64,000 nucleotides of DNA from positions 135,966,001 through 136,030,000 of the forward strand of contig OZ024741.1 of assembly GCA_964016885.1 (NCBI GenBank), read 5' to 3'. The notes beneath the pieces were generated by a model. It did no database searches. It was given only the letters and a program-made list of their open reading frames with translations, and was not told where the DNA came from. Position 1 is the first letter of the stretch; every line of letters begins with the position of its first letter. The translations under genes were made by a program, and so were the position numbers. This DNA comes from Eledone cirrhosa. Taxonomy: Eukaryota. Positions 1 to 64,000 of this stretch are shown one piece after another.

Positions 1-1693
1 AAGTTTTCTACAAATTCGGAGAATATTTCCAGTTTATGTAGAAGCCTAATATACATTCATGTAAGAATATATTTAGGTGGGCGTTTATAAATCATCAGTG
101 GAAGCCCATTAAACTTTGATATAAGAAAAAAAATTTTCTTACCGTAGTTAAAAATCGTGTCTGTTAAGTTGCTCCCTCCCGCATCGAGTGACCGGCAAAT
201 TTGAAATTCCAGCAGTTTTTGACTGAGGAAGTATTATAGCGTCACTAAGCGGGAAGGGGAGACAATCACGATCCACGAAAGGAGAAAAAAAAATAATATA
301 CACGCGGGTTAAACAGTTTTTTCGAAAACATTATCAATCCACCGTGTTAAGAACTCAATTGAAATTAAAAAATAAATATATGCGTGTATAAATTACACAG
401 GCATATCGATATTTTCTTAGGCTAAATCAGAGGTTGTACCTGAATAAGAAACCGCATCTCGTAACCGTAGTAAATACGGAAAGTTATGTATTAAAGGGCA
501 AATGGGAATGTAAATCTCCGGCCGAATTAAGAGTAAAATATAAAACACACGCGGGTTAATTAGTTATTTCAAAACTAATATCAATTCCTCGTGTAAAGAA
601 CTCAATTAATTAAAAAAAATAAATGTATGCATGTAATTATATACATAGGCATATATATATTTTCTTAGGCTGAAAAACAGAGAAGTTACAACCAATAAAA
701 ACCACAATATCGCACAACAGTAATAAATACGGAAAGTCAAATTTATAAGGTACCTCGAAATAAACACCTCTGGCCAATCAAGAGTAAAATATTAATACAA
801 TAACAGAGATAGTTTAAAGCTAATCTCTGACTGGTAACCATCTCACTCAACAAACATTAGTTTATATTTTAATATAAACCCAATTTAAGTGTTTGGGGAG
901 CTAACAATATGTATTATGTGGAAAAGCCAGTTGTATTATTTTATGAGATATAATTAAAGTTAAAATATATCTCTCTTTCCAAACAATTGTTTCATTATAA
1001 GTTTTCTACAAATTCGGAGAATATTTCCAGTTTATGTAGAAGCCTAATATACATTCATGTAAGAATATATTTAGGTGGGCGTTTATAAATCATCATTGGA
1101 AGCCCATTAAACTTTGATATAAGAAAAAAAATTTTCTTACCGTAGTTAAAAATCGTGTCTGTTAAGTTGCTCCCTCCCGCATCGAGTGACCGGCAAATTT
1201 GAAATTCCAGCAGTTTTTGACTGAGGAAGTATTATAGCGTCACTAAGCGGGAAGGGGAGACAATCACGATCCACGAAAGGAGAAAAAAAAATAATATACA
1301 CGCGGGTTAAACAGTTTTTTCGAAAACATTATCAATCCACCGTGTTAAGAACTCAATTGAAATTAAAAAATAAATATATGCGTGTATAAATTACACAGGC
1401 ATATCGATATTTTCTTAGGCTAAATCAGAGGTTGTACCTGAATAAGAAACCGCATCTCGTAACCGTAGTAAATACGGAAAGTTATGTATTAAAGGGCAAA
1501 TGGGAATGTAAATCTCCGGCCGAATTAAGAGTAAAATATAAAACACACGCGGGTTAATTAGTTATTTCAAAACTAATATCAATTCCTCGTGTAAAGAACT
1601 CAATTAATTAAAAAAATAAATGTATGCATGTAATTATATACATAGGCATATATATATTTTCTTAGGCTGAAAAACAGAGAAGTTACAACCAAT
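1..1693 (-). repeat. 998-bp tandem repeat (1.7 copies visible, continues off the left edge), ORF-less, hammerhead-bearing; Penelope pLTR-derived or retrozyme-like
   Basis: 1..695 recurs almost exactly at 999..1693 and then breaks into (TA)n. It has an internal diverged ~247-bp subrepeat (cacgcgggtt at 301 and 548) and a hammerhead fold on the minus strand. Confidence 0.85.
977..1101 (-). ncRNA. type I hammerhead ribozyme fold with very long branched stem II (this copy C3A; the copy at 92..98 has intact CTGATGA)
   Basis: Minus strand reads ttcca-[A/C]TGATGA-T-ttataa...ttataa-T-GAAA-CAATTG-TT-tggaa: stem I ttcca/tggaa, palindromic stem III ACAATTGT, GUU triplet. Confidence 0.65.
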
Positions 1694-1751
<58 letters not shown>

Positions 1752-1984
1752 TTAGAAACACACAGATACATGCGGACACACACATACATACATGAATGCA
1801 TCCGCACCCAACTGTGAGTTAAGGGTGCCAACTTCACCGATGTTGCTCAATGAATGACTGGGACAGACCAATTCAGTTGAACCAGACTGAACCAGTATCA
1901 GAGTTAAAAATACATTATGAAGAGAGAAGAAACATTTAGATATAATTAGTAATAAAATGTATCATACCTAAACTGCTCCTAAAT

Positions 1985-2074
1985 TCCTCGACTACGTAGT
2001 TTCGTGGCATAAACAAAAACAATATATCATAAAGACATAGAGTCCTTGCGAGGTCTGCCGACTTATCAAGAGGA
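1985..2074 (-). ncRNA. type I hammerhead ribozyme, U3-A8 core variant
   Basis: Minus strand reads tcctc-TTGATAA-GTcGGCA...TGCCAC-GAAA-CTACGTAG-TC-gagga: stem I tcctc/gagga, stem II, palindromic stem III ACTACGTAGT, GUC triplet (cut between 1990 and 1989). Confidence 0.8.
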
Positions 2075-2579
2075 TACCTCATTTTACTAGTCTCAAGAAC
2101 GCGTCCACACGACGTGAGAAAGAATCCCAAAAGGCGGAAGGGGAGATAGTCACGCGATATAACGGTCGAGAAACAGAGCTAAGCCTCTTATAACCTCGAA
2201 GAAAATACCACGGAGGCGGAGGGGGTATTTATATCGAGGCCGCAGAAGAGGTGGTGAAGAAGGCGAGAAGTATGAGTAATGGAAGCTTTCCAGCTGTCCC
2301 CACACTTCAAAGATTGCTCGACCAGAGGGAGTTATTAACAATATATTTAGAAACACACAGATACATGCGGACACACACATACATACAGGAATGCATCCGC
2401 ACCCAACTGTGAGTTAAGGATGCCAACTTCACCGATGTTGCTCAATGAATGACTGGGACAGACCAATTCAGTTGAACCAGACTGAACCAGTATCAGAGTT
2501 AAAAATACATTATGAAGAGAGAAGAAACATTTAGATATAATTAGTAATAAAATGTATCATACCTAAACTGCTCCTAAAT

Positions 2580-2669
2580 TCCTCGACTACGTAGTTTCGT
2601 GGCATAAACAAAAACAATATATCATAAAGACATAGAGTCCTTGCGAGGTCTGCCGACTTATCAAGAGGA
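2580..2669 (-). ncRNA. type I hammerhead ribozyme, U3-A8 core variant (second tandem copy)
   Basis: Same sequence as 1985..2074, shifted by 595. Confidence 0.8.
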
Positions 2670-2820
2670 TACCTCATTTTACTAGTCTCAAGAACGCGTC
2701 CACACGACGTGAGAAAGAATCCCAAAAGGCGGAGGGGGAGATAGTCACGCGATATAACGGTCGAGAAACAGAGCTAAGCCTCTTATAACCTCGAAGAAAA
2801 TACCACGGAGGCGGAGGGGG

Positions 2821-2828
2821 TATTTATA
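2821..2828 (-). promoter_or_regulatory. putative TATA box in the 595-bp unit (also at 2226..2233)
   Basis: TATAAATA on the minus strand in GC-rich context (gcctcgaTATAAATAccccctccgcc), upstream of the hammerhead. Motif only, no expression evidence. Confidence 0.35.
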
Positions 2829-2859
2829 TCGAGGCCGCAGAAGAGGTGGTGAAGAAGGC

Positions 2860-2897
<38 letters not shown>

Positions 2898-2899
2898 CG

Positions 2900-2938
<39 letters not shown>

Positions 2939-2944
2939 TTGTAT

Positions 2945-3945
2945 AGGTCCGACACTCTATTTACTGTCAAGAACCATAATCTACGCAGGATCGAAATTCT
3001 TAATAGGCATTTACGTAGGTTTCTTCAAAACCTTTAGACTCACAATAACTCGAATATTATCATTGGATGGTGAACTTTATACTAAATATAACTAAGTAGA
3101 GGGTAATCTTAACATAATAATCAATAACATTCCTATACAAATTCTCCATATTGAGAATTTTATTGTGTTCATCAGAAAGGGTAAAAGGCGTAGACGAAAC
3201 ACTCCGTGGTTTAATCTAACCCGGGACTCAATGTAGCTTTTAATATACCTAAAATGTTCTTTAGTATTCTGGATAATAATTTTCCACAAATTCCATACAT
3301 TAATTAATAAAATACAGTTAAGTTGTCATTTTAACCCCCCCCCCCCTTCTACCGTAACTGATTATATAGCATTTAGCAAACACCATAAACTTTCTAAACT
3401 CCTTTACAAACAACATTCATACATTCAACGTAATCTACTTAATACCAATTCTACTATCATCAGTAATATTTCGGATATCAACACACTGAACCAGCCAGGC
3501 GCCATTAATGGGAATATCTCAAATCTTCCCGAAACTCTTACTTCTTTCTGTAACCTGGACTGTAACTGTAGAGTTCCAACTAATTATCCCCTGAACGGAT
3601 TCTGTCTAACAAATAATATTCAAGAACACAATACTCTACTAGTACATATATGGGAGCCACAGCATATCAATTTAAGACCTGATATAATTACCATTTATAC
3701 TCTTTTAAACACAATAAGCTTAAGAATACTACTTCTTTAGCAATGTATATGATTAGTCTAATTGGACCTAAAACTAGCAATAATCTCCAATGAAAAATAT
3801 TGGACAAATCTATTCCTTATAACGGCAATAAAGGGTCTTGTCGGTTATGTCTCTTGGAAGCATATTTCATAACAATATCGACGCCAAACCAATTGAATAG
3901 TAGAAATTAATTATTAATTAATTGTCCACATCACCTTTATAATTA
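2945..3945 (+). pseudogene. degenerate Penelope-like element, RT C-terminus and GIY-YIG remnant
   Basis: Manual translation across stops and frameshifts gives CNCRVPTNYPLNGFCL...YMGATAYQFK..YNYHLYSFK...CRLCLLE...LNSRN..CPH, collinear with the intact element at 50.8-51.3 kb. Confidence 0.8.
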
Positions 3946-4378
3946 GTATACGATCCCACTGTCTGGTCCCTCTGGTTCCCCTATATGTTTTAATAAATAT
4001 ATTAACGTGTGTGTATATAACTAGGGTTACGTGTATTTCTGGATGTGTGTGTGTATATATATATGGGAATGTATAAGTATGTGTAGGTATATGAATATGT
4101 ACATATGTACTTTATGTATGTAACTCTGTGTCTATAAGCATATGACCTTTGATATCTTTATAAGTGAGGATTCTCATTATCGACATATTTGAATGTATGT
4201 CTGCAATTCCCGGAATATTAGTATGTATATTCATAATATGAATATCAGTAATTATTTTGCTCTATGTTTATGTCTGCCTTTCCAACTCTTTCTAGTAAAT
4301 CTCCTTTTTCTTCAGATCTATATGATACGTAAACACATTGAACTAATTGTGAATACAAATGGTGGTTGTATACTATCA

Positions 4379-4615
4379 TATCCCAGTTTCATGGTGTGAA
4401 GCGACTGAGAGTATAAGACTCCGCCCTGGACAAGATGCCAGTCCATCGCAGAGTTAAACCCCCATCTATTGCTGGTACTCATCTTCAGCTGAGTATACTG
4501 GAGCAACGTGAAATGAAGTGTTTTTGCTCAAGAACACAACACGCAACCCAGGAATCGAACCCACGACATTATGATCGTAAGTCCAACACCCTTACCGCTA
4601 GGCCACGTGCCTCCA
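4379..4615 (-). mobile_element. tRNA-derived CORE-like SINE
   Basis: Minus strand has a tRNA-like head (tggcctagcggtaagg; gttcgattcc) followed by gtgttcttgagcaaaaacacttcatttcacg. Same family as 43731..43990. Confidence 0.8.
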
Positions 4616-4777
4616 CCGTCTGTTTGTATACATGAGTGGGTTTCTTTTGGGGAGATCTACTTCCATATTTAATCCTAAAACTGTTGATGTCAAAGTGTTC
4701 TTCTGTATAGACATCTTAGTGGGTGCATTTATATTTATATATATTTATATGTGTGAGAAAATACAATTCTAGATATA

Positions 4778-4994
4778 TGGAGGCGCGTGGTAATGTCGTG
4801 GATTCGATTCCTGGGTTGGGTTAATTGTTGTGTTCTTGAGCAAAACACTTCATTTCCTGTTCCTTCAGTATACTCAGCTGAAAATGAGTACCACCAATGG
4901 CTAGGGAGTTAACCTTCCGATAGACTAACTTTACGCCAGGGAAACTGTGGGATAAGCACCGGCCTGGTGAGCCTCCATGCTCGAAAAAGGATAA

Positions 4995-4995
<1 letters not shown>
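4778..4995 (+). mobile_element. tRNA-derived CORE-like SINE (internally deleted)
   Basis: ggaggcgcgtgg...ttcgattcctggg...ttcttgagcaaaacacttcattt...ggataagcaccggcc, matching the 4379 and 43731 copies. Confidence 0.75.
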
Positions 4996-5066
<71 letters not shown>

Positions 5067-5074
<8 letters not shown>

Positions 5075-5258
5075 TAAAATAACAGATTAAAGTTTAAGCA
5101 AAGAATTGCTGCCTTCACCCTTAACGGGATCAGCGATTCTTTGCTTAAACTTTAATCTGTTATTTTATTAAATATTTGCTCTACGGTTCTTAAAAATGTT
5201 ATATATATTTATCCTTATCGTGCCCTCTTTGGATTTTAGTCTTCAAATTTATTATTAT

Positions 5259-5262
<4 letters not shown>
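5067..5262. mobile_element. short inverted (two-ended) Penelope-pLTR-type insertion, family A
   Basis: Arms 5071..5111 and 5131..5170 are inverted, and the right arm continues ~90 nt to (TA)n. Same sequence as 9305..9875 and 27975..28100. Confidence 0.75.
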
Positions 5263-5309
<47 letters not shown>

Positions 5310-5330
5310 TCGAGAGAGAGATCGAGAGAG

Positions 5331-5385
<55 letters not shown>

Positions 5386-6238
5386 GGTAGATATGTCATA
5401 TTTTGGTTTCAATCTTTCTACGTTATTTCAATGATATTTCTTTTCTTTAGGATATTGTAAAATAATGAGTTGCCATCATCATAGTTTTGATGTAAATGAC
5501 ATCTCACAATACGCTACCACACCCTAATCACCCCGTCTCCTATCTCTCACAATATGCAGGCTGCCGCTTAACAAACACAACTACTCACACGTCATCATAG
5601 TTCGATCGCTCCACCCTCATAATACTCCACCATCACCTCATTATCGTACGTCCCGATGACCACCTCACTCTCATCATACGCCACTTCCACTGTTCATCAT
5701 ATGTTACACCCTCACCACCCTCACCTATACGCCACCACTACCCTACTTCCCTCATCATTGACTAGTAGAAACTTCAGTGTCATATTTCACAAAAATCTCC
5801 TCCTATAAATACAATAGGCCGGCGGTAGCATTCGTTTAATTATGAAACAAAATCCATTATATCGTATAGTGAAACCACTGTTTTAATCTTCTAGTGGAAG
5901 TCCGAAAATGCCTCTGCTAAATCAATCTCGTGAAACATATAGCCGAAACAGTTTGAAAACATAATGCAAGAAAAAGATGAAATTTTTACCTTGCAGTTAA
6001 ATAGGCAACATGTATGTTACTATTTTAATTATATGTCTTCTACCTGATTAATTACGTTTAAACAAGATTTTCCAGCGCCGGTCATGTTCATGTCGTGTCT
6101 GCAAGCCAGGGATGATTCAACAATTGTTAATAAAACAAACGTGATATTCGCTTTCTTTTCGCTATTTCCTTTCTTTCTTTATATGTTCTCTTTCTCTTTA
6201 TTTCTTCGTGTCTTTCTCTATTTCTCTCTCGTTTTCTC

Positions 6239-6240
<2 letters not shown>

Positions 6241-6327
<87 letters not shown>

Positions 6328-6370
6328 ATGTATATATATATATGTATGTATATGTATATATATGTACATG

Positions 6371-6451
<81 letters not shown>

Positions 6452-6460
6452 GTGTATATG

Positions 6461-6531
<71 letters not shown>

Positions 6532-6556
6532 GTGTGTATATATATATATATATGTG

Positions 6557-6615
<59 letters not shown>

Positions 6616-6636
6616 ATATATATATATATATGTATG

Positions 6637-6668
<32 letters not shown>
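6241..6668. repeat. compound (CA)n/(TA)n/(TG)n microsatellite
   Basis: Seen directly; it is the source of the spurious YI/HT/VC ORFs. Confidence 0.98.
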
Positions 6669-6980
6669 CTTCTCTATGTCTTTCTCTCGCTATTACTTTA
6701 TATGTATCTGTGTGTCGTTGTTTCTCAGTCTTTTTCTCTCTTTCTCTAAATCTTTATATGTATGAGTCTTTATTTTTTACTACTTCCGTGTTTCCCTCTC
6801 TTCTTCGTTATATGTTTTTGTGTGTCTTTCTCCATTTCTTTTATTTTCTATCGAAGAAGAAATTCATCAATGCAGAAGCCAGATGTATTAGAAAGTTGAG
6901 TTCATAATATTTGGTGTTCAGGGCAGAAGAAAAAGAAAAAGAGGAAAAAACATGGATGGTTGTTATTCGTGAAAGAATGA

Positions 6981-7105
6981 GTGGATGGATGGATGGATGG
7001 ATGGATGGATGAATGGAAGAAGGCAGAGTAGGTAGGAAATGATGCCAGTGAGAAGATTGGAGGAGACGACGACGAATGAATGAATAGAAAGAAAGTAAAC
7101 AATTA

Positions 7106-7173
<68 letters not shown>

Positions 7174-7237
7174 TAATGGTAATGATAATAATGATAGTAA
7201 TAATGATAATGATAATAATGATGATAATGATAATAAC
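6981..7237. repeat. (GGAT)n and (AAT)n/(GAT)n microsatellites
   Basis: Seen directly. Confidence 0.95.
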
Positions 7238-7866
7238 AAGAAAGATGTAGGGAAGAGACCAGGACAGCCATGCTGTGATTTCTCTTGAATTATTCATTAG
7301 TAACGGAAAAGGGAATATTAATTTTAAAAATATATAAATAAAGGATTCGATTCAAGTGTAGTACAGTGTAAATTGTAGACTGAAGCAAGAGTAGAAAGAA
7401 ATGATCGATGAAGGGAAAAACATTTTATGGTAACGAAATAAGTGATTAAGTTGAATACCTTAAAGAATTTTTCTTGCGAAAGAATTCTTATCAAATCACT
7501 AGCTTTGTTTTGTTTTGGTTTTCATTCTTTTTTCCGTCTCATTTTTGTAAAACAAGAAATTACACTAGAGAATTTCTACATAATAATACACTGATAACAA
7601 TGTTTTATTAAATGTAAATAATTTATGACAAATTATATTTCTGCAGAGAATGTTATGAATAGCCACTCTTGTTATCTGAGAATTCTACTACATATCGATT
7701 GATATTTGTGGGGTTTTACTTTTGTTTAGTCTTAGATATAATTTTATTAGAAAATTTAAATATCAGCGGCCATTTACTTGTATGGAGTTATATCGTAAAT
7801 GCATAGTGACACATACAAAATGACGCAAACACACACACGCACGCACGCGCGCGCACACACACACAC

Positions 7867-7970
<104 letters not shown>

Positions 7971-8241
7971 ACACACACCCACCCACAGACACACACACAC
8001 ACACACATATATATATATGTATATATATATATATAAATGTATACTTACACATACGCACAAGAACATATATATATATATTTATATCATGTGTAATATAGAA
8101 GTGGATTCTACAGACAAACTCTTTCATTCAAAAGAAATCATATAGAAGTCATTTCTATATTAAACATGATGTTTACACTCTGCTAATGTATTGAGTACCT
8201 TACTAAGTGTAGTTACACCCGATTGAACACGGAACTGACAT

Positions 8242-8303
<62 letters not shown>

Positions 8304-8339
8304 GAGAGAGAGAGAGTGAGAGAAAGAGAGAGAGAAAGA

Positions 8340-8403
<64 letters not shown>

Positions 8404-8506
8404 TGATGGTTGAGCCAGTGTAAGCATACAAGAGAAACTCCAGAAGAACAGAACTCTGACTAAGCATAATCCTAAATTTAACCCTAATCCAAATATACAA
8501 AAGTTC

Positions 8507-8990
8507 TCTTCTTCTTCTTCTTCTTCTTCTTCTTCTTCTTCTTCTTCTTCTTCTTCTTCGTCTTCTTCTTCTTCTTCTTCTTCTTCACCCAGTTATTTCT
8601 GTTAGTGTCGTGGGCGCAGAGTCCTCAAACACTCAAACTGGTCCAGCTGGATCCCCAAGTGAGACCAACTAAGTTCATGGATGTTATTCAACCATCTTGC
8701 TCGGGGTCTACCCCTGGGTCTCCTGTCGGTTGGTTTTGCCCGTAAAATATGTCCAGCGGTTCTTTCCTGACACATTCTAACCACATACCAATAGTATCGG
8801 AGCTGTGATTTGTCAATTCGGAGAAGTAGCGGCTCTACCTGGAACGACTCTCTAATCTCCGAGCTACGTACTCTATCGAGTAACGTTACTCTAAATAGCT
8901 TCAGAGGACAAGCATTTCGGCAGCTTGTATTCGCAATCGTATCCTTTCAGTCCTTACCCAAGATTCATGACCATAAGTAAGGAACGACAT
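8507..8990 (-). mobile_element. RTE-clade LINE 3' fragment with (GAA)n tail
   Basis: Minus-strand translation ...VVRMCQERTAGHILRAKPTDRRPRGRPRARW.. matches the typical RTE C-terminus. (CTT)n at 8507..8586 on plus corresponds to a (GAA)n tail. Confidence 0.8.
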
Positions 8991-9267
8991 CCATTGGAAA
9001 ATCCTCTATTACATATATAAACTCAAGTAAACACATATCTCACACATGCTCACACATACTTATACTCACACATACTTATACGTATACCAATACCGTGTGT
9101 TGGAAGATCGTCGTTTATGAAGACGTGTGTTCCCACTGTTTGCACAACGAATTAGACTATTTGTGAATTGAAATTAACGCACAGGGAACTAAGTATTCCA
9201 CAGACAGATGCACAACGTGGTTTTCTGGCAAATTCAGCGTCACACAGTGAGCTACTAAGGCGACACG

Positions 9268-9301
<34 letters not shown>

Positions 9302-9304
9302 TAT

Positions 9305-9875
9305 AGTAATAATAATAAATAGGAGACTAAAATACAAAGAGGGCTCGATGAGGATAAATATATATCAAATATATAAGAACCGTAGAGCAAATATTTATTA
9401 AAATAACAGATTAAAGTTTAAGCAAAGAATCGCTGCTTTCACCCTTAACGGGATCTTCTGAAACTAACAAAGTCAATCTGTAAACGCAGAAGTGGATAAT
9501 TAAAAAAAACGTTGCAACCGGAGGAAGACAGGAAGACGATACTTTGGTTCGTGGAAACGTTCCCTGGCAAAGAACAGGAAAAAACGAATATAATACGTCA
9601 TTATTTGTAGCGGTGAAAAACAATTACACGCAAAGACAGAACGTCGTAATTGTTTTTCACCGCTCCTATTAATGACGTATATATTCGTTTTTTCCCGTTC
9701 TTTGCCAGGGAACGTTTCCACGAACCAAAGTATCGTCTTCCTGTCTTCCTCCGGTTGCAACGTTTTTTGAAATATCCACTTCTGCGTTTACAGATTGACT
9801 TTGTTAGTTTCAGAAGATCCCGTTAAGGGTGAAAGCAGCGATTCTTAGCTTAAACTTTAATCTGTTATTTTAATA
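9305..9875. mobile_element. long inverted (two-ended) Penelope-pLTR-type insertion, family A
   Basis: ~230-bp inverted arms 9396..9627 and 9646..9875 with an 18-nt spacer. The left arm has an extra ~90-nt tail (9305..9395). (TA)n on both sides. Confidence 0.85.
9415..9465 (-). ncRNA. hammerhead-like fold with non-canonical U4A core (also 9806..9856 + and 28027..28076 +)
   Basis: agttt-CAGAAGA-T-CCC gttaa GGG-T-GAA-AGCA gcgattctt TGCT-T-aaact: stems I, II and III all pair; the core reads CAGAAGA instead of CTGANGA. Confidence 0.55.
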
Positions 9876-10912
9876 CATATATATATATATATATGTTTGT
9901 GCGTGTCGACGCAGCATGGCCATATTATTATTACCGTTGCATGACATTTTGGATATCTGTCAGTTATTTTATCTTCGGGTCAACCCATGCTTTGTTTGTG
10001 TAATTAGGTTGATGGAAACTACCTGCGAGCCAATCAGATCCCCAGTCTTTTCACACACAATCTCACGTAGAATTTCGCCGAGAATGACATTGAGTCTACA
10101 TTTGTGTGTGGAAAGTAGAGTTATAAGTTAAATTCAGGATCTGACTGTTCCGTTGATGGAACAACAGTAACATTCATCGTAAAAGCCGATGGAGGTCCAT
10201 CATTGATGTGTGCGTGTCAACTATAAAGCTATGATATAGACCATAGAAAAACTGTGCGCAGCAATTGTTGTTACTTTTAAGGCATTTCCATAAACACCAA
10301 TTCTTTGAGAATCTCTGATTGGAATAACGGGAAAAAAGAAACGAAATATATTCATTTACACGTTTTCCTATTATTGAAAGATTATGGCGATGGATCAATG
10401 ATATCTGTATGGATTCTGTGTGAATTCTGTGTGGAATCTGTGTGAATTCTGTGTGAAATCTGAGTGATTTCTGTGGCTATTTCATTGCGATATTGCATTT
10501 GTTCATCAAAAGAACTGCAGTCTCTTTGACGTTAAATAACATTTTACCGAGTATTAATGCAATATTTTTTTTTGTATTTCTGTCTGTAGTTATTATCGAA
10601 ATAACCATTCCTCACACCACGACCAATAACAACAACAACAACATCATATCAATATCATGGTCATACACCCAATACAACAACGTCTACCAGAACACAATTA
10701 TTACACCACTACCACCATACGATTAACGCCATTATCACCTTCACCACCAACATAAATACCACCAACGTCTACAGCACCAACAACAATAAGATCAGCAGCA
10801 CCATCACCAACACAAGCGCCAACTTTGGTTGAGTTATTATTTGTTATATTGATATGGGCACTTTTTCATCTCAAAGCAAACTTCTCGGAGATCGGAATGT
10901 TGACAGATGATG

Positions 10913-10913
<1 letters not shown>

Positions 10914-10968
<55 letters not shown>
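10914..10968. repeat. (AAT)n tract, 3' tail/target of Tx1-like element 1
   Basis: Directly abuts the element end ...aataaagaaatc on the minus strand. Confidence 0.95.
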
Positions 10969-10970
<2 letters not shown>

Positions 10971-11230
10971 TTTCTTTATTAACCACAAGGGTTTACATAA
11001 AGTAGACATTAAGGACAGTGCAGGACAATGCAGGACGGTACAAATGGGCATTTCTGCGTGTAAAAAAACAAAAACAGAGGATGTAACAAAAATAACAATG
11101 AAAATAACAATGAAAAATTCCCCAATAGGGGGGAGACTTCGGAGGGACATTTGTGGAGAAAGCCCAGTAAAAAGCCACAATGACCCTGACCACCAAGGCA
11201 AGTGCCCTCTCCCAGTTTTCCACCTTTAGT

Positions 11231-14200
11231 TTACAGATATATACTCAGAGTCGGCCCATTCACTCGGGCCATTCTTGCTTCTCTCACCCATCTTTCAACA
11301 AAATGCTGGGAAGAGAGCACTTCCCTCTCTACTCTGATTTTCCTTTTCAAATGAAATTTGAAAAAGTCAATCAGAGCATCACCGAAGAGGTAAGTGCTCG
11401 TCTTCAGCCCTTTCAAACGTGTCCACCATACTATCTCTTTCGCCATGGCCACCAGGCAGATAAAAACTGCCTGCCCTTCCCGGCTAAAGAAGGAGGGCGG
11501 GGCAATCCTCACGATGGACTCAGATGATAGCCGGATCCGTCCTAAACGCGACAGCAGGTGTTCGACATAAACCCACAAGTCAGCAATTTTCGGACACTGG
11601 ACGAGTGCGTGCAGGACGGTTTCGTCGCCCTGCGCGCATCTCGGACATGCCCGGCTGACGGCACCTCCATGCCTGTAGAGTTTATCCCGAACTGGCAAGG
11701 CTCCTCGGTAGCACTGCCAGGCCAGAGATTTCTGGAAGTTGTCCATAGGCCCCGGCCCGAAAGTTCTTCCGAAGAGATTGGCTAGTTGATTTTCGTCGAC
11801 GCCTAGAGTTTCCCCAAGTACGTCGTCGCTCTTCCCCTCCACTAATCCTCTATAGAACGCCGAGGTGGAGTTGCCACCGATCACATTGCCCGATTGGTCG
11901 AGGGCTGTGAGCGCCTGAAGACATTCCAGTCTCCAGGCGCTCCCTCTCGGTCTTCGCTTGACCCAGGACTGCAGCTCCGTCAAGGAAACGAGCTGGAGAA
12001 ACACGCGTCTAGCAAACGGCGACCACACCTGATCACCGTCGAGGAAGAGGTGGAGATGTCGTAGCCTGAGCGCGTGCCTGCGCATCATCAGCCACGGCAT
12101 GCCCAGCCCTCCACGTAGCGGGTGTTGACAACAGATCGACCGCCTGACCATCGGAGCGCGTCCCTTCCACAAAAAGCGAAAGAGAAAACGCTCCAGCGCA
12201 GTCAGGCGAGGCTTAGGACAAGGTACGACGGTCAGGCGGTAGCAGATGACGGACGCGATGTACGCGTTAGCCACCTCCGCTCGACCTTTCAGGGATAGCT
12301 TCCTCTCGGCCCATTTCTGGGTGAGAGAAGCCACCCTGCTCGTCACCTCGTCCCAGTTTTTGTCCGTCTGGAGGTCCGGACCGAACCAGACCCCTAGCAA
12401 TTTAACCGGTCCGTCCGTCCAGCGTCCGACGACGCTGTTGGACGGCATGGACCTGCCTCTCCAGGTGCCGAGCTGCAGGCCCACTGACTGTTCCTGGTTG
12501 ATCATTGCTCCTGTCACCGCTTCGTATTCTCTTAGTGTAGTGCCGATCGCCTCTATGTGTTTGGCGTTCGACACCACTACGGTGACATCGTCCGCATATG
12601 CTGACACGGATCTTCCGCATCCTAGTTCGCGCGGGACTCCCCTCAACGTCTCCAGTTTGTGCAGTAATGGCTCGAGAGTCAATACGTACAAGAGGGACGA
12701 GAGGGGACATCCTTGGCGGACCGAGCGCATGATGTTGAACGGTTCCGACAGGTGACCGTTCACTCTCACCACAGAGCAGATGTCGCTGTGCATGGCAGCG
12801 ATTCAGCCTCTGAAGACGGGCCCAAAGCCAGCCGCCCTCAGGACTGCCGCTAGGTAACGATGGTCGACCCTATCGAAAGCTTTCGATTGATCTAAATTGA
12901 TCAAGGACCCACCCGTGCCAGGTTCCTTAGCTACCCTCTCTATGATGTATCGCATGAGGTGGAGGTTGTCGTGGATGGATCTGTCGGGAATGGCGCATGT
13001 CTGCGCCTCTCCCACCAGACCACCAACGACAAGCGCCAACCTCTTTGCTAGCACCTTGGCCAAAATCTTGAACTCTGTGTTTAGCAGAGTTAAGGGCCGG
13101 AAATTATCTATGTTATCCCCCTTGTTCGGATCCTTTCTCAGCAGTGCCACCGCTCCTCGGCTCACAGAACTGGGAATTCTCCCGTTCTGTTGCCAGTTGC
13201 AGTAGACGTCCGCCAAGAGGCCTCCGAATAAGTCTGGCATCTGTACGTAAAGTTCATAGGGCAGACCATCCAAACCAGGCGATTTACCCCTTGTGCAGCC
13301 AGTCATTGCCTCCCTTACTTCAGCGGCTGTTATCGGCTTTTCGCAACACTTCGCCTCAGTGGCCGAGAGCCGCGGCAGTCCGTCGAGGTAGACACTAAAG
13401 TCCATCCCTCTACTCGGCCCACCGCTTCCCCCGAACAGCTGAGCGAAGTGTCGCTGAAAAGCTTCACACATTTGCCCGGGATCGAGTAGCATGCGCCCGT
13501 CGTGGTCCACCAAAGACCGGATCGTGGCTTTGTTGCCACGACGCGCCTCCGCCACTCGGGCCCATTGAACGGCTTTCGTCCCCTCGTGTCTGAGAGCACG
13601 CACCCTTGCTCTGACAACGCAGCCTTCGTGCTTTGCATTGAAGAATTGGTCAAGGACCAATTTCGCCGCAAGCACGTCGGTCGCAATGCCTTTGCTAAAC
13701 GCCTCGTCTAATTTTCTCTATTGCTAAAGCCTTACTAAACCTAATCGATTCTATTCTAATCGTTCTTTTCAGAGCAAACCACCACTTGTTGTTGACGATG
13801 GCCCCCGTCAACGCCCGCTCAACTAGTTCGCTAATCCGGTCTCTGTAGGCCTTGCGCGCTGGTAAGGACGCGTTTAGCTTCCAGTAGCCGGGTCCTCGTC
13901 TATGAAGCCTATCTAAGTCAAGCACACAGATCACAAATTTGTGGTCCGTGTAGCTGACTATCTTGAATTGTGGACAGCCTATGCTAGACCTATCTATTTC
14001 CCTACAAAATACTTTATCTAGATATGATCTGGATGACCCTATGCGATTTGTCCAAGTCCACATTGGCACATTCGGGAAATCCAATCGGTACCTGTCAGAC
14101 AGTTCAAAACGCCTGAGCAGGTTGGTGAGGCTCTTGCACCCTCCACCCCTATCCGCTAATCCCACACAGTCCCAGCGTGCATCTAAGATCCCGTTCCAGT

Positions 14201-14621
14201 CGCCCACTAACACTAAAGAGCGGGACGTTCCAAGAAAGGTCTCCAGACGCCGGAAGAAATCAGGCCGCCCTGCTCCTGTCGGGGCATAGACGGCCACTAG
14301 CCTGAAAGCTTGCTCGTCTCCGCTGGTCACGTCCAGCACCACCAGCTTACCCTCTGGGTCCAGGAAGATGGCCCGTATGGCGAGATCCAAACCTCTCCGA
14401 AAAAGCACAGCAACTCCTCCACCCGATCCAGGACGGCTGGGAGATGCGTACACATCGTAGCCGCCGAAGATCGGTGCGAAGGCCCGTGCTTCGGATATTC
14501 TGGTCTCGCTGATGGCCACTACATCTATGTTTAGTGACCTGAGGTCGTTGAGCAGGTGACCCTGCTTCCATGACGACCCCAAGCCACGCGCATTTATGCT
14601 GCCTATTCTGAGTGAGGTCAT
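11231..14621 (-). pseudogene. ORF2 (APE endonuclease, reverse transcriptase, C-terminal CCHC) of Tx1-like copy 1, disrupted
   Basis: Motifs SINARGL, SETR, VYAP, GDWN, TDH, GYWKLN; QGCPLS, YADD; CPRC..ETVLHALVQC. A ~29-nt deletion relative to copy 2 lies near 13710 and a TGG>TGA stop at 12803..12805. Confidence 0.93.
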
Positions 14622-14656
14622 GTTTAAAATAGAGTGGAAAAGATGGGAAAGACCAC

Positions 14657-16757
14657 TTACCGTACTTTTGGTAGAGGAGGGATGGTTTTTACATCCCTTT
14701 TCACTTGATCGTCTGGTGAAGGGACCGTTGAATCGTCCCTTCGGTTGGTCGTCGGCTCTTCTAAGAGAATGTCTGAATATACTCTTCGATTGATGGTTCC
14801 TCCTAGGTCCCTGAAATCACCAACTGCGTTGGTGAATTTCGTTTTAATGTTTGTGTATTGTTTCTGTGCTATTTTTAGCAGTCTTATGTTAGTTGGCTTT
14901 TTGATTGGTGCTGGTATTATGTAGTCCTGTTGTGAAATGTCTGTGTATTCAATTATGTAAGTCATTAGTTTCTTGTTGTGTGTATTTATTGCCGTGCATT
15001 TGTTTTTCTGGGGGTGGGGTGTGGTTCTGCTATTTTCTTGTCGTTGTTGCTGGGTGTGTGTGTTTTGTTGTTGTGTTTGCGATGTTGGTGCTTGAGGTGA
15101 TAGTGTTGAAGGTGTTGTTGGCGGTGGGGTTGTCGCCGGTGGTGATGGTGGTGCTAGTGTGGGTGGTGATGGTGTTGGTGGTGTTGCTGCTGTGGGTCTC
15201 TTTGCAGTAGACTTTACCCTTTTCTCATTTCTTTCCTCCCTTTTCAAAGGCGACGATGCGCTGCTTCTGCGTTTGTGCCTTCTTACGACCTTTTGCCATC
15301 TCTCTCCCACCTCACACTCCATGTCTGATTCTGTGAGGTCGGGGAGGGGTACCAGCTCCACTCTTTCACTTGTTGTTGGTGATGTTTGCACTGGAGTCTC
15401 TGTTGCAGCTGCATTTGGTATTGCTGTTGTTGTTGTTAATATTTCCACTGCTGCTGCTGTTTTTGATTTCCGTGGCGTGGGTATGGGTGCCACGGACCTA
15501 TCGTTCCTGGTTGCCGCTTGTCCTGTTGCTGGTAGCCGTGGAGCCGGTTTCGGAAGGAGGGGGGGTTTCTCCTTTCTCAGGGTCTTCTCGTTGCAGAAAG
15601 CCCTGAGGTGAGTCTTCGATCCACAGCGAAAGCATTTCGGGCGTTTTCCCTCAACACTTATGGGCAGTTGAGTGCCGTTATCGAAGTCTATCACATCCGG
15701 GATAGCTTCGATGCACTCCTGGTTGGTTTGGATTAGCATCTCAATGGAGGTGCCGACCCAATCTTCTCTTACTTTTTTCTGTACTTGCAGTACAGTTGTT
15801 TTGTCCTCGATTCCGACGAGGACAGATGCGGCCAGCCAAGAAGGGGCCATTCCGGGGGGGGACGTGGGTCAGTTTGACCCTCACAATTTTTTGCCCGCAG
15901 TAGGAGGGCACCAACACCATTTCCTCGCTCCTTAGGGTCACTACTGATTGGGCCTTTGCCTCCTGGGGTGTGGCAAAAAGTACGTCTACGGTGGCATATC
16001 TTTTGCCTCGGGTGATGTGCGTTTTCCGCTGCCACACAGACCCCAAGGCTTTTTGTATCTGAGCCTCTGTGGCTCTTTCCACCCTACGGGATATTGTATT
16101 TATTGTACGGTACGTGACCGTATAGTGCTGTTGGGTTTCGAAAAAATTTTCCGCTGCCTTGCAGATTGCTCGGTGACCGTTCTTTGTCACCATCTTCTTC
16201 GCTTCCTCTAATTCCTCATTTGTTATGAGGATTGTTTCCAAGTTTTTTGCAATACCTGCAAATGAGATTGGTTTTTCTTTGCTGCTGTTGTTGTTGTTGT
16301 CGTCAGAGCTGCTGGTACTTTTGTTGTTGCTGCAGGTACTACGACTACTGCCTCCGCCGCTGTTGCTGTGGTTGTTGTTGCTGTTGCTGCTGCTAATGCT
16401 GTTGTTGTTTATGCTGCTGGTGATGCTGTTGCGGCTGCTACTGTTGCTTTCATTGTCACTGTTGCTGTTGTTATTACGGCTGCTACTGCTATTATTCCTG
16501 ACGTCAGACGAATGAACTGGGTTTTCGTATTTCCCGCACACCTGTTTCGTCGCTGTCGTCGTCGTCGTGGAGAAACCTTGCACGCTTTGCACGAGACTTT
16601 TCTTTTCTTTCGTCGCTTGCGAAAGAGAAGGGAGGGAGAGAGACACATTTAAAGAAGGGAGGGAGAGAGACAATCTTCTCTCTGCTGTAGTGACGATTGA
16701 GGAAAAAGAAGACGGAATGAGTGGGAGTGACCTATGCAAATTCTTTTTCGTAGCCAA
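14657..16757 (-). pseudogene. ORF1 (gag-like, CCHC zinc knuckle) of Tx1-like copy 1
   Basis: CFRCGSKTHLRAFC knuckle. One frameshift at the G run near 15855-15861. The likely start is TTG at 16757, positionally equivalent to the ATG of copy 2. Confidence 0.8.
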
Positions 16758-16973
16758 GTTGTTTTTTTTGTTTAAAATAAATATTGGGTACAAAACCCCA
16801 ATAAGCAGTTATTTAACCCCGAAGGGCCAAATAACGGGCAGAAAGACCCCTCTCACGAGGAGGAGGGTGTTTTTGTCTACAAGTTGGTCTAAGTTTTAAA
16901 CAATTTACAATTGTTAAAGCGTTCAAAATTTACAGTCCCTTACAGAGCCGAGCCTCCGTCAACCATAGCATTC

Positions 16974-17021
<48 letters not shown>
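16974..17021. repeat. (AAT)n tract separating the two Tx1-like elements
   Basis: Seen directly. Confidence 0.95.
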
Positions 17022-17023
<2 letters not shown>

Positions 17024-17297
17024 TTTCATTTATTAGCCACAAGGGCCGACATGTAGGGGACAATACAAAGACAGGGACAGTGGGGGTTTACAATAAGGTC
17101 GAGTAAAAGTGCACAATGGCAAGACTAATTTAACAATGAAAATATAAAATATAAAATAAACTATGCAAAATATAACAAAATAAATTCCCCGATAGGGGGT
17201 GGACGACCCTGGGGTGATTCGGGTACCCCACCAATCCTGAACCACACTGCGCTTCTAGAGCACCCAGGAGAGCACCCCTCTCCTCAAGTTAGCCAGC

Positions 17298-20200
17298 CTA
17301 TAGGCGCATGGTCAGAGTAGGCCCATTCACACGAGCCATTCTTGCCACATTCACCCACCTTTTAGCAAATGTACTGGGGGGCAGCACTTCTCTCTCCACC
17401 CTCACCCTCCTTTCCAGGTGAAACTTGAAGAAGTTGATGAGGGATTGGCCGAAGAGAAAAGTGTCTGTCTTTAGTCCTTTCAACCTGGTCCACCATATAA
17501 TCTCTTTCGCAACTGCCACCAGACAGAGGAAAATGTCCTGCTCTTCCTGACCTAAGGAAGGTGGCGGCTCGATCTTCACTATGGACTCGGCCGATAACTG
17601 GATTCGTTCCACACGCGACAGTAGCTGTTCGACATAACTCCACAAGTCAGTAATGCACGGACATTGGACAAGTGCGTGCAGAACGGTTTCGTCGTTCTGT
17701 GCGCATCTTGGGCAGGTCCGTCTGACAGCACTTCCGTGCCTGTAGAGTTTATCCCGAACCGGCAGTGCCCCCCGGTAGCACTGCCAAGCGAGGGATTTCT
17801 GGAAATTGTCCATCGTCCCCGGCTCAAAAGTCCTCCGGTACAGACTGGTCAGTTCGACTTCGTCGAGGCCCAAAGCTTCTCCGAGTGCGTCATCGCACTT
17901 GCCCACCACTAATCCTCTATAAAACTCGAGAGTGGAAGTTCCACTGATCGCATTGCCCGCTTGGTAGAGGGCAGTGAGTGCCTGGCAACATTCCAGGTGC
18001 CAGTCACCCAGATCGGTCTCTTCTTGACCTTGGACTGCAGCTCAGTCAAAGAAATGAGCTGCGGAAAGGCCCGTCTGTTCACACCTGTTCACCATTGAGG
18101 CAGAATATCTGGAGATGTCGCAGCCTCAACGCATGTCTGCGCATCATTAGCCACGGCATGCCCAGCCCTCCGTGTAGAGGGTGCTGGCAGCAGATGGACC
18201 GCCTCACCAACGGAACTTGTCCCCTCCACAAGAATTTGAAGAGGAGCCGTTCCAACTTGACGAGGCGCGGACGGGGGCAAGGCACGACGGTTAGGCGGTA
18301 ATAGATGACGGACGCGATGTACGCATTCGCCACCTCCGCGCGACCTTTCAGTGATAGCTTCCTCCCAGCCCATTTTTGGGTGAGACTGGCTACTCTGCTC
18401 GTTACCTCGTCCCAATTCTTTTCCACCTGGAGGTCTGGTCCGAACCAAACCCCGAGCAACTTTACTGGTCCGTCCGTCCAGCGCCCCACGACGCTGTTGG
18501 ACGGCATGGGCTTGCCTCTCCAGGTTCCGAGCTGCAAGCCCACCGACTTTTCCGGGTTAAGTTTGGCTCCTGTCAACCTTTCATATTCTTTCAATAAGGT
18601 ACCGACCACCTCGATTTCTGAGGTGTTCGACACCATCACGGTGATGTCGTCCGCATAAGCCGACACCGCCTTTCCACGTCCCGGTTCGAGCGGGATGCCC
18701 TGCAACAGCTCCAGCTTCCGCAGTAAAGGATCGAGAGTCAATACGTACAGAAGGGAAGAGAGAGGGCACCCTTGACGGATCGATCGGGAGAGCCGAAATG
18801 GTTCCGAGAGGTGGCCATTAACTTTGACCACCGAGCGTGTGCCGCTGTGCATTGCAACGATCCAGCTTCTAAAGACAGGGCCGAAGCCAGCTGCTTTGAG
18901 GACAAACTCCAGATACCGATGGTCGACCCTATCGAATGCTTTCGATTGATCTAAATTGATCAGTGCCACACCGAAGCCAGGTTTACACCCTACCCTCTCT
19001 ATGATGTATCGCATGAGGTGGAGATTGTCGTGTATGGACCTGGCTGGGATTGCGCAAGTTTGCGCCTCCCCAACCAAATCCTCGATGACAAGCGCCAATC
19101 TCTTTGCTAACACCTTGGCCAAAATCTTAAACTCTGTGTTGAGCAGAGTTATGGGCCTGAAGTTGTCTAATGTATCCCTCTTGTTCTCGTCTTTCCTTAT
19201 CAGCGTCACCACTCCCCTGCTCACAGAACTGGGAATACTCCCATTCTGCTGCCAGTTACAGTAAAGTGCTTCAAGGAGTTCGGAGAACAAGTCTGGCATA
19301 TTTACGTAAAGCTCGTAGGGCAGGCCATCCAAGCCTGGTGACTTGCGCCTCATGCAGCCGACAAGGGCGTCCTGAATTTCGGCTGAAGTAATCGGCCTTT
19401 CGCAGCGCTCAGCGTCGACCGTCGAGATGCGCGGCAAGCCGTCAAGGTAGGGACTGAAATCCGCTACTCTCTCTGACCCGCCACTCTCCCCGAACAACCG
19501 AGCAAAGTGCTGGCGAAAGGCCTCACACATCCGCTTGGAATCGCTTATCTCGTGTCCGTCTCGGTCCGCCAAAGACCGAATTGTGGTTTTATTACCACGC
19601 TGCGCCTCCACCACGCGGGCCCATCGAACAGCTTTAGTTCCCTCGTTTCTCAGCGCACGCGCCTTAGCTCTGACAATGCAACCTTCGTGTTTGGCATTGA
19701 AGAAATGGTCTAATGCCATTCTCGCCGCTAGCACGTCAGTTGCGATGCCACTACAAATAGCCTCGTCTAACTTATCTACCAGCTCCCCCTCCTTTCTATT
19801 TTTCTCTAACGCTAGTTCTTTGCTGAACTCTATCGAAGTTACTCTAATCTCTCTTTTGAGAGCCCCCCACCATCTGTTGTTGATGATCCCCCCTGTCAAC
19901 TTTTGCTTAACTAACTTATTGACTCGGTCCCTGTAAGCCTTACGTGCCGGAAATGACATGTTCAGCTTCCAGTAACCCGGTCCTAACCTACGCGTTTTAT
20001 TTAGGTCGACCGTACAGATCACAAATTTGTGATCTGAATAGGCGACCGTTTTAAAAAGTGGACAGCCCACACTATTTCTATCTATTTTCCTAATGAAGAT
20101 TCTGTCTATAACGATCTAGATGACCCCATTCGGTTGGTCCATGTCCATACTGGCACATTGGGGAAATCTAGTCGATACCTGTCAGACAGTTGGAACTGGC

Positions 20201-20708
20201 TGAGTAGGTGCTTGAGGCTTTTGCACCCCCCGCTCCTATCGGCTACTCCCACACAATCCCAGCGTGCGTCTAAGATGCCATTCCAGTCCCCCGCTAACAG
20301 TAAAGGGCGAGACGTACCCAGAAAGGTCTCCAGGCGCCTAAAGAAGTCAGGTCGTCCGGCCCCTGTAGGGGCGTAGGCGGCCAGCAGTCTAAAGGCACCA
20401 CCTTCGCTACTGCTCACATCCAAGACCACCAACTTACCGTCCGGGTCCCGGAAGATCGACCTTACCTCGAGATCCAGTCCTTTCCTAAACAGCACTGCCA
20501 CCCCACCCCCCATCCCCGGCCTGCTAACAGATGCGAAGATCTGATAGTCGTCGAAAATGGGGGCTAGTGCACGCGTGTCGGAAATTCTGGTCTCGCTTAC
20601 GGCAATCACATCCATTTCCAGCGACCGGAGGTCGTTGAGCAGGCGACCCTGCTTCCAGGGTGACCCCAGGCCGCGAACATTTACACTTCCTACTCTTAAT
20701 ATGGCCAT
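17298..20708 (-). pseudogene. ORF2 (APE-RT-CCHC) of Tx1-like copy 2, disrupted
   Basis: ORF pieces 20106..20708, 18079..20070 and 17298..17909 are collinear with copy 1. Frameshifts near 20110 and 18080-18005. Confidence 0.92.
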
Positions 20709-22702
20709 ATTGGTAAGCTAAGAGAGAGAGAGAGGGAAGGTTTACTTACCTCCCGAGTCTTGTGAAGGTCGGGTGGTTCGACCTCCATGGTTGGTGGGGT
20801 TTCTTTTGGGAACCCCTTTAAAAGTCTTGATGTGGGTTTCACATTCGGGTTTCCCACGTCTTGAGGAAAGCTCTCTCGAATTTCTTTGAAAGAATTGAGT
20901 GACATTCGGACCAGAAGCAAATCTTCTGGCACACAAAATGTGCTCATTTCAAAAATCTCCCCCTCTGTTTGAATGTCCTCGCTTCGCGCTAAGAGGGCCA
21001 TCAGTTTATCGTTGGCCCTCCTGACAAGCACGAAGTTTTTAACATTTTGTTGGTGTGGTTTTATTTGTTTTCGTTTTGGTGAAAGTGGTGGCGATGGTTT
21101 TGGTGGTGTTGTTTCGAGTATGTCTATGTTTGTTGTAGGAGTGGTGTCTGCAATTTCAGGTATTTGTGTGTTTATTTGTACTTGTGTTTGTTTTGGTTGT
21201 TTGCGTTTCGGGGATTGTGGAGGTGGTGTCGATGTTGCTGATGGTACTGATGTTATTGGGGGAGTGTCTGCGTTAGTGGTGTCTGTATTTTTTGTTGTGT
21301 GTGTTTTTGTGTTTTGTAGGGGCTTTTTTTTTTGTGTGAGTTTTCTCTGTTTTTTTGCGCTTTTGGGTTTTCCTTCATCTTCGCTGCTGGAAGACAAAGG
21401 GTCTGTGTCTGTGAGTGTCTCTGTGTCTGTGTGTGCGTTTATTTTTTTTTTTGTCTATGTGTATAGTTGGGGGGGGGGGTAGGGGGAGTGGGAGAGCTTT
21501 CCTCGTTTTCTCCTTGGATTGGTTTTGGTGTTGGTGGTGGTCCGGCTGATTTTGATGTTGGTGTCCGTGTTTTTGTTGATGTTGTTTTTGGTGGTGGTGG
21601 TGGTGCAACTTTCCGTGCTGACACTGGCGTTGGCAACAAAGGAGGTTTGCGACCCCCTGCATTTTTGCGCTGAGGGCAGAAGGCTTGAAGATGCGTGGCT
21701 TCCCCGCAAACGAAGCAGCGTGGCCTATTCCATCAATCATTAGTTGGATTGTTGTCCCGTCCTGCAGGCGGGCAAAATCTGGGATGTTATTTATATCCTC
21801 CGGTTTCATTTGGAGAAGAATCTCCAAATCTATTCCGGACCAGTCTTCTCTCTCTCTCCTTTTGATGTCCAGGAGGGTGGTGTCTGTCCCCTCCTCGATT
21901 ACGCATCCCAGCAGCCACCATATGTTCATTCCTGGTGGGATGCTGGGAATGCGTACCTTCACTGTCCTTTTACCCATATAGGACGGATGCATGATAATGC
22001 GTTCTGTTCTGCAGGGGATCACCGAGTGCTTAATAGCGAGGGCCTCGGATTTGAACAGTACCGAGATGGTACCGAACTGTTTGCCTCTTGCTTTGTACTC
22101 TATGTTACTTCCGATGTACTCCAACGCAGCCTCTACCTCTGCTTGGCTCGCAAGTTCCACTTTTCGTGTCTGCACCGAAATACATCGAAAGAGCACCGTC
22201 CTCCTTTGCATGGCCGCTATTGCCTCGTCCGGGATGGTCAGGTTTGCCCAGGACTTCTCCCGTTTAATTAGCCTCCACGCTTTGGCTAACTGTTCGTCTT
22301 TATCGCTAATATCAATATCGATATTCAATAAGCGCTTTGTTTTTGCTGCTGCTGCTGCAGCAAATGTGGTGTTTCTGATGCTCTTATTGTTGTTGTTGTC
22401 ATTCTTGCTGTTGCCACCGCCATCCTTGTTTACATTGAAGCTGTCGGTGTTTTTGTCGTTATTGCTCTGAGTTGTTGTTGTTGTGGTGGTGGTGGTGGTG
22501 GCGGTGGTGGTGATGTCGTTTTCAGATGTACTGCTGCTATGCCAGAAGATTGTGATGGTAGCTTTTTAGTTTTGCCTTCACATTCAGTAGAGTGGATGAC
22601 AGGCATGACTGTAGCCGTCATAGTCGTGGTGAAATCTGCAGTGGCTGCCTTTAAACTTTTGACCTGAACGTTGTTCACCGTTTCAAGGTCGAAAATTTCC
22701 AT
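20696..22702 (-). pseudogene. ORF1 of Tx1-like copy 2, several frameshifts
   Basis: ATG at 22702. Shifting frame near 21725 gives RPRCFVCGEATHLQAFC...KPPLLP, matching copy 1 RPKCFRCGSKTHLRAFC...KPPLLP. The C-terminal block aligns with copy 1. Confidence 0.8.
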
Positions 22703-22927
22703 AATTTTCTTTTGGTGGGGAAGCGATTTTTTTTCGAAGATTTTAAAAATAAATCTGAATATTCGGGCTTAAAGCCCGAATATTGAGAGGTATCCCTCTC
22801 TTTAAATCAAGATGTGTACCTTAAGTTTCGTTAATGACAAGAAAATACAAAAAAAGACACTTTAAAACAGCTTAAAGCTACGAACCGTTTCCCCCGCAGA
22901 CTTGTCTGTCTTCACACATGTGCGGCC

Positions 22928-22986
22928 AATAATAATAATAATAATTGTTTCTACTTTAGGCACAAGGCCAGAAATTACCCAGTACA
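22928..22986 (-). mobile_element. 3' stub of Nin-type SINE with (ATT)n tail
   Basis: Minus strand tgtactgggtaatttctggccttgtgcctaaagtagaaacaattattatt matches the SINE 3' ends at 46666..46712. Confidence 0.85.
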
Positions 22987-24858
22987 AATAATATTAATAA
23001 AAGTTAATATTAATTGTGGAATTTTTCAGGGTGACTCTTATCACCGCTTTTATTCTGCATCGCACTTATACCATTAAGTAAAATGCTCAATGAAACAAAA
23101 CATGGATATAGAGTCTATGACAAAACCATTAATCACCTGTTCTACATGGATGACCTGAAACTATTTGCAAAAAATGATGAACAATTGCAAGGGCTATTAT
23201 CCACTGTGAAGCAGTTCAGTGATGACATTAAAATGGAGTTTGGACTGGATAAATGCGCCAAAGCAACGTTCACCAGAGGAAAGCTGCTGAAGAGTTCAGA
23301 CATTAATCTTGATCGGGGGAACGTGATAAGAGAGCTTGATCAAGAAAAAACTTACAAATATCTAGGTGTTTGTGAAGGAGACGGAATCAAGCACTCGACA
23401 ATGAGGGAAAGGATAAGGAAGGAATGTTACCGCAGAGTCAGAGCAATCTTAAGAACGGAATTGAATGCAAGGAATAGGATCGATGTCATAAACACGCTTG
23501 CCATACCAGTAGTAACCTACAGTTACAATGTCATCAACTGGTCAAGCACAGAGATCCGTAGGCTCGATACAAAAATCCGAAAATTCTTAACCATGCACAG
23601 AATGCATCACCCTAAGGCAGACATAGATAGAATATATCTCCCTAGGAAAGAAGGAGGACGTGGGTTAATCCAGTTAGACATTGCGTTGAAAACTGCAACA
23701 ATTGGATTATCCACATATCTAAGGGAATCACATGATTGGATGATCAAACTCGTTTTGAAACACGAAAGCACCAAAAGATCATATTCCATTACAAAAGATG
23801 CACAAAGATACAGTAATGGACTACAAATTTCAGAAGTCCCATTTACTGCTGAAATGGAAAACAGAGAAAAAGCAAAGCAGGTAAAAGTAACTGCAAAGAA
23901 AGAACTGCTACAGAAACTGGCTAAGAAATGGCGAGAAAAGCCTCTGTATGGAAAATACCCAGAGCGAGCTAACAATCCTGATGTTGACAAAACTTTAACC
24001 CATCAGTGGTTGGCATCCTCTGGACTGAAATCGGAGACTGAAGGACTGATTATATCGGCACAAGATCAGTGTCTGCCAACAAAAAATTACCAAGCCAACA
24101 TAATAAAAAATGGGTGCAGCCCATTATGCCGTGTATGCAAAAAACAACCAGAGACCATTGACCATATAATTTCAATGTGCAGTCCTATAGCTCCAACCGA
24201 ATACCTAAACAGGCATGACAGAGCTGCACAATACATACATTGGATAATGTGTAAGCATTTTGACCTGCCCCATCAAAAGAATTGGTGGGAGCATCAACCA
24301 CCTCCCATACTTGAAAAAGATCACATCTCAATCTTGTGGAACTTTAGCATCCAAACAGACCGAAAAATAGATGCAAATAGACCTGATATAATATTGAAGG
24401 ACTTTCAAAGGAGGGTATGCCTGCTAATTGATATGTCTGTTCCAATAGACAAGAATGTATCTATAAAAACATTTGAAAAATTGAGCAAGTATAAGGACCT
24501 GAAGATAGAAATTGGAAAAATGTGGAAATTGAGAACTAAAACAATACCAGTGGTTGTAGGCGCTCTGGGAATGATACCTAAGGGGTCTAACGACTACTTA
24601 TCGCAAATCCCAGGAAACCCGCGTATAGGAGAAATACAAAAGATAGTACTAATGGGAACTGCCCATATACTAAGGAAGATCCTGTCAATATAAGTACATC
24701 ACAAGTCTAAACACTAAGGATGCATGTGTGAATATGTATGTTCTTTCTTGAACATGGCGGACCTTGTTGTCTCTTGAGGTCACTGGTTGTGACTTGGTGA
24801 TAACTCGTATGAACATAAAGCAAGATAAATGCAAATAATAATAATAATAATAATAATA
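22987..24858 (+). mobile_element. 5'-truncated R4/Dong-clade non-LTR retrotransposon (RT + restriction-like endonuclease), copy 1
   Basis: GIFQGD (1-nt frameshift before SP), YMDD, CRVC..ETIDHIISMC, RHD, RPD..D..KYKDL. ORF ends at 24693; (TAA)n tail 24834..24858. Confidence 0.92.
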
Positions 24859-26346
24859 GAGTGAGAAGGAGCTGAATGTGCTTGTTGACACTGTCCGTAT
24901 TTTCAGCAATGATATATGTATGCAATTTGGTATTAGTAAGTGTGGAGTCCTTGTGATGAAGAGAGGTAAATTGAGCAGAAGCAACGGAATTCAGGTACCA
25001 TCAGGTGAGATGATAAAGAAAATTGACACTGAAGAAGGATAGAAGTATTTGGGTGTTCTGGAGGCTGATGACATCAAGAACAAAAAAATGAAGGAATTGA
25101 TAAGATCTGAATACATTCGGAGAGTAAGGAGCGTATTAAAATCACATCTGAACAGTAGGAATGCCATAAGTGCAATAAATTCCCGAGATGTGTCTATTAT
25201 TAGGTACAGTGCGGGAATTCTGAGATGGAATGTTGCTGAACACAAAGAAATAGATAGGAAGACTAGGAAGCTATTGACTATCTACAACATGTTCCAAAAG
25301 AGGAGTGATGTCGATAGACTCTACTTAAGGAGATCTGAAGGTGGAAGAGGTCTTATCAGCATAGAGGACTGTGTTCAGATGGAGAATAACAACCTACACA
25401 AATACGCGACTGATAGTAAGGAGCCAATGCTCAGAATTGTACTGAGGGAGAGGACAATAGACCAGGGGATGTCCAAGGAGGAAATAACAACAAGGAGAAA
25501 GAGCAGCCTTCATGAACAATCCCTTTATATTACCTTCTTTCAGAAAACTGAATTCAGAGATCCACAGACATGGAACTGGTTGAAAAGAGGAGACCTTAAA
25601 AAGGCTACAGAAGGAATGCTAATGGCTGCGCAAGAGCACACCCTCAAAACGAAGTGGTTGAAACACCATATTTACAAGGAGGAGGCTAGCCCACTGTGCT
25701 GGATCTGTGGAGAGAGAGAGGAGACTGTGGCTCACATTGTATCCGAGTGTAAACACCTAGCCCAGACTCACTATAATGGCTGGAGACATGATGTGATGGG
25801 CAGGGTGATCCACTGGCACCTATGCAAAGTAAACAATTTACCACATTCTGAGAAGTGGTATGAGCATAAGCCAGAGTCGGTGATAGAAAACGATCAGGTG
25901 AAGGTGCTGTGGGATTTTAGGATACAGACGGACAAGAAACTGGAACACAATAGACCTGACCTGGTGGTTTTAGACAAGGAAATATTATCGTGCCTGATTG
26001 TGGATGTGGCCTGCCCATTCGACACGAGAGTGCAAGAGAAGGAGAGGGAGAAAATTAACCGATACCAGGACTTAAAGTGGGAGGTAAAAAGCATTTGGAA
26101 CTGCCATGAAGTGAAAGTGGTCCCGATTGTCATAGGCGCACTAGGTACTATCTCAAAAAGTTTCCAGGGATGGTTAAAGAAAATTAGCCCCGCCGCGCTT
26201 TTTGGAACGCTTCAAAAGGCATGCTTGCTGGGAACAGCAAGAACCCTCCGATACGTCCTGAATATCTGAGACTGCAGGTACTGGCTTGATATTCATTTCA
26301 ACAAACTTTCCAGTTAACTAACATCAATGACTGAGACTCAAAGAAC

Positions 26347-26387
<41 letters not shown>
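24859..26387 (+). mobile_element. 5'-truncated R4/Dong-clade element, copy 2 (different family)
   Basis: Starts mid-RT (SEKELNVLVDTVRIFSNDI), in-frame TAG near 25040, CWIC..ETVAHIVSEC, RHD, RPD..DVACP..RYQDL. Stop at 26269; (ATA)n tail. Confidence 0.92.
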
Positions 26388-26389
<2 letters not shown>

Positions 26390-26704
26390 GAAGAAGAAGA
26401 TGATGAAGCGAAGTGCAGTATATTTACATGTGAATATGTAGTAACAGGTACAACAACAACAACCAATATAAACTGTCATAAAAGAAGACAAAGTCATAAA
26501 TATGAAATACATTGTAAATATTAACACGGGTAAATGAGGGAGAAAGGGCCATTTGGTTGTGGTGTTTCTTTATTAACCATGTAATTCTGAGTTCAGAGAC
26601 GCTGGGTCGTGGCACCACAGGTAGGTCTCTTGTGATATAGCCCCCTCTAGAAGAAGTAACTATCCGAAATCACCGGGGTCGCGGTGGATCCTCTATTTTC
26701 ACTA

Positions 26705-27010
26705 ATAGTAGTGGCAATCCGTCGGGTACGACGACGAATATTCCTGTTGATACGATCAACAGAACAGCCTGCTTGTGAAATTAACCTGCAAATGGCTAAG
26801 AATTCCACAAACATATGTACCTTTAACGTAGTTCTCAGGGAGATTCAACGTGAAACAAAATGGGACCTTCGAATGATAGGTACAACTCAATTTGCCAGCT
26901 GAGTGACTGGAGCAATGTGAAATAAAATATCTTGTCTAAGGAGCGAACGTGCCGCGGGAAATCGAACTCGTGAGCCGAATACCCTAACCACAAAGCCACG
27001 CGCCTTCACT
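26705..27010 (-). mobile_element. tRNA-derived SINE (family also at about 32210..32530 + and 55473..55715 +)
   Basis: Minus strand has a tRNA-like head ggcgcgtggctttgtggttagggt and body tgaatctccctgagaactacgttaaaggtac, shared with the other copies. Confidence 0.7.
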
Positions 27011-27198
27011 AATACACATACTCTACATCCTACGATGTATCGAGTACTTCTTTGATTTGTGGTCTTTCCAAGTGTGGAGAGAATATGAGAGAAGGTGATA
27101 TATATGAATAATCGATCATTTTATTAATATTTTACTTGATTTTTTGACCTCGAAAAGACGAAAGGCAGGATTTGAACACATAACAGTGGAATGAATAA

Positions 27199-27242
<44 letters not shown>

Positions 27243-27339
27243 TATATATATCATACACATATATCATATACATATATTATATACACACACAAATATGCTG
27301 TATATATGTATACACACACACACACATATATATATATAG

Positions 27340-27377
<38 letters not shown>

Positions 27378-27916
27378 TTACGTTCTTGCCTATGTGGTTC
27401 GACGAAAGGAGATCGAGAAGATAGGTAGTACACATCAGAAATTCACTAGTAGAGTCGATATGATCAACTAAATCAATGTCATGCCCCAGCATGGTCGCAA
27501 TCTAATGATTAAAACGAGTAAAAGAATCAAAGAAAGAAAAGATTTTTAAATGTTAACACGAGAAAACCATCAAGCTTCCCTCTATATAGCAATACAATTA
27601 TTCAATATACATTTCCTCGTGAACATAACAGAATAACTGGGTGTGAATGACAAGGGAGAGGGGTAAAAAAGAGAAAAGTAATGTGCAAATGAGGTAATAT
27701 AGTTCTCAAAACATCATTGCCCTCTCGTTGTATTTAACATTACCAGGACCGCCTACCACCATCATCTATCATCCCAAGCATCATCAATATCATCTCTATC
27801 ATGATATTCACCGCAACTATCACAATAAATACACACACACACATATATATTTATACATATGTATAAATATGTATGTATAGATACATACATATATATAAAT
27901 ATATATGTGTGTGTAG

Positions 27917-27974
<58 letters not shown>

Positions 27975-27978
<4 letters not shown>

Positions 27979-28092
27979 ATAATAATAAATTTGAAGACTA
28001 AAATCCAAAGAGGGCTCAATAAGTTTGTTTCAGAAGATCCCGTTAAAGGTGAAAGCAGCGATTCTTTGCTTAAACTTTAATCTGTTATTTTA

Positions 28093-28100
<8 letters not shown>
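27975..28100. mobile_element. minimal two-ended insertion, family A
   Basis: A 44-nt tail end (minus) is joined head-to-head to a hammerhead-containing end (plus), inside (TA)n. Confidence 0.75.
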
Positions 28101-28146
<46 letters not shown>

Positions 28147-28292
28147 GCAGTATCACTGTGACAGCTTTAAGAATAACTGGGGTGTCTATGAAAGTATATA
28201 ATATGTTTATTTTACGTAAACATATAGTATATATTTCTATATACGTCCCTATTATGTATGTACACACACACATTTAGACACACGCGCATATA

Positions 28293-28760
<468 letters not shown>

Positions 28761-29284
28761 ATATATATATATATATATATTGTTATACTTTGGGAGGGTC
28801 ATGTTGCCAATAATTGATGAAGCACTCGAATATATATACGATTATATATTTACGATTTCAAATAAATTAAACCGTTCTAGTTTTGCAGAAATGATTTCTA
28901 TCCGAAATTAATATGTACCGTCCGTTCCACCAGTATTTAGTCCCGGTGCACTGATATCTCGAACCAAATACGTCAAATATTATAGCTAACCTCGTATCGA
29001 TTATACCAACTTAGTGCCCTTAATTGTGTATTACGATATAAATAATGAATAATTTTTATTTTTATGCGGAATATAAATCTTAGTTAAGATGAAGCGGAGA
29101 CTTGTACCGATTGCTTGCAAAGGTGTTAGTATTCTGTTAAAGTTTCTCAAGAGCCAATTGATGGTCTTAACCAATTGGTACCAAACTGCCTGAAAACGTA
29201 CCTCGGTATTTGATGAGAAATTATTTATTCTAATGTGTTTACTTCTATCTAAAATCATTCCATCAAAATTTCATGCCAGAACCC

Positions 29285-29472
29285 GTAGATTGGCAGTATC
29301 GGTAGAGGTCGGATGCCATGCTTTACAGCATAGAGTTACGCTCCTTTACGGTCTGAGTTCAAATCCTGCTGAGATTAAATTTATTTTTTATCCTTACAAG
29401 TTCAATAAAATAAAGTACCAGTAATGCACTGGGGTAATTGCTGGCTTTGTGACAAAAGTAGAAACAATTATA
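29285..29472 (+). mobile_element. Nin-type tRNA SINE
   Basis: Same sequence family as the 46-47 kb array units. Confidence 0.8.
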
Positions 29473-30058
29473 TTACACTTGAAACATCATATTGATAGCG
29501 CTAAATTTTGTTGCATTACTTAATCTCACTAAATTCTTGATTATTTTCAAACCTATTTGAAAATCATAGGCCGTGGTTTTCGTTATAAATTTGGTAATGA
29601 ACATATTAAATCTGGAGTTGAATTAGTTCTATCCCCAGTGTCAGAGCCAGGACCCGCCACAACGACAGGTCTCCAAATTTTACTCAAAGCCAACATTCCG
29701 TGTAATTTACTCCTGCCACTGAGTAGAATGTTTGATGCTTTGAGCAAAACTATTTTAAATTCAATGTTACAGCGCAGCAAGATATCTAAGCTGCTACGTG
29801 GCAACCGTTTCGTCACAAATACAAGGGTTGCAGTACTCGCGCAGCTTAGAAGGAACTTTGTGACGCATCTTTGTTTGATGCTGATTTCTGACAGAAGACA
29901 CGTATTCTTCATTCTTATTTAATTCATTATCAATTATTATCTCTATTACATCAATCAACCATGTTTAATCCCAGTGCGCTAAAAGGAATTCTGTAATAGT
30001 GCACGCGAGGTCAGAATTTAAATCAATTAATGATTTTTAATACGGAAGCTTTCAGCAT

Positions 30059-30149
30059 GAAAAGAAAACAAAAGAAAACAAAAGAAAACAAAAGAAAACA
30101 AAAGAAAACAAAAGAAAACAAAAGAAAACAAAAGAAAACAAAAAAAAAC
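30059..30149. repeat. (GAAAACAAAA)n decamer minisatellite
   Basis: About 8-9 tandem units seen directly. Confidence 0.95.
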
Positions 30150-30517
30150 AGTTGAATCTGGTTACATAACATCGATTACGTTACTCCACTACGATCGACT
30201 GTTCCATAAAATAAGAAGGAAGAATTGATGCAATTATAAATATATTTGCAATGTAGATGTTTACTAATGACAGATTGTAACACCTCAGTACTTTTTTGTC
30301 TAGTTGCGTGGCTACGGATTTCGCTTTGCAAATTTGTGGTCATGAACCCTGCTCATCTTCACTGCAACGTGAGCAAGTCTTTTCTATAATAGATTTGGGT
30401 TGGGCAATACATTGCACGTGGAACTTTACTCCTTTACCTGTTCCAGCCATCCGGCTGAAGCCATGCCGCAGAAAATTGTCATATATACACGCACACACAC
30501 ACGCACACACACACGCG

Positions 30518-30548
<31 letters not shown>

Positions 30549-30549
30549 A

Positions 30550-30628
<79 letters not shown>

Positions 30629-32740
30629 GTATGCGTATGTGTGTGTGTGTATGTGTGTGCATGTGTGTATGATTGGGTGCGTGTATGTGTGTGTGTATGT
30701 ATGTGTACATATGTATACCCCGCAAATTAGGGCTTCAACAAAAAGAGATCGATGAAAATAAGAACCAGACATGAAATAAAAGAGGAGTAGGAACGATACG
30801 TGTGACAAAAGGATAGGAGTGTACTGGCATAGCCACGGTCTTATCATAGAAAACACTAAAAGAATATATTCTTTGACATGTCATTTATATTTCTGTTAAC
30901 ATATAACTCAAACAATTCATTGACATATTCCGGTGTTGTTCACGTCTCCCTCATTTTCCTCCGGGAAACACCTTCTCTATTCTGTCTGCCGAGGCCATGG
31001 GGCGACCAGCGCATGTGCCCACCCCCATTTTCTCGTAATAGTGAGAGATGGGCAGAGCAGGAGAGACAAATCAGTGACAGTGGGAGTTTGGTTCCTTTGT
31101 GTTCAGACCTGGTGTTTATTCACAGACACACACTCTTTCCTACCAAGTAAACGTAATACAGCAAAGTCTAAGACTTCTTTCCGGTAGACTAATTCACGGG
31201 TTAGCGAGCTTTCAGTGTTCGTTATTTAGTAAGTGAGGAACTGGAATACAATGGACATCCATCGGTTCCTTATATTTGATCAATGGAAGAAAATCCTCGT
31301 AAAACTAATATGTAAGGAGCTAAACAGAGTTCTCGTGGAAATCCAGCATGACACAATCTATGACATGGTCGGCCTTTTGAATTATGGACACAGTCTATTA
31401 TTTACTCTAGTGTAAGTGTTGAAGCATTCCATAGACATGCACACCCTTAACATGATTCAGAGTGATACAATGCATGATAAGGCTGGCCTTTTGAAATTCA
31501 GGTACAGTCCATCCAACGGACTTCTAAACATTTTCCTTATACCCAATTTCACTAACAAGACTTAGGTTATCTCTTTGTTATGGTAAACGGTACCATGCGA
31601 TGGTTTCGAAACTAAGATGTTATTATTTCATCATACACTTTCTAAGCATTCGACCATGTTGCATCTAAAATCGAAGAACTAGCAAGCAACAAATCATCTA
31701 TGCGGTTGCTTCCCCGGTTATAAAAATAAAATCTCTCTGGAATTAAACGCCTCCACGAAATGAGTCTATATTGAACTTATAGTCTCAGATATGTAAAAAT
31801 AAAATCGGTTGGATTGCCGCAGCTAGAACATCATTGATAATAGATTTGTTTAATCGGGTCAGACTCGAGTTAAACAACAACAACAACAACAACAACTATG
31901 TGTGAATCATGGCGTTTAAACATCGCTAGATTTAGTTAACTAAAAGCCTGAATCTAAACTAATACTGTTAATCAAACTTTCATATAATCAATAATGGGAG
32001 GTTTGAATGCAATTAAATGAAAGTTTTTATTCAATTTCATGCACAGTTAGCATTACTCGATGAACTCACTGATGCCTTGAGTACGCTTGGGAATTAAGAA
32101 ACACCAAACAAATAAAATTCAGTGGAAACAGTATACAAAATCTTACGTTTTCACCATTGACATTAAATGGCATATGTGTGTGTATCTACCTCTGTGTGTG
32201 TGTACATATAGTGAAGGTATGTGTCGTATTGGTTAGGCATTCGACTGACGATCGCTTGTGTTGTGAGTTTAATTCACGGCAATGCGCTGTGTTCTTAACC
32301 AAGACACTTTATTTAATGGTGCTCAACTCTACTGTTATTCAATTATCTTTCTTTCTTTGACATACAACGTGTTACCTTGTATATTCCTGAGATTTATGTT
32401 AAGGGTACACGTATCTGTTCAATGTCCAGCCACTTGAATGTTAACTTCATGGGCAACTTTGATCTTTTGATAATATTATTTGGAATATTCGGTATGCCAC
32501 GCAGAATTTTTACTAACGACTCCATTGTATCTTTTCCATCGCTATTGCCTAATATACCTAATTTCGACTATTTTAAGAAACTTTGTAGCAGCGTTGTAGC
32601 AGATTACAATAACCTAATACACACACGCATACACACATATATATATATAAACATATATTCATATATATATATATAGAGAGAGAGGAGGGAGATAGATAGG
32701 TAGATATGTATAGATATATATGTATATGCATGTGTATATA

Positions 32741-32777
<37 letters not shown>

Positions 32778-32829
32778 TGTTTTTTTTAATATATATATAT
32801 ATGTATGCGAGCGCGTGTGTGTGTGTATG

Positions 32830-32873
<44 letters not shown>

Positions 32874-32874
<1 letters not shown>

Positions 32875-33056
32875 TATTGAATTTTAATCCTGCAAAATAC
32901 TACATATATTTCGATGACTCAGCTTTATCATCCGATCATGATACAAGACTTAAGCGATTTCATCAGGTGTTCATTGCAGAATAATTTCCATAAGATAACA
33001 GAATTGCGACGAAGGTAAACAGAGAATAGAAAATAGAAAATAGAGGACTGATTCGA
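32874..33056 (-). mobile_element. Penelope-pLTR-type end with hammerhead remnant (32891..32978); diverged inverted relative at about 34230..34380 (+)
   Basis: Minus strand reads aacac-CTGATGA...catc-GAAA-tatatg-TA-gtatt and ends at (TA)n. The plus copy has aacacCTGATGA at 34306..34317 but lacks the GAAA box. Confidence 0.6.
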
Positions 33057-33629
33057 TGGAGGGATAATCTCACCTTAATTCAATTAACTTCATTTGATTG
33101 CATCCTATATATAGTAGTTCCATATATAATTAATATAATATTCAGTAAATCCTCTTTTCAATAATAACTACAGATTTACTTTAATATTAGTACTTCCTTC
33201 ATATATGCGCCTACGTTTTTCTACCTAAGTATCGCTACATGTACTCTCTACCATATACTTTACCACGTCATGGAAGCAAATAAGAATATAAAACTCTACC
33301 TATCTATCATCATATCATTTACGTTGTTATTGTGAGCATTGTGTGGTGTGCGTTGAGCCATCAACCGACAACGTGTGGTTCTCTGAATGACGCACAGATC
33401 GGACAAATTTTGTTTATATACATAGAGTGTTTGGAAGCGATTTATTGATTAGTTTTCTGTTCTTTCCTTATTTGAATATACTCGGTTACTAGTCACCTAT
33501 ATACTTTTTACATTTTGCTGAGATGAGGAGGACTACATGTCGAACAATGTTGCACTACACCACATCTTCGTCCACAATATAAACGCATATATATATATAT
33601 ATATACACACATATATATATATACGCATG

Positions 33630-33677
<48 letters not shown>

Positions 33678-35642
33678 GCATGAAATACTACCATTTATCA
33701 TTCAATATTTTATTCGAGAATATTTGCCATTAGGATAAAAATTACCTGCATTTGCTTTAAACTTCGTAATTCACTTTCTTAATTTATTTAACATAAATTT
33801 CGCATATAATGTTTATAAATTTTTGCACTCTTTATAATTTTTGTAAATTTTTTTTTTTATCTTATAATTTTTATAATTCTTGCAACCTTATAATCTTTAT
33901 AATTTGTTATACCTGTTTATAACTTTATTCTTGTTTTTTTTTAAAATTATTTTTCTATAGCAATTTAACTCTTTAAGTCTCAACCGTCACACTAAGCTGG
34001 TTTTCAGCTAATGTCTAATGGCACAGAGTTTAATAACCTATCACCTCTGTGGCAGTGATTCCTTGGTTGTGATTGATTAATGACCTTTTCTGAGGATAGC
34101 AGTAATCCTGTCGCCACATGGCGGCCTCCCTCATGTTGCACCTGCCAACCCTCAATGCTTAACGTTAATTGATTGTGCGACATTCGGAGATGTAACACGG
34201 AAGTATCAGACCATCCCCAAATAGAAGCACCCTCTATTTTTTATGTTCTACTCTCTGTTTGTCTTCGTCGTAATCCTGTTGTCTTATGGAAATAATTTTG
34301 CAATTAACACCTGATGACATCGCCTAATCTTGCATCATTATCGGATATATAGTGCTTTCGAAGAATTAAAATTCTAAAGTAAATTTCCAGCCCGATCTGC
34401 TATTGTTTTTAATGAATACGTAATTCCTTTCATGCAGCAGGTATGGGACCCCACATCTACGAAGGATGATTTGCATAACATTGAATAGTTCAATTTATTG
34501 TATCATCGTTTACTAACCAGAATCATCAGCTCTACCCATTGGTCAATAACCTATCATTAATGGCATATATATATATATATATATATATGACCGTCTTAGC
34601 AGTACATGACTGGTACTTTATTTCATCAGCCCCAGAAAGATGGAATGCAGAGTTGACCTCAGTGAGAATTAAACTCAGGAACTACAGAGAGGGAAGAAGC
34701 CCTACAATATATAGAGCGTCACTCAGCCGGTTCTTTTATTGGACTGTCGTCGTTTTAGATCTAATAATAAGTAGGTTTAGTAAACAGTGTTTAACTATAA
34801 TTAGAACTAACGATGCTGTTCATGAATCGATTATTAAATAGCTTTAATTTGAAATAGATGGTTAACTTAGACAATTAGTCCCTAATGTGCCATACGAAAT
34901 TATCCTCTGCAGTAAAATTATCACTTAAGGAAATTAATCCTAAAAATGCCTGATCGATTGCTATCAAATTCGGCAAATTACAAATTCATCTGTAAAATAT
35001 ATTAAGTGTGGAGGTGTGAGGATGGTACATTGCCAGTGACTGACAGTGAGCTAATGTCATTGAACTCTATATGCTATGCACATTTGAAACACTCAAAGAA
35101 TCTCATTTTCAAAACTAATCTATTTCTACTAAAGTTGTGGAAATCATTTACAATCTCTGACAAGAAAATATGATGCTATTTCTTCCACTGCAATCGCATC
35201 TTAAGGAGATTCTGATCAGAAGTAGAGCCTCAAAACATTGTCATACATGTGATACTTGATACATGTGATACTTGATACTTGATATATATATAGTGTTATA
35301 CTTTGGGAGGGGCATGTTGCCAAGTGCCAATATATATATATATGTATTGATATATTTGGGGAGGGTCATATTATTTTAATATTGCCAGAAATAATAATAA
35401 AACACACTCACTGTTTATATATATATGATGCAGTAGTAAAATCAGTTGAGCTTTGAATTGTTCGTTAAATTCTGTTGATGGTTTTCCTCGAATAAACAAC
35501 AACAAAATTAATGTTTAACCATCTCCAACCATTTTACTACAAGCCTACTTCTATAACAGTTTAATTGTTATTCTTTAATTATTCTCAATAATGAAACTGG
35601 AGAAAAGTAGAGAAGTTGATAAATATCGTCTCAAACGATAGC

Positions 35643-35711
<69 letters not shown>

Positions 35712-36335
35712 TATATGTATATATATATATACTTAAGGAGGTAAATATTGATGCAATTCCATTCAAGCACTCAACGTACTTTTTCCACATAGGAGTGACG
35801 GAGTATATATCGAATAAGAAAAAGCGAAGTAGTTTCAGATGTTAAAGTCCTTTAATGATAATGCTGTGATACATAATTCAATGACGACAGTGGCCACACG
35901 CTTCGGTGTGCCGGGTGTTGTGACATCATCAGACAGATTCTTACATAATAAGGTTATGTTTCCGAGGCAATCCAAATTGAATCGACATAGGAACGAACGA
36001 AGCGTGTGCTCTTGAATTCTTCGCCCGTTCCCCTGTGAGTTCCAATTCACCCCACCGGTCTGCGCAGACGCAAGTTGCCCATCAGCTTCCCCAAAGTTCT
36101 CTCGAAATTCGCCTAGGCAGGCCCCCTCTCAACCAAACAATCACCCCATCCAGGTCTATAATATGACACGGTTATAGTTTACAGCTAGTGGGAGAGTATG
36201 AGTTTCAATAGGTCTCAATACTACCCCCAAATTAAGCATGGACAGTAGAATTGACCACGACCCGCTAACAGAATATATACTTATTTCTAGGTATTATGGT
36301 TTCACAGTGGAAATTATGATTGAGAATTAGAAATT

Positions 36336-36441
36336 AAAATAAAAAATAAAAAATAAAAAATAAAAAATAAAAAATAAAAAATAAAAAATAAAAAATAAAA
36401 AATAAAAAATAAAAAATAAAAAATAAAAAATAAATAAAAAA
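36336..36441. repeat. (AAAAAT)n/(AAAAAAT)n A-rich microsatellite
   Basis: Seen directly. Confidence 0.9.
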
Positions 36442-36899
36442 ATTACAAGTTAAAATCTTGATTGAAGTAAGTAAAAAAAAAATGTACATATAATAACTAA
36501 TAAATAGGGAGATGTTTAAATTATAGTAAGAAGTTATGAAAGGGGATCAATATTACAGATATATTTTCCTTATATTGAACGATGGTAAATTACGTAGAAG
36601 TTAGGCAAATACATAGTTAATATCTCTATCACATGAATCAAAACAAAAAATACAAAATATAAAATACAAAAAATACAAAAAATACATAGATGCAAAATGA
36701 GATAGGAGATATATATGTAAAATGAGATATAAGATATATATGAGAAACATATACGAGGAAGGTAAACTATGGAAATGAGAGTATAAGTGGATAAGATGAT
36801 TGTCGACTTTGTCCATTTAAAGTGCATATAAATATATATATAGGTGCTATAAGGTATGGATGCAATGGACATTATCAGACTGCATTACGAAGTTACATA

Positions 36900-36936
<37 letters not shown>

Positions 36937-37046
36937 AGAAAGTGAGTTTTTTTTTACAAAATGAAAAATAACCGAGGTGTCCTACACGAGTGAAAGTATA
37001 AAGAAAAACAGATGAAATCGAAAATGCAACTGGAGTCTTATTTAAA

Positions 37047-37078
<32 letters not shown>

Positions 37079-37114
37079 GTCTATACATATATATATATAT
37101 TATGTATGTGCGTG

Positions 37115-37757
37115 TTTGACAAACGGTAACCGACTGATACATGCAAAGCGCTTGTTGAGGAAGTTGAAATACCAAGAGCCTGGAATGCTTTGGTATTACT
37201 TTGGCGAGAATAACCTTTATCACAGCAAAGAGCCAGCCGAAGGATTGAAAGATGGTTAAGGAGAGACGCTAAAGACTTTCCAACGGTCATGCACACAGGG
37301 CTTCCGGCAACTGAAATGGTTCTTGGAATCGTGAGCAATGAGGGATATGTCATGACTTCTCACTTCTTTCTTCAGGGCTTACGGTTCAATGCTGCTAACT
37401 ATAAGGTGTTGGAGAGGGTTGTGAGGCCTTGGATAGAGAGCATGAGCAAAGGAAGAATTGTGCACCGTCTCATAAGGCCAAGGTGATTCAGGAATGGATG
37501 AGTTACAATCTCCACAATCACGTCATCCCAATCATATGGACCCCTAGATCTCTAGACCTGAATTAATTGGACTACTAGGTTTGGGCGTAGTCGATAGGGA
37601 ACTTAATGAAGGCCACCATAACAATACAAAATCTCTGAAGTCTGTCATGACCAGCACAATATCTAGAATAGATACTCTTCATCTGATTCGGAGATGTCAA
37701 TATTTCAGACCTCGTATTGAAGCAATCATCGATACTAATGGTAGATTCATTAAATAG
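37115..37757 (+). pseudogene. degenerate Tc1/mariner-superfamily transposase (maT/DD37D-like), C-terminal half
   Basis: MHTGLPATEMVLGIVSNEG..HFFLQGLRFNAA..VVRPW..APSHKAK..WTPRSLDLN*LDY..FRPRIEAIIDTNGRFIK*, with the WPxxSPDLNPLDY motif decayed. Confidence 0.85.
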
Positions 37758-40047
37758 ATAGATCAGGTAGATTTTCAAGATTATTCATGCTAATGTTCTC
37801 TTAAATGAAGCTCTCCTTGTATAGCTTATGCATTTCGTTTGCTAAATTCATGCAAATGTGCTCAAAGAACTGAGCAACTCTATAATTAAGTCTGTTTCAT
37901 TGCAGCCGATGCGGTTGCAGGAGTTTTAGTTTCAAAAGCGTTAATACATTCAGAAACTATGTGATAAAAAATATCGAAGAAAAATTGCTGCATCTTAATG
38001 AGTTTATATAGATTTCTATCAGCAAACGTTTTCAGGTATTGTAACATTTTATCAGAAACAATTTCACAGCTTTTGTTCCTTCAATGTCGGTGTCAACAAG
38101 TTGATATCTTATCAGTCAGTGTCCAACTACTTTCCTCATAACCAATATAATTGTAATATCAAATATTGATGTAAATTTCGTTAATACTCCAAGATATGTG
38201 AAAGCTTCTTCAAAATGGTATAGCATTTATTTTCCAATAACCTATTATTTTCTGAAAGAAAAAAACTGGTGATTTTATTGAACATTGCAGTAGGAATAAC
38301 TTATACGTTTTCACCATGAAAGTTTTCAACCAAATATTATTTACATGGAGTGAGGACTTTACTGCTGAAAAGAAAAAAATCAATTCGAAACGAATTCATC
38401 TCATTGAGTAATATAAACACTTCTTTAATTTAAAATCTCACATCAAAATTAATAAAAACACACTGAAAGAATGAATTGATAATGAAATGTTATTTCCTAT
38501 ACCCGAATGTATATAGACTAACTTGAACAAACAATGAGTACTATTAGTATTAACCGTATCTAAACACCTATAGTAAGCTTTCTTGCTACATTTAATTGAA
38601 TATAGCTTATCTCGTATAGATAAGCAAATTAATGTGTTACACTTATAGATAATAGAAATAGAGTAATATGGTTAGACGATGAGGAGACGCAAAATACAAG
38701 ACTCATTTAAAGGTCATGGCCGATTAATTAATTAGATGGATAATAAACTGATTCATGGGATTAATTACCTGATTAAAAATAAAATTAAGCAGTGCGTGTG
38801 TTTTCATTGGTGGCTTGACCCTTTCAAAGTACATTAGTTTTTGTTTGTGTTTTACAAGATTTCTGATATGAAATCGTGCGTTGAAACAGATATTGTATCC
38901 AATTCTCACTCCCATTCTCCGCCTCACACTTGTGTTCTTTTCAAATAGTGTCGATAAATATTCGAGGGTCAGTAGATTAACGGAAGTAAGAGACCATCGG
39001 ACTTGAGGACTTGTGGTATCCCTTTCGGTCCTTTGTGTTCTGAATTCACCTGCGACGTCATTGGCGCCTGCCAAGTTGTATCGTCCGTCAGCTTTCTCTT
39101 GGACAACGTCGTTTGCATGATGAGAAAACGTGCAAATAAAGGTTGACTATTGCTCTTTTACGAAACTCATTGCTCAGGCCTACGCCTCGAAGAAGAACTT
39201 CTCTATACAAACCTATTATTTTATAAGATTATAAAAAGTCTTTATTTATCAACACTGGAATGATTAAATGCACAGTTGTTCTTGTTGGGATGTGAACACG
39301 GAGCAAAAATATACGGTTCAATTTCCCTGCAATACTTTTCATCCGACAATCTCCCGCCTTGTTTTGATAACATACCGATGAATGCTATATTTAATTTCCA
39401 TCCTTCGTTAACGGTTTCGACATATCAAATTTCTCTCTGTATAGAACATATTTAGCAGTATTCTAATGATACCTTTTATTGCATGTTTAATGATTCGAAA
39501 TAAATGCTTAATATTTTACTTGAATGCCAGAGTGAAAATAGAAAAAAAAAAGAAAAAAGAGCCACTTTCCCATTTATTATATTTATATGGCTGTTTCATC
39601 GATTTCTACAAATGAGCGCAATATAATAAGTAAAATTCGCAATTACCCATGCTGTTCACGTAGAATCATATTCTTCAGGAATGTTTATTCAAATATTTCA
39701 CATTTCTTTTCCTATAATCTGCTTTTACTATATGTAATGTACGAAAATCTACGGTCTATGCCCATATGTTAACATTATTTATCCATCTCATATTTTCATT
39801 TATATGTACACACTCACAACACACACGCAAAGACGTATGCACACACGCACACAAACGCACAGACTCACGCACACACATATATAGATACATATATTTCTGT
39901 GTGTGTATGCGTGTATGAAATAAGTTAAACAAAAACAGGTTTTTAATGTTCCACAATTGTTTCAGCGTAAGATACATTAATTTTGCAAATATATACCAGT
40001 GTATATGTGTATATATATATATATATATGTGTGTATGTGTGTGTGTA

Positions 40048-40089
<42 letters not shown>

Positions 40090-40156
40090 CGTGCGTGTGT
40101 TTGTGTGTGTGCGTGTGTGTGTGTGATTGTATGAGTGTTTACATAAGTAGATATGT

Positions 40157-40206
<50 letters not shown>

Positions 40207-40734
40207 GGTTAAATGAATGGCTGGAAACATTGAGGAATTACATATATATAAAAATAATAAAAAAATTCGCTTGGTAGTTGTTGGTTTTTTGCTCGCAACA
40301 ACATCGCTGACTTGAAAAACGAAATGTTTTTCTACGCCATTTTAGCTTTCTATAAATGTATTTCTCTAAAACGACAGCAATAATTCACAACTGAAATATA
40401 TAAAAGATCAGTCCCTTGATAATAAATCTAGCTATAATTAAGGTATACACATGTAAAAACAAGAAATGTAAAGTAATATAAGCTTAAAATATAATGTGAA
40501 TTATCTGACGTATAATTATGGAATAGAGAGAAAAAAATTATTTTCCCTTTTCAATACAATACACTTCTTTCACCGTATACATGATTGCTTCCCTTACCTT
40601 TCTTACTTTCCTCCGTCTTTCCTTTCTCCTCGTTCTCTCTCACTCACTCACTCTCTCTCTCATTCTCTCTCCTCCTCCCCCTCTCTGTCTCTCTCTCCCT
40701 CTCTCTCTCGCTCTCTCTCACTCGTTCGCTCCCT

Positions 40735-41102
<368 letters not shown>

Positions 41103-41889
41103 TCGCAAAATGTCTTTCAATTTTTTTCGAGCGCTTTGTTCTTTGAGGAGAATATATCTTGTTATTTAAATAGAATGGAGTCAATGAAGATTTCTTTAAA
41201 AGAAACGAAAGTAATTATTATTGCAACTAAACCAAGAATCAACCATTAACTTTTCATGGTACGATATTTTATTTTCATTGTTGACAACATAATACTTTTT
41301 ATGCGTTATATATATGTATATATATATATATATAACGTGTGTGTGTGCTGTGTATGTGTGTGTATGTGTGTATGCATATGTGTATGTCTGTGTGTGTGTG
41401 TGCTGTATGTGAATGTGTCTTTGTGTGTATTTTGGTATTTTGGTATTCAGACAAGATATTTGTACAATTGTATTGTAAATATTGTATTTTTCCTATTAAT
41501 TAGTAACGATGATACATTAAGTTTTGGTTGTGGGAAAATTATAAATGTCTACGACTTTCGTGTATAATGCAAGAATTAACTGTTCCAGCAAGGGATGTCT
41601 GTGATAGTTTCAGTTATTACATATGGCGGTAGAAATATCACAATCATTAGAAACCAGACAAAATGTTGTACGTATTGTTCCGATTCTTTGCGTTCTAAGT
41701 TGAAATCTCGCCGATGTTGGTTTTTCCATTTTCTACCTCGCTCTTTGTTTCTTTCAATCTAAATATCTTCTTATATATATTATATTATACTAGATGAGAA
41801 TGACGTCGTCTTCGCCCCTTTCCTGCCACACACACACACACTCACACACAGACACATGCACACACACACACGCACACATACACATATAA

Positions 41890-41925
<36 letters not shown>

Positions 41926-42384
41926 ATGTGTGTGTGTGTATATATGTGTAAGATATCACAGAATTGTATAGGCCCAGCTATAGCAATTGACAGTCACATA
42001 CCTCTTAGATGACTCCTTGCAATGTATGGACCCATTGCCTATATTAGAGACTGGTCAGCAGACCAATTTTTGCCAGTGAATTACGATTCTTTGCTTTGTT
42101 CTGCTCTTCCTTCTTCTGAAGTCGTCTGTTCCTGGTCTACTCGATACGAAACTATTTCAAATAGACCCAAAGAATATCCTTGCCTTGTCATGTTTGCGCT
42201 GGTCTACCGCCCAAGTTTGGAAGTACCAGTACCCTAGTGAGACCAACTCTTTTGATTTTCGTGAAACAGAATGATCCGAAGGGACTAGTTATGTACGTGG
42301 GCCAATCTTCTCTTTTCGTCCAGAGAATGTGAGAGAGCAAACGATATAAAGTAAGTAAGTTAGAGAAAGAGAGAAGCATAGGAC

Positions 42385-42541
42385 CAATCGACCCCAGTAC
42401 TAGTTTGATACTTTATATACCGACCTCGAAAGGAGGGAAAGTAAAGTTTATCTCGGTGGGATTGAAGCTCTGAACGTACAAAGCCGGCGCAAATACCGCA
42501 AAACATTCTATCCAGTGTTCTGATGACTCCCCATGCGCCGC
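42385..42541 (-). mobile_element. Nin-type SINE, degenerate (another at about 43420..43600 -)
   Basis: aatcgaccccagtac..tactttat..cgacctcgaaagga..gaaagtaaagtt is the reverse of the Nin-like domain. Confidence 0.65.
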
Positions 42542-43663
42542 GATAATTTCAGCCAGTTGTAAGTAAGAAACTGATCCTGAATCATAAATAGTCCCTAAAT
42601 AACAAAAATGATACTTTGGATGGTGTGTTTATATTCCTTCATGAAGTGGTCACAGCGGGAATGCCTCTTATGATCAATTAATAAAAGTCGTCTCGACAGA
42701 AATTCTAGATATTCGTAAGATTGATTAAACGTAGCAGCTAATTCTCCCTCTGTGCATACTATTCTATCATAAAAAAAACCAGACTACTCGTTCAAATTCT
42801 TTAATCCTTTGGACATAATGCTTTAAGTAAATCTATAATAACCGTGACTAACGTCAATTATATTCCTGAACTGAAATGACACGACATGAGTATACAATGG
42901 AAAATTGAAATCTGTTTGATCTAAAGTTATTTCTCAGCCATTGTAATCACAGTTGATTATACATAGTTAATGTAAAACAGTGATAGCAATAACAACGACA
43001 ACAACATATGGTAAGCGGTATTTACACAGCTACACCCTCAACCTAAGGATGCAGTAAAATGTATTCGGACAAAAATATTCATAGTGAGGCTCTCTTATGC
43101 TTATGATACATAAATATATCCTATATGCTTTCATATATACCTATGATGTAGTACTAACACGCGCAATAATAGTGTCATCTCTAATTATTTCATTTTAACC
43201 AGACAAGTTCGCATTATATACAAACGTGCATCTCCAGCTATGTTTCATCTTTATAACCCATATAGGGTTTAGCCTGTTTTTCCTCAGTAACGAGTGATTA
43301 AATGTCACTGAAAACGGAGAAAAATCCAGAAATAGCTATCTGGTATTCTCGGCGTAACAAATGTACGACGTCTACTCGTCGTGTTTTAATTCATGCAATG
43401 TTTTAGACAGAACCTATTGATTTCTAATTGAGGCACAAGACCAACAAATTTGAGGAAGTGAAAAGTGGATTAAATCCACAGTACTTGACTGGTAATTTAT
43501 TTTATCGTCTTCGGAATGTGAGATTTAAGTCTAGAATGTAAAAGGACCGAAGAAATATTCTAAGCATTTCGTCTGATGATCTCACAATCCAGCTACGGCG
43601 CCACCCTATAAAATACATGAAATGTTACGTGATACACGGTAAAAAATGTTTTAAAATGTCGCT

Positions 43664-43719
<56 letters not shown>

Positions 43720-43730
43720 CGTGTGTGTGT

Positions 43731-43990
43731 GGAGGCACGTGGTCTAGTGGTAAGAGTGGGTCCGATTCCTGGGCTGCGTGTTGTGTTCTTGAGCAAAACA
43801 CTTCATTTCACGTTGCTCCAGTATACTCAGATGAAAATGAGTACCAGCAATGGCTGGAGGTTTAACCCTGCGATGGACTGGCGTCCTGTCCAGGGGGGAG
43901 TCTTTTACTCTCAGTCGCTTCACGCCATGAATCCGGAATAAGCACCGGCCAAATGAGCCTTCTGGTTTAAGACAGACTTTAGACTTTAGA
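43731..43990 (+). mobile_element. tRNA-derived CORE-like SINE with (AGACTTT)n tail
   Basis: ggaggcacgtggtctagtggtaag head, cttgagcaaaacacttcatttcacg core, ctgcgatggactggcgtcc body, short tandem tail. Confidence 0.85.
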
Positions 43991-44038
43991 TATATATATA
44001 TATATATTATATATTATATATTATATATTATATATATA

Positions 44039-44336
44039 ATTGCTGTTGGATGCTTAAAGCGTCTGTATGCGGTAGGCCGTATGAGCACTCGATGCTGTCA
44101 TAGAGCAGAGTATGATATCACAGAAAAAAAAAGAGAATCAGTGTTGCGACGAATGGGATTTATTGGACATATTACTTCGTAGAATCAAGACGTATCTGAG
44201 GACCTTGCGATATTCGGAGTCAGGTTCGATCATCACATCGATCGTGCCTCGAGCTGGTCGCCAGAGAAACCATTGTAATATGTCCAATAAATATTACATT
44301 CGTCGCAACACCGATTCTCTTTTTTTCTGTGATATA
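44039..44336. mobile_element. inverted (two-ended) Penelope-pLTR-type insertion, family C
   Basis: Arms 44115..44175 and 44275..44335 are inverted, and the left arm has a ~75-nt extra tail. (TA)n on both sides. Confidence 0.8.
44189..44284 (+). ncRNA. type I hammerhead ribozyme with long stem II
   Basis: gacgtat-CTGAGGA-ccttgcga...tcgccaga-GAAA-CCATTG-TA-atatgtc: 7-bp stem I and GUA triplet; the base of stem II is slightly decayed. Confidence 0.7.
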
Positions 44337-45991
44337 TATATATGTGGACATATGTGGGCACACATATATATATATATGTGGACATATGTGGGCACACTGC
44401 ATTGAAAAGATTTAGCAGATCATATCTGCCGTAGTTTTTTTCATATTTAGTAGGCACTTTATCGATTTGCTTTTGTTGTACAGACGCAAACAAAGATACT
44501 TCTATACTTATATAACTATACGGTGGGCTTCTCTGAAGTTTCCTTCTACCAAATGTCACTCACAAAAGGCAATCCACCATGCCCAGTCGTTCCTGCTCAG
44601 AACGTCATACCATCTGGAATTCCCCTCTCTAACATGTCCTTCCTAAAGTCGTTTAGCGGTAGTAAACATAATATCCAGGACATTGATTTCTCCGGTAACA
44701 ATGTCTGCGAAGGCCATAGACATTGCCCTTTTCTCCAGATATACAAACGACAAATACAATGTGATTTGAGAAACATTTGATTGCCATTTCTAGCAAGTAG
44801 AATGACCACATTAATACTGTCTCGTTGATTCGTAATGAGAGCGCCGCATGTTCAGGTAATTTGTATGCAATAATTCATTCTACGTGTTGTGTATTGATCA
44901 TTGTAGTTAGATATAAATTTCCATAAGCAAAGCACTGCATAATTGTCTTATTATGTCTCAGTGCCGTTTCACAGAATCTATCAGAAAATTATCTTTTAAA
45001 TTGTAATAGCACTTAACATGGCAGTTTTACAGAATTTAATGATATAATGCATTTTGATGCCTTAACAATGTAATCTGTTCAAGAAATATACATTACTGTT
45101 GAGTTATTTCAACATCATTGCATTTACAGGCGTATATTGAGTACATCAACATAAACACAGAAGCATTTATGACTTAAAAGACTCTTAGAAATGACTAGGA
45201 AGCATTACTTTTAATAGCTTTTACAGCAATTTATATAATATGGTTTAAAGACGTGCATAACTCATAGGAAAAAGATTGAAAATGAATTTAGACATATCAG
45301 CCGCGTTAATCTTATTGAACATTCCATATCCGATTAACTACGCTCTACGTTTTAATTTCAAAATCGATGGTGACATTGCCTTTCATCTTTCCGCAGTAAA
45401 TAAACAGTCATTAATTGGTGGCGATACAATCTACTATCAGCATGATAAATGAATAAATTTCTAAGACGGATTTAATGGACTTAGTCTGAGTGAAACTAAT
45501 ATTTGAAAACAAGAAACTATCATGAATACGTGAACTATATATCTAAAATATACTATATATATAAATTTTTGTTCAAAATACGTTTATATTAGTATAAAAA
45601 CAAGAAAAAGAAAAAAACAAATGAAAAACGCCAGCGTGGTAGAAATGGATGGGAACCCTTATTTTCATGGCTGGTCGATATATCACAGTCCTCAGACCGT
45701 AGTGTACAAGATGTTGAGGGTACTGCCTCAGACACCCGGTTCATTGGTCATTCCACATCATGCGGCAACATCTACAACATGGGGTGGTTTTTATACCTCA
45801 GCTACGCCCAGTGTTAGACAAAACAGTGAAAGTATTGCCACGGATAACAACCTGTGACCAACCTACTCTATTAGCCATTCGCCCTTGCGGGGCTCCTTTT
45901 TCAGGCATGATGCCATAATCTCGATTTGGTGAAAGGAATAAGGTAATCCTAGGACAGAAAACGTTGGAGGTCTCAATAAGGAAACCTCCTC

Positions 45992-47118
45992 ATTATTATG
46001 CAGGTGTATGGTGGTTGATTGGCAGAATTGGTAGAGCGTTGGACACCATGCTTTGCAGAATGGAGTTGTGGCCCTTTATGTTCTGAATTCAAATCCCGCC
46101 GAGGTCAACTTTGCCTTTCATTCATACGTGGTAAATAAAATAAAGTACCAGTAATGCACTCGGATAATTGCAGGCCTTATGCCAAAAGTAGAAACAATTA
46201 TTTTTCAGGTGTATTAAGTGCAGTGGATTGGCAGTCTCGGTAGAGCATCAGACACCATGCTGTGCAGCATAGAGTTATGTCCCTTTACGTTCTAAGTTAT
46301 ATTTGCTTTTCATCCATACGGGGTCGATGAAATAAAGTACCAGTCATGCATTGGGGTCAATTTAATCGACTTTCCCCTCCCCCAAAAGTGCTGGCCTTGT
46401 GCCTAAAGTAGTAATAATTATTATGCAGGAGTATGGGTTCAAATCCCACCGAGGTTAGCTTTTCCTTTACGGGGTCGATAAAATGAAGAACCAGTAATTC
46501 ACTGGGCTCAATTTCATCGACTTTTCACTCCCCACAAATGTGTTGCCTTTGTGTCTTAATCAGAAAACATTATTATTATAGCCCTTTCCATTCTGAGTTC
46601 AAATCCCGCCAAGGTTAACTTTGCCTTTCATCCTTACGGGGTCGATAAAATAAAGTACCAGTAATGTACTGGGTAATTTGCTGGCCTTGTGCCAAAGGTA
46701 GAAACAATTATTATGCAGGCGGTAGATTGGCAGTATCGGTAGAGAGTCGGACGCCATGCTTTGCAGCAAAGAGTTACGCCCCTTTATGATCTCAGTTCAA
46801 ATCCCGCCGAGGTTAACTTTGCCTTTCATCCTTACGAGGTCGATAAAATAAAGTACCAGTAATACACTGAGTAATTGCTGGCCTTGTGCCAAATGTAGAA
46901 ACAATTATTATGTATGCAGTGGATTGGCAGTATCGGTAGAGGGTCGGACGCCATGCTTTGAAGAATAGAGTTACCTCCCTTTATGATCTGAGTTCAAATC
47001 CCGCCTCGGTTAACTTTACCTTTCATCCTTTACAGGGTCGATAAAATAAAGTACCAGTAATACACTGGAATAATTGCTGGCCTTGCGCCATAAGTAGAAA
47101 CAATTATTATGCAGGTGT
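45992..47118 (+). repeat. head-to-tail array of six Nin-type tRNA SINEs
   Basis: Units start near 46010, 46220, 46436 (5' truncated), 46581 (5' truncated), 46718 and 46916. Each has a gcctttcatcc..gtcgataaaataaagtaccag-like domain and an attatt tail. Confidence 0.9.
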
Positions 47119-47476
47119 TTAGAACATAACTTAAATTGATGATTTTGATGAGAAGGCTTTTAGATAAATATCAATATTATAAAACAAATAGCTTACTATT
47201 GTATAACCAGCGGTGGTTCCAGGTGACTTGGAATCCATAGGGTTAAATAAAGACTTCCCATTACTCGGAATAACATTTCATCATATTTCAGAATGTTTAG
47301 AATAGTTTTATTATATCATTAACTAGAAAGATAAATGTTATTAGAAGATATAAAGTGTTTAGATTGACAAATTATTCCTTACATATTTACAGATACTATT
47401 ATTTCTGCTTGGTATTCAAAACACAATTACTCGGGGATAAGTAATAATTAATATTTACGTATGTATGAACAAACAC

Positions 47477-47559
<83 letters not shown>

Positions 47560-47678
47560 AGGTGAGTTTTATTGTAGTACAATAAAGCAATGCAGATATC
47601 GGATAAGAAGCACTCTACAGTTTGTAGGACTGGAGTATATATAATATAAGATCAAAAGATGGTTAAAGGAGTTCCATG

Positions 47679-47749
47679 TATTTTATTATGCGCATTTCAA
47701 AAACAAACATCATCATGCAATAATATTTGTGTTTTCATCAGATAAAACA
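47679..47749 (-). ncRNA. type I hammerhead ribozyme in the inverted pLTR
   Basis: Reverse complement of 48605..48675. Confidence 0.85.
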
Positions 47750-48604
47750 GGAGAACATGATATGAAGGCTAAAAAACACTTGTGGATAGTGCAGTTTTAA
47801 ATCAACATATGAAAAGTGGTTTTAGATTGATGTGTGATATTGGGAAAAATATTTTATTTAGAGAGGGGGGTGGAAAGGATGAAAAAGGGGAGGAGATGAG
47901 AGGGAGAGATGGGTGATAGAGAGAAAGAAAGAGATAGTTTTTATAACTGAGAGGAGATATATTGTTTTACATAGAGAGGTTGAAAACCGTTGGAAGATAA
48001 TGTATAAATTAAAAATTTGAAATTAACGAAGGGAGGATATGTGCGAGGAAAGAATATTTTATTTATGGAGGGGGGGGGGTGGAAAGGATGAACAAAGGGG
48101 GAGGAGATGAGAGTGAAGGTGGAGAGGGAGAGATGGGTGATAGAGAGAAAGAGATAGTTTTTATAACTGAGAAAAAGATATATTGTTTTACATAAATTAA
48201 AGGAATTTGAAAATTAACGAAGGGAATTTATGTATGAAGATAGAGAGAAAAAAAAATAATAATTGTGGATGAATATTCTAACGTCGAAAAAAGTGTGTGT
48301 TGATAAGTATTGTGGCAATTTCAAAATTAACGAAGAGAAAAATTATTAAGGTTTGTGTGTAGAAGGATTTGAGAAAAATAATGTGAAGTTAAAGTTTGTA
48401 TATTGGAGGAATTGATAATATATGCGAATAAAGAGTTAATATGTATTCTCCCTCTCATCTCCTCCCCTTTTTCATCCTTTCCACCCCCCTCTCTAAATAA
48501 AATATTTTTCCCAATATCACACATCAATCTAAAACCACTTTTCATATGTTGATTTAAAACTGCACTATCCACAAGTGTTTTTTAACCTTCATATCATGTT
48601 CTCC

Positions 48605-48675
48605 TGTTTTATCTGATGAAAACACAAATATTATTGCATGATGATGTTTGTTTTTGAAATGCGCATAATAAAATA
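48605..48675 (+). ncRNA. type I hammerhead ribozyme in the 5' pLTR
   Basis: tgttttat-CTGATGA-aaaca...tgttttt-GAAA-TGCGCA-TA-ataaaata: canonical core, palindromic stem III ATGCGCAT, AUA triplet, cut after 48667. Confidence 0.88.
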
Positions 48676-48879
48676 CATGGAACTCCTTTAACCATCTTTT
48701 GATCTTATATTATATATACTCCAGTCCTACAAACTGTAGAGTGCTTCTTATCCGATATCTGCATTGCTTTATTGTACTACAATAAAACTCACCTCCTACA
48801 TTAACTTGCTCCTTAACGGTTGAGCGCTTACTCTCATATTGGATACCTTTTGATGGTCCTTCACCTCTTCTTCTACAAC

Positions 48880-51280
48880 ATGGATTATTACAACATAACC
48901 AAATCAACTAAAGACATTCCTATACCTGGTAAATCTGAATTCACCAAACTTCTTATTGAAAAAACTGACTCCTTCGTAAGAAGACTTAGATGGACAGCCT
49001 ATTTCTATGACCAGCGCCTTAAAGGGAACTTCGATACCAAAGAACATAACTTCCTCGATCATCTTTTTAATTCTAGACGGAATCCTCCTTCCAACAAAAA
49101 TCTAGTACAATTCGAGGAAGAATTAACTAAAATAATAAAAAATCTTAAATTCAAGAGATACCCTTACAAAGGACAAGAGCACCTTGTAAATCTCAAGAAC
49201 ACAATCTCTAACCTAAATTCCTCAAAAAATGTTTTAGTCCACTCTGACAAAACCAATAACTTATATGGTATTTCCAAGGATAATTATAACAACCTTATCC
49301 TAAAGGAACTTAGGAAAAAGTATCGTAAAACCAACCATGAAAATTTAGAATACATAAACCTTGAAGCCTCTGAGATTATGTCAAAACTTGGCATTGAAAA
49401 AAGACCGAACCATTCCTCCCAAGAACTCCGAGGATAAATCTCAAGGATCACAAAAACAATTTTCGCACTGAACTACCTGTTAGATTAATCGCCCCCTCTA
49501 AATCTGATCTGGGGGTTGTTAGTAAAGCCATCTTGGATAGAATTATCCCACAGGTTAGTTCTAATTGCTCTTCTTTGAACCTAAATTTATGGTTTGGTAC
49601 TTCTGAGGTGATTGGCTGGTTCAACAAATTGGATAATAAAAACAAACTAAAATTTATTCAATTTGATATTGCCAGCTACTATTCCTCCATTTCGCCTTCA
49701 CTTCTCAATAATGCTCTATCTTTCGCACTTAAATATTCTGACATCACCACAGATGAACTTCACATCATCCTCACCGCACGTAAAACCATCCTAGAGTTCA
49801 ACAACGAATATTGGACCAGAGCCGATACCGCTAACAACTTCGATATCACAATGGGAGCATCCGATTCATCCCAATTGACTGATTTAATTGGTATCTTCAT
49901 TTTGAACTCTTTGAGTCGGAAAATTCCTCAACTTCGCGGTGGAATTTATCGTGACGATGGACTCTTTACTATCCTAAATTGCAATATAGTTAACCTTAAT
50001 ATTATTAAGAACAATATACGTAATCTCTTTAACCAACATAACCTAAAAATTGAATTTGATAATAGTATCAAACTAGCTAATTTCTTGGATGTATCTCTTA
50101 ATCTTGACACTGGCCTATATTACCCTTACCATAAAAACAATGAGAACCTAAATTATGTTAACTTTAAATCTAACCATCCTACCAATATCAAGAATGCTAT
50201 AGTTAGTAATATTGGAAAAAGTATATCTAACATATCCTCTAATAAAAACATCTTTGATGCTAACGCCAATTACTATAATAACGCACTTTCTAAAGCCGGC
50301 TATCCAGATAAAATCAAATATAGTAAAGAAACAAATTCTAGAAAAACTTACAGTAGAATAATTAATCATGATCATTCCAATAATTTTAATAAAAGACCTA
50401 GATACAAAAACATAATCTGGTATAATGCTCCTTTCTCCATCTCTATTAATAACAATATTCCTAAATTATTTTTTAGTGCCTTAAATAAATGCTTCCTTCC
50501 CTCACATATCTATAGTAAAATATTTAACAAACACACCATAAAATTTTCTTATTCTACATCCTCCAATATTTCCAACATCATCTCTAAACACAACAATAAA
50601 ATACTAAATACTAAATCTCTTCCTTCCAACATTGAATTTCATAATAACAATAATAGTACTCCCGACGTCTTGTAAACCCTAGGCTAACTTCTGTAAACAC
50701 AAATACAACGTCAAACACAACTTCGCTAAATGTTCATAATCCAACTCTAAATCAAGAAACTATTATTCCTATTATTCCTATCGCAAACAACTTCTCCAAT
50801 CCAATTCCTTCTATAGATAACACTAGGTCACTCATTAATAATCTCTCTAATTGCAACTGCCGCACTAAAAATAAATGTCCTCTCAACAACCATTGTCTCG
50901 ATAAAAACTTAATTTATGAATGTAAAATTATAACTAGCACCAATTCCTTCACCTATTTTGGCTCCACTTCCACCTCTTTTAAAGCTCGTCTCTATAATCA
51001 TCATTCATCTTTCAAATACAAACTTAAAAGAACCAACACTGCTCTCTCAGAACTCATATGGTCCTTAAAAGACAAAAACATTAAATATACCATCTTTTGG
51101 AAGAGGGTTTCTTCTGCATCCTCATACTTGAACAGCTCTCTATCTAAAATCTGTAATCTCTGCCTAAATGAAAAATTTACCATTATCTCTAACCTAGATT
51201 CTATAATAAATAGACGTACAGATTTATTTTCTATCTGCCTGCATAAATTCCATAGGACTTTTCACAAAGTATACAGTTAA
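48880..51280 (+). CDS. Penelope-like reverse transcriptase + GIY-YIG endonuclease (two 1-nt frameshifts)
   Basis: ATG at 48880; SDKT, LKDHK..PVRLI, FDIASYY, MGA, YRDDGL, FLD; CNCR..CPL..CL..LIYEC..YFG..FKARLYNH..CNLC..CLH, stop at 51280. Frameshifts at the A run near 49400 and at about 50662. Confidence 0.88.
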
Positions 51281-52272
51281 TATTCAATTCTTTATCAATT
51301 TAGAATCTTTTCTCAAAGGCACATATACATACACCTCTTTAAAATATACCCATCTTCCCACCTTACTTTAAAGGGCATTATACACTCTATAATACTTGTT
51401 TACTCATTACCCTCACTCTATCTTCACCTTGTAAAATCCTTCATAACATATACATTTATTTTTTTGACGTTAGAATATTCATCCGCAATCATTATTATTT
51501 TTTCTCTCTATCATAAATCTTTTTAATCTCAATTTCATCCTTAATTTATTATTTTTTTCTTCCCATCAACGAACTCATTCTTAATACATATTAACTCTTT
51601 ATTCGCATATATTATCAATTCCTCCAATATACAAACTTTAACTTCACATTATTTTTCTCAAATCCTTCTACACACAAACCTTAATAATTTTTCTCTTCGT
51701 TAATTTTGAAATTGCCACAATACTTATCAACACACACTTATTTTGACGTTAGATTATTCATCCACAATTATTATTTTTTTTTTCTCTCTATCTTCATACA
51801 TAAATTCCCTTCGTTAATTTTCAAATTCCTTTAATTTATGTAAAACAATATATCTTTTTCTCAGTTATAAAAACTATCTCTTTCTCTCTATCACCCATCT
51901 CACCCTCTCCACCTTCACTCTCATCTCCTCCCCCTTTTTTCACCCCCCCCCCTCCATAAATAAAATATTCTTTCCTCGCACATATCCTCCCTTCGTTAAT
52001 TTCAAATTTTTAATTTATACATTATCTTCCAACGGTTTTCAACCTCTCTATGTAAAACAATATATCTCCTCTCAGTTATAAAAACTATCTCTTTCTTTCT
52101 CTCTATCACCCATCTCTCCCTCTCATCTCCTCCCCTTTTTCATCCTTTCCACCCCCCTCTCTAAATAAAATATTTTTCCCAATATCACACATCAATCTAA
52201 AACCACTTTTCATATGTTGATTTAAAACTGCACTATCCACAAGTGTTTTTTAGCCTTCATATCATGTTCTCC

Positions 52273-52343
52273 TGTTTTATCTGATGAAAACACAAATATT
52301 ATTGCATGATGATTTTTGTTTTTGAAATGCGCATAATAAAATA
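52273..52343 (+). ncRNA. type I hammerhead ribozyme in the 3' pLTR
   Basis: Same as 48605..48675 with one stem II substitution. Confidence 0.88.
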
Positions 52344-52371
52344 CATGGAACTCCTTTAACCATCTTTTGAT

Positions 52372-52422
<51 letters not shown>

Positions 52423-53769
52423 ATCTGAGAGAGCATGTATATCTTGTCTTAAGATGTCAAGCACAGAATTAGCTGAGTGGTTAAGAAATTTGCGGCTTAA
52501 CCCTTATGTTTGAAACAATATTTGCATATTATTCAAAACATATTTTTCTGCATGAGAAATAATTAATATTAGCATATGAATGAAAAAAATATGTGTACAC
52601 GTGCATATACTTGTACACGTTAGTATACGTATAAATGTATATATATATATATATGTGTACATATATGTAAACATAGCCATACCTCTTTCAGGGAGCTGGC
52701 CTGGCTGATGTGTAACGAAATCAGACAAGGGTTAAAAGTTTGCTTCTCACTCATGAGGTTTGAGTTCAACCAAACCACAAGGCATCTTGAGGAAGTGTAT
52801 TTTACTTTACTTTTTAATCTACCCAAATCTCATGAGTAACATTAGAGAGAAGGAAATTGTTTGAATAGCAATTGGGTAGACTGTACCTGGAATTCAGATT
52901 ACGACTGAGTCACAGTGTTTCTGATGTACATTATGACCCGATAGTAGCGTAGTTAAATTGGTTAATCCACGGAATTTTTTATCATACACATTCACTAATG
53001 ATGTATTTACTTTTTAACAATTCTGAAAACAAATGGCCTAAAAACACACATGGCTCTTAGATGAAAAGAAATGTTTTAAATGTCTATATAAATCGAAAAA
53101 CCAGCCATCGTATATTTAATATAAACCTGTGTCATATTATGTTTGAAGCCTCATCATAATAATTTGAAAGTTAGTTATATTAGAAAATTTATTCGAATTA
53201 TTGAATATTTTCAAATTTATTCTAAAATCATCGACAGTATATTTCATTAGAAGTATGGGAAGGGAAGGCTAATTTAATCATCATCATCACCACCATCATC
53301 ATTCAGCCTTCGTCTGTCCATATCAGCTGGTGGATCCGATCCCATACCTCGTTCACTTATATCACGGTTTTGACATACCCCATCCCTGTATGTCCCAACC
53401 CCTGTATATTTTTCGTGTGTGTATAGAACTTAGCTTGACCCAGGCAGCTTACCATTCTCTGTAACACGATATTCTTCACTCCACCCCCTTCCCTGGCCTG
53501 CTGTCCGAAGACTTAGAATTTGAGAGGTAGTAATGATTCGCCAGGTAAACTATACGTCCTCCTACCCGCTTAGCAAACTAGCAGGAAGAATTTGTTAAAG
53601 ATAACTTCACTCAGGGAAGATGAGGCATTGTAGCAGCACGCCGCTTCGTTCTTCATTCGTCTCTGGGTCAAAAACATAAACACACTTTTTTTCTCCTCGG
53701 TTTTTTTTTCTGTGCTCGTTTACTTAAAGCTTACCATCATTCCATTGGTATACATCTATTACGCAATTT

Positions 53770-53827
53770 ACACCTGAAGATGTCACCGAGTTCTTACGCA
53801 ACCTGGCCACTGAAACGTACACAGTGT
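53770..53827 (+). ncRNA. decayed hammerhead remnant in a pLTR-like fragment
   Basis: acac-CTGAAGA-tg...cact-GAAA-cgtaca-ca-gtgt: stem I is intact but the NUH triplet is lost. Confidence 0.45.
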
Positions 53828-54055
53828 TTGTGGAATTAAATAATTCAACATATTTGGCTTCCTGTCTTTTCACTTTATAATACAATTACTCCGTTTCGGC
53901 ACCACCAACATAACATGATTCAACATCGAAGATGGCTGAGATGCATTACGTTGAGTGCTCTTCTCAACATAATGGTTAACATTGCGGAATGACCAATTCT
54001 ACCCAGTGGTAAACCACCAAATTTAAATGTGTAACCCCCCCCCCCCCCCCCCCCC

Positions 54056-54086
<31 letters not shown>

Positions 54087-54513
54087 CTAGAAATTGATTA
54101 ACATATAAATGAACATATGAAACAATCACGGGATAATTTGTAAAAGTGTGTAAGCACACATAGCTAGGTAGGTAACTGAATAAAGTTTAATTAGAACTTC
54201 AAAAATAGATACCTTATGAAATGATTAATCTTCCTTGTATATATTCCATTAAAGAAATATATTTCACCAATTAATCGATTGGTAAACGATAGTAGCCAGA
54301 TCCTGGATTTTCAACAAGGAAGAGGTCCAACCATCTGTGTTTACGCATCAAATTCAAATCACCGACTGGCTAGTAACACGTTCTGTATTTACTAAAAATA
54401 CACACATCATACCAGCTTCGTCCCGGTGGCGTGAATAGGGTTGTCGACAACTAGAAACAGCAGTCAAGTCCTTTCAACTGAGTTAGCTCTACAATTAAGG
54501 GGCCGTATTTATA

Positions 54514-54575
54514 TATATCCAATATTAAGATAAATTAAATTAAATTTAATTTAATTTATCTTAATTTTGGATATA
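54514..54575. repeat. 62-bp spacerless palindrome between TA runs
   Basis: tatatccaatattaagataaattaaattaaa|tttaatttaatttatcttaattttggatata, with one mismatch. Confidence 0.85.
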
Positions 54576-54604
54576 CATATATATATATATATACATGTGC
54601 TTTT

Positions 54605-54750
54605 GCTATTTCCATCTACTAATTTCTACTCACATGGCCTATTGCCCGAATGCGAGGCTATAGATACTAGATGACACACAATATGCAGCACGGACCCACT
54701 GAAACCAGAACCACAAGCTTACGATCTTCTTACCCTATATAGCCACGCTT
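54605..54750 (-). mobile_element. degenerate tRNA SINE head (family also at about 31520..31660 -, 52690..52870 +, 62630..62778 -)
   Basis: Shared pattern tttccatctactaatttc.actcac...ctatag..agatgacac....cttcttacc..atagccacgc. Confidence 0.55.
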
Positions 54751-56145
54751 GTTCACCCATGGCTAGAACAATGAGTATATAGGTCATCTATTTCAGTATT
54801 ATGAGTTATTGACTAGTCTAATTTTATGTTATGAGGCAATACGAAGTTGTAAGTTACTTTTCTCACACATACTGTAATGCAGGCGGAACGGCTATCACAT
54901 GCAGTCCAGTATATAGAGAGGAGATCAAATGCATGATGCTCCAAGCACGCGTATAGGATTTTGTTGTAATCGATAGAATTGAATTCCGTCCTAATGATCT
55001 AAATCGCTCATTTTATTTATTTATATTTTTATTTTTGTTTTCTTTATTTCTCAATTCAGAAATAAACATGTAAAAACACGCATGAATTTGACATAATGAA
55101 AGCATTATAATTGTAGGGAAGCACGCAGAGTTATGAATGTGTGAATGACAGTCTTTATAGAAAAGTGAAACTCAGGCTATTAAAGGTAAATCGAGTGTTT
55201 TGTTACAGCCACTCCCTGAAGAAAATCTCGATCACGGAAGTTAAAATTAGTCGCATTATATCTCATCTCTCGGCGGAATTTCAATGTAAAAGGAAACAGA
55301 AATAGCTTCAATATTGAAAATTGGCTAATTACTTCAGTTTAACAACGTTTGTATATGTTTTTATTGAAATTAATAGGAACAGTTTGTTGGGGAAATAGCC
55401 ATTGGCAACTCATCTTATTCCCTCGAGCAATGTAGAAACACACAACGTTAAATCTCTATAAAGCCGAATAGAAGGTGTGTGGCTTAGTGGTTAGGGGTAG
55501 TCAGTTCGCGATCGTAAGATCGTAAGTTCAATTCCCGTCGGTAAGTTTAGTTTGTTGAGCAAAACGCTTATTAAATGTTGTAATCCAAAGAGCTAGCTTT
55601 GTCATACGCTGTGTCGTGCTGAATCTTCCCGAGAATTACCTGAAGGGTACGCTTGACTCTGTTGCATTGGTCGAAGAAATGGAACACTCGACACTGGAAA
55701 CGACGGAGCTCCAGCAAAAACAACAATTGGTGCTTACCACTTTGATATACTACTAAAAAGGTAGAGCCTCCAAAGTATTACATACCAGAATATAAGTCGG
55801 AAACAGTTTCATCATCAATACAGAATCAAACATGTTAATACACAATTTACTGGGGTCGGTTTAATCGACTTTCCCCTCCCCTAAAATTGTTGAATGCTGG
55901 AGTTGCGACCGATAGATAGTATTAGCAATTGGAAAGACCAACGGAAACATTGTTCCCTCGGTCCGATTTGACGAAAGTCGACCGTTCCTTTTATATATAC
56001 AAAAATTGGAATTAAGAGTATTCCGCAGTTCACAGTAATAATAATAATAGTATTAGGTCAAAGAAGAATAGAGAATTTTCTTCTGAGCTCAAATGCAAAT
56101 ATATTACACAAAGAGAAGTGTGTTACACAGTGAGATGTGTGTAAA

Positions 56146-56181
<36 letters not shown>

Positions 56182-56878
56182 CGGGAAAGATGAGGTTATT
56201 CTCAGTTCCCAGTGTGCGCCTGAAAATGCTAGTTGCCCTGGGTGCCTATACTGGATTTTCAATAGCAACCTTTGCAAGATGTGTTTATGGCAGATCAATT
56301 TTTGGTGTGGAACTATAGTAGACATAACCCGAGAAAACACACCATAATAAGTCGGATAAACAATCAGAAGTGTTGGCCCTAAAGAGGTCCCTGTAATGTT
56401 CACTGTTGCAAAGTATCAATAATGGGGAAGAAGTTACATCTTAATTCGTGTTAATCTTCCCACGATCCTAAGCCAACAAATATCGACTAAATAAACTCTA
56501 CGCTCAAAGATGGCGTCCAAATATTCATCGACATACGATTTGGGTTTTATTCTTCAGACTAATCTCATGGTAAGCCAACTTCCAGGCCATTGATCATCAC
56601 ACTTTTTTGAATCACCGATTCCTACAGTTTACTTTAATGTGACCTAATCGAATGCACGTGTTCAGAATCCATATCAGTGGATTTGTTTAGCAAGATTATT
56701 TATCTGAAAATGTGTGTTGAAACCGATATTGTTATACTTTGGGAGGGTCATGTTGCCAATAAGAAACACACACACCGCTGCTTTCACTCCAATTTATTAT
56801 AATAAATTTATAGATTTAGGAATTTATAAATTTCCGGATGGTTGGTTGCTTCCACAACCAGATGGTTGTTTATATATT

Positions 56879-56921
56879 GTCAAAATTCTTTCGTCACACA
56901 TTCTGTGACCTCTTCAGTAAC
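56879..56921 (-). ncRNA. minimal hammerhead-like motif in the PLE 3' UTR
   Basis: gtta-CTGAAGA-g-GTCAC agaatgt GTGAC-GAAA-gaat-TT-tgac: good stem II, weak stems I and III. Confidence 0.55.
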
Positions 56922-57167
56922 TGGGGATTCTTTTCTTTGTTTTTTGTGCCTCTCCTTTGTTCTGTCCTACGCCATCTTGTTTTTGTGTGTGTGTTGTGTG
57001 CTTAGTTTGCGCATGTGTTACATCCGGGTGTTTGTGTGTGTTTATATTCGTTTATTTATTTGTTTATTTACATGTTACTGGTTGGTTGTTTGTTCTATGT
57101 GCGTGTGTGTTTTCATTTTGTCCTTAATTGTAAGTTGTGATGTTGCTGTTCCACTCATGTTTTCTAT

Positions 57168-59342
57168 TTAATTTGGTTGTAATTCATTTATGTTTATTGC
57201 CTCTGTGATTTGTCTAAACATTGCGTCTTTTCTGTGTGTAGATTCTATTTTTATTTCTATGTTCTCTAATTTACCCTTATGTTCTATTTTAGCATGTTGG
57301 TAGAGTACAGATGATTCTTTACTATCTTGAAGGTCTCGCCAGTGTTCATTTATCCGTTCCCCTATACTACGAGCTGTCTCACCTATGTACACTATATTTT
57401 TATCTCTACATTGTCCTTCTGTACATCTTATGCTATATACTACATTTCTAGTTTTACAGTTAATATGGGGGCTTAATTTACAGATTATACATTTCTTATC
57501 TATACAGGGAGGTCTTTGAAAAGGGTATGTCTTGCTAATAAGTGTTTTTCTGGAGGTACCTGGTCTTTCTACTATCTTAATATTGAGTTTATGTTTATCT
57601 AGGGCCCTTCTAAATTTGTAAGCTAATTCACCTCTAGGGGTTGTATCGATGAACATTACACTCTGGTATTTATTGCTATTATACCATGAGTTTATTCTAT
57701 TAGCCTTATTCCTAGTTCTTTCTATTCTATTCCAAAATTTGCTCCTATACAAGGGGCAGGTCCCATTTGTGTCATTATTTACCATTTTTTCCCATTTGGT
57801 TCTGGCTCCTCTATACACCCTGGTTTTATCTCTCTGATTGTAACCAGAGAACTGCATACGGTGGATGAAGTGTTGTATGTGTCTCTCTAGTTCTTCGGGG
57901 TTGCATATGCGGGACACGTTTCTCATCACCCGTACCAAATCCGCAATCAGTATGTTGATTTTGGTATGGTCCGAAACAGCTGAGTTTCGGTGGATCAGAT
58001 ATTTGGAAGTCATGGGTTTGGCATAATGGTAATGGAGGATTTGTTTTTTGTTATTAATGGTATCTAACCAGAGCTCTGTGTCTAGTACAGGTAATCGATG
58101 GTTGGGGTGTTTGCTTGGGTAGTCTATAGTAACTCTAATACTCTGGTGGATGGAGTTAGCTATTTGCTGGATGCTTTCCATTGTGTTTTTCTCTAATTCC
58201 TGACAGTTCTCTAATGGGGGTGTCTTAACTACGATGTTTATATCATCTACGTAGCGGGAGTACATTATCAGGGTTAAGCTGTCTTCTAATTGTTCTTTAA
58301 GTTTAAGTTTAAGTCTACTGTCCCACCATACCATGAATAAGTTAGCTATGTCGCCTGCAATGCTAACACCAATGGCTGCTCCTTCCTCTTGGGCATATGT
58401 TTTTCCATTAAATTTGAACATATATTCCTTAAGGGTTAATTTGATGCTGGCCCCTAGCACATGTGCAATCATTTTCTTCAGTTCATCGTGGTTTTCGGGT
58501 GTCCGTATGGCTCTGGTCCACCCGTTCCATCTATCTGTGTGGGTTTTCTTGGCCATTGAGGTAATGGTAGGTGGTCTGCCTCTTGCTGGTCTTGTAGAGC
58601 ACAGGTTGCTAAGGTCATATGTGTCTAGATAATTATTACTATAGGTAAGTTTAAGTAGGAGTCCCAGCTCACTGGTATCAATCCCACGGAATTCAACATT
58701 GCTCTCACTGATCATTTCTACGCATTTCTCCACAGAAAAATCCACGTCAATAGATGGATACAGGGACACAACATCCATACTACTTATTATGCAGTTTGTT
58801 AGGTCACTAGATCGGTTACCCTCGCTGATTCTGCTGAGGAGGCCCTCCGTGCTGTCACATACATCTGGGAACATTTCAATGATGGGGCGTATGATCAGGG
58901 AGAGGAAGTAGGACAGTCTGTAGTTACTAGCAATGTTAGCTCCACAGACTGGCTGTGTTGGTGGTCCTGTGACTGGGTCACTGCTCGTTTTATGGTCTTT
59001 TCGAAGCCCATACAACGCTGGCACGTCATTGTTCCAGGCCTGGAAGTTGTTGGCAGTCCTTTTGTTGGGCTGCATTATATTTGTCCACATCATATGGGCA
59101 TTGAGGGATTTTTCTCTATCCTCATGCTCTTGTGATGTTACTTCTCTTGTGTTAGTGATGTGGGGTTGCATTGCCTGGATGTAGTTTGGCAGACTGTCAA
59201 CCGACATTCTGCCAGACTTGTCTGTTGGAAAGCATGCTATCTCTCCATTACGCGAGCGCTGCATGAGCTTACGCAAGCCATTTGCAGATTTTTCTCCCAG
59301 TTGCTGGGCCTCCATTCTATTATGCTTCTTGCTATACTGTTC

Positions 59343-59345
<3 letters not shown>
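57168..59345 (-). CDS. Penelope-like RT + GIY-YIG endonuclease (N-terminally truncated; the TA-derived N-terminus in the ORF track is artefactual)
   Basis: TDKSG, LYGLRKDHK, MDVVSLYPSID, AIG, YVDD, VLD, KPM; C..C..C..C-NVVYSIRC..YIGETARS.ER.EH. A 1-nt shift at the end hides LNRKHEW. Confidence 0.9.
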
Positions 59346-59393
<48 letters not shown>

Positions 59394-59505
59394 CAAAGAA
59401 AGTGTGTTAAGAAACCAGGTGGACCAAAACTCACCAGAGTACTCGATACTTAGGGTAGTAGAGAGGGTAATAGTAAAAGACTCAGGACCCCTGACTTTTT
59501 CCTAC

Positions 59506-59571
<66 letters not shown>

Positions 59572-59870
59572 GGAGGTAGCAGGGACCTACACTATATAAT
59601 GACGTATAATTTCGTTGGAAATGTCAGCAATGAAATTCTCAAGTATTTAAAGTATCATATGTGTTGTTCTGACAAAGCGGGAGATTTTGACATGTTCCGA
59701 CATGAAGCACATCCAATACATAATATAATATATAATTCAGCTTGTGTAATGAAGCTCTTTACTATTGTAATATTATCATCAGCCAACACTGCACAGTAAA
59801 ACGATTCAAGACAAACGCAGTAGTAGCGGCGTGTCAGTATGAAATTCAAACAGGATATCACAATAATATA

Positions 59871-59924
<54 letters not shown>

Positions 59925-60110
59925 CATATATACATATACATACACACACAGCCACATTAATATGTATATATTTATATATATATATATATATATATGAGCA
60001 TATTTTCATATAGAAGTAAATAAATATGTAAACACACACGCGCCCACACATTCACACACACACACTCACTCTCACACACACACACAACATACATACATAC
60101 ACACACACAG

Positions 60111-60183
<73 letters not shown>

Positions 60184-60659
60184 TATATTTATATATATAT
60201 ATAATTATATATATATACTTATATAAATATATATATATATGTATAAACAACACAAAAACACGCACAAATTAACCAAGAAAACATAACGTAAGCTCTTGAT
60301 ATTTTACACGAACGGAAATACTAAATATTGGAATGGATTTGAGTAATAGAAAATAGAGATATGTAATAGGAAGCCCCCTGCTACTCTAGCTCTACAGCTA
60401 ATATGCATTAGGTAAGATTCTAATCACATAATCATAATATTTCAGCTATTTGATTCATGATTATTCCAACGTAAAACCTTTTTCTCCCTCTCATCTTCCA
60501 CTTAAACACCCTATCTGTCTTTATGTTTCTACCTGTACCTGTCTCTGTGTTTCTATCTATCTCTCCCTCCTTTCCTCTCCTTCTTATCCTTCCGCCATGA
60601 TCCTCTAACCCTCCCCCATACGCTCTTTGTTTTTTTCTGTGCCTGTCATCCTTTATCAT

Positions 60660-60753
<94 letters not shown>

Positions 60754-61243
60754 TTACATACATATATATATCAATGCTTACGTGGACCTCTCAAATTCGT
60801 TGGATTTTCAGGAGTTTACCTGAACTTCCACCAGGAAATCTTTTCGTATCACTGATATTTTCTTTTCTGCTTGTATTATTTATCCTTTCGGTGTCGATAA
60901 AGTATAGTACCAGTAATGCATTGGTGTAATTGCGGGCCTTGTGCCAAAAGTATAAACAGTTATTTAAATATTCCACGACTCCCTATCACTTTTCCTCCAC
61001 TATACTCTTCTTACTTCCACCTTCGTCTCACATGTCTATTTCTCTCTCCCCCCAGTATTTTACTCTCTTTATTTTCCGATTCCGCACAACCCGTCTCTTC
61101 AATCTTTCCAATTTCTCATTTTTTGTTCTGGTGAAGAACTAATATCCGAAACATTAAAATCCTCTTCCTGCTATATCAAGCGTTAACCTACTATATTCTT
61201 TCCATATACTGTACCGATTGGGTTGTTATTTCTGTTTACGTTT

Positions 61244-61381
<138 letters not shown>

Positions 61382-61494
61382 CACACACACACGCGCGCGC
61401 ACACACACATACACATACATACACACACACACACACATATATATATCGAAATCATCGTGTGTCAATCTAAATCATCAATTTAGATTTACTGTAT

Positions 61495-61651
61495 AGAGTT
61501 ATCACCCTTTCCGTTCTGAGTTCAAATCCCGCCGAGTTTAGCTTTGCCTTTCATCCTTACGCGGTCGATAAAATAAAGTACCAGGGGTCGATTTAATCGA
61601 CTTTCTCCTCTCCTTCAAATTGCTGGTCTTCTGCATAAAGTAGAAACCATT

Positions 61652-61668
<17 letters not shown>
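61495..61668 (+). mobile_element. Nin-type SINE, 5' truncated (others at about 60790..60960 and 62947..63147)
   Basis: gttcaaatcccgccgag..gcctttcatccttac.cggtcgataaaataaagtacc..gtagaaacc(att)n. Confidence 0.85.
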
Positions 61669-61708
<40 letters not shown>

Positions 61709-61715
<7 letters not shown>

Positions 61716-62133
61716 TTAGAAACACACAGATACATGCGGACACACACATATACATGAATGCATCCGCACCCAACCGTGAGTTAAGGGTGCCAACTTCACC
61801 GATGTTGCTCAATGAATGACTGGGACAGACCAATCCGGTTGAACTAGACTGAACCAGTATCAGAGTTAAAAATACATTATGAAGAGAGAAGAAACATTTA
61901 GATATAATTAGTAATAAAATGTATCATACCTAAACTGCTCCTAGATTCCTCGACTACGTAGTTTCGTGGCATAAACAAAAACAATATATCATAAAGATAT
62001 AGAGTCCTTGCGAGGTCTGCCGACTTATCAAGAGGATACCTCATTTTACTAGTCTCAAGAACGCGTCTACACGACGTGAGAAAGAATCCCAAAAGGCGGA
62101 GGGGGAGATAGTCACGCGATATAACGGTTGAGA
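61709..62133 (-). mobile_element. dispersed, 5'-truncated third copy of the 595-bp hammerhead element (hammerhead at 61947..62036)
   Basis: Nearly identical to 1745..2170, with the same (TA)n-abutting 3' end and the same TTGATAA core. Confidence 0.9.
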
Positions 62134-62544
62134 TTATATATATATAAATCACCTTGATAGGAAGCAATTGAGCCTTCTTCAGGACCATGTACGGACAAAG
62201 AATCGGGGCTCAAACCGAGGTCCTGCTGTCTCCAGAACTAGTGTTTCCTATTAGCAGAAAATCTGTGATGACTCACTCAGGCGCATTACCCAAGTAACGG
62301 GGGCTGAGTTCCCCTACCGTTGATCTCATGATTTGTTCTTCCCCCAAGAAACAAGTCCTAAAATCTAAGACAACTATTTATCGGTGTTAACATCTCAGTA
62401 CAGCCACCATTTATACTTTCCAAATGGGTCTTCGCAGCTAATCATCATCTCTGAAGACCGTTCCCACATCCGACATCTGAGGACCGAGTGTTAAGGGAGT
62501 TATCTCCCCTACAACACACACTCCCATACACACGCACGCGCACA

Positions 62545-62581
<37 letters not shown>

Positions 62582-63624
62582 TCATACACACACCCACACA
62601 CACACACACACATCTTGTATTCTTGCTGCAATTTCCAACATCTAAATTTTAATCACAAAGCGTTTGTCAGCTCGAGACTAGCAGAAAACACTTGACCAGA
62701 GTGTCACGCAAATGTCGTGCACTGGGAACCCACCTACTAGCGCTGAAGTGACTGCTTAACCACACAGTCACGCCTGTGATGGATGATATTTAAACTGACA
62801 AGCTGTATATACTTTAATTCATGATTTGCCGGATGTAATTCGGGGTATATAGACATTCAATAGTCGTTTATCGAAAAAAACATTTCAATAAACATTTTCA
62901 GGTTATTTCTGCTTTTTTTTTTTAATTAATATTATTTTACTTCTAGGGCGGTGGATTGGCAGTCTCGGCAAAGAATCGGGCACCACGCTTTGCAGCAAAG
63001 AGTTACGGCCCTTTATGATCTGAGCTCAAATTACGTTTACGGGGTCGATAAATAAAGTACCAGTCACGCACGGGGTTCGATTTAATCGACTTTTCCCTTC
63101 CCCAAATTTGCTGACCTTGTGCCTATATAAGAAACCATTAATATTATTTTACTGTTTTCAGTCGTTAGTCCCCGGCCTGGTTGGGGTATCGCCTTAAAGG
63201 GAATTAGTCGACATAACAAACCCAGTAATTATTTTTCTAAAGCCTCTTATTTTCTTGATCTCTTTTTGCCGAGCAGTAAAAGTAATCTCAGACACAAAGA
63301 CACAAACACAAATACACAAATACACAAAACATTCACAAACGTGCATACACACAAACACACATACATACATGCATACACAAGTACATACATACACGCATAC
63401 ATACATCATATATACATACATCCATAATACATTCATACATATATCATACATATATACAGCATACATATATCATACATACATCATACATAATACATACATC
63501 ATAAATACATAATAGATACATACATACATACATACATACATACATACATACATACATACATACATACATACAACTGAACTCGAAACCACGAGAATGCAGT
63601 ATTTATTTATTTTAATTCATTACT

Positions 63625-63627
<3 letters not shown>

Positions 63628-63660
<33 letters not shown>

Positions 63661-63665
63661 TGGGT

Positions 63666-63758
<93 letters not shown>

Positions 63759-63828
63759 AAGAGAGAGAGAGATGGAGAGAGAGAGAGATGGAGAGAGAGA
63801 GAGATAGAGAGAGAGATGGAGAGAGATG

Positions 63829-63893
<65 letters not shown>

Positions 63894-63945
63894 GAGGGAT
63901 GGGTAGAGAAAAAGAGAGAGAAAGAGAGAAAGAGAGGAGAGAGAT
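63628..63945. repeat. imperfect (GA)n microsatellite
   Basis: Seen directly. Confidence 0.97.
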
Positions 63946-64000
63946 TGGAAATTCGTGTCAGAATTCTCAAAGTAGAATTGCTATATTTTAAGACATAATT

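Follow-up and report, generated by a model that had tools for sequence, protein, structure and literature searches.

The window, the whole stretch of 64,000 nucleotides that was analyzed, contains two full-length Tx1-like LINEs in tandem on the reverse strand, with the following main features (positions in the window):

10968..16975, (-): copy 1, full-length Tx1-like LINE of family A, flanked by (ATT)n runs; extent taken from family copies
17022..22930, (-): copy 2, full-length Tx1-like LINE of family B, in tandem with and upstream of copy 1
11231..14621, (-): ORF2 of copy 1, with APE endonuclease, RT and zf-RVT
10975..10980, (-): AATAAA ahead of the (ATT)n tail of copy 1 (equivalent in copy 2: 17034..17029)

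The reading frames of both copies are broken in the window sequence, and the two copies share 74.6% identity across 3.75 kb. Within ORF2 the Pfam domains Exo_endo_phos, RVT_1 and zf-RVT were identified, as expected of a non-LTR retrotransposon of the L1/Tx1 group, and its nearest solved relative is human L1 ORF2p (best PDB match, E 5e-47; R2 3e-20). The separate ORF1, with a CCHC knuckle in frame in the intact ORF1s of lineages A, B, C, D2 and E, likewise agrees with this group; a Pfam search with ORF1 gave nothing above the cut-off. The preference of Tx1 elements for microsatellite targets is reflected in (ATT)n on both sides of copies 1 and 2 and of loci L415-L420, and lineages D, E, J and K carry (ATCT)n tails. 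The label Tx1-like is used here for architecture and targeting, not for a position in an RT tree that includes named Tx1 elements, and the 120 relatives listed for the RT comparison contain no named Tx1 reference. Kibi and Koshi of the Tx1 clade similarly combine two ORFs, APE and RT with microsatellite insertion, but differ in their targets from the (ATT)n and (ATCT)n-type runs found here (PMC4494074).

A conserved splice donor at the ORF1 end

The initial annotation had placed a GTAAGT donor at the end of both ORF1s, approximately 40 nt ahead of the ORF2 ATG, and this holds for both copies:

14655..14660, (-): 5' splice donor of copy 1 (CG/GTAAGT, 14660..14655), overlapping the ORF1 stop, phase 2, 39 nt ahead of the ATG at 14621; from sequence and family comparison
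20744..20749, (-): 5' splice donor of copy 2 (AG/GTAAGT, 20749..20744), within ORF1, phase 0, 41 nt ahead of the ATG at 20708; from sequence and family comparison

GGTAAGT as such occurs in the window about as often as expected (6 observed, 7.7 expected); it is position and conservation that make the donor significant. Conservation across the family was borne out in 13 lineage representatives of the clade (67-96% identical, chosen after inspection, with the donor placed by best match), all of which have GTRAGT 28-46 nt before ORF2. Sampling via an ORF2-start pattern, blind to the donor, gave GTRAGT 33-45 nt upstream in 27/30 loci. Columns +1, +2, +4, +5 and +6 are invariant in 13/13 representatives and +3 is A in 11 and G in 2, compared with 22 invariant four-fold sites out of 120 in the identical set. 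The clade thus has a conserved 5' splice site, as expected of a U2-type intron, whereas GTRAGT lies within 90 nt of ORF2 in 2/41 distant L1/Tx1-like elements.

In the intact ORF1s (knuckle in frame) the donor is in phase 2 in A, C and E, in phase 1 in D2 and in phase 0 in B, where ORF1 continues through the donor to a stop 9 codons further on. As it occurs in three phases, neither the stop codon nor the amino acids account for its conservation. Its position always keeps ORF1 entire and takes away the start of ORF2. Three full-length copies with a mutated donor, at separate loci, have private variants in common; this clade shows that, over the short term, an element can do without its donor in cis, full-length RNA having been made in its absence.

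Predicted long-range pairing and candidate acceptors

A long-range helix is predicted between the donor, together with the spacer that follows it, and a stretch of ~55 nt that begins right after the ORF2 stop:

14632..14675, (-): helix 5' arm of copy 1 (exon end, donor, pyrimidine spacer); predicted duplex -46.7 kcal/mol
11189..11225, (-): helix 3' arm of copy 1, predicted (purine tract right after the ORF2 stop at 11233..11231)
20711..20764, (-): helix 5' arm of copy 2; predicted duplex -43.5 kcal/mol
17242..17299, (-): helix 3' arm of copy 2, predicted (from the ORF2 stop at 17300..17298)

The predicted helix is 35-55 bp long and encloses ORF2 nearly from start codon to stop codon. The best-pairing window (of 353-377 per lineage) is found at the ORF2 stop in 13/13 lineages, and its score was matched by 0/300 shuffles in 11 lineages and by 2/300 and 4/300 in the other two. 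Pairing averages -50 for cognate arms versus -34 across groups, with the cognate 3' arm ranked first in only 6/13 rows. Pairs altered on both sides amount to 7/29 and 8/31 in two subgroup alignments; folding all 13 sequences as one alignment did not yield a consensus helix. The signal was seen in 0/19 distant L1/Tx1 elements. We read the donor as a usable U1 site that is likely locked by the long-range helix. Unlike in the present clade, an inter-ORF donor or helix is not mentioned for Kibi and Koshi in the excerpted account (PMC4494074), and in the open literature (Repbase entries being outside this scope) we found no report of either feature in Tx1 elements.

The following sites were considered as acceptors:

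11054..11056, (-): CAG of copy 1, with a strong pyrimidine tract; the AG of this column is restricted to families A and C
17125..17163, (-): two candidates of copy 2 (TAG 17163..17161 and TAG 17127..17125), family-B specific
14207..14210, (-): best conserved acceptor-like site within ORF2, +454 from the donor, candidate only; AG in 13/13 representatives

The first two entries come from the initial annotation, in which ORF2 was proposed to be an intron ending at a YAG in the 3' UTR. The CAG and TAG triplets are present as described, and the 20-residue tail that splicing of copy 1 would add to ORF1 reads as claimed, but the sites are non-homologous between the copies and unconserved in the clade. 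As a family-wide arrangement the proposal is not supported: the CAG column is confined to A and C, and 6/12 valid representatives (E2 of the 13 was left out) have no YAG in the 136 nt that lead up to the poly(A) signal. In G1, which belongs to the representatives lacking YAG, sister copies have CAG ~11 nt before the poly(A) signal. A conserved 3' splice site, as a U2-type intron would have, was thus not found in the 3' UTR. In both copies these acceptors also sit downstream of the predicted helix 3' arm, at which point the helix would already cover the donor.

The +454 site does not stand out as an acceptor: it is in frame with ORF2 in phase-1 lineages (1007 codons open in D2), and its fixed TTA codon is 1 of 18 fixed Leu columns among 80. 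Nor does the ORF2 stop (TAG in 11/13 representatives, TAA in A and C). None of the candidates +122, +454, +2840 and the ORF2 stop could be placed above chance.

Processed copies lacking ORF2 had been suggested as a further sign of splicing. A genome search returned none with the proposed junction, versus at least 1218 unspliced family-A copies with common donor flanks. HAL1 represents the ORF1-only type of derivative, with ORF1 and the 3' end and without ORF2. In the lineages covered by the genome search (A, B, C, D1, E and J), neither HAL1-like derivatives nor other ORF1-only retrocopies were found at the donor. Matches that lack the donor are explained by substitutions or small indels in A/C (7, 20 and 9) and J (1 and 7), and in 10/11 and 10/10 cases in E and D1; in B, a search blind to exons beginning with G gave 0 such matches. 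One E copy has the donor joined to a TTAG 128 nt further with one G absent, a single and ambiguous case for which an acceptor-side search gave 0 matches. A word-index search with ORF1 returned no matches, and a profile-free search returned 253 relatives, with the spliced tail in none of the best 150 of 253. P0221 and P0200, in which ORF1 is paired with ORF2 pieces, were rejected as spliced copies and appear to be decayed deleted copies.

Contigs from runs X1, X2, X5, X7 and X6, whose kind is not on record, were also compared with copy 1 and are not used as evidence; X1 does not reach the donor. One X6 contig spans the donor unbroken (14595-16004), and among the joints listed (15 of 1020 for the first four runs, 15 of 21 for X6) none is at the donor.

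Hybrid joins between lineages and their interpretation

Lineage comparison places a boundary within the ORF1 end of copy 1:

14703..14704, (-): hybrid join founding family A, with G-lineage-like ORF1 up to its own donor position (14704) and C-lineage sequence from after CAG (14703)
14661..14703, (-): 43-nt ORF1 tail of C-lineage origin, between the old and the present donor

In 23 rows, from 20 loci, the similarity of C-type copies to copy 1 begins exactly at -45. Six exon ends of G type fall at -43 (best 77-80%), and the downstream part is 92-95% identical to C; the comparison revealed no near G-lineage parent for family A, with identities of 66-70% over 400-450 nt. Two more joins came from a search anchored on the donor. 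In 18/28 matches the D1 exon end is followed by J sequence, with an upstream side 90-93% identical to D1 versus 66-72% to J and a downstream side 91-95% identical to J versus 72-81% to D; CAG precedes this join in the J parents (97/100 among the best 100 of 866). A further 4/28 matches run into a CAG 75 nt upstream. The single control site, which ends in AG and lies 23 nt upstream, yielded one match, and no join shared by several copies was seen there. For G-lineage donors the comparison covered family A.

In all three inter-element joins one side ends precisely at a donor position and the other starts behind an AG, as in the genomic copies of spliced human L1 RNAs known as SpIREs; the 2-nt AG common to every join is also compatible with template switching. 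The three joins, including 14704/14703 in copy 1, are likely to be fossil read-through splice junctions. They indicate that donors of the present kind have been used by the spliceosome, and the donor has likely spliced neighboring elements into new hybrid families, including that of copy 1.

The explanation that we prefer, tentatively and at slightly less than an even chance, is that the clade keeps the ORF1-end donor, predicted to be covered by the helix, and probably splices ORF2 off through a putative acceptor. An ORF1-only mRNA from this donor is plausible. U1 would occupy the donor while the 3.4 kb ahead of the 3' arm are being transcribed; transcripts committing before the arm appears would become ORF1-only RNA, and the remainder would be locked unspliced, as ORF2 message and template. 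On read-through of a tandem array, the donor would now and then be spliced to a cryptic CAG lying 22-75 nt ahead of the donor of the following element, exchanging ORF1 between lineages while donor, spacer, ORF2 and the matching 3' arm are retained. Arabidopsis EVD (Ty1/Copia), which makes a shGAG RNA, resembles the present elements in having a conserved U1 site close to the end of the structural ORF (PMC5580714). In EVD the spliced structural-protein-only message exists alongside unspliced full-length RNA, a counterpart of which is only proposed here. EVD is, however, an LTR element whose acceptor is defined and for which RNA data have established premature poly(A), whereas the present elements are non-LTR, known from genomic sequence and have no acceptor standing out; a predicted long-range helix over the donor also sets them apart (PMC5580714).

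It is less probable, and in our view rather unlikely, that U1 binding to the donor does not lead to productive splicing and instead guards the nascent transcript against premature 3' end formation or helps elongation, before the helix hides the site in the finished RNA; the hybrids would then be rare leaks. The missing conserved acceptor and ORF1-only retrocopies fit such docking, as do the suppression of premature termination by U1 in EVD (PMC5580714) and the 0-6 AATAAA counted over 2.1 kb of sequence 5' of the donor. However, E and G1 have none upstream, and the ORF2 sense strand contains 0-2 AATAAA, leaving little downstream for U1 to suppress; docking does not need a fixed place at the ORF1 end either, and a donor-mutant master produced full-length offspring. 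The exact introns first proposed (14661 to 11053; 20750 to 17160 or 17124) we consider unlikely. The copy-1 CAG is second of 123 family-A YAGs by pyrimidine content, the spliced frame stops just ahead of AATAAA, and the CAG-bearing lineages A and C are those without a TAG ORF2 stop, a single event. Against this stand the restriction of the acceptor AG to A/C, the representatives without YAG, the 0 genomic copies with the junction and the location of the acceptors beyond the 3' arm.

There is a small chance that the helix is the selected feature, for control of ORF2 translation by ribosomes finishing ORF1 or for RNA packaging, and that the donor is incidental. The helix signal in 13/13 lineages would suit this, and ORF1-ORF2 coupling is structure-dependent in SART1 (PMC5972666). 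Termination-reinitiation in SART1 and L1 likewise involves a short spacer and RNA structure near the ORF1/ORF2 boundary, but there the structure is local, whereas here the partner strand is 3.4 kb off, past the ORF2 stop (PMC5972666). Yet the donor remains a perfect U1 match even where it is predicted to be unpaired (B, D3, D4, J and K), it changes only between GTAAGT and GTGAGT, and covariation is seen in spacer bases and not in donor bases. Lastly, a mini-intron of 30-53 nt fusing ORF1 to ORF2 is disfavored and very improbable: an AG lies in frame near the ORF2 ATG in A, B and D1, but it is out of frame in D2 and absent from the spacer of E, J and K, and the resulting RNA, as it would encode RT, would be reverse-transcribed in cis, yet the mini-intron is missing from no copy.

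Splicing of ORF2 from the ORF1-end donor may be part of a wider octopod LINE splicing switch, an extension that we regard as possible but doubtful. The U1 site would give an ORF1-only message until the 3.4-kb-range helix locks, and would also trade ORF1 between tandem elements, the spliceosome thus creating successful LINE families alongside reverse transcriptase. The conserved donor, the predicted lock and the exact hybrid joins would provide a concrete, testable mechanism for two open questions, the balance of LINE ORF1p and ORF2p and the exchange of ORF1 modules between LINEs.

Human L1 SpIREs are retrotransposed spliced LINE RNAs with exact genomic junctions, described as evolutionary dead ends (PMC5860796). 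The present joins are likewise exact splice-type junctions left in the genome, but SpIREs arise from splices within one element, in the 5'UTR or between 5'UTR and ORF1, whereas the joins here connect different elements and keep both ORFs (PMC5860796). If our reading is true, copy 1 marks a splice-born family grown past one thousand copies, in contrast to human L1 splicing as a dead end: the family that goes back to this join numbers at least 1218 copies (PMC5860796 for SpIREs).

Two tandem Tx1-like elements

On the minus strand, the window carries a tandem pair of full-length non-LTR retrotransposons, and (ATT)n runs border both of them. Their ORF2 contains APE, RT and zf-RVT domains, with human L1 ORF2p as the nearest solved relative and cephalopod entries as the nearest named database relatives, which makes an octopod host likely. 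The elements fit the description of Tx1, including the targeting of microsatellites, as given in the available text of PMC4494074. Copy 1 and copy 2 share 74.6% identity across ORF2 and the 3' UTR, and their ORF1s gave no BLASTN alignment. Copy 1 represents family A and copy 2 family B. The donor flanks of family A recur exactly in at least 1218 copies, and tandem arrays with a spacing of ~6.08 kb are frequent.

The 3' UTRs of all lineages hold a conserved CCCC-TATT-GGGG hairpin, a U-rich tract and a CCCTTGTGG box ahead of AATAAA, which are likely RT recognition signals. Two other copies, L079 and L110, have a 5' end that lies within the inter-ORF spacer. L098, either a recombinant or a nested element, has the ORF1 end and spacer of E and the 3' UTR of J. 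Elsewhere in the window, two RT-bearing frames (23035-26269, +) presumably belong to RTE-type LINEs, and two frames with RT plus a GIY-YIG-like domain (48817-51280, +; 57168-59501, -) are probably Penelope-like elements.

Conservation of the inter-ORF donor

The initial annotation placed a splice donor at the end of ORF1 in both copies, and all its coordinates are correct. The donor heptamer occurs 6 times in the window against an expectation of 7.7 and is thus no rarity by itself, so a conservation test was required; loci were sampled via ORF2-start and RT-core patterns, both blind to the donor. Of the 30 loci sampled by ORF2 start, 27 have GTRAGT 33-45 nt upstream of ORF2; among the other three, one is truncated within the spacer and two read ATAAGT and GTAGGT. 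Within family A, GGTAAGT is present in 100/100 copies listed of the at least 1218. Across 13 lineage representatives (A, B, C, D1-D4, E, E2, G1, G2, J and K; mutual identity 67-96%), donor positions +1, +2, +4, +5 and +6 are all invariant, against 22 of 120 four-fold sites. The chance of five invariant sites is ~2 in 10,000 if these are independent, for representatives picked after inspection. The donor is conserved, as had been proposed, and likely functional.

Among intact ORF1s the donor falls in reading phases 2, 1 and 0, and a stop codon therefore does not explain it. Only 2 of 41 distant L1/Tx1-like elements from metagenomes have GTRAGT within 90 nt, so that the feature is clade-specific. 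Two ORF1 relatives from Argonauta hians (P0122, P0130) end in GK or GKS, the residues encoded by a phase-1 donor, a weak hint that it may be present in other octopods too. A further GGTAAGT lies within the copy 2 ORF2 (20432-20438, -), where copy 1 has GGTAAGC.

Predicted long-range pairing

In all 13 representatives, the stretch from the exon end through the donor into the pyrimidine spacer is predicted to pair best with the segment at the ORF2 stop (best of 353-377 segments each), in duplexes of -44 to -61 kcal/mol.

Predicted helix arms in the window
14675-14632 with 11225-11189, minus strand, copy 1
20764-20711 with 17299-17242, minus strand, copy 2

Dinucleotide shuffles matched the duplex in 0/300 cases in 11 lineages, and in 2 and 4 of 300 in two. 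When distant elements were put to the same pairing test, the ORF2-stop segment ranked first in 0/19. Both-sided pair changes occur at 7/29 and 8/31 positions in two subgroup alignments; the cognate partner ranks best in 6/13 rows, and the 13-way alignment gave no consensus helix. Pairing is predicted to cover the whole donor in A, C, E and G, whereas in B, D3, D4, J and K the donor would lie within an internal loop. It never changes even so, and the helix thus does not explain the donor. The literature searched held no earlier report of an inter-ORF donor or such a helix in Tx1 elements, and splicing and ORF1 terms were absent from the available text of an Octopus repeat annotation (PMC13282606).

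Candidate acceptors, hybrid joins and the ORF1 message

The 3' UTR acceptors named initially are not conserved: AG at the column of 11056..11054 occurs in A and C only, and 6 of 12 usable representatives lack any YAG within 136 nt upstream of the poly(A) signal. The helix 3' arm precedes these acceptors in transcription order. Ranking 44 conserved YAG columns by pyrimidine content put +454, +2840 (nt after the donor) and the ORF2 stop on top, with no outlier. For lineages in phase 0 or 2, use of +454 would lead to a stop within 5-29 codons; for D2 it would continue in the ORF2 frame. The site at the stop codon does not depend on frame and reads TAG in 11/13 representatives (missing in A and C).

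We searched for copies whose exon end continues into something other than the donor. Lineages A/C, J and B yielded nothing beyond point changes and short indels, as did E and D1 besides hybrid joins and one ambiguous removal, a single E copy (L250/L381) in which 128 nt from the donor to a TTAG in ORF2 are gone and which would match a clean splice but for one missing G. Genomic copies precisely lacking ORF2, a suggested check, were not found in these exon-end searches. Their absence weighs only lightly against an ORF1-only RNA, because trans copying would be needed; a mini-intron ORF1-ORF2 fusion was ruled out, as its RNA would be copied in cis and no such copies appeared in the lineages searched.

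Copy 1 is itself a hybrid (join 1). Similarity to C-lineage copies starts exactly at -45 from its donor (23 rows, 20 loci), where the preceding sequence in C is CAG, and G-lineage exon ends align as far as -43 (window 14704), the base of the G elements' own donor. Identity is 92-95% to C downstream and 66-70% to G upstream, so none of the G copies compared is the exact parent. In a second hybrid family (join 2), a D1 exon end is fused to J sequence in 18/28 matches, with identity switching reciprocally across the junction; CAG lies ahead of it in 97/100 J parents among those listed. Join 3 (4/28 matches) is to a CAG 75 nt upstream, and a control AG-ending site 23 nt upstream gave 1 unrelated match. 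Joins 2 and 3 came from a donor-anchored search, of which join 1 is independent. Every join is out of register and duplicates the homologous segment, which disfavors ordinary recombination. The AG shared among the joins is also compatible with template switching. We infer splicing between neighboring elements, for which the common tandem arrays would supply read-through RNA. The joins resemble the fossils left by SpIREs; the accessible part of PMC5860796 terms SpIREs dead ends, whereas family A expanded.

Splicing at the donor would keep ORF1 whole and remove the ORF2 start, whatever the frame. The helix would gate the donor, resulting in an ORF1-only message with a putative acceptor, similar to the Ty1/Copia shGAG splicing described in the available text of PMC5580714. 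Alternatively, the donor might serve purely for U1 docking; ORF2 has 0-2 AATAAA, leaving little downstream for U1 to suppress. Donor +1 is changed from G to A in six family-A copies (L061-L064, L066, L067; full loci L415-L420). Three full-length mutants at separate loci share private variants as a small clade, so that neither production nor copying of full-length RNA requires the donor; the 3' arm had no compensating change. Donor placement, the few AATAAA and these mutants together favor the helix-gated ORF1-only message, which we hold tentatively at a little under even chances, over pure U1 docking, which we rate at about one chance in four. The exact junctions of the initial annotation are less probable still. 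Its donor is conserved and likely functional, its acceptors are not conserved, and ORF2 is a putative intron.

Elements of D, E, J and K (L149, L102, L150, L156, L367, L369, L101, L116) carry another donor-like site close to their 5' end, ~1870-2170 nt ahead of the main donor; none is evident at the 5' ends of A or B. In D and B, the strongest acceptor-like AG is shortly ahead of the ORF2 ATG, and an ORF2-only RNA might result.
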